DNA from: Asterionella formosa
Lineage: Eukaryota
Length of the DNA stretch: 40,568 nucleotides
Assembly (NCBI GenBank): GCA_002256025.1
Contig: NKIB01014792.1
Coordinates: forward strand, 1-40,568
Reading direction: 5' to 3'
In this document: positions 1-40,568 of the stretch, one piece after another
Numbering within the stretch: the stretch's first letter is position 1
How the letters are laid out: each line of letters begins with the position of its first letter
Notes under the pieces: generated by a model
Told to the model about the DNA's origin: nothing
Seen by the model: the letters and a program-made list of their open reading frames with translations, nothing else
Database searches by the model: none
Translations under genes and position numbers: made by a program

Positions 1-1144
1 TACAAAAATATTGTTACTTTGCCTCAAAATTTATGTGGGTTTATAAAAATTTATGGAAGTTGTCGAAACTATTTTAGTTCAATCCTATCATATATATTAT
101 ATGATGCATCACATTTATATTTGGTTTATACCCTTAAATTATGTACGTAGCCCAATTTTTCATAGTAGGCCACCCAAATAATTAATTTGGGTGACCACAT
201 TTGACTAGCGTTTTTTTTGTGGCGGTTGTACCAATAATCGGCGTTGTAGATGTATGTGTGGCAATGGGGTTAGGCTGTCCTATATAGTGCCTCTGATGTT
301 GGCGATAAAGAGATTTCTTAAACCAATGGGATAGTACAATGTTATTTAGCAAAGTTATGATTGTTATTTCGAACCCCCTGCTATTCAAGATTCATGTGAT
401 GCTACTATTTCCTGAATGAAATGAAGCTACTTCCTGATTAGTGATGTTGCGGCTACAAATGTGCTCGCTAATAGCTAGTAAATGAGAATGGAAGACCCAT
501 GATTAAGGCCATGAGCAACAAACTGCGCCTCCATCTGGTACATCTTCACTTTGATCCACATCTCATCTTGAAGAACAGATTCGAAATACAGATCGATGTT
601 CGCAATGGGAGACTTATGATCAAAAGGTATTATCTTCTTGATTTCGGTTAGAATTGGAATCAGGTATGGCCTTCAATGCATCATTCTCCAATTCACTCGT
701 ATAAATTGACCAAAGCTCTTGATTTCGAGTAACAAACTAACAATCAAACTTCGCCAGTATAATTCCCCATCATTATCGAGACCATATCATTCGTTAAAAT
801 ACTGATATTATCGTTGTCCCCGCAAGAAGGTAGCTCGTAAGGGATTGTTCAACAAACGTACATGGCTTGTAAGAAATTCGATTACTGATATGCGAATGGA
901 GAGATAATGACGAATACTACCGGTACAAGAATTTGATCAAAGTATGTACCGGTAGAGCATTCAAATCGGTATGGCAACAAGGAACGCACCCTTCTTGCAC
1001 ATAATTCATTCTGATAGCATCGTTGGGTACAAGGTTTACAAGCACGTAAGGGGATCTGTGTAAAGTCATAACCTTCGCTAAAACAATAATTGATCAAAGA
1101 ACAACAGCTATTGATCAATCAAACAACGTATCAATATATCAAAG

Positions 1145-1472
1145 CATTTGGTTAGTAGCATATTAGTTTTGATCACTAATATATATGACTTCTTTCTATG
1201 TGTAACCTGATGTAATCTGACAAACAAATTTGATTGACCACACTGACATAGTCATTGATAGATCAAAATTATCATCAATTATTACAAAACATTTGATCAA
1301 TATATCAACAATTTTGGTTAACCGATTAGATTTGGTAACTAATATATACAAGTTCTCAGTTACGCATAACTTAAAATTTGTATACTACTAACCTGATGTA
1401 CAAATTTGATTGATCATACAGACACTGCCGTAGATATATCAAAATTATCACCAACATGTCAAAATATTTGAA
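1145..1472. repeat. Degenerate tandem duplication (~185 bp offset) in AT-rich, GATCAA-rich DNA, probably transposon subterminal sequence
   Basis: 'aacctgatgta..caaatttgattga..cac..gata.atcaaaattatca.caa...aaa.atttga' occurs at ~1204-1296 and again at ~1390-1471. Confidence 0.6.
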
Positions 1473-1619
1473 TTATCAATCAGTTTTTTAACGTATGCTG
1501 AGTAAAACGTTAGATCTAATGGAAAATCTATTCATAGATGTTCGAAAAGCGCAAGTCTTACAAGAGGAAATCCAAAGAATCATGAAACTGGTGGACGCTT
1601 TTTCTTGGCCCTTCATATA

Positions 1620-2794
1620 AGGCCATATATTTGACTGAACCAATTGGAAGATAAGCCAATAAATTCAGACGCATGTTCAGGATCCCTTATTCATTTTTTA
1701 GAGATCAGTTACTTGATTTAGCTGTTGAAAAATGTTGGCCATTATGGAAGGATGACAAAGTTGACTGTTGTGGCCTTCCAGTGGGCGACTTGGAGCGCTT
1801 GATTTACAGCCCACTTGGAACAGCTGCTAATCATCTTGTTGTCAGTATGAACGCAAATTTGAGTGAATAGGCACATCGCTCATTCTTTATCAATTGGACA
1901 GAGAAGATGGAGTCACTTCAACGGCATCTACATGCCATGTGATGATGAAAAATACAGTTTTGTGGTCAATGAATACAGTGACATGGGACTCACTGGATGT
2001 GTCGGTTCAGTTGATTGTGTACACATGGGCTGGGACCAGTACCCTATATACTAGTCAATATTTTCACATGTACACAGGCAAAGAGATCTTTCCATCCATT
2101 GCATATGAGGTCATCTGCACAAGCCAAAATTCATTCAGGCATTTTTATCTGGCCATCCTGGAGCTAGAAATGTTAAACACATAGTCAGAACTGATGTTGC
2201 AGGGCTGAAAATTTTACAAGGCAATGGATGGATACAGTCGAAAGCAAGGATAGAGTGCAGTAGTAAGCGGAGCAGGGAACTCTCGATCATTTCATGGGCT
2301 ATACCTCATTTGCAATGGTGGATATCCATTATCTTTGTTGGCCATCATGTCTTGTATATCCTTTAAAAATAGGACTTGCTGGTGGCAGTATGACAATGAG
2401 GTGATCAGCTATGCTTGAGTCTGTTTGCAAAGACATTGAAGGAGTCTTTGGTATTCTGAAAAAACGGTTTGCATTCCTTAAATTTCTCAACCAGCCATGT
2501 GCATCATCAACAGCATATTGACAATTCATTGTAACTTGTTGTATACTCCATAATATTCTATTGAAAGAAGACGGACACTTCAACAATGATCTAACTAACT
2601 ATCCAAGTTGAGTGAAGGCACGACTAAACAAAATTACTAATGATCCAAGGGGATTTGGTCAGTGGATAGTACTTGATGAGCTTGATGGTGATACCATCAA
2701 GGCGGCATTAGTTGAAACAGTAAATAGTCCTGATTTGGAAAGCCAGTGGCTAGCTTGCGATCAGGCATTGATGAATTATTTCCAGTTTAGATAA
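1620..2794 (+). pseudogene. PIF/Harbinger-superfamily DDE transposase relic (Plant_tran/DDE_Tnp_4-like) with multiple stops and frameshifts
   Basis: Collinear motifs across frames: FRRMFRIPYSFF, GCVGSVDCVHMGWD, YTGKEIFPSIAYEVIC, GARNVKHIVRTD, GLYLICNGGYP, LESVCKDIEGVFGILKKRFAFLK, CCILHNILL. Confidence 0.85.
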
Positions 2795-2835
2795 TATAAC
2801 AATGTATAATCTAGTAGTATTAATAGTTGATTAAC

Positions 2836-3300
2836 TTACTCTTCATCAGCATCCTTGGGATCCCAGACTTCTATCATCTGTGACCTATTTTCTTGGTCCC
2901 CATCATTGACAATTATCACTTCAACATCTGCCTTGTATGTTTGTGGGTCTGGCATTGCTTTGAACACAGCTCGCACTCAAGAAGTATATTCTGAATCAAT
3001 AATTTTGGCTTCATCCTGTCCAACGACAGGTTCAAGGTTTTCTCTGGGTCATCCAGCTGGTCCTGTTGACACAACGCATTAGCGTTCTCCTTTAATGCTT
3101 TTGCTGCGTGTAGCTTCACCCACATGATTTGTTTAATCTATGTATTTTAATGTTTGAACTTCCTAGATTTGTGATCCACACAATCATCTTTATACTTCTG
3201 CTGTCTTCATGCTTTCGAACTGCTCGAGATAGTGGAATGTTGTTTGTATCGCCAAGCACCTCTGCAACATTGGGTGTCAACTGTGGGTCCCTGCAGCAAT
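2836..3300 (-). pseudogene. Possible decayed second ORF of the Harbinger element, convergent with the transposase
   Basis: Broken coding-like frames ending in an acidic tail (..IEVWDPKDADEE*) tail-to-tail with the transposase. Harbingers carry a second ORF, but no Myb/SANT motif is recognisable. Confidence 0.3.
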
Positions 3301-3319
3301 TTTAACTGTCAATACATAC

Positions 3320-3392
3320 AACTAGAAATCTGCTGACAGCAACTAGTAGAAGTTGCTGACAACAACTAGAAATTGCTGACTATGACTAGAAG
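3320..3392. repeat. Short degenerate tandem repeat (~20-23 bp unit, 3 copies)
   Basis: Repeated '(c)tagaa.(t)tgctgac..caa' units. Confidence 0.6.
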
Positions 3393-3980
3393 TAACTTGA
3401 TTGGTGAATTCCATTAGTAAACCGTCTTCCAGTTGCTGAATACCATTACCAGTAGTTGTAGGTGAGCACAATTTTGATGTACAGAACACGACTTGGATTT
3501 AATGATTGATAATTTAACATAATAGAAATTTCCTTAAGAGTTTAGAATGGAAAGCCAGCCTATCTCATCTGGTAGGCATGGGATGAGTCTTTGCGAGTGA
3601 GTCGAAACAGAATAAGTGCACATTAACTGTGTGCTACCAGGCCTTCCAGGTCAAGTATCTAACTAGAAGTATGAGTATTTATTGAAAAAATGAGCTTATC
3701 TGTTGACCATTGCTGCATCGAACTCATTCAACTGTACATACAGTATTCAATACATAGGCGTTGGTCGAGTTCTCTCATGATCGAGTTCTCCTGCTATACT
3801 TGATATATCCCTAACCCTATATACACCTTTATCGTCATGCTGGATCGCTCACCACCACCGGGTCTAACAATTGGTCCATTATATTGTCTTCTTTATGACC
3901 ATTGGTTGGTTGTTTGTTTCGACATCTCCCACCCTTACTCGACCATGAAGTAAATTTCAGCCAACTATTACAAGTCCATC

Positions 3981-6203
3981 ATGAAGTCCAGAAACAATTT
4001 GTGCCGCTTCGGCTGGCTAATCTCAGTGCTAATCCCATCTGCGGCGTTCCATTGTGACTACATTCCTCGCCCATCAGTCGGTTGGGCTCATCAAGGCATG
4101 CGCACATCCAGCAACAAGGATTTGTTTGGTCGAACACGAACTTATGGGTGCGCAGAATCAGTATTTTACGGAACCAACATGGATCAAGAACCATATAAAG
4201 GATCCAATGTAAAAGGGAAGCGATTAAGAAAGAAAATGCCAGCATCGCTGAGGAAACCAAGCGGCCCTCAAACCTGGAGAATCTTTGGCGTCAATGTACA
4301 TCCAGATCTTCTCATTGACTACAGAGATAGCTCATCAAAAGAAACTCCGGCAGCTTATCGGTTCCTTTCTCCGCCAGTGCTTGCTGCCCTTTACCAACGA
4401 CTAAAAATTAAAAACGTTGGGAGTGCGTTACCTCCTCAACTCAATGATGTTCGAGTGGTTCGACGGTCTCTGGATGCTCGACAAAAAAGGAGGGGGGACA
4501 CATCAGACGACGATGGACCGCACTTCACATATGTCCTGGATGTTTGCGTAAAATCGGGTGTTGACTTGAGACTCAAGGAAATTTCTGGGCGGTCGGAATT
4601 GGTGCCACATAGAGAAAATTACCTGAGCGAGCAAAATGTGACAATATCAAGCAGTAGTGCCAACGAAGGTTTGAAGATCGCTAAAACTGTTATTATTGTA
4701 GGAGCTGGTCCTGCTGGTCTATTTTGTGCGCTCACTCTAGCACGACAAGGGGTTCATCCGATTCTGTTGGAACGAGGCCATGCTGTTGAAACTAGAGGGA
4801 AGCACATTGGTGCTCTAATGAACCGCTTGGTCATGAACAAGGAATCAAATTTTGCATTTGGCGAAGGAGGAGCAGGAACATGGTCAGACGGCAAGTTGAC
4901 TACCCGAATCGGCCGAAATTCTGATCCTGTAAGATCTGTTCTGGAAACCTTTGTTAACTACGGTGCACCAGCCTCGATTTTGATTGAAGGATCACCTCAC
5001 TTGGGAACTGATAATTTGGTTCGCCTGCTACGGAACATGCGACAAGATCTTCGTGACCTCGGAGGTGAGATATATTTTGGAGCGAAAATGACCTCATTGA
5101 TCATTGCGGAAGGTATCGCTAAGGGAGTAAATGTGACATTTTCCGAAGCAATCGAAAGTGGACAACATATTCCTACCGAAAAATTTCAAACTGGGAAAAA
5201 TACCATCATGGGTGACGCTGTTGTTATTGCGACTGGGCATTCTGCTCGTGATGTTTATGAGGAACTGCACAGGGCGGGTGTGCAATTGGAAGCCAAGGGG
5301 TTTGCGGCTGGTTTTCGAGTAGAACACCCTCAACGACTCATCAACGAGATTCAATATGGATCCGAGTGGGGGGCATCAGTGCACACTGGAAAAAAGGTGA
5401 CAGACGAGGCGAATCAGGAACACTTTTTAGCTGGCGTACAGCATTCTGGAAAGTTACCAGTTCCTTCCTATCGATTGGCCACTGACAAGGCATTTGATGG
5501 AACTGCGAATCGAGGGGCTTACTCTTTCTGCATGTGCCCAGGCGGTCAGATTGTACCAGCCTCCACTGAACCAAATGAAGTATGCGTCAATGGTATGTCA
5601 TTCAGTAAGCGAGACTCGCTTTGGGCAAACTCTGCATTAGTTGTGACTGTGTCCGCTGACGATGAAGTGTTAGAACCCTATCGAGCAGAGTACGGAGTAC
5701 TCGCTGGAATTGCATTTCAGCGTGACATGGAGCGAAGAGCTTCCATTATGGGTGGAGGTAACTTGACTGTTCCAGTCCAGAGACTGACTGACTTTGTTAA
5801 TGGTGTTGCTTCAACTTCGGCTCCTCCCTCGTCGTATCAACTAGGAGTGAAGCCTGCTGCTTGCCACGAAATTTACCCGGCACCCATGATGGCGTCCCTT
5901 CGAGACGCACTTGTAAACGTTTTTGACGTGACAATGCCTGGATATGTGTGTGATGAAGGACTACTACACGGGGTAGAAACAAGAACATCCAGTCCAGTAC
6001 GAATATGCAGAGATACAGAAACCTTACAAGCCATTGGCACCGTGAATCTTTTCCCGGCTGGAGAAGGAGCTGGTTTTGCTGGTGGTATCGTCTCTGCGGC
6101 AGTCGATGGTATGACAGTGGCTGAGGCTGTACTGGATCAAATATTCGAGAAGCGACAAGGTCAGATGACGAAACAGGTAAAAGCTGTGGGTTTCAGCTAC
6201 TAA
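3981..6203 (+). CDS. FAD-dependent oxidoreductase (uncharacterised COG2509-type family), probably plastid-targeted
   Basis: 740-aa ORF. Rossmann motif IVGAGPAGL, FGEGGAGTWSDGKL, YSFCMCPGG, VETRTSSP, PAGEGAGFAGGIVSAAVDG. N-terminal signal peptide ending SAA-F. Confidence 0.9.
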   Translation: MKSRNNLCRFGWLISVLIPSAAFHCDYIPRPSVGWAHQGMRTSSNKDLFGRTRTYGCAESVFYGTNMDQEPYKGSNVKGKRLRKKMPASLRKPSGPQTWRIFGVNVHPDLLIDYRDSSSKETPAAYRFLSPPVLAALYQRLKIKNVGSALPPQLNDVRVVRRSLDARQKRRGDTSDDDGPHFTYVLDVCVKSGVDLRLKEISGRSELVPHRENYLSEQNVTISSSSANEGLKIAKTVIIVGAGPAGLFCALTLARQGVHPILLERGHAVETRGKHIGALMNRLVMNKESNFAFGEGGAGTWSDGKLTTRIGRNSDPVRSVLETFVNYGAPASILIEGSPHLGTDNLVRLLRNMRQDLRDLGGEIYFGAKMTSLIIAEGIAKGVNVTFSEAIESGQHIPTEKFQTGKNTIMGDAVVIATGHSARDVYEELHRAGVQLEAKGFAAGFRVEHPQRLINEIQYGSEWGASVHTGKKVTDEANQEHFLAGVQHSGKLPVPSYRLATDKAFDGTANRGAYSFCMCPGGQIVPASTEPNEVCVNGMSFSKRDSLWANSALVVTVSADDEVLEPYRAEYGVLAGIAFQRDMERRASIMGGGNLTVPVQRLTDFVNGVASTSAPPSSYQLGVKPAACHEIYPAPMMASLRDALVNVFDVTMPGYVCDEGLLHGVETRTSSPVRICRDTETLQAIGTVNLFPAGEGAGFAGGIVSAAVDGMTVAEAVLDQIFEKRQGQMTKQVKAVGFSY

Positions 6204-6387
6204 TGGCGTGTCATAACGGTCTTAATATCGATAGAAAATAGATTCAAACCGTTCTTCGAAATTAACTTCTGAGTCCTTGAAAGTTGTACAACTAAAGTGT
6301 AATTGACTAACACATGTTATCTTCGTTTCTTTCCTTGACGCCACTATGCAAAGTCGATCACTTAGGCTAATGTGCGGTTCACACCAT

Positions 6388-7573
6388 TTAAGCGCAGGCC
6401 AAGTCAACAATTGCACAAAGAAGCTTCTCGTAATCACCGCGGGCCTCATCCTTGATCCGGTCTTGAATGGAACTTGAATACAATTCTTGGTGAGCCTCGT
6501 TAGCATCCTTCAACAAGCTTTGATAACGAATGATGGCACAAGCAAGGCCCAGTTCGTCAGTACCAAAGCCTGCGCAAGTGGACTTGATCAGCTTGGCAAC
6601 AGTTGCACCAGGCTTGATCTTCATGCCAACAGCATGCATGGCTCCCTTTTCAACATCACCGCCAAGCTCCGATTCCAGAGCACTGATCAAAGTTCGCTCA
6701 TATTTGTCAACGTAGATTTCGTTGACCATTTCGAGGTAAGCAGGAGGAGATTTGGCAATGATCACAAAAAGAGACTTCTCGTCGGTACCAAAGTGTCCTT
6801 CTCCTGCTGCATTGAAAATCTTAGCGTCTGCCTCTGCCCTCTCCATAGTGTGGTAGTCATCATCGAAATTGTCTTCGTATCCTTGCAAGCAGTGAAAAAT
6901 CAAACGCTCAAAGTCACCTCCGAGCTCTCCAGAAAGCTGCACACCAAGATCCTCATCGTAAATCTTGAAATACTGTTCCTTCAGCTGGGCAATTTCTTTG
7001 TTGTCACGTCCGCAGATAATTGGCCAAATGAGGCGTTCCTTGGTACCAACTCCGCTCAGTGCCTTGTTCAACATCATGGCTTCGGCTTCATCAGGAGGCA
7101 GAGCAAGATACTGGAGGGCTAAGCCAAGTTTACCTCTACCGCATTCGGATTGCATAACTTTTCGGAGATCCTTGCCAAACATGCCTTCGTAACGTTCGTT
7201 GATCAAGTAACGCGTTTCACCTGACTGTCCAGCCAAAGCATCGATGAGACCGCTGCACGCAGTGTGAAGAGAGCAAGAGGGATAGCGTGAGAATAAGCTA
7301 GATATTCTGACAAGGAAAACACTCTGCTTCAAATCCTTTGGCATGCTGTTCCAAATACGCGTGGACGCGCCACTATTAGTCGCTCATCATGATGAAGCGC
7401 CACGGAAGGGTGAGTTGACGCGTTGACACGACTGAGGACACTTACTCCTCATCGGTTCCGAAACCCTTGCAAGCAGCATGAATAGCCGTGCAAGCATCAT
7501 CAACATCGTTACTGAATTCCGTTGGAGGAGTGTCATAGACAACGGCGGGGTAAAGAGCTGGAGTAGAAGTCAT
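6388..7573 (-). CDS. Annexin; exon 1 7573-7446, intron 7445-7253, exon 2 7252-6388
   Basis: Four annexin repeats (KGFGTDE, SGVGTKE, GHFGTDE, AGFGTDE). The GTAAGT donor and CAG acceptor join in frame as ..GFGTDE-D-GLIDAL. The N-terminus given in the ORF track is intronic. Confidence 0.92.
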
Positions 7574-8073
7574 GCTGGTTTATAATGGATTGAAACAGAT
7601 GATCGTGCTATAGATGATAAGCAAGATTCGTTACAATTGTTACAAAAATTATAGCGATCAAATACGTAAGATATTTTTGAAATGATGACGAATATACCAG
7701 TATGGATATGTAGCCGCATGTAGTAAGGACTGTATACCGGTACCAGGTACTCTGGTAGCTGTCAACAAGATCTGAACAAGCAAACCACAAAACTGACCAG
7801 AAGAATGCCGGTACCTGGTACCTGGTACAGTACCAGTACAATGTAGCTATCGGTATCGGTAGATGAATCTCAAATAAACGGTATAATAACCGACATTTCA
7901 AATCGGCTCTGCGGCGTCTTGTTTTTAATTTCAAGGTATCGTCGTTGCTCTCTGGACACTTTCGCTCTGAAGTATTCCCGGTAGACTACTCTTGCATCCA
8001 TCGAAAAGAAGACAGTACCGCAACACACATTAAATATTCTCATCGAAACCGAAAGCAAAACCATCCAACGCGA

Positions 8074-10974
8074 ATGGACCGAATCGTAGAAGAATCCGAG
8101 GAAGATGAGGGAACAGTCCCACCATCGTCGACATCGCTTCGACGACGTTCTCCATCGACAAAAAGTAAAAGGGTTTCCTTCTCCGCTTCTGGATATTCCA
8201 ACCTTTTCGCTTCTTTTGCGGATCAGTACGGAGATGACAATGCTGAAGATTTCGAGGACGACAAGGAAAACGCCAAGCCAATGATTCTTGACCCAAACGT
8301 AACCGAACAGCAGAAAAACGAACATCGTGGGCTATCAAAGGCTAGCCTTCGACCAACCATTTCAAGATTGGGCGGGGAGCTTGAGCTCGAAACTTCTGGT
8401 AGGTACTATCACGGACCAACTACCTTGCACAGGCTGTGTCACGATGCAAAGTCAAGTGACGACTTCCCCGCTTCATATTTGGAATATGGCGCTGCAAACC
8501 TTCCAGATGATGAAGGCAAGCTACCATTGCACATTCTTGGAGAGAATCGACGCCTTGCGATTTCGGTGTGTGGAGAATTTGATCCTGCAGTGATAAAGTC
8601 TTCCTCGAGTTTGGGTTCAACTGGTACCGGTAGTCGAGTTCATTACGAAAATCAATACTCCCTATCCAACATTCAGTCGTTTCTCTACCATATGCTTCAG
8701 GAACAATCTTTGGCTGTCGTCACTCCAGATTACGACGAGTTCTTTCCTTTTGAATACTCTTTACAGCAGTGGATTCTTGAGGCATACAGTCATACTCGAC
8801 AGATGGTACAATCCAACTCGTCTAAAAGTATATTCTCACGAACATGGATGAATACCAGCATGTCAGTATCCAACGCCTTTGTCCATGTGGGTAAGTCCTT
8901 TACTTGGAGTGGGCAAGACGACTCTTCATCGGTACCAGTTGTTGATGTGGAGAATAAGCCTTGCGGATCTGCTGTAGTGGAAGAATTTCCAAAGCATGTT
9001 CGAATTTCGTCCAGCGCCATGTTCGCTATTCAGATGCTTTCACATATAGTCGAGTTTTTCCAAGATACTAAAATATCACCATCTAATCGAGACACTGTGC
9101 TGCAAGAAATGATGGCCCGTTTTGCTGCGATTCCAAATTTATTCAAAACGATGTTGCTTGTAGAAAGTGATGTTGACCGTCAATCAATTCTCAGGAGTAC
9201 TTTCGTCCGCCATCTTGCAACGCACAAGAGCACTGTTGGACCTTGGTTGACTTCTATACTCAATGCCGATCGCTCAATTTCAAGGATGGGCGTGCAGTAT
9301 TTGGCTTTTGTATCTGAACTTCCTCTTCTTGAAGAATTTTACGAGACCATGTCGAATCTTGAAGGGTTCATCCCGTCGCTACTCGGACTTGATGAACTCT
9401 CCATTGAAAAAGCAGCCACCACTGGTGTAGTGAAAAATGTCATGGACCGTGCGATATCTAAGCCGTTTTGTGTGGGAGTTGTCTTCTTCGACGGTATCTT
9501 TTTGGCTATACTTATTATTGGTTTCCGGGCTGCAGTCAATGCGCTGTTGACGGGGGATGCTCCTAGTCTGGTGTTGCGGTGGATTTATGTGGCCAACACT
9601 GGGATCTTCTACTTTTTGATTCGGGAGCTGGGCAAGGCTATCACCATTTTAGAACGAACCAAGCAAGCAACTATTTATCTGTGGAGTTTTTGGAATGTAA
9701 CAGATATCTTATCAACAGTGCTAGCCCTCGCAAGTGTTGTCACAATTCGATTAGTCAACTCACAGGGTGTCGACGTATCCAACATTGAACCTTTAAGGGT
9801 TTTACTCGCCATAACAACTGGTCTTCTCTGGCTTCGAGTGCTGAGCTTGTTGAAGACGTTGAATATACAGCTGGCAACCTTCGTTCTTGCAATTATTCAG
9901 ATCACAAGGGACATACTGTGGTTCTGTGTCATTCTTGCAGTGGTGGTGGCATCATTTTCGCAAATGTTCTATACTCTGCTGCTTCCAGCTTCGTGTGCTA
10001 CTGCGTCGATTAGTGAGAATGAGGTGTGCTCAAAAGAAGAATACTATCTTAGAACCTTTACTGTATTGCTGGGAGATCAAAGCTACTTTGCAAAATCCAA
10101 CTACAAGTCAGCATTCTCAGTGTTCTTGATTGTTTTCTTTAGCTTCATGGTGGTCATCGTGTTATTGAATGTTCTGATTGCGATTGTTTCTGATTCATAT
10201 GAGAAATGCTTGGTTAGATCACATTATCTATTTGGCAGGACCCGGGTAATGTTGATTGCCGAGCTTGTGTCATTCCAAAACTTACTACGTACTGAAAAGG
10301 ATGGTCACACTCTTTATAGTCAGTGGTGGAGTGGCGAGGTATGGAACCGATGGAGTCGAGGGTCCGTCTGCTTCTTTCTGTTGTCTTCACTTGTGGTATT
10401 TGTCTGGGTTGTTGGCGAGACAGTTGGATACTTTTCTGGTGAGCGAAACGCGAACTATATCTTTAGTTTGCTAAGCGTTTTCGTCATAATCGCCCTATAT
10501 TTCGGGATTATCGTCTTTTTGTCCAACGCAGGAGACGAGAAGAAATCGACATCTTGGTATAAAAAGTTCATTGAAAAGACAATGTTCCGACTCTTGGCAT
10601 CTTCTCGAGATACCTTAACCGTTTACAACAATGATGGTCGGGATGAGTGGCGAGGCCGAGTTGACTTTTTGGCTAGAGAGATGCTGCGAATTTCTGCCGA
10701 ATCCAACGCCCAGGTGAGTCAGCAAGTCGGCGCCCTCGAGCACTACTTGAATGAATCGTCAGAGGGTCTACGCCAAGAAATCAGTAATGTGGAATCACAG
10801 CTAGCTGGCTTTAAAGAAGAAATCATGATGGAATTGAAGCAAATGGAAGCTAGGAACACCCAGCTACTAAGACAAGCTTCTGTGGACTCCATGAAGGGTA
10901 CGCACTGCAATAAGGAGCAGTTGAAAGGAAATTTGTCCTCAACTGCGGCAACTCGGTCCAGTGTTAGTCGGTAA
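8074..10974 (+). CDS. TRP-like (TRPV/TRPA-type architecture) cation channel protein
   Basis: First ATG at 8074. Ankyrin-like segments (TTLHRLC, DEGKLPLHIL), a 6-TM bundle with FWNVTDILS, WLRVLSLLK and S6 VIVLLNVLIAIVSDSYEK, and a C-terminal coiled coil. Confidence 0.75.
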   Translation: MDRIVEESEEDEGTVPPSSTSLRRRSPSTKSKRVSFSASGYSNLFASFADQYGDDNAEDFEDDKENAKPMILDPNVTEQQKNEHRGLSKASLRPTISRLGGELELETSGRYYHGPTTLHRLCHDAKSSDDFPASYLEYGAANLPDDEGKLPLHILGENRRLAISVCGEFDPAVIKSSSSLGSTGTGSRVHYENQYSLSNIQSFLYHMLQEQSLAVVTPDYDEFFPFEYSLQQWILEAYSHTRQMVQSNSSKSIFSRTWMNTSMSVSNAFVHVGKSFTWSGQDDSSSVPVVDVENKPCGSAVVEEFPKHVRISSSAMFAIQMLSHIVEFFQDTKISPSNRDTVLQEMMARFAAIPNLFKTMLLVESDVDRQSILRSTFVRHLATHKSTVGPWLTSILNADRSISRMGVQYLAFVSELPLLEEFYETMSNLEGFIPSLLGLDELSIEKAATTGVVKNVMDRAISKPFCVGVVFFDGIFLAILIIGFRAAVNALLTGDAPSLVLRWIYVANTGIFYFLIRELGKAITILERTKQATIYLWSFWNVTDILSTVLALASVVTIRLVNSQGVDVSNIEPLRVLLAITTGLLWLRVLSLLKTLNIQLATFVLAIIQITRDILWFCVILAVVVASFSQMFYTLLLPASCATASISENEVCSKEEYYLRTFTVLLGDQSYFAKSNYKSAFSVFLIVFFSFMVVIVLLNVLIAIVSDSYEKCLVRSHYLFGRTRVMLIAELVSFQNLLRTEKDGHTLYSQWWSGEVWNRWSRGSVCFFLLSSLVVFVWVVGETVGYFSGERNANYIFSLLSVFVIIALYFGIIVFLSNAGDEKKSTSWYKKFIEKTMFRLLASSRDTLTVYNNDGRDEWRGRVDFLAREMLRISAESNAQVSQQVGALEHYLNESSEGLRQEISNVESQLAGFKEEIMMELKQMEARNTQLLRQASVDSMKGTHCNKEQLKGNLSSTAATRSSVSR

Positions 10975-11196
10975 AGGGAATTTCACGAGAGTGACCACAT
11001 CGCATGTATAGCTACAAAACCGAAGTCGTCGTCAAAGGCCAGATGGTATGTTTGACTTGCACACAGTATGTCAGTGTGACATTCTTATTAAATCCTTTCT
11101 TCCAAGGTGAATGTTCGGACTGTGGCCAGTGAAGTACTGAAATAAGCTGGAAATGTAGAATACACTAAAGTCTCTTCGGTAGTTTGTTTTATATTT

Positions 11197-11706
11197 TTAA
11201 AAGACACGGAAGGACTTCTTTCCAGTTCCGGCATTGATAGCAGCCTCGTGGGCAACAACATTGAAACGAACAGTCTTGGAAAGTGGACGGCATTGTCCAA
11301 TGGTGACAACATCGCCATCATTGACAGTGAAAGCAGGTGAGCAGTGGACAGCGATGTTCTTGTGTCTCTTCTCGAAACGACGGTACTTGACAATGTAGTG
11401 CAAATAGTCGCGTCTGACAATAATAGTTCTCTTCATCTTGCTAGAGATGACAACTCCCTTCAGGATGCGTCCGCGAATCGAGACATTTCCAGTAAAAGGG
11501 CACTTCTTGTCAACGTAGTTTCCTTCAATTGCTTGAGCTGGAGTCTTAATTCCGAGACCAACATTCTTGGTCCAACGCATGGCCTTTCGGGTGGCAGCAC
11601 CAACAACACGCTTGCGGGCGACAAACACGGCATCTTGGGACTGGTACGCCTTTTCGTGCTGGTCGCACTCAACGTAATCTTTCGCAACACGAGGGGTAGC
11701 AGGCAT
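11197..11706 (-). CDS. RPS11: 40S ribosomal protein S11 (uS17), 169 aa
   Basis: [61 protein letters not shown]. The likely start is the ATG at 11706. Confidence 0.97.
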
Positions 11707-12634
11707 GATGGAAATTGATGGCAAGTACAAAAAGGGGGATTGGTATCTAATAGAAAGTCGAAGGAGAGCGTGAGTGTGTGGGGAAAGCATAAGGATATGC
11801 AGAGATCCAGAGGGTGATGAATAGTCAACAGGGAAACGAGAGACGACCAACAGAAGCAAAGAAAGGTAACAATTGAGAGCTATCGATCGCACCAAGTTAA
11901 TCCGGAAAAAAGCTGATTGCAACTCCGCACACGCATGTCGCGACACAATCCGCTCCATCAATCACCTTCGCCTTTGTTGGCAATGCACTGAAGTCTTGCC
12001 CCGACATGGCCAAACCTGACTGGTTATGAGTTGCCACATCAAACTCAACTCGACGGCCCATGGCGCCTTTCTTCCCAGATATTTCTCTTCACTCATGGCT
12101 ATCATTGATGAAACACATTCTAAGATTTATCATGAAAATAAAGAAGAAAACAATCGCTTGACAAGTATCTTCCAAACAACGTGATTAACCGCCATCGTCA
12201 TCGTTACACACCTTGCTTTGACCTTGAACTTGTTGTTGCTCGCATGTGTGGCAATCCTCACTAATTTTCAGTAAGCGGTAAATGACTAGTTCGACCAATT
12301 CTATGTCAAAACCAGTGTACCAGGTACCAGGTACTGTACATACACGTACATAAGCCAAGCTGGCTGGTTTGTCTGTCCTTGGCGGCTGCCCTTCCTCGCA
12401 GTGGCTGTGGTTCGTCTGTCTGTGCACAGCTACCTGTCTCGTCTTGCCTGCCTGCCTTGCTGCCGCGCCGTTTCCGGCATACAATATCCCCATCCCCAAT
12501 GATGCTCCAAACATTCCGGCTTCCTTCCTCCTCGTCGACATCGGCGCCCCATTGTATTAAGTGTGACGATGATCATTGAATGACAACCGCAGCTGTCACT
12601 TCCTATCTTCAGCCTCAGTATTGTTCACTCCGCC

Positions 12635-13552
12635 ATGATGATCTGTCGCCTTTCCAAACCATGCCGGTCACTGCGGCAAGCAAGCATCGCTCGATTTGTA
12701 AACACAGACACAAAACCCTATCTATCTGACAGCAACACCACTCACTTCGGATTTAGCGACGTACCTATTGAGCAAAAGGAATCCAAAGTCCGACATGTCT
12801 TTGAAAGCGTTGCAGACTCGTACGATGTAATGAATGATTTCATGTCAGCTGGACTACACCGTTTGTGGAAAGATTATTTCGTGTCCTTGTTACAAATGGA
12901 TAAGATGGCACATCAGGCAAGGCAGATGGGGACACCACTTTCTATACTGGATGTTGCAGGAGGAACTGGGGATATTTCATTTAGATTCTTACAGCAAGCC
13001 GGATGCATCGAACGGGCAAAAAGCAGTGGCAGCGATCAAGTGCAAATAACAGTCTGTGACATCAATGCTGAAATGCTACGAGTGGGACTATCGAGAGCAA
13101 AAGAAAGATTCGGAATGGCCGTCACTGAGTCAAGTCAAGCGCTCAAGTTTGTTGAAGGAAATGCACAAGATTTGAAGTTCCCAGATAACAGTTTTGACGT
13201 ATATACAATTGCCTTCGGGTTGCGCAATGTGACAGATGTGGACCTGGCATTACGAGAAGCACATCGTGTCTTGAAACCAGGAGGACGGTATTTGTGCTTG
13301 GAGTTTTCAAAACTGCCTTCACCAATATTTCAACGAGTCTATGATATGTATTCCTTCAATATAATTCCTGTCTTGGGGGAGTTAGTGGCCAATGATCGAG
13401 CATCCTATCAATATTTGGTTGAAAGTATTAGGAAATTTTCAGATCAGGAGGAACTGAAACAACGAATGGAACTAGCTGGTATGGAACAAGTCTCATATGA
13501 AAATTTATCTGGTGGAATTGTTGCCATTCATCAAGGTTGGAAGGCACTTTAA
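12635..13552 (+). CDS. COQ5: Mitochondrial ubiquinone biosynthesis C-methyltransferase (COQ5/UbiE)
   Basis: THFGF, VFESVADSYDVMNDFMSAGLHRLWKD, LDVAGGTGDI, YTIAFGLRNVT, RVLKPGG, YQYLVESIRKF. Arg-rich N-terminal presequence. Confidence 0.95.
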   Translation: MMICRLSKPCRSLRQASIARFVNTDTKPYLSDSNTTHFGFSDVPIEQKESKVRHVFESVADSYDVMNDFMSAGLHRLWKDYFVSLLQMDKMAHQARQMGTPLSILDVAGGTGDISFRFLQQAGCIERAKSSGSDQVQITVCDINAEMLRVGLSRAKERFGMAVTESSQALKFVEGNAQDLKFPDNSFDVYTIAFGLRNVTDVDLALREAHRVLKPGGRYLCLEFSKLPSPIFQRVYDMYSFNIIPVLGELVANDRASYQYLVESIRKFSDQEELKQRMELAGMEQVSYENLSGGIVAIHQGWKAL

Positions 13553-14441
13553 TTGATGTCAGGTAGGATCAAGAACCTATTCTGTTTTTTTTTGATTGTC
13601 CACCATAGCCATGGTGCCAGATACTGTACACTGGAGACCTGTCGCCCTGTTTCTCTCAGCACACCTTGGATCACTACGGAATGATTTATCAAAGTATTTT
13701 TACTTTCCTAGATCCAAATTCAGAATCCCACATCATTTTTGTTCTTTTATAAAGCAAGCTCTCTGATTCTTGAAATTGAGCCAAGTGCTCCAACATCTGG
13801 AATCTGATAAATTTTGTTTAAATAGCAAATTAATTTACATTTTACAATTTAAAAAATGCAGACTGCATATTTTTGTAGCATTTTTCAGTAATTCTGAGCA
13901 TCGTCAAAAATCTTAAGAGAGGAATCTTCTTGTCAAAACAAATACTGGTTTGTGCTTAGATTTGAACAGGTAGTTCCTACACAAACTATACTAAATGTAA
14001 TGAAAGAATCTTAATTTTCCATTGATAATTTTTTTGCAAATACTGGAATTGCTACATATTGGCTTGATACAATTTAATATACATATTACTATACATTCCC
14101 CAACGGACAGTTAGGGGACGTGGTAGACTAGAATAGTTTTTCTATGAAGATGCATTTATTCTTGTACTCACATGAAGATTTTGAGCTCTTGATGAGAAGG
14201 AGTTGCATAGCTGTCAACTGGCAGTCAGATGCATGCAGAATGCTTCTTTGAGAGCCCCTCAATGGTGTTGCCTTCCGCGTTACTCATATGGTGTACCACC
14301 AGGTACTAGCTAGGAGTACAAAGGGTACCCTGATACTATCAGTACTGACAAGTACAAACTTTGCTCATTGCCTAGTGTATGCTCAAATATATGTTATATT
14401 TAGTACTTTATACCAGTATACACCATCCCGGGCAGTGGCTT

Positions 14442-14638
14442 TGTAGTAGTCTAGGGCATTCTTAGCTCTAGCACTCTAGTTATCATTTACCTGGAGGTAG
14501 CCATGTAGCTCAATATAGGAAGCAGAGTGTCTCCCCCTCTGCCCCCGCCTAGAGCCTATAAAATACTGTTGTAAGTGAAATAAATATGTAGTAGTCACAT
14601 GCTGGAGTGAACCCTTCAGATCCAGGGCACTTACAACA
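14442..14638 (+). mobile_element. Possible solo LTR or hairpin-forming repeat end
   Basis: TGTAG start, TATAAAA (14557), AATAAA (~14579), ends TTACAACA. Perfect 11-bp inverted repeat at 14567-14577/14628-14638. No target-site duplication seen. Confidence 0.3.
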
Positions 14639-15786
14639 TGATGTATCACTACTGCCAGACTGAAAAATGTATGTTAATCCTCTTTTTCTTCTCAATTTTG
14701 TCTGCCCCAAGAAATCGGGGATACATTGCTGGTGCAGCAGATTTATATCTTGCTCAATAATTTGGTAAGTATTTTTAGGATGTTTTTCCTATATCCCAAA
14801 CCATCTGCCTCACAAAATGCTTACCACCATTAAGCTACTTTTGCAGAAGTTGAAAATAACCCAAAATGAGCAATCAAATTGCACATGTCATGGAGCAAAA
14901 TTATAAGACAGGAAGACGATATGTAAATTAGCTCAAACCATATGAGAGCACAACATTGATGGTCCAGTCAGGTAACAAAAATGACTTTCAATTTTGCCAG
15001 CTAGAGAAACTTCCAAAGCGTGTTTTTCTTCAGTGCTACAATCCAAGGAGAGAATGTTCTAATCTAATTGAGCTAGATCCTGAGGACACCGGCTTTCCTC
15101 GTCCAGAACTCATTCCAATTGGGTCGAACTTTTGTTGAGTGATGTTCACTAATCCATTTACCAGAAACCTACTAGTTTGTGCTGCAAAGAATGTTTTAGA
15201 GTTTTCGCTCAATTTTTTTCTTTCCACATAACACTCCAAAAATTAGTAATTGTAAGTGTCACAATTCCTGATCAGTATGTTCAGGAGATTGATTGTATGA
15301 CCATTCCCCAAAATGTAGAAACATCCACACATGGCACTTCTTCAAATTGTAATGGCAACTAACATCACACTTTGGCATCTTGGAATGTACCAAGCAGCAG
15401 TATGTGAACTCAGCAATTTCTTGAAGTTTTTCAAAGGAATTTCTTCAATCAACAAACTAGCAGATCCAGTGGAGGGCTTATGCGTCAACTGTTACCTCTC
15501 ATTTCAAGTGGACAAAGCGATATACCATAGTCAAGACATATTTTTCGTGTCCTGCTAGGTCAGTAGCTTGATGTTTGTTCGAAGTAGGCAACATTGCAAT
15601 CTCTCCTTTGCCTTGCAAGTCAGCATCAGACAAGCGCAATGCTTGTGTATTGATGTCAATATCATTGATTCACAGGATGCAACTTGTGCAGCAAGTACCT
15701 GGTAACTACCAGGTACCGTACCTAAATGGTGACTCATGTCATTGGGAAATGTTCGATCACTGTACATACAGTGTGCAATATTGCAT

Positions 15787-15819
15787 GCCAGATAGCCAGA
15801 TAGCCAGATAGCCAGATAG
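15787..15819. repeat. (GCCAGATA)4 tandem repeat
   Basis: Four perfect 8-bp units. Confidence 0.95.
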
Positions 15820-16615
15820 TAGTATATACCCATGGTATGTTCTGGATTGTTTATCAGGTACCCCCATACCTGGTTCCGGTATTGCATGGGTCCGAGTACC
15901 GGTATGTATGCCCTTCAATCCTGTACACTGCACGAACGAACAGCCCAGTTGTCCCGCTGGCGCGAATTCAAGAGTGGTTGCTTTATAATTCAAATTCTTC
16001 ACACCTTCGTATATTTACTATGTATAGTACTACAGTAGGTATCGGTAGACTTGAGATTTGAATTGACGTTCATTGTTACGCGGTAGTACCAGTTACGTTT
16101 GAATGAAGGTTCCAACAACCAATATACCGTTATACGAGTCGTGGAATCATGGCTCAGCCAATTTTACCTCCCGCCCCCATCCATATGAGTTCCCTGCGAT
16201 CACGAAGCAAACTACTGTACGAACGGTACTTATACCGGTATGTAACTACCAGGGTACCAGGTACCAGGTACAAGGTATTGGTGCCACTAGGAAATGTGAG
16301 AGAGACGATCTCGGCTCCGAGATTATTACCCGTAAGTAACACAGCTGCGCCAGATAGCATACCGTTGCGGAGTACCAGGTTCCTTGTAGTCTACCATTAT
16401 TATCCTGGGTTGGTGTAAATTCGCAAGCCCATCATGCATCCGTGATCACCGTCCCGAGATGAATCATAAATAATCATACATACATTCGTGCCGTATGTAG
16501 TATAATTTCATTACTTGTCGTGTATATTTTAAAAGACTGATCCTCCTGCAGGTCTACATTCGTCCTGATTAAACAATCATCGTTCTCATCTTCTTCACAT
16601 TTGACTTCTATTGCA

Positions 16616-17331
16616 ATGACTGGATCATTCATTAACCTCGCGCTCATAGCAGTGATTGTATCAATTGCGTCATTCAGCGTCGTAGAAGCAAGAAAAACGT
16701 CGGCGCGACAACTTCGGTCCGAAAGCAATGTTAATAGTCCACGACATGACGAGGGGAGGAGATCGCAATCGATGCAAGTAAGTCAAAAATTGTCTCATAA
16801 CTGGGTATTCATTGATGGCACTTTCTTGCTTGCTTCTACGTCCTTCACATGAAATTGAGAGAAATGATTCTTACACGCCGTCTCGCAATTCCATTCCCGT
16901 GCCTTCCCTTCATTTGCAATTGATTCAATCAGTATCTTAAAACTGCCTCAACGCAAATCCGCGGCGTTAGCGTTGATCGTGAATTGAAAATGAATAACTC
17001 TGGAAAGAAGAGTAAGAAGAAGCGACACAGGCAAGGAAGCAAGAAAGGTAGTGATGATAGCGGAGACAAGAAAAGTGACGACGTTTCCCCCATGTTTGAT
17101 CTCAGCGATTGTGCGTCCTACAGTGATGCATGGCTCTTCGAATTGGCGGCAACATGTTCAGATATTGATACTCTGGCTGGATGCGAGTGTCCCACCGCTT
17201 TTGCACTATTGGAGACTGGAAGTGTGCATTGCGCAGGGAATTTGACTTCCCCATACGCATGTCCATCAGATTGCAAAGTCTGTCAAGTTTGTTTGGTGGC
17301 TAGTGGATGCGCTACTATCTATGCGGCCTAA
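16616..17331 (+). CDS. Small secreted protein (~186 aa) with RXL motifs, a Lys/Ser/Gly-rich tract and a Cys-rich C-terminus; exon 1 16616-16777, intron 16778-16932, exon 2 16933-17331
   Basis: Signal peptide ending VEA. GTAAGT...CAG intron joins two track ORFs in frame. RQL and REL motifs, SGKKSKKK/GSKKGS, CPSDCKVCQVC. Confidence 0.8.
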
Positions 17332-19012
17332 AATAGGGTAATCTGCGCGACGTCTTGAATGATCCAATGAATGTGGTCAGAGGGCTAAAGTGATTTTGAT
17401 CTAAAATATGTGTTTTCCACCTGTCCTTTTGTACCAAGAAGTCGTAGTAGTAGCAGCACCAGCAGCGTGGTAGTCAAGACCCGTTTTATCGTGATAATCT
17501 AAGGTAACTGTTTTGTGTCAAGATATACTCAATTACTTGCATACAAGGAGGAATTATGTTCAAGGAGATCGATCACACTGAAACAACAGTAGAGCTGTCA
17601 ATCGACCTCTACATGCATCCATTACAATGCAGACATTGCCACTGGACTACATTGCACTCTTCATTAAGGAGAAAACAACCTAAATCTGTTAGCGTTCAAG
17701 CGGAATTGAGTAATGATTGTCAGAAGCATAACCTGATTTGGATTTCGTTGGGTGCTTTTCAGGTTCTCTGCATTCACAACCATGTGCACAATAGCACCAT
17801 ACTTTAAACCCAAAAACCTGCACCAAACGAAGACTTTCAATCTTGGGGCGAACAAAAGTATTCAAGTCCTCGAAGTATTTGTAGCTACCAGTAGTGAAAA
17901 TTCGAATGACTTGTTTCTGTCAATTCTCAAGTGGTGTTGCAAGTATGATACAGACTACCTACCATGCAAGTTCCAGATCAGGGTTGGTACTTTGAATTGA
18001 TCTGAGAGAGTTTGACTGCACAAAGGGATTGGCTTCTAGTAATCAAGCTTTCTTTGCTAACTATCATGTAATACTTGATCGCCAGATTGATAGCTACTCT
18101 TCCCTTATTAGGAGGGGGTGTAAACTCCATTTAACACTACTTACCTGGTACCAGGTATTGGATTGACCAAACTCTACCTTCAGTCGGTCTACTGGTAGTA
18201 CCTGGTACTGGTCCCGGTGTGAAGAGGCATATGAGCGAGGTAACCTATCTAAATCATGATTGAATGTTGTTTGTTTCTGGCCCCTTTTGTTTCCTAATCA
18301 TCCACAAGCAACCAGGATGACCCACTGACAACATCGCAACAGCCAGCTTTCATGAAGCATACCGGTACTTACTAATCAAGTACCTGGTACCTGGTACTCC
18401 AAGTTCAGTGTACCTGGTAACCGGTCCTTGGAATTGAAACAGATAAGTCAAATGAATTTTGTTTGTATCTCCAGAATCAGCCCAGTCATGATCCCTTGAG
18501 TCTTGTCAAGAATATGAATCAATCTTTACTCATACATGAATCAATCTTTGAGTATGCCCGTGAACGCTGAGTATATATATATTGATATATATGTATTCTA
18601 TTTTTCAACAAAACAACTCTTTCTTTCAAGTCTTGATGATTTAAATCATGGCTGCATTTTATTTCTTGTTCCTCTTCTTCATGCATACCTGTAAATGATA
18701 GTTGGCATCGCCCCTCTTTGATGATGACACCTGGTATCACTCGTTTTGGAGTTTAGCTATGAGCAAAAGTACCGGTAGGCTAAAACAATCATCTTATATG
18801 TGTATATACAGCATATACATTATACTCTTAACAGGTGAATGGCAGAAATATAGCTGGTTGCAACCTGACAATCAATATAGTAGGCCTTAGTATAGTTTTC
18901 TTTTTGCATTTAATAATCAAGGGGGAAATTTGTAATGTGCACACAAAATTGACTCCATAGTTGTTCTATAACCTATATAAATATATATATTATATATTCA
19001 TTTGTTCCCTTC

Positions 19013-19172
19013 CAGGGAATAGCTTATTTGGTTTGCTCACCTTCTGAAGTGGCGGGTTCGATTCCCACATTCTCCACCTGCTTTGTAGTCCTTTGGTTCC
19101 AGTTGGTGAGGCAGACAACAAGAAGCAGGTATAAGGCCCTCTGGGGGGCCAAGTGCGACTTCACAACCTCCA
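19013..19172 (+). mobile_element. tRNA-derived SINE-like element or tRNA pseudogene with a structured 3' body
   Basis: A-box-like TAGCTTATTTGG (19020-19031), B box GGTTCGATTCC (19055-19065) in a T-arm stem, shortened anticodon region, then two hairpins. Confidence 0.6.
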
Positions 19173-19321
19173 CAATTGTTTAGTTATTAACAATAGCATA
19201 CTATAAAATTTACTTAATAGTGATTTCCTCCAAAAAGGTATGCAACATTGATTTGTTGTTGTCATTCATGTTATTTGATTTTGTTGCTTGCTTCTTTTTT
19301 GCTTCGTTGGTTTGCCGTTTG

Positions 19322-19700
19322 CTATGTTAGATTGTAGACATATGTTGCCTTGCAGAAAGTTGTGTCGAAATTGAGGATGCAGTGGTATGTTTTGAATTGT
19401 TTGACAAGCTTCTCAATGAGGTCCGCTTCATGTCTCGTGTCAACTTCGGCGTCCATCCTGTCATCTTTTTGTTCATCAAGTCCAAGATCTTTCCAAATTT
19501 TGAAGTATGCACATATATATTGTTTTGCTTGCCTTGAAAAATGCCATTCCTTGTTGTTGTTAACGCTTTGTCCCTTGACATGCTCACTCTCATACCACAG
19601 ACCTGAAGTTCTCTTTCCCCTTTTTCTTTCTCAGGGCAGCCTGAGGACCATGGTAAAAATTCTTGGTGCAACCCCAAGCATATGGCTGGATGCAATTTTT
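19322..19700 (-). pseudogene. C-terminal fragment of an IS630/Tc1/mariner-like (DDE_3-type) transposase
   Basis: Across frames: YAWGCTKNFY, KKGKENFRSVV, SRDKALTTTR, FSRQAKQYICAY, IEKLVKQFKTYHCILNFD. This matches my recollection of the region after the catalytic 'IEYxWG' motif in diatom members; not confirmed by a search. Confidence 0.6.
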
Positions 19701-20432
19701 GGGGCCACCGGGTAGACCCTGTAGGCCTAGTATTAGCATAAACCCTAAACCTAGTATGGTTTATAATATTTGCGCCTGGATTGGCATGATGATGTTATAA
19801 TCACATCCACCATGTTGTTATTATTCTGTTGCTTTACTCAACAGTAGAACATCCTCCCATGCCGCTTCAAATAGCCTTCTTTCCGCCATGAGTAGCGCTA
19901 CTAGTAAACACAGGAAGCAGCATGGGATGACACAATTTGGCTTATATATGAACTACTTTGTGTTGGGCATGGAGATTCACGCCTACATGACCAATGGTTT
20001 CACAAGCTTGATAGTGGGCAAGCTGGAGTTGAAACTGTACAGGAATGTCTAAATAAGTTCATATAGTAGTTGCAATTAAGATACAACAACGATTTCACAC
20101 CCATCGCTGTGCAATGGACTTCGATTTCATGTCCATCATGAATAAACAATGCAACAATGACAACTACAAGATTGCGGATGCATGTGTACATAAAATTTAT
20201 TCATTTGAATGTTATTTGTATAGAACATTTTGCTTAGAATTATTTTGTATTGGTAGCTACAATGGCTACCCAGTGTAGTTTCATGAGTGATGCATCCAGC
20301 CATTTTCTTAGCTACTCAATGATATTCCTCACACCTATCGAGATAAGGTTAATATATTGTACCAGTTCTACGTAGGAAACGAAAGAATCATAATTTTGAT
20401 GCAAGAATCAGCCGTATAAGAAAGCTCTACAC

Positions 20433-20467
20433 ACCAGGTACCTGGTACCTGGTACCTGGTACCGGTA
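20433..20467. repeat. (GGTACCW)n heptamer tract, the longest of many dispersed copies
   Basis: accaggtacctggtacctggtacctggtaccggta. Confidence 0.9.
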
Positions 20468-20893
20468 GTGCAGCAAAGATCGTGATCTTTACATCAACGT
20501 ACCACAGCATTATGTGGCCATGTTCAAAATCGGAGCGAGATTTGAGTGATGATGTGATGGCGGGGACGAACGAGGAGCAGCCATGCAAAACCTTTTCCTT
20601 TGTTAATAGCTGAGATATGATATACCGGTATGCATCATCCTCCTTTTTTATACTTGATGTGTTCCCTGTATTACTTTGGCATTTCATTTAGTACTTTTAC
20701 AGCAGTTGATTGTTGCATTTCTTATTATTACTGGAATATTGTCATCCGCGGCTCTGCATGCATGCCTTCACCTGCTTCCCGGACTCTTCATCATCATCTA
20801 ATACAAGCGTTGCTCGACGATTAGCCCACTGTGATCTTGAGCACAGTACACACACAGTGATAGAGAGCTTGCTGCGACGACAAGCAACGGCAC

Positions 20894-23800
20894 ATGAAGT
20901 CTTTGATTCTGCTGCCCATTTCGGCAATATTGGGCACTTCGAAAGCCTTTTCGATAACAACATACGGTACCAACATACAGTATCCCTCAAGCTCGAACAA
21001 TGTCGTACGGCGTCCCGCGGCGAATAACGACAACAACGATGGCGATGATCTAGTTAGACGATGGATGCAGGAAACCAAAGATCAGATAGGAAGTCAAGAC
21101 AGCATCCGTCGTCGACAGCTGCTCTTCTCCCTATTTGCGGCGTCAGGTGGCACCATGATTCAACCAGGAAAGGCGGCGGCCGCAGTTAGTTCCCCGTCAG
21201 AGGCACAACGCAGCAGTCAAGTTGAGATCCAAACACCGCCGCTAGATGATCGAGACTATGAGACATTCACCTTGCCGAATGGGCTAAGAGTTTTATTTTG
21301 TTCCGATCCTTCTTCCAACGAAGCTGCAGCCGCAATGGACGTTCACGTCGGAGCATGTTCTGATCCCGATCAGGTACCAGGACTTGCCCACTTCAATGAG
21401 CACATGCTATTTCTGGGAACCAAGGAATTCCCAAAGGAGGCTTCCTTCGAGGCATTTTTGGCAGCCAATGGAGGTTCGTCCAACGCCTTCACAGACAGTG
21501 AAGACACAGTTTACTATTTTTCGATGGAGGCCGAAGCAGAAAATCGGCTTTCAGAAGCTTTATGTCGTTTTGGCTCCTTTTTTTCTTCGCCGCTTTTTAC
21601 ACAGAGCGCTACTGGTCGAGAATTGAATGCCATCGATAGTGAAAACGCTAAGAATCTGCAATCGGATATTTTTCGCATTTTCCAAATCCAGAAGTCTCGA
21701 GCCAATCCAAAGCACCCATTCAGTAAGTTCTTCACAGGCAACAAAAGAACACTGCTCGAAGACACAAAATATCAAAAGATTGACTTACGGCAACAACTGA
21801 TTTCATTTTACAATAAATATTACTCTGCGAATCAAATGACTTTGGCTATCGTCGCTCCGCAATCCTTGGAAAGCCTCAAGGCAATGGTCACAAAGACCTT
21901 CTCCGCTATTCCCAATCGCAGAGCAGCTAAACCAGAAGCAGCTTGGAATGGTATCATTGCTCCCTTTAGTAAGGATAGTGTCATTCCAAGTTACGGGCAT
22001 ATAGTCGAGGTGGTTCCTGTACAGGATTTGCGTCAGCTGGCCCTAGCCTTCCCCATCATTTACCAATCCAACCAAGACCGGCAAGATTCGCTATTATCGA
22101 AGCAAGCAGACTATGTCTCTCATTTGCTTGGTCACGAAGGCCCAGGCTCGTTACTCTCATATTTAAAGAAGCAGCAATGGGCAAACTCGCTGGGTTCTTC
22201 GACGGAGGCGGAACTATCTGACTTCGAGACGTTCTCGGTTACTATAGAGTTGACAACACAAGGTCTAGCTAATATTGACAGAGTGGCAGAGTCCGTATTT
22301 TCATACATTCAAATGTTAAAAGAGGAGCGCATCCCAGACTATGTTTTTGAAGAAGTTCTTCAATTGACTGAATTGGAATGGAGATTCTTGACCAAAGGAT
22401 CACCAGGAAATTATGTTCAGTCATTGGTATCATCGATGCAAAAATATCCTCCTGAACTTTATGTGGCTGGTCCAAGACGCTTAGCTTTAGTTGAAACACG
22501 AGAGAAGTTAATTTCTTCCAGCAATCCAAGAAGTCGGTTTAGCAACCAGGAGCAGTTTGCGTTGACGAGATCACTTACCATGGCCCTCATCGAAAAGATA
22601 ACGGTTGACAATTTGATGGTAACAGTTCTGAGCAAGACGTTTGCACCTCTAGCTGACCAGAAAGAGAAATGGTATGGCACACAGTACCGAGTGCGCTCAA
22701 TTTTTCCAGAAACCATGACTCAGTGGCGTTATCCAGTTTCCGCCAAAGATCTTGGTATCGCTTACCCAAAACCAAACGTGTTTATCCCGTCCGAATCTGG
22801 GCTCCGAGTTATCTCCCCGCCTCCCCTTGCAAACAAGCTCGAAAAAAGGTCGTTCGAGAGTCGAATGCAGCCCATTTCGCCACCGAAGGTCATTCGTGAT
22901 GATGGCGAGGAAGGTCGATGGACTGTTTTCTACAAACTAGATGATAGATTTGGTCAACCAAAAGCCTTTGTAATCTTTGAACTGCTCACAAAAGAAGTGT
23001 TTTCGAATCCCACACGAGCAGCACTTGCTCAACTTTACCAGTCGAGTGCAACAGATCGGTTAGAAGAATACGCATATGATGCACGCCTTGCCGGATTAAC
23101 TTTTGACGTACAGGTTCTCCCTCGAGGGGTGAGATTGACGTTTGGTGGGTACAATGACAAGCTCCAGGAGTTTGCTTCGTACGTGTCAATTAAACTAGCA
23201 AAAGACATAATGTCAAGTCTTCCCCAGAACGGCGTGGAATTCGATCGATACAAGGACAATCTCATGAGGGGACTGTCCGCATTCGACGTGAAACAACCCT
23301 TCGCGCACGGCTCCTACTATGCATACCTGACTTTGCAACCTCGTAAGTTCCAATATACTAATGCGGAACTTCGTGATGCTGTTCGAAAGACAACACTTCC
23401 TGACTTGGTGACATATGTCAAGACACTGTGGTCCTCCGGAAAGGGCGAAGCTTTAGTACAAGGAAACTTGAAAGAACGAGAAGCCCTGATTCTTGTCGAT
23501 ACCATCGACAAGGCTCTCAATTTCAAAACGATCAAGAAAGAGCAGCTTCCTCCACGGATCAAGCCGCTGCCGCTCCCTTCACGTTCGGCCAATGCCTCTG
23601 TAACGCGTTTGAGGATTGCTGAACCGAACACTTCGAATGAAAATAGCGCTGTCCATGTGCTCTTACAGAGCCTCGGGAGGACCGAGAAGGACCATGTGCT
23701 AATTGAAATTCTTGCTGCAATTGTCAACGAACCATTTTATGGAGATTTAAGAACAAAGCAGCAACTTGGATATATTGTTGGGTCGGGTATCAGGGCACTT

Positions 23801-24301
23801 GAAGAATCCAGAACAATTGCTTTTGTAGTGCAATCCAGTGTTGCGCCTGTTGAAAAGTTATCGGCAGAAATCCAAAAATTCCTTGATAACTTTGAAAGGA
23901 ATACATTGGAGACCCTCAATGCGGGCGACTTTGCTGTGTACGTCAAGGGGTTGATCGACCAAAAAACAGAACCTGACAAACAACTTGCAAATGAGGTGAC
24001 CAGAAACTGGGGAGAAATTTCGACTGGTCGGCTCCAGTTCGATCGAGTTCAGAGGGAAGCTGCTGCACTCCTCGACTGTCAAAAATCTGACTTAATACAA
24101 TTCTGGAGAACTATCTACGGTGATGGGCGACGGATGCTAATCACCGAAATCGTTCCAAGCTCGGGGCCTGCATCATCGACTGAACCAGTATCGAGTGGAG
24201 GATATGCAGAAGGAATTGTCGACCAAACAACAGATGGCCTCTTGTTGGGCATTGACGACATCGCTAAATTTCGTTTTGACCGCGAGCAGGAATCGAACTG
24301 A
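20894..24301 (+). CDS. M16A zinc metallopeptidase (insulin-degrading enzyme/pitrilysin family) with plastid and probable thylakoid-lumen targeting
   Basis: DDRDY..LPNGL, PGLAHFNEHMLFLGT (inverted HXXEH), GGSSNAFT, HPFSKFFTGN, LGHEGPGSLLSYLK, LRTKQQLGYIV. Signal peptide ending SKA-F followed by an RRR/hydrophobic/AxA segment. Confidence 0.93.
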   Translation: MKSLILLPISAILGTSKAFSITTYGTNIQYPSSSNNVVRRPAANNDNNDGDDLVRRWMQETKDQIGSQDSIRRRQLLFSLFAASGGTMIQPGKAAAAVSSPSEAQRSSQVEIQTPPLDDRDYETFTLPNGLRVLFCSDPSSNEAAAAMDVHVGACSDPDQVPGLAHFNEHMLFLGTKEFPKEASFEAFLAANGGSSNAFTDSEDTVYYFSMEAEAENRLSEALCRFGSFFSSPLFTQSATGRELNAIDSENAKNLQSDIFRIFQIQKSRANPKHPFSKFFTGNKRTLLEDTKYQKIDLRQQLISFYNKYYSANQMTLAIVAPQSLESLKAMVTKTFSAIPNRRAAKPEAAWNGIIAPFSKDSVIPSYGHIVEVVPVQDLRQLALAFPIIYQSNQDRQDSLLSKQADYVSHLLGHEGPGSLLSYLKKQQWANSLGSSTEAELSDFETFSVTIELTTQGLANIDRVAESVFSYIQMLKEERIPDYVFEEVLQLTELEWRFLTKGSPGNYVQSLVSSMQKYPPELYVAGPRRLALVETREKLISSSNPRSRFSNQEQFALTRSLTMALIEKITVDNLMVTVLSKTFAPLADQKEKWYGTQYRVRSIFPETMTQWRYPVSAKDLGIAYPKPNVFIPSESGLRVISPPPLANKLEKRSFESRMQPISPPKVIRDDGEEGRWTVFYKLDDRFGQPKAFVIFELLTKEVFSNPTRAALAQLYQSSATDRLEEYAYDARLAGLTFDVQVLPRGVRLTFGGYNDKLQEFASYVSIKLAKDIMSSLPQNGVEFDRYKDNLMRGLSAFDVKQPFAHGSYYAYLTLQPRKFQYTNAELRDAVRKTTLPDLVTYVKTLWSSGKGEALVQGNLKEREALILVDTIDKALNFKTIKKEQLPPRIKPLPLPSRSANASVTRLRIAEPNTSNENSAVHVLLQSLGRTEKDHVLIEILAAIVNEPFYGDLRTKQQLGYIVGSGIRALEESRTIAFVVQSSVAPVEKLSAEIQKFLDNFERNTLETLNAGDFAVYVKGLIDQKTEPDKQLANEVTRNWGEISTGRLQFDRVQREAAALLDCQKSDLIQFWRTIYGDGRRMLITEIVPSSGPASSTEPVSSGGYAEGIVDQTTDGLLLGIDDIAKFRFDREQESN

Positions 24302-24374
24302 TAAAAGAAAGCGAAGCACTAAAAGGTACCATATAATTGTAGTTGTAACAAAAGCACAAAAATCCGACAACATT

Positions 24375-27300
24375 TTACTTCTTTTTTAGCATTGAACTGA
24401 AGAAACTGCTCATGACACCCCCTCCACTACTATCTTTGGTCTGACCAATGTCGTTCTTGTCCTTACCGAGCTTTCGTCGCTGCAATTCACTAAGTGATCG
24501 ATCCGTTTGAATCGGAAGCAAACCAAATCGTCGAGACGAAGCGAGTGGGCTGTATAGAAGAGAAATCCCGCTTCCAGTAGCACCCAAGTTGATGCCCGAG
24601 TCATTGAAGGTTAAATCGGTCAATGATGCCGTATCGTCTCCAAGTAAGGACAACAGCATCAGATCCGAAATTTCCAAAACTTGACGATACCGCCCCTCAA
24701 TGGTCTGGAGCAGCACAGAAATATCCCCGTAATACACGTGACTCAACAGCCGATCTCCGACCACGGACGCCTTTTCTAACAAGGCCTTGTGTTCAAGACT
24801 CTTATCCGTGACGTTCACTGTGTCGTTTCGACAGCCGAACCCGTTTCGATTTCTCTTGAATAAGCACATATGAATAAACCCGATATCCAAAGAAAGCTGA
24901 ATGATACCAGATGGGCATCCCTGAGAAAGTACACATTTCTCTGAACCATCTTCGAGCTCCTCTTCAGCCAAAGCAGCATTGATGCCTTCATCAAAGGCAG
25001 TCGCCAGCGACTGTAACGCTTGACGAAGCAAGGCACCACGAATGATGTCCATCATGGTGGGAAGCACGCCATTCGACACACCCAAAGTTGCGGCGTAGTT
25101 TGGCGAAGGGACAGGAGCGAGCGAGTCAGATGGACAGACACTGCGATTTAGGGCTGAAGCAACAGCTAGAAGGTAACCAACAACGTGTGGCGAAACATTT
25201 CCAATGACAGCAGGCATCGATTTTTCAGCTGGTTTATCATGATTCATAAATTCCCCAAAATCGAGGACACTTGTGCTACTCACTCCGCCATAGATTCTCT
25301 GCCATTCGCTTTCACTACTAGAGCTGACAGCGCCCATGAAATCGTGCAGACTTCCACAAAACGCCAACGATGCGTTGGATAGGACCACTTGTGCCCATGC
25401 TGTGAAGCAAGTTTCAATGATATCATTCAATGAAGTTTGAATGGTGCCAAGAGCACTTTTGGGACCAGACTTTTCATGCCGCAAACCACGTGCGGATAGC
25501 AATGCTAATTCGTGTAAAGTAATATTCGAGGGCGCTGTAGTATGGCTGCTGGGTGAATTAGAAGCTGAGTCGTCTGGTTTCGTGGTCAGCAAGAGTGTCT
25601 CTCGAATCATTTCTGCTCCGTGAAATTGAGTTCCAGCAAAGGCAGAATCGACGGCTTCGATGGCATCTTCAAATGTAATCAGACCATCGTCATTGTCGTC
25701 CGCCAAATCGAAGGCTGACTGCAATTCCAACAATGTAATCATCCCACCGGAAGTTTCTTGCAACACAGCAGGAGAGTGTTCAGGGTTTAACAAAGTAGGC
25801 AGTGCTGTCAATCGGAACTTCAGCAAATGACAAAGACGACCCACCAAGAACTCCTTTGTAGCATCATCTGAGGCGCTCTTGTGCAAGAGCATCCGTCGCA
25901 ATTCACAAACTAAGCGACCCATGATTTCACATGTCTGAACATAGAGGGATTGTCGAAGACGGCGCTCGCTTTCCGTACGCTCTTCGGCGTGCACCAAAAG
26001 CTCATGAGCGTCTTCACTGACCTTTAGTAAAGCAACGTTGAGCTCTGTGGCAATCTTAAGCGTGTTGCGGTATGCTTCGTGAGGAAGCATGGCCGCGAAC
26101 GGTGGTGCATTCGTCAAGGAAGTGCGCAAAGTCGACACAACCTTGACGTGAACAGAATGGAATGAAGTGGTCAATAAGGAATGCACTAAAGAAGAAAAGG
26201 TATTGGAAAAGAGCGCACTCCAAAGTGAAAATTTGCGAGGAGCTTCTTTGCGTTGGGACACGGAAGTAGGTCCACCTTGGCTCAAGACAATGCGGACATC
26301 CACCATGGAACTAACAGCTTCTTCCCATGTACACACGCCTGAACTGTCCAATCGTTCGATACAATCTGTTCCATCTGTTTTGTCGTAGAGGGACTGCCGA
26401 ATCTGTCCAAGTGCACTTGCTGTTGTTCCAGCGATGGTCATAAGAACTGACTTGACCTTGGTCCGGATTAGCGGTAAATGTGCCGCCAGACAGTGCGAGG
26501 CTTTGGACTTGACGATGTCTGCGTCAAAGACTGGCATGGATGCCATGATTCCAACGGAATCGCCAGGGAAGGCGCGGCGAATGAAAATTTGGTATGGATG
26601 CAAGATAATGTCATGCTGTAGAATGGAAACAATTTCAGAAAGGACATGTTCGGCAGTTTCAGTTTGAATCTTTGATTCTCCAGCTGGCAACGTGAGTTGA
26701 CTCAACAAGCTTTGGAGTAGTTTGGCCTTGCTGTCAAAGTACAAATCGAGAAGTGGAATGGCACGGTCCACAGGCTTGTTGACTTTGAGCAAGTCAAGAG
26801 TCGACAGGGCCGACGCGGAACGCTGTGCACCCATCTTAGCATCAGCTCCATCGTTTCCGGTAGCTACACTAAGCAATCGCTTGGCGACGCGAATTGTACG
26901 TGCTGGGATCGCCTCCATGTAAAGATATGTCATTTTCATTTGAGTGACAATAACGGGGTCCAATGGCTGCATGAAGTTCGTAATGCAGGCGTCCGACAAA
27001 GCTGTCGCAAGGGGATATGCCTCTGTATTTGATGCGATGAGTTGAAATAGCTGAATGAGGCAAGTGGCTGCCTTGTGTACTTGGTTCTTGTCCAAGGCTC
27101 GATGAACTAAACGGGGGAGACGAGCCAGCTCGCGTCTCAGCAAAGCGCAAGAAATATCCACCGACGAGTCTCCTTCCTCGGTCTTGCTTTCTTGCGTTGA
27201 CTTGCTCTGAGATAGCTTGGTCATGAGAGATGGCAGCGCGTGAACAAGCTGGTGCAGTTCAGTTGAACGCTCTCTCATTTTGGTCACTTCGTCACTGCTG

Positions 27301-27599
27301 CCGACGAGTTCTCGGTATCGACTGGCAAGAACCAATCGCAGTTCGGTACGTTTGGCCTCGGCATCGCTGATGGCCTTCTGATGCAGCAGCCTCATTTCGT
27401 CAATCGTCATACTCTTCGCAATTGCTTGGTTGTATGGGGTGCTCAGGTGCGAAGATACGAAACGCGGGGAGCTCGATGGAATCGAAGTGCTGGTGCTGCT
27501 TACGGATCTCATCGTCGGTGGAGACGGAAGCGAGGACGCACTTGTGCTTCGAACTGCCCGTCCTGCCTTATAAGGCGACGGCGATGGGGTAGAAGCCAT
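24375..27599 (-). CDS. COG1: Vps51/Vps67-domain vesicle-tethering protein, probably conserved oligomeric Golgi complex subunit 1
   Basis: 1074-aa ORF. N-terminal AEAKRTELRLVLASRYRELVGSSDEVTKM resembles the COG1/Vps51 signature. Helical body, C-terminal RRFGLLPI, internal EF-hand-like loop. Confidence 0.7.
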   Translation of the reverse strand: MASTPSPSPYKAGRAVRSTSASSLPSPPTMRSVSSTSTSIPSSSPRFVSSHLSTPYNQAIAKSMTIDEMRLLHQKAISDAEAKRTELRLVLASRYRELVGSSDEVTKMRERSTELHQLVHALPSLMTKLSQSKSTQESKTEEGDSSVDISCALLRRELARLPRLVHRALDKNQVHKAATCLIQLFQLIASNTEAYPLATALSDACITNFMQPLDPVIVTQMKMTYLYMEAIPARTIRVAKRLLSVATGNDGADAKMGAQRSASALSTLDLLKVNKPVDRAIPLLDLYFDSKAKLLQSLLSQLTLPAGESKIQTETAEHVLSEIVSILQHDIILHPYQIFIRRAFPGDSVGIMASMPVFDADIVKSKASHCLAAHLPLIRTKVKSVLMTIAGTTASALGQIRQSLYDKTDGTDCIERLDSSGVCTWEEAVSSMVDVRIVLSQGGPTSVSQRKEAPRKFSLWSALFSNTFSSLVHSLLTTSFHSVHVKVVSTLRTSLTNAPPFAAMLPHEAYRNTLKIATELNVALLKVSEDAHELLVHAEERTESERRLRQSLYVQTCEIMGRLVCELRRMLLHKSASDDATKEFLVGRLCHLLKFRLTALPTLLNPEHSPAVLQETSGGMITLLELQSAFDLADDNDDGLITFEDAIEAVDSAFAGTQFHGAEMIRETLLLTTKPDDSASNSPSSHTTAPSNITLHELALLSARGLRHEKSGPKSALGTIQTSLNDIIETCFTAWAQVVLSNASLAFCGSLHDFMGAVSSSSESEWQRIYGGVSSTSVLDFGEFMNHDKPAEKSMPAVIGNVSPHVVGYLLAVASALNRSVCPSDSLAPVPSPNYAATLGVSNGVLPTMMDIIRGALLRQALQSLATAFDEGINAALAEEELEDGSEKCVLSQGCPSGIIQLSLDIGFIHMCLFKRNRNGFGCRNDTVNVTDKSLEHKALLEKASVVGDRLLSHVYYGDISVLLQTIEGRYRQVLEISDLMLLSLLGDDTASLTDLTFNDSGINLGATGSGISLLYSPLASSRRFGLLPIQTDRSLSELQRRKLGKDKNDIGQTKDSSGGGVMSSFFSSMLKKK

Positions 27600-28192
27600 G
27601 TTGCTTCGGGTTCTTGCTTGATATAGAAGTTGCTGACTGCGATTTCCGGTCTCTACACAGCTGATGATGATCGATGATTTTTATGTGCGACCAGGAAGAT
27701 AGTATGTTGTACCGCGGGGTCTTGATACATAGCCTGGTACTCCAGTTATAAAACACTGGTGCTTTGAACGCACCTACCGGACTACCGGTAGTCTACCCGG
27801 GAGACTACCAGGGTACCTGGTACTCTATTATTTCACTACCGGTATATGTTTGTGTATGTGACTGCCAGTACGTTCGATCGATTAGTACGACTAAACACTT
27901 AAATATTACCAGTAGTTTCAATCGAGGTGGGGGATTATGATTGGACAAACGATTCAACCAGATTCCATTGACAACAGAAGATATGAGCAAATGTTTATAA
28001 TGATGCATTTACTATTTATGGAGGTTCAAAGTGGTATATAAAAGTACCTTAATACCATAGAATTAATTTATGTTCTATCATACAGGGAATATGGATTACA
28101 ACATTTCATAAAAATTATTTTATGAAATCACTCAAAATATATAAATCATCCTTCCAATGAGTATTCATCATCAAACGCCGCTTTCCGCAAAC

Positions 28193-28711
28193 AAGTGGTG
28201 CAAGAAAGATCTTGACTGGTCATTCCAGGGCAGGAGTACTGGAGTGTGCTAGGAAGAAGCACCATACATTTCAACATGGTAGTGCGCTTGTATGAGGACA
28301 AGTTTTATGTGGATATACATGAAAACTAGAGGTCGACAACAGTTCAAGTCCTAGAAACAGCAAGAACAGAAAGAAGAAAGAAAGCAAAAAAAATGAAGAA
28401 AAAGAGAGGCACTTGAAAATTTCTGTTGGATAGAGTGTGTCAAACATACACATTGGGATGATATGGTATATCAAACATCAATAGGGGAGGTAGGTGTCAG
28501 AATGTGTCTGTGAGGCTATTGATGTTGACAGGTGTCCAAAGGCTAGATGTGGTATAAGGAATGTCTAAATGGAAATAGACAGTATTTATGTACTAGCTAC
28601 TAACTAGCTAGCAGGAGAATATGCAAAGAAGAAGTGGTGTGAAAAAATCTTGACCAGTCATTCCAGGGCAATACTGGAGTGTGCAAGGAAGAAGCGCCAT
28701 AAATTTCAACA
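28193..28711 (+). mobile_element. TRIM-like non-autonomous LTR retroelement: truncated 5' LTR 28193-28276, internal region 28277-28494, 3' LTR 28495-28711
   Basis: ~80-bp diverged direct repeats, both ending TTTCAACA. The first is followed by PBS-like TGGTAGTGCGC. A purine tract AGGGGAGGTAGG precedes TGTCAG at 28495. Confidence 0.7.
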
Positions 28712-29215
28712 ATATAGCTAGTGGTGATTGGTGATTCAAGGAATATTCAAATACACATACCCACAGGGATCATCATCATGAATAAGAATGCCGCCTCACA
28801 CAATATTGATGAGGCACTAAACAATAACGCTGCACTGACAAACGCAATTTCCGGGTTTGTTATTCAAAATGGCGGTTGCGCCAAGCAGGAGCGAAAGCAG
28901 TACCGTTAGTAATATAACAGTTCACAACATCATATGAATAACTGCGTATATACAGGTAGTTTGGAACAAGTTCAAATAAAACATGAAGTATAAGCAAACC
29001 GGTAGGTCTAGCATTATTTATCAAGGATATACCGGTACTTTATGTAGCAGTCGTCAAGACTTTGCCTGAGGAGATTCAGCTACCGGTATTTCTCCTGGCA
29101 TACTTCCAGGACTTGTTGTCCTCGTTGGCTCTATTATTTGCCTCCTCGATTCGCTCCATCATCAAGAATTGAAAACTCAAATACGGCTAACAACGTGCTG
29201 CCACACAAAAAAACG

Positions 29216-31197
29216 ATGCCGCCTCCCCAATCTCGTCGAATGACATTGGGCGTGGTCAACATGAACAGTCAGGTCTCGATTGGAGGTGGCACTCGTGCTG
29301 AGACACCAAACAAGGCCTCCAAGCAAAAGCCTCCTCGTGGAAGAGTCTCCATGCTTCCCCGAGTGGGAAGGGAGAATATAGTCCCTCCCAGTCCAGCCCG
29401 TTCTGTCGTCAGCGCAGCTACTGCCAACTCACGTCGGCGCTCGGTTGGTGGAGTGGATCATCGCAGAGCTTCATCGGCAGCTGTAAAGCAGGACCCACGC
29501 CCGATAACTGACAAACTCCATCAGAATGGATGTGTCAAGCGCTTGCTCGAGTATCTCATTACTACTGGATACGATTATCCCATTTCGCAGAAGACTCTGG
29601 CGAGGCCTTCTGGGAAAGATTTTGCAAACATTGTGACTTTTCTACTCAGAAAGGTTGACCCTACCTTCCAAAACGGTCTCATGAAATTTGAAGATGAAGT
29701 TGCAATGAACTTCAAGGCCATGGGATACCCTTTTCCAGTTTCGAAGACAGCTTTGGTGGCTGCGGGCTCTCCACACACTTGGCCAACCCTCCTCGCTGCA
29801 TTGACATGGCTCATGGAACATATCATGTGCATTGAAGCTGATTTGGATGAGGATGTCAAGGAGGACCCTGATAAACCATTTGAATCATTAGACGAATTAG
29901 AAGGCAAAACGGACAAGGCATTTTTCAGGTTTCTTAGTGGAGCCTACTCTGCGTTTTTGAAAGGAGATCAGCAACAGTCGGATATGCTGACAGATGGATT
30001 GTTGGAAATGTTTGAGCACGACAACATGATCATCGAAAGGGAGATCGATCGAGTTACAGACCTCAATGCCGCTATTCTTCAAAAGATGAATCATTTGTCA
30101 CAAGAGTCAGAATCGTGAGTCCTTTTGTTCTTTCAATCTGTTTCGATTTATAGTTATCATGCTAACCAACTGTCAGTCTCCCAACCTTGTCTCAAAAGCG
30201 AGAAGAGTATGCCACTGACCTGGAACAGTATCATGACTTAGTTCGCCAGATGGATGAACATAAATTGGCATTGGAGGAAAAGGTCAAGGAGCGAACTGCC
30301 GAGCTTCGCGAAACCGAAGTCCACCTAGAATCCATGACAGAGAAAGTCACCACATTGAAGGACACAATTCAGCGTCAAGACTTGTCAGTTGAAGATATTC
30401 GGAAGATGCAAGTAGAGAACGAACGAGTGAGTGAGGCTCTTGAGAAAGCCTGCTTATTGCGGCAAAATAATAAGGAAGCTCTATGGATTTCGGAGACAGA
30501 GTTGAATAAACTGTTTGAACGTCTCGAAATTGCCGTCGAAAGCTATAATGTGAAAATTACAGAGCTTTCTCTTCTCATAGATAATGCTGGCGAATTTAAA
30601 ATGTCTATCAACAGGGAGTCTGCAGCTTCAGGCGATCAATCTCAGTTGCTTCAAGTCAGTCTTCGCACTGATGTACGCCCTTTCCTCGCCGACTTCAAGG
30701 CTGAAATCAGCGAACAAATGACAGTTCTTCGTCGAGATCTACAAGAGGAACTGGACCAGCTAGAAACCAGGGAAGCGGCATTGACAGAAGCCAGCGACAT
30801 ACTTCAAATTCTAGAAGACAGAAAAGCAAAATGCGAAGAGAACATTGTTAAGGAGCGTGAGCAGGCGGAGGCTGCCTTAGCTGTCCGGCTGCGAGAGATC
30901 GACGTATTAGAAGACAACATTGAATCACTTCGAGATCCTGCAGCATTGGAAGAGCAGATTGCAAGGTACCAGCGTCAGTGTACTCAGTTAGAGGCTCTTC
31001 AGATGAAACATCAAGAAGAGAATATATCCCAGAAAATTGCTGTCCTCGACGAAATCAAAACTGCGATTAGAGCAATCACGGACCATAATCAATATCTACA
31101 GGAACAATTTGGGGTCATGAAGCAATACGCGATCAGCAAACGATCTGTAATTCTTGATGTTACTCTTTCTGAAAAGACGAACATTGGTAAGCAGTAA
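29216..31197 (+). CDS. NDC80: Kinetochore protein NDC80/HEC1 (~639 aa); exon 1 29216-30114, intron 30115-30176, exon 2 30177-31197
   Basis: Basic N-terminal tail, KQDPRPITDK, PSGKDF, MGYPFPVSKTALVAAGSPHTWPTLLAALTWL (HEC1 CH domain), long coiled coil. GTGAGT donor, GCTAAC branch point and CAG acceptor give an in-frame join. Confidence 0.95.
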
Positions 31198-31329
31198 AAG
31201 TGCGGATTTTACAATTATTATATCTATCTAGTGCAACGCCATCGGGAGAAATAAGTATTAAAAAAATTGTAGTCGAAGCTTATGCATTTCACTGACCTTT
31301 CATTCCATCAATGAGTTTTAGAGAAGATT

Positions 31330-32427
31330 TCATTGCTTTGTTTTGTGTTGAGCAACTAGAGCAGTATTTCGTTCCTGTACAAGTCGTGGTAAATCTCCAA
31401 CTGACCAGAAGTCGACGTAGTACGTGGATACTGTCAAATTTTCATTGGCATGTGAGCAGTTTTCAATGCGGCTGTTAGCAAAGTTCTCCAAATTGGCCGT
31501 CGCGGCAGTCAATTCACTTGTAGGTGTGACAAAGCCGTTGACAGCAAAGAATTTTTTACTGCTGCGGTCAACACCTCTTGTTATTTTGCACGAGTAAGTA
31601 ATATTTTCCAATTCTTGAAGGTCGATAAAAGAATATTCGGTTTCAACTGCGTAATCCCAATAGAAATTCATTCCTACTGGACAATCCCCTGCGTCGCAAT
31701 TCGCTCCGTTGTAGTGAAATAGAATGATACGCGTGTCGGCATCACGGAGGGTTCGAAGAGTGGGCCACGCATAGCTGGAGTTACTGTGTTGATAAAGCAT
31801 GTCGGTCATGCCGCTGACATTGGTCAATACTTGATAGATTCCGTCAAGAGTGACTTGTTGGCCTGCTTGACTGTTAATTTCAATATTTATTACGATGATT
31901 TCGCTGGGATTGTCATTCAAAAAGGTGACTATTTCGGTGAAGAACTCCACCGCAGATCTTTCAGCCAGCTTGCAAATGCCATGGCAGAGTACGTACCTGC
32001 CATCACAATTGCACATGTCTACTGATATGTCCCGGAAGCCAGCGGCAAGAGAAACTTTGGTTTCAATCTTTTGATTGGCCTCAATAAAGAATCCCTTGTC
32101 CGTCGAAGCGAAACTGTTGTGAGCTCCAGCGAAGAGGACTTCGCCTAGTCGGAGATCACACATACCATCAAGGCCTTGGCAGCAATCATCTTTCGTTTGG
32201 CACTGAATGAAGACATACGGCTGAGTTGAGGGAGAGGAAGAAGGGGCAGGCATATCGGTTGAGTCCGTGGAATTCGCCGCAAAATTCGGCAAAACATTGG
32301 TGATTGCTTGATCGAAGGGAACAAACAACCGGATCAACACTACTGCCACGGCGATGAGAACGAATGTGAAAATAACGCGAGGCCAGTTGCAGCAACTCTT
32401 CTTGACAGAAGCTTCAGATGATGACAT
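31330..32427 (-). CDS. PI-PLC X-domain-like phosphodiesterase with an N-terminal membrane anchor
   Basis: CQGLDGMCDLRL..FAGAHNSF, LCHGIC, FLNDNPSEIIVI, WPTL, YVDFWSVGDL. Hydrophobic segment at ~aa 18-35. Confidence 0.82.
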   Translation of the reverse strand: MSSSEASVKKSCCNWPRVIFTFVLIAVAVVLIRLFVPFDQAITNVLPNFAANSTDSTDMPAPSSSPSTQPYVFIQCQTKDDCCQGLDGMCDLRLGEVLFAGAHNSFASTDKGFFIEANQKIETKVSLAAGFRDISVDMCNCDGRYVLCHGICKLAERSAVEFFTEIVTFLNDNPSEIIVINIEINSQAGQQVTLDGIYQVLTNVSGMTDMLYQHSNSSYAWPTLRTLRDADTRIILFHYNGANCDAGDCPVGMNFYWDYAVETEYSFIDLQELENITYSCKITRGVDRSSKKFFAVNGFVTPTSELTAATANLENFANSRIENCSHANENLTVSTYYVDFWSVGDLPRLVQERNTALVAQHKTKQ

Positions 32428-32952
32428 AGTGAAGGGAATGGAAACTGAAAAGATTTCCGAATGGAGAGTTTGAGTTTAATGAGACGCGATGCCGTACTGA
32501 TTTTCGATTTGACGATGTACTAGTGTCGCTGTTGGACTACACTGAGCCCTAACAGGCTCGCAGTCGTCGCAAACAGTAAAGAAATTGGTGCGCAGAGCTT
32601 TTGGAAAAAGCCACAGTGGAACGTTGCTTTCCTAAACCATGAAGAGTTCTTAGTGAATGTTGCTTTGTTCCCCAGCAAGCAAAGCCGGGAAATATGAAAT
32701 ATCTCATGTATGACACCGGTAAAGCTATGCTCAATCGGTGCTGACAGCGAAAGGAAACGACAAGCAAGAATAAAAAGCGCGCAAGCTAACATTTGAATTA
32801 GTCCCGGTACAGGTATATTCTTGCTTCGCTTATTGCAAGTATTACGTAGCGAGTGGGTTGTGGTACCGGGAGTTGACGGAAACTCCAAAGTACGAAAAGT
32901 CACGTACAAAAACGGTGTTTTATCTAAAATCGACCTCGCATCACGTTTTCCC

Positions 32953-33097
32953 AAAGGACCGCAAAAGACCGCAAAGTTCGCAAAAGACCGCAGAAAAACG
33001 TCGTATATCCGGGGTTTCCCGTTCTTTTGCGGTCTTTTGAGGTCTTTTGCGAACTTATGCGAACTTTTGCGAACTTCGCGTTCTTTTGCGGTCTTTT
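32953..33097. repeat. Head-to-head array of ~10-bp units (AAAAGACCGC / AAAAGTTCGC and their reverse complements)
   Basis: About 4 units plus CGCAGAAAAACG (32953-33000), a ~19-bp spacer, then about 8 inverted units GCGGTCTTTT/GCGAACTTTT (33020-33097). Confidence 0.92.
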
Positions 33098-33580
33098 CGT
33101 TCGACCTCCGTCAGTGTGTTAAAAGGTTGCGGCCCCGCAGTTACAAATTGCGAGGTCCTTTTTTCCCAAATTAATTTTATGATGTACCTTCATCCACACA
33201 TTACGTACAAGCAAATAAAACAGTTAAAGGTAAAATTAGCTTTCACCAATACGACCACTTTGCTCATGCTTAGATACAGTCATGGGTCGACTTAGGGGTA
33301 TGTTCTATCTTCGGATATGGTAAGGACCTCATTTCTGGAAAGAAACTGCAGTTATGTATCGTAGATTCGTAACTATCGCAAAAATAGTCAAAAAAGGTGC
33401 TACGAAGCTTTTCTAAAAATCTATGATACATAACTGCAGTTTCTCTCCAGAAATTAACTTCTGACGTTATAGGGTAACTACAGGTAGAAGGTTGAATGAT
33501 TAGAAACGGAATACTGGGACTTTTCCCAAAACAGGAAGAAACTGGAACAACTATTTGTAAATTCACCTGCCCATTGGCAT

Positions 33581-33652
33581 TTGCACCACAATTGCACCAC
33601 CAATTGCACCACCAATTGCACCACTATACTTAGAGTAGCCTGAATTGCACCA
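33581..33652. repeat. Tandem (AATTGCACCACC)-type 12-mer, about 4 copies plus one detached copy, upstream of the recombinase
   Basis: ttgcaccacaattgcaccaccaattgcaccaccaattgcaccac (33581-33624) and aattgcacca near 33643. Confidence 0.9.
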
Positions 33653-33798
33653 GACTATATCGAATCCGTGCTACTATGTTAATATTCATAACTGTAAAGG
33701 AATATATGTGATCCTCAAAATTACAGCCCGCCAATATTTGATGAATAATTTGTTCACTTAACTTGCCAATTTCGCATCCATATACTTGAATTGTCAGA

Positions 33799-35958
33799 AT
33801 GAGTAAGAAGAAGAATGCAAGCGGTGAGACTAAAAAGCTTGCCAATCTACCTCGGGATGTCTTGTATGCCAAGGATATACCAGCAGATGTTGAAGATAAG
33901 GTAGCCCAAGGAATTCTGAATGCTTTGGACAAATTGAAAAAGACATCTGTTGACCGACGTTTGGCTGAATTGACTGGTACAAGTGCACTCCGATATCGTA
34001 CAGAGATAAGCTATGAGGTTCACTTTCATGGTCTTACAAATTTCTTCAAATTGATTGGAGATTATGAGTCACTGTTCATGCTTAGGGAAAAATGTCCTGC
34101 CAACTGTCCATCCATTAAGGTAGAATCCCTTGTAATGTATGTATGGTGGAAATACAATGCATCTAGTATGACATTAGTGGATCTTGGTGGAAAGGAAGTT
34201 TATGATGTCATGGGGCATCTTATAAAATGTCGTGGGGATTGGAATGCCCCTGAAAAGCGTAAGGGATTTCATACTGCAGTATGGTGCATTCATAAGGCTC
34301 ACAATCAAACTGGTAACTGCATACAGGCTTGTTAAGACTGTCGTGGTATGCCCTTTGATGAGTGGTATAAGGGATGCAGTACCCAAAAGGGTCATCCTGC
34401 TCTAATTAGGTCTGGTAATCCTGCATACGACTCAGTCTTTACAGATTGTTTGGATAGAATTGGGATGGATAGACGAGACTACTTAAGGCAACCTACAGAG
34501 CAGCTCCTACCTTGCTGGGTGCAACAGTTGCGTGATTGTCTTTTGTCCAGCAATTCAATAATTGACTTGCAGACATTTACAATCATCCAGATATCTATTT
34601 GTCTGTTCCTTCGCTTTGATGAATTCGTGGACATCGAGCTAGACCATTTTGAAGCAAAGCATTTTGTCTTTGATGAGCGATGCTGGAAACATCCGAGCTC
34701 TATGTCTAAAAGTCTTTGGGAAGTCAGACGAAAACTGGGTGCATCTGTTCCTCTGGATCTATGAAGAATTCCCAGAGTTTTGTCCAGTGTCACTCCTACT
34801 GTCTTACTTGCACTGTGCAAAGATCAAGGAAGGTTTTCTTTTTCCTACAGAGGACGAATTGAAATGTCCACCGGGTAATGGCATTTTTGTCACGCAGATT
34901 TCCTACAAAGTGGGAAGAAACCGGTTAACTAAAATTGTTAGAGAGGTGCTTGGTTTGGAGAATCTAAAGGTTGGTATGCATATTTTCCGTAGGACGGGGT
35001 ACCTGTTTGGTCGTTGGGGTGGTGGAGCTGTGGAATCCTTGATGAAATCTGCTCGTCACCAGTCACTCAAGACAGCAATGTTATATGTTGAGGATGCAGA
35101 TGCCCAGCTAGCAATTGCCCACATACACAACAATCATTTAACAAAGTGTATACATTCAAGTCTATATTTGTCAAGGTGACTATGGCTACACTAGCATTAA
35201 ACCTACCATCGGTGGTTTTTCAGTGCGAAATTTTGGAGCTTTCTAAAAGGTATGTACATGATCGACTGAATGTCCCAAGGTCACACCCAAGCTCCTTCAG
35301 TCCTGCGCACATAGTCGTATGTACCCTTGCTATGAGCTACGTACGGCCGCAGAATGCCAATGAACAGCTCGAGTTATTTTTGAACGAGCTAGCTACCCCT
35401 CGTGCAGAAAAATTACGCAGCCTGATCAACATTGTGGTACACACACGAGTTATGAAGAATGAAGAAAATCGGATGTATTTTAATGCTATTGCTGCTACTA
35501 CAAGTTATCAAGATTCAACAATGGAAAATGGTTCTACTAATACTGTTGCTACTACTACAATCGGAAAAACGAATGCTGCTACTAGCTATCCCAAAAGCAC
35601 CAAAGAAAAACCGGAAAAGTGGGTCCATTGAATTTGACGAGATTTTTTAGGTTGCCAAACAAAAAATTCTCATGAGAAGCTTGACTTGATCTTGAATCTT
35701 GCAAGAAAAATGGAGCGTCTCCTCCACTCAGATGTGACTGAAAGGATGCGACTCTTCTTTGATGTAAAATTTATCAAGCCGATAATCTTATGAATCCTGA
35801 ATCATTGCGATGGCAAAAGATACACTTTCCACAGCCTCCATCCACAGTTCCTCCTCTCAAAAATCCCCAAAGGCTCCGGATGTAGCAAGGTTGATTGTAG
35901 AGTAAATTGGTTAGTAAATCAAAAGAAATTGCATGTTAGCGATAGCACGGACCAGTGA
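33799..35958 (+). pseudogene. Tyrosine recombinase (phage-integrase fold), disrupted by an in-frame TAA at 34333 and frameshifts near 34680, 35140 and 35600-35670
   Basis: Catalytic residues in order: LFLRFDEF (R, 34612), VFGKSD (K), MHIFRRTGY (HxxR, 34979), SARHQSLKTAMLY (H 35057, Y 35084). Also FCPV and an upstream RSGNP. Confidence 0.85.
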
Positions 35959-38037
35959 CCGCTTTCAATCATCACATTTGGGGAGTTTGTTGTTTATTTC
36001 CATTTCTGTGTGGTGATGTGCATGATGCAACATTGGAGACGAATATTGAAAAGGTGCACATGCGCAACAAATAATATTTCAAAATGACTTCGTGACGTCA
36101 TGTCGTCGCTGCACCACATTACACCACCATAGACCTACTGGTACTCCACCTGGTACCTGGTACAAGGTACTCCGTACCAGGTATCGGTACAGGACACCGG
36201 TATACCGTGTGATGAGCAATGTTATTGCCCGTAGATGTTTACTGCCTGAAGTTGCACGTACTTTTCAAGAACTGCGCGAACTTCGCAGAAAAACGCGCGA
36301 CTAGAATTTTGCAATGATGGTTTTCTTTAAAGTGTCGACGGCAATTCCACTACGTCTGCAAATAAAAAGCATCATGCATATAGGATCAAGGGTATCATAC
36401 GCTAAGTGGCACAGGATTTTCGTCTATATATGATAATTTTTGGATCAAAAATATGATCAAGGTATCTTGTAACTATGATGATTTATTAATATTTTACCGA
36501 CCTTGAAGTATAATGATAATAAGAACATTATCATCACACGATGTATATAAACTGATCAACAACATTTCCCATCAATATCATAAACCTTCTCATATTATTT
36601 TCACTTCTCGTGATCACCCGATGTAAATCCTTACTACAATGTATCCTAAAACCAGCTCAACTCTATGCTATCATGTGAATTGTTTCATCGTAAATCTATT
36701 GTAAACATGATCATAATTCTAATCACAAAGATTGTTCAAAAAAAATGAAATGGATCGTAATTTAACTATCAAATTAAGCAATGCTATCTATTAATCTACA
36801 TGCCAGCGACCCAATGTTTCTCTCTCTACTCGGCTCAATGTATATTGTTCCTGTCTCGCCAATTTCTTCCTCTTTCTGAATTGTGCGCGAGGCAGTGCCT
36901 TACTGATGCTGCATCTCTTTCCCTGCTGTAAGTGTCATTCTGAACTTGCCGACAATTCCGTTGTTTGATTGTTTTTATTTTCCTATGCATGCAGTTACAG
37001 TAACAATGAGAAGGAATGATTTGTTAGCTAGTCATGTTACATTGACACAAGAACACGCAATTCCATTGTATCCTCTTGCTTCACTTACCACAAATCAATG
37101 CAAATGATGCATAAGTCTGTAATAGTAACTGGTCAGTAAATTCTTGAATAAGTAAGTTTCGGGTATCCAATGTTGTCGAATAAAACTTACCAGTTCATTT
37201 TTGTCAGCTTAACTTTGAGAGAAGGTAAACGTTTTGTCAGTTTTATTCCAACAGAAGTGAATAGGTCCAACGAGCGACAAGAGCACTTACGCAATTTGGT
37301 TTTGTTTTACATTGGTGCTCCCCAACAAGCGAAACGAGCTGTTGAATCAACTGAGAAAAAAGGAAATGTGCGTTTAGTTAACAATTTGTTGTTGTGCTGC
37401 CTGCCTCCCAACGATTGTCATCCAAGTACCACATTGATGGCTTCATTACCTTAAACATTCTTCATCCTTCGAAGGCGCAATGTGTCGAAGCCACAAAGTT
37501 TTCATTATGTATTGCGTAAACTTTCTTTTCTTGTCATGTGCTTTACTACGACCTATCTTTTCATGAAGCAGCAGGCATTGTTTGTTAACATGACAGAACG
37601 ATTTCAAAAATATATATGCCATGAATATAGTAATAAAAATTGTAAATATATATATATATATGAAGTGTAATACATTTATAAAATTCAAAGGCGCTCTCGA
37701 TATGGAACATCTGAGATGGTTGAGATGATCATACTCGCATATACATAATTCAAAAATACTCAATGCACTATATGTCCATTGTTTTCCTTGACTACGTGTA
37801 CCGGTATTATTTCTGAAATTTGTTTGCATCGATATTTTCTACGTCCGTTGAAACTTATTTAGACCATTCAATTGGAGTACTAAGTCATAACTGCCAGGGT
37901 TTTGGTAGCAAATTGTTTAAGCCCCTTTTTTGGGCGGGAGCTCTTCATGTGCACCGGTACATCATATGACACTAACAATATATCATATATATATATACAG
38001 AGTACCAGTAGCAGGTAGTAAGTAATATACTGGGGGT

Positions 38038-38428
38038 AGTTGGAGTAGTAAACTAGCAACAGAACACCATATGTTCAGGACTGTTGCTACTGCAGTGGGA
38101 CAGTAAATCATCATATTTTTAGGATTGTATGATCGTAAAACTAAAAACTACTAATAGAACACCATATGTTCAGGACTGTTGCTACTGCAGTGGGACAGTA
38201 AATCATCATAGTTTTAGGATCGTATAATCGTAAAACTAAAAACCAATAGAACACCATATGTTCAGGACTGTTGCTACTACTGCATTGCTGGAACAGTAAA
38301 TCATCATAGTTTTAGGACTGTATGATCGTAAAACTAAAAACCAATAGTCGGAGTAATAAGCAAGCAACAGAACACCATATGTCTATGACTGCTGCTACTG
38401 CAGCGGGACAGTAAATGAATTTAGGATC
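38038..38428. repeat. Minisatellite, 4 copies of a ~92-121 bp unit
   Basis: 'agaacaccatatgttcaggactgttgctactgcag.gggacagtaaatcatcata.ttttagga' begins at 38061, 38156, 38248 and (diverged) 38369. Confidence 0.95.
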
Positions 38429-38477
38429 ATCGAACTTTAAGGAAGACAACGACAACAGTTATCTAGTAGTACAAGCA

Positions 38478-40380
38478 ATGTCTTCAACAAACCATAAAGA
38501 GGTTCATGGAAACAAGCGACATGTGGCAAATACTGCCGGTATGGAACAAAGAAGCAAGTACCAAAATCCAAAATGAGTTAACAAAGAAAAAGCGAATAGG
38601 CGATTATCCAAAGGAGCCCAATCGGTGACAGGGAGTAAGTGGGGGTACTACCCCATTGTCGATGGGGACACCATCAGCTACCAGTACAAAGGCTCCCGTA
38701 ATTGATACTGAAAGCGATGATGACGTTTCTTTTTCAGTTGTTGATACAAGAAAAATGGCTCCTGTTGATGATGCCATTAATAACTCCCAGATGCAGATGG
38801 ACGACATGGTACCATATCATAAATTTTCTAATTGCACGGACCAACAAGTACATGAAAAACTGAGGGAAAAACATTTTGCACTTGCCAAAGGATATTATCA
38901 GTTGGTCAATGAACTCAATCACTACAAAGGTTGTAATTCGGTTCAAAACTCGTCCATACGAGGTTATCTAGAATCTTCAATTTCAGCAGCCTTATCAGAA
39001 CGTCGTTCCCGCTTAGCTAAAATTCAACCGATCCATCAATTGTAACAAAGGTTGTGAGCAAGTATTTTTTCAAGACCAAGAAGTTTTGCTGTGAACATGT
39101 AAGTTTGATGTTATAGTTCGCGAATTGCAGGTACTGTAAAACAGAATATCAATCTAATGTGCTTTTTTCTGGTCCCAAAAGAGAATCAAACATTCCGCCC
39201 TGCCTATCTGGTCCAAGTAGTATGAAAGGCATTTCCAATCACAAAGAGGATTGGTTTGCCCAATGTTGCCTATCTCGGCTATACACAGTGAAACCGGAGT
39301 TAGGCAAAGAAGTGGAGAGTGACCCAGAGCTTGCCGATTTCATTTGGAATGGTTCTGATGCACTACTTCCGATGAATCAGACCATTAAACGTACCAACAA
39401 GGCATGTTTAGATTATATTAAGTTAACATTTGGTGGCATGTGCATTAAAAAGTTGAGAGAATGTCAGAATGTATTGAATAATCAATTTAAAAGAATCTTG
39501 CAGGGCGGGATATTCTCCGAAAGCATGATGTTCTGAGTTGCTGATTATATTCTTATCAAATATGTTTGAATTAAAAATGCTAACATAATTCATGACACAC
39601 CAGCTGGTCTAACAGAATATAACTCCTTCCAGACTATGGATATTGATGACTTTATTAGGTGGGCGTTCACGCTTTATCGTTTTGCGCAGTCAAAGGACAT
39701 TCACAGCGGAAGCCAAGGATACCAAGTCTGGCGTGCTGATGTTCTTGCTCCAGTGCATTTTATAGGAAGAACAAGCCGTGGAGAACCATTTTTAACAAGA
39801 GACAAATCTGGTGTGATCAAATTTCAACTGAGTCCTTGGGCACAGTGTGAATTAAAATCACGTTTTGTTGGTTTTCTAATCAATGCCAGTACAGAAGCAT
39901 TTTGCTTCTTGGTGCTGAAAGGAACATTCCGATTGCAACAAAAATATTTGGGTTTCAATCCAGATACCCATGAAATTTCAGAGAACGATATTCGTCATTC
40001 TACCGATTTTGTCGACATTGGTGGGAAACCACTTATTAAAAAAAGTGTGAGCAAGGGAAGAAAGTTCAGTTTCAAATGGTCTTACTGATCAATGGACTGA
40101 TGATTTACTCGTTTATTATAAGGAAATCTACACTGGACTTTCACAAAAAGAATCGATCTGAATATGGAAGGAATCCTAGTGGAATTGCTACTCCCACCAC
40201 AAATATCATCTACCCACACTCATACTTCTCATTTCCAAACGTAAGTAAAGAGGATATGCATCAATTTGTTGAATCACTTCAACCAAATGTTCCTGAAAAG
40301 AATATTGATTATAATGACCGCATTAATCAACGGGAGCGACATTGATGACGATGACGATGTTGATTTTGAATGGATCTAAT
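38478..40380 (+). pseudogene. Fragmented coding-like sequence of unknown family, probably a decayed transposon accessory gene
   Basis: Chain of same-strand ORF pieces (38656-39045, 39159-39536, 39636-40088, 40076-40345), GTAAGT donor at 39099 and an acidic tail DIDDDDDVDFEWI*. Confidence 0.4.
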
Positions 40381-40568
40381 AGAATCCAATGCATACTTAG
40401 TAGTTGTTACATAATAATTATAGTAAGTGTGAGACTTCTACAATGCAAGCCATATCATAGATGATAGGAAAACATTGATTCTGCTCTATACTACTATTAC
40501 TATTAGTGCCGCCTGTACTACATGTAGCGGTATACCTCCATTTTTACTACTATGGTGGAGTGATAATT

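Follow-up and report, generated by a model that had tools for sequence, protein, structure and literature searches.

A probable decayed copy of a single-gene Crypton-type DNA transposon in the diatom Asterionella formosa

What kind of mobile element carried the broken tyrosine recombinase (YR) gene found on a contig of Asterionella formosa, and where did this element begin and end? The window analysed here is the whole stretch of 40,568 nucleotides of contig NKIB01014792.1 (assembly GCA_002256025.1). The second part of the question bears on the Crypton DNA transposons as a group, reportedly treated by Goodwin et al. 2003, a work known here through citing papers: Crypton boundaries are notoriously hard to define. 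We consider it very likely that positions 33512-36141 are a decayed copy of a compact single-gene DNA transposon of the diatom, about 2.6 kb long and of the Crypton type. An initial annotation had already proposed a Crypton-like, RT-less element with a tyrosine recombinase as its only gene, and the unit delimited here, with a single ORF, no RT and TACTGG at both of its ends in the window, agrees with that part of the proposal.

The YR pseudogene occupies 33799-35894 on the forward strand, as delimited by alignment to an intact copy on a metagenome contig (L001) and by its own read-through translation, P0001, in which the breaks are marked X. Intact relatives are 690 aa long, and over 97% of its length P0001 shares 91% identity with one of these, P0002, in which the YR domain covers about residues 230-450. 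Compared with the L001 copy, the forward strand carries a TAA stop at 34333-34335, a gain of 4 nt at 34675 compensated by the loss of 1 nt at 35140, a second such pair at 35582 (+4 nt) and 35656 (-1 nt), a TGA stop at 35791-35793 and the loss of 1 nt at 35887. Most other copies, seen in read contigs of the probable source run, have C at position 34333 and hence a CAA codon. Across 59 aligned relatives R271, K306, H418 and Y427 never vary, and H392 and R395 hardly do. The window copy has kept these catalytic residues while frameshifts have broken its reading frame, and the description of a complete, now disrupted, R-K-HxxR-H-Y recombinase was therefore correct: all the residues are present in the read-through.

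In an AlphaFold2 model of the recombinase (pLDDT 90.1) the fold is Cre-like: Foldseek ranks Cre-DNA complexes first (3crx_A, E 1.9e-6, TMt 0.67) and after them XerH, the Tn1549 integrase and Ndc10. At the sequence level, Pfam searches with the separate ORF pieces and with the read-through of the broken copy gave no match, and searches of PDB sequences, with the single sequence and with a profile, gave chance-level matches only. No Pfam match to RT or RNase H was found in the 11 window ORFs of at least 150 aa nor in nine further ORFs around the element, which bears out the earlier remark that these domains are absent nearby; the window ORFs scanned also contained no DDE transposase domain recognised by Pfam. 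DIRS, Ngaro, PAT and VIPER elements are YR retrotransposons with RT/RNase H, inverted terminal repeats (ITRs) or split direct repeats, and an expected circular junction. The element resembles them in its YR and in the circular junction expected of it, but RT/RNase H, ITRs and split repeats are missing.

The boundaries are provided by L001, which carries one 690-aa ORF at 309-2381. By blastn, L001 20-2631 corresponds to window 33509-36145 at 93% identity, and L001 2622-3728 restarts at window 33512. The contig repeats itself with a period of 2598 bp and contains 1.43 head-to-tail units, the copies being joined through one TACTGG-type core; in the doubled part they are told apart by a C/T difference in this core, a single internal SNP and one N. 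Such an intact head-to-tail relative fixes the element boundaries to the base. In the window, the left TACTGG core, a short terminal direct repeat and the presumed crossover site, is located at 33512-33517 on the forward strand (L001 junction alignment; blastn start 33509/33512). The right core, on the same strand, is located at 36136-36141 by the same alignment, and in L001 it is directly followed by the element's own 5' end. The ends are fixed by just two independent junction sets, the window and the left end of L001.

Between the left core and the gene lies a 5' non-coding part (33518-33798, forward strand), which includes four direct TTGCACCAC(C/A)A iterons at 33581-33624 (TRF period 12, 3.8 copies, 96% matches), conserved in L001 at 91-135. 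The 3' non-coding part (35895-36135, forward strand) carries two degenerate iterons, CTGCACCAC and ATTACACCAC, at 36107-36129, just ahead of the right core. The window has 5 occurrences of TTGCACCAC where 0.44 would be expected, and by inference the iterons are putative recombinase-binding sites. A repeat search of the window revealed no terminal inverted or split repeats bounding 33512-36141, and no lox-like inverted-repeat arrangement around the junction core was detected by eye.

The initial annotation had placed the element at about 33020-36295, with inverted or direct copies of CGCAGAAAAACG and GCGAACTTCGC as its ends and a left boundary resembling a right-end/left-end junction. The motifs themselves are real. 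The 12-mer CGCAGAAAAACG occurs exactly at 32989-33000 and 36284-36295 and the 11-mer GCGAACTTCGC at 33069-33079 and 36276-36286, as had been stated, and reading the sequence confirms that CGTTCTTTTGCG at 33020-33031 matches the reverse complement of the 12-mer at 10 of 12 positions. They flank the YR gene and are more frequent than chance predicts: four window matches to CGCAGAAAAACG with at most one mismatch against 0.20 expected, and five to GCGAACTTCGC against 0.44, numbers reached in none of 100 shuffles in either case. Moreover, the right motif resembles a pair of the 10-bp units repeated on the left, in the same orientation. Nevertheless, L001 is devoid of them, and the TACTGG at which it returns to its own start lies 135-520 bp further in; on this point alone the proposed ends fail. 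Both motifs are equally absent from 28 other related loci. The repeat boundaries defined by reads are 32868 and 33123, rather than 32953 or 33020, and one contig links the two flanks without the YR unit. We therefore give hardly any credence to these outer ends: what the window copy has in common with the intact relative runs from 33512 to 36141, with a 6-bp TACTGG direct repeat at each end. A right-end/left-end junction was a sound idea for the family, as the head-to-tail junction of L001 illustrates, but not for the boundary at 33020 and the ends proposed with it.

The motifs belong to a different repeat, in which the element landed or which it adjoins. Those on the left fall within a strong but imperfect palindrome (32953-33100), in which 10-bp repeats CAAAAGACCG (4.2 copies) face TCTTTTGCGA (7.6 copies) and whose DNA fold reaches -43.3 kcal/mol (z = -6.2). 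This palindrome and a hairpin with 53-nt arms at 33315-33470 lie in the left flank (32868-33511, no strand assigned), which is outside the YR unit and separately repeated. Here the single-copy contig stops at 32897, 32 contigs have loose ends at 32868 and 52 at 33123, a more abundant sub-part begins at 33123, and the summed depth rises from 861 to 209,183 and then to 1,074,209. The right flank (36142-36354, no strand assigned), also outside the unit, includes a GGTAC/ACCTGGT cluster at 36142-36200 and the right-hand motifs at 36276-36295; a repeat present about 5000-fold begins near 36355, with a back-joint from 36951 to 36355. In Rfam the hairpins hit only hairpin-type miRNA models, with scores far below gathering, so that they are not known RNAs.

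Could the two flanks (32868-33511 and 36142-36354) and the YR unit together form one larger composite element, of which L001 would be a shortened derivative? Besides the 10-bp motifs on both sides, a 23-nt stretch at 36332-36354 resembles, as read by eye, 32869-32893 (23-25 nt) in direct orientation, and summed depth stays of the same order across 33512, without a sharp fall (439,000 in bin 33340-33573 vs 330,000 in bin 33574-33807). No loose end or joint at 33512 or 36141 is found among those listed for the read contigs. Against a composite, the left flank of L001 differs from that of the window copy, depth in the left flank climbs to 5-10 times the ORF value, and the flank occurs without the unit, in a single contig of the probable source run where 33514 is joined to 36167. 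Taken together, these observations make a composite very unlikely, and we retain the compact transposon at 33512-36141.

The abundance of the unit raises another possibility. Contig depth summed over the ORF is 75,000-205,000 against 861 at the flanking single-copy genes in the best-covering run, that is about 90-240x, a rough measure which is not a copy number. In RNA run X15, contigs covering 33560-36088 have a depth of 80-130 vs 3-5 on neighbouring genes; with a possible copy excess of about 100-fold, carried-over DNA would give the same ratio, so expression cannot be inferred from it. The 2.6-kb unit might exist mainly as a plasmid-like circle or as a satellite-like tandem array kept by its recombinase, comparable to FLP of the yeast 2-micron plasmid, with the window copy as a rare dead integration. 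The 1.43 head-to-tail units of L001 would fit, as would the many contigs encoding members of the P0002 cluster that are 2,595-2,877 bp long, about one unit plus assembler overlap, which is the size at which circles or tandem repeats assemble. A chromosomal tandem and a circle assembled over more than one round are distinguished in L001 solely by its distinct left end, where the first 22 nt are unrelated to the 3' end of the unit. This end, together with a hybrid core, TACCGG, is what an integrated array would be expected to show. Moreover, the window copy is integrated, with a core on both sides, and the 2,633-bp unit common to two further relatives, L011 and L027, sits in different flanks (their element ends and flanks have just 2-3 nt in common, GG/AGG, which is neutral on the 6-bp core). 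There is also no recognisable replication gene or origin in the 2.6 kb. A mainly circular or satellite-like existence thus appears improbable next to that of a chromosomally inserted Crypton-type transposon. Elsewhere, the 25-nt junction had no match in the genome-contig collection, and the protein profile retrieved 8 pattern matches and no relative from this collection. A viral-contig collection gave 24 pattern matches, none of them a relative.

How might such a transposon move? Under the Goodwin/Kojima Crypton model, the recombinase would produce a circular form of the element, by excision or by copying, in which the two ends meet as ...CCATAGACC-TACTGG-GACTTTTCC..., and the circle would recombine with a chromosomal site having the same core, here GGAA-TACTGG-TACTCC, leaving one core at each end. 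The presumed recombination sites would be of the TAGACCTACTGGGAC type, with TACCGGTA/TACTGGTA as candidate target, and the TTGCACCAC iterons flanking the junction would probably be accessory binding sites. A resident copy also offers this core at its own end, so that a circle re-integrating there would produce a tandem array of the kind shown by L001.

The insertion site in the window, TACTGG|TA, resembles the palindrome TACCGGTA, which is present 15 times in the window against 0.19 expected; CTGGTACTCC has 4 exact occurrences and 9 with at most one mismatch (1.1 expected). The left flank of L001, GGTAGACTACCGG, is identical to a copy of the motif at window position 27795 on the minus strand. 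The window insertion itself is intergenic, about 400-1,000 bp upstream of a PI-PLC-X-like gene. Judging from these two insertions, the preferred target looks like a TACYGGTA palindrome abundant in the intergenic DNA of this genome. The comparison yields a concrete pair of sites, TAGACC-TACTGG-GACTTT in the element and TACYGG-TA in the target; should the preference for TACCGGTA be genuine, the enzyme would be a eukaryotic site-specific recombinase whose target is short and defined, which has some interest for engineering diatom genomes.

Cryptons in general are described as elements of a few kb with a single YR gene, 4-6-bp terminal direct repeats, and neither RT, TIRs nor long terminal repeats (Kojima & Jurka 2011, PMC3212892). 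The element agrees with them in its size, its YR as sole gene, its lack of RT, TIRs and long terminal repeats and its short terminal direct repeats. As this is the ordinary Crypton layout, the claim of unusual repeated ends falls away, and a new element type characterised by such ends does not stand; what had been called a candidate new family is possibly new at the level of the YR lineage only. Head-to-tail copies, seen for its relative L001, are another matter: no description of tandem Crypton arrays was found in the Crypton literature at the level of titles, abstracts and selected passages.

A close parallel is CryptonF-1_cRei of Chlamydomonas reinhardtii, an active element which has CACCG at its end and CAYCG as its target and favours intergenic DNA near genes (PMC9977147). 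In both cases the terminal motif equals the target motif (CACCG / CAYCG there and TACTGG / TACYGG here) and insertion is intergenic and close to genes. Activity was observed directly in the alga, whereas the window copy is dead and the mobility of the diatom element is inferred. CryptonF proteins carry a C-terminal GCR1_C DNA-binding domain, which is not among the matched families listed for the recombinase studied here (the best 25 of 41 in a Pfam scan of 59 members at E<=1). The same scan matched NDC10_II in 5 of the 59 (best E 1.4e-6) and Phage_integrase in 4. NDC10_II is a domain said to derive from CryptonF.

In its stramenopile host, its C-terminal region without GCR1_C, its short terminal repeats and its similar size class (2.6 kb), the element resembles CryptonS. 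These stramenopile elements, including CryptonS-1_PTri of Phaeodactylum, have 5-7-bp terminal repeats, measure 2.9-4.7 kb and share a conserved C-terminal region lacking GCR1_C (PMC3212892). The majority of CryptonS families listed there end in TATGG, as opposed to TACTGG here; CTGTAAG in CryptonS-1_PTri and TTACTG in CryptonS-23_PI indicate that TATGG is not strictly defining (PMC3212892). Their boxes GRASD, KT, SHSFRRG and RGxW, in the parts of that paper used, differ from LFLRxDE, GKxD, HxxRxTGY and SARH in a comparison made by eye only, and the YR has an ARH...Y box where CryptonS/A/I show W in supplement 4 (PMC3212892). Set against the published descriptions of these subgroups, the element is very probably a further member of the Crypton-type DNA transposons.

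Its recombinase belongs to a large eukaryotic family without a Pfam model of its own, which in a profile search comprises 2,410 clusters at 50% identity, with diatoms and chytrid fungi among the named members. Annotating this family would put a name to many "hypothetical proteins" of diatoms, chytrids and freshwater metagenomes. A more ambitious reading, which we regard as rather unlikely, is that it represents a large unclassified Crypton lineage that integrates site-specifically at a palindromic, promoter-proximal motif of the TACCGGTA type littering the intergenic DNA of this diatom and builds head-to-tail arrays through the core at its own end. If this were true, the element would use as a safe landing pad a genome-wide, regulatory-looking motif, which it perhaps helped to spread. 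In an ESM Atlas feature search, which provides a lead only, the nearest clusters come from diatoms and oomycetes (0.97).

Fragments of a single protein, in frames 1, 2 and 1, are distributed across positions 33799-35894 of the window. Read through, with an X placed at one stop and one frameshift, the product shows 91% identity over 97% of the length (E 1.4e-285) to P0002, an intact relative of 690 aa whose cluster includes 143 sequences. Further relatives are found at 64%, 48%, 45% and about 30% identity and all are 680-750 aa long. Neither the read-through nor its separate pieces match Pfam, and PDB searches by sequence returned nothing meaningful. A seven-member profile searched against 1.84 billion proteins retrieved 2,410 cluster representatives at E ≤ 0.001 (640 at E ≤ 1e-30), a large and so far unannotated recombinase family. 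Across 59 aligned members, W147, C177, C192, G205, P237, R271, K306, F346, H418 and Y427 are invariant and H392, R395, C180 and H195 nearly so, giving the R-K-HxxR-H-Y set of tyrosine recombinases (YRs) and, in the N-terminal half, a C-x2-C...C-x2-H cluster. With an AlphaFold2 model built on this alignment (pLDDT 90.1), Foldseek placed Cre-DNA complexes at the top of the PDB matches (3crx_A, E 1.9e-6, TM 0.67 on the target), followed by XerH, XerA and Tn1549 integrase and, weakly, yeast Ndc10; 36 matches were obtained at E ≤ 0.001. When members were scanned singly with Pfam, NDC10_II was found in 5 of the 59 (best E 1.4e-6) and Phage_integrase in 4 (best E 0.0051). The catalytic residues, the Cre-like predicted fold and these matches together mark the window protein, at the level of sequence and model, as a genuine YR of the eukaryotic Crypton/Ndc10 sort. 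The initial annotation, which had proposed a Crypton-like element without RT, was right as to class: the YR is confirmed and no RT or RNase H match occurs in the window ORFs scanned with Pfam (11 of at least 150 aa and nine around the element).

The limits first proposed, 33020-36295 with inverted or repeated ends, have to be replaced. A scan of JGI metagenome contigs gave 29 related loci, one of which, L001 (3,730 bp), has an ORF whose product is 99% identical to P0002. Positions 20-2631 of L001 align with window 33509-36145 (93% identity) and, in a second alignment, 2622-3728 with window 33512-34622 (94%). This double alignment and an L001 self-match (18-1131 against 2616-3730) show that L001 carries a 2,598-bp unit 1.43 times, head to tail. 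In the doubled part the copies differ only at the core (C/T), one internal SNP and one N, and the 22 nt at the start of L001 bear no relation to the 3′ end of the unit. The four junctions, ...TTAGAAACGGAA-TACTGG-GACTTTTCCC (window left), ...GGTCGTGGTAGAC-TACCGG-GACTTTTCCC (L001 left), ...CACCACCATAGACC-TACTGG-GACTTTTCCC (L001 unit-to-unit) and ...CACCACCATAGACC-TACTGG-TACTCCACCTGG (window right), can be aligned and thus delimit the window element as 33512-36141, which is a unit of 2,624 bp followed by a second TACTGG. Its two ends carry an identical 6 bp and no inverted or long terminal repeats. Cryptons are described as carrying 4-6-bp terminal direct repeats, taken as the recombination substrate, and no TIRs (PMC3212892, PMC13465315). 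The window ends match this layout and are not, as had been suggested, unusual. The window copy and the L001 unit are 94.3% identical, and together they provide base-exact termini for a poorly bounded class of transposon.

By its layout the element is a Crypton. DIRS, Ngaro and PAT elements are ruled out by the lack of RT in the ORFs scanned and of ITRs or split repeats. Further Crypton groups are listed in Repbase and Dfam. CryptonS is presented in PMC3212892 as the stramenopile group, with one Phaeodactylum element of 4,671 bp having CTGTAAG termini and most others TATGG. The window element resembles this group in host range, size class and a conserved C-terminus that is not GCR1_C, whereas its catalytic boxes, compared by eye, are unlike those printed in supplement 4 of that paper. 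GCR1_C, which defines CryptonF in the same source, was not found among the Pfam families listed for the 59 members (best 25 of 41, E ≤ 1). The tie to CryptonF is the Pfam link to NDC10_II, a domain derived from CryptonF YRs according to PMC3212892.

The repeated motifs on which the first limits were based are present as reported: CGCAGAAAAACG is exact at 32989-33000 and 36284-36295, GCGAACTTCGC at 33069-33079 and 36276-36286, and the 12-mer CGCAGAAAAACG, inverted, agrees with CGTTCTTTTGCG at 33020 in 10 of 12 positions. The counts of CGCAGAAAAACG and GCGAACTTCGC were reached in 0 of 100 dinucleotide shuffles. The motifs lie 135-520 bp outside the YR unit, and none of the 29 loci, L001 among them, contains them. 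Those on the left are units of a 10-bp tandem repeat, CAAAAGACCG x4.2 (32952-32992) facing TCTTTTGCGA x7.6 (33023-33097), and the facing arrays together make a strong imperfect palindrome whose arms are 86% complementary (fold z = -6.2). The right motif, CGCGAACTTCGCAGAAAAACGCG, resembles two further 10-bp units oriented like the left arm.

Contigs from four sequencing runs were compared over 31000-38000. X1, the best match, may be the window's own source; its summed contig depth, which is not copy number, is 861 up to 32403, 209,183 at 32872-33105, 1,074,209 at 33106-33339, 75,000-205,000 over the YR ORF, 345,000 at 36148-36381 and 2.3-4.3 million from 36382 onward, with no sharp drop at 33512. 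A single-copy X1 contig with zero mismatches stops at 32897, and loose ends with unlike flanks accumulate at 32868 (at least 32 contigs) and 33123 (at least 52). At least one contig (depth 1,063) connects 33514 to 36167 with two additional letters (CA) between them, reading ...GGAATAC-CAG-TACTCC-GTACCAGG; it is the left and right flanks joined without the YR unit. We read 32868-33511 and 36142 to about 36354 as belonging to one or two further repeat families, adjoining or interrupted by the Crypton. Both are hairpin-rich, and Rfam returned only miRNA-hairpin matches, all sub-threshold. The segment 33123-33511, which begins at the second pile of loose ends and in which left-side depth peaks (about 1.07 million), looks MITE-like, with a hairpin of 53-nt arms (33315-33367 and 33418-33470, 83% complementary). 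The start of the left flanking repeat, GAGTTGACGGAAACTCCAAAGTACG (about 25 nt, 32869-32893), and GTGTCGACGGCAATTCCACTACG (36332-36354), the last 23 nt or so before the high-copy repeat, share about 17 positions by eye in direct orientation, and could be terminal direct repeats of a flanking element or a chance likeness. The extremely abundant repeat from about 36355 to 38000 and beyond (2.3-4.3 million against 861 for single-copy X1 sequence) has no Pfam-recognisable ORF and many internal joints and back-joints, such as 36951->36355 and 37403->36468.

At 34333 in the YR gene, where the window copy reads TAA, most of the other copies among the reads carry C (codon CAA). A 4-nt insertion at 34675 is common to most of the X1 summed depth (contigs lacking it account for 3,951 of 28,064), so a copy that was already defective may have given rise to many of those in the source. 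This frameshifting insertion (34675-34678) is absent from X6 contigs and nearly absent from those of the RNA run X15.

The right flank starts TACTCCACCTGGTACCTGGTAC and, with the core, an unoccupied site would read TACTGGTA. The insertion site resembles a palindrome, TACCGGTA, present 15 times in the window (918, 947, 7735, 8625, 15897, 16233, 18360, 18770, 20460, 20623, 27783, 27837, 29030, 29081 and 37799) against 0.19 expected, a count reached in 0 of 100 shuffles; CTGGTACTCC occurs four times exactly and nine times with at most one mismatch (1.1 expected). The contexts of TACCGGTA are varied, mostly intergenic, near gene starts, often paired and often beside (ACCTGGT)n runs, and in this diatom it may act as a promoter motif or a transcription-factor motif. 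The L001 left flank, GGTAGACTACCGG, has an exact counterpart in the motif copy on the minus strand at window 27795. Insertion at TACYGG|TA, seen in two insertions, a small number, fits CryptonF-1_cRei, the one Crypton with observed activity, and raises the possibility of a motif-specific target. CryptonF-1_cRei has CACCG at its end, targets CAYCG and favours intergenic DNA close to genes (PMC9977147).

For this element the enzyme class, the single-gene 2.6-kb unit and the identical short cores at both ends are established; the head-to-tail junction passes through one core and the flanks differ in the two samples. A circle with the junction ...TAGACC-TACTGG-GACTTT... would recombine with a chromosomal TACYGG core, and strand exchange within the core would account for the hybrid TACCGG at the L001 outer junction. 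Tandem arrays would arise if the element re-integrated at the core of a copy already in place. Direct TTGCACCAC iterons, four at 33581-33624 and two degenerate at 36107-36129, may be accessory binding sites, and in a circle would lie on both sides of the core within about 90 bp. P0002-cluster contigs are mostly 2,595-2,877 bp, the lengths expected when a circle or a tandem unit is assembled, although this is only suggestive.

Other relatives vary in organisation. L011 (3383-6015) and L027 (201-2770) hold two copies, 93% identical, of a common 2,633-bp unit, the same size as the window element, with unrelated flanks on both sides. L012, L013 and L014, from a family at about 28% identity, have tandem arrays of about 90-bp repeats on both sides of the YR ORF (for example L012 38-242 and 3642-3823), and upstream of this ORF L010 and L014 have another conserved region in common, about 1.2 kb long. 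Named family members (P0072, P0099, P0198, P0086) come from chytrids (Zopfochytrium polystomum, Boothiomyces sp.) and a Bacillariaceae MAG, a patchy spread over distant eukaryotes; some are longer, at 950-1,280 aa. In an ESM Atlas feature search, taken as a lead only, the closest clusters were those of diatoms and oomycetes, followed by those of NDC10_II, DUF3435, Phage_integrase and DUF3504.

The genes of the window are ordinary nuclear ones (among them annexin, ion channel, ribosomal protein uS17, COQ5, M16 peptidase, Ndc80). Named relatives of its COQ5 are all diatoms (Nitzschia, Seminavis, Amphora, Cylindrotheca, Fistulifera and Cyclotella, 57-68% identity), and the runs containing this stretch are labelled as algae or freshwater metagenomes. 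A PI-PLC-X-like gene occupies 31330-32475 on the minus strand, with the element inserted about 1 kb from its start.
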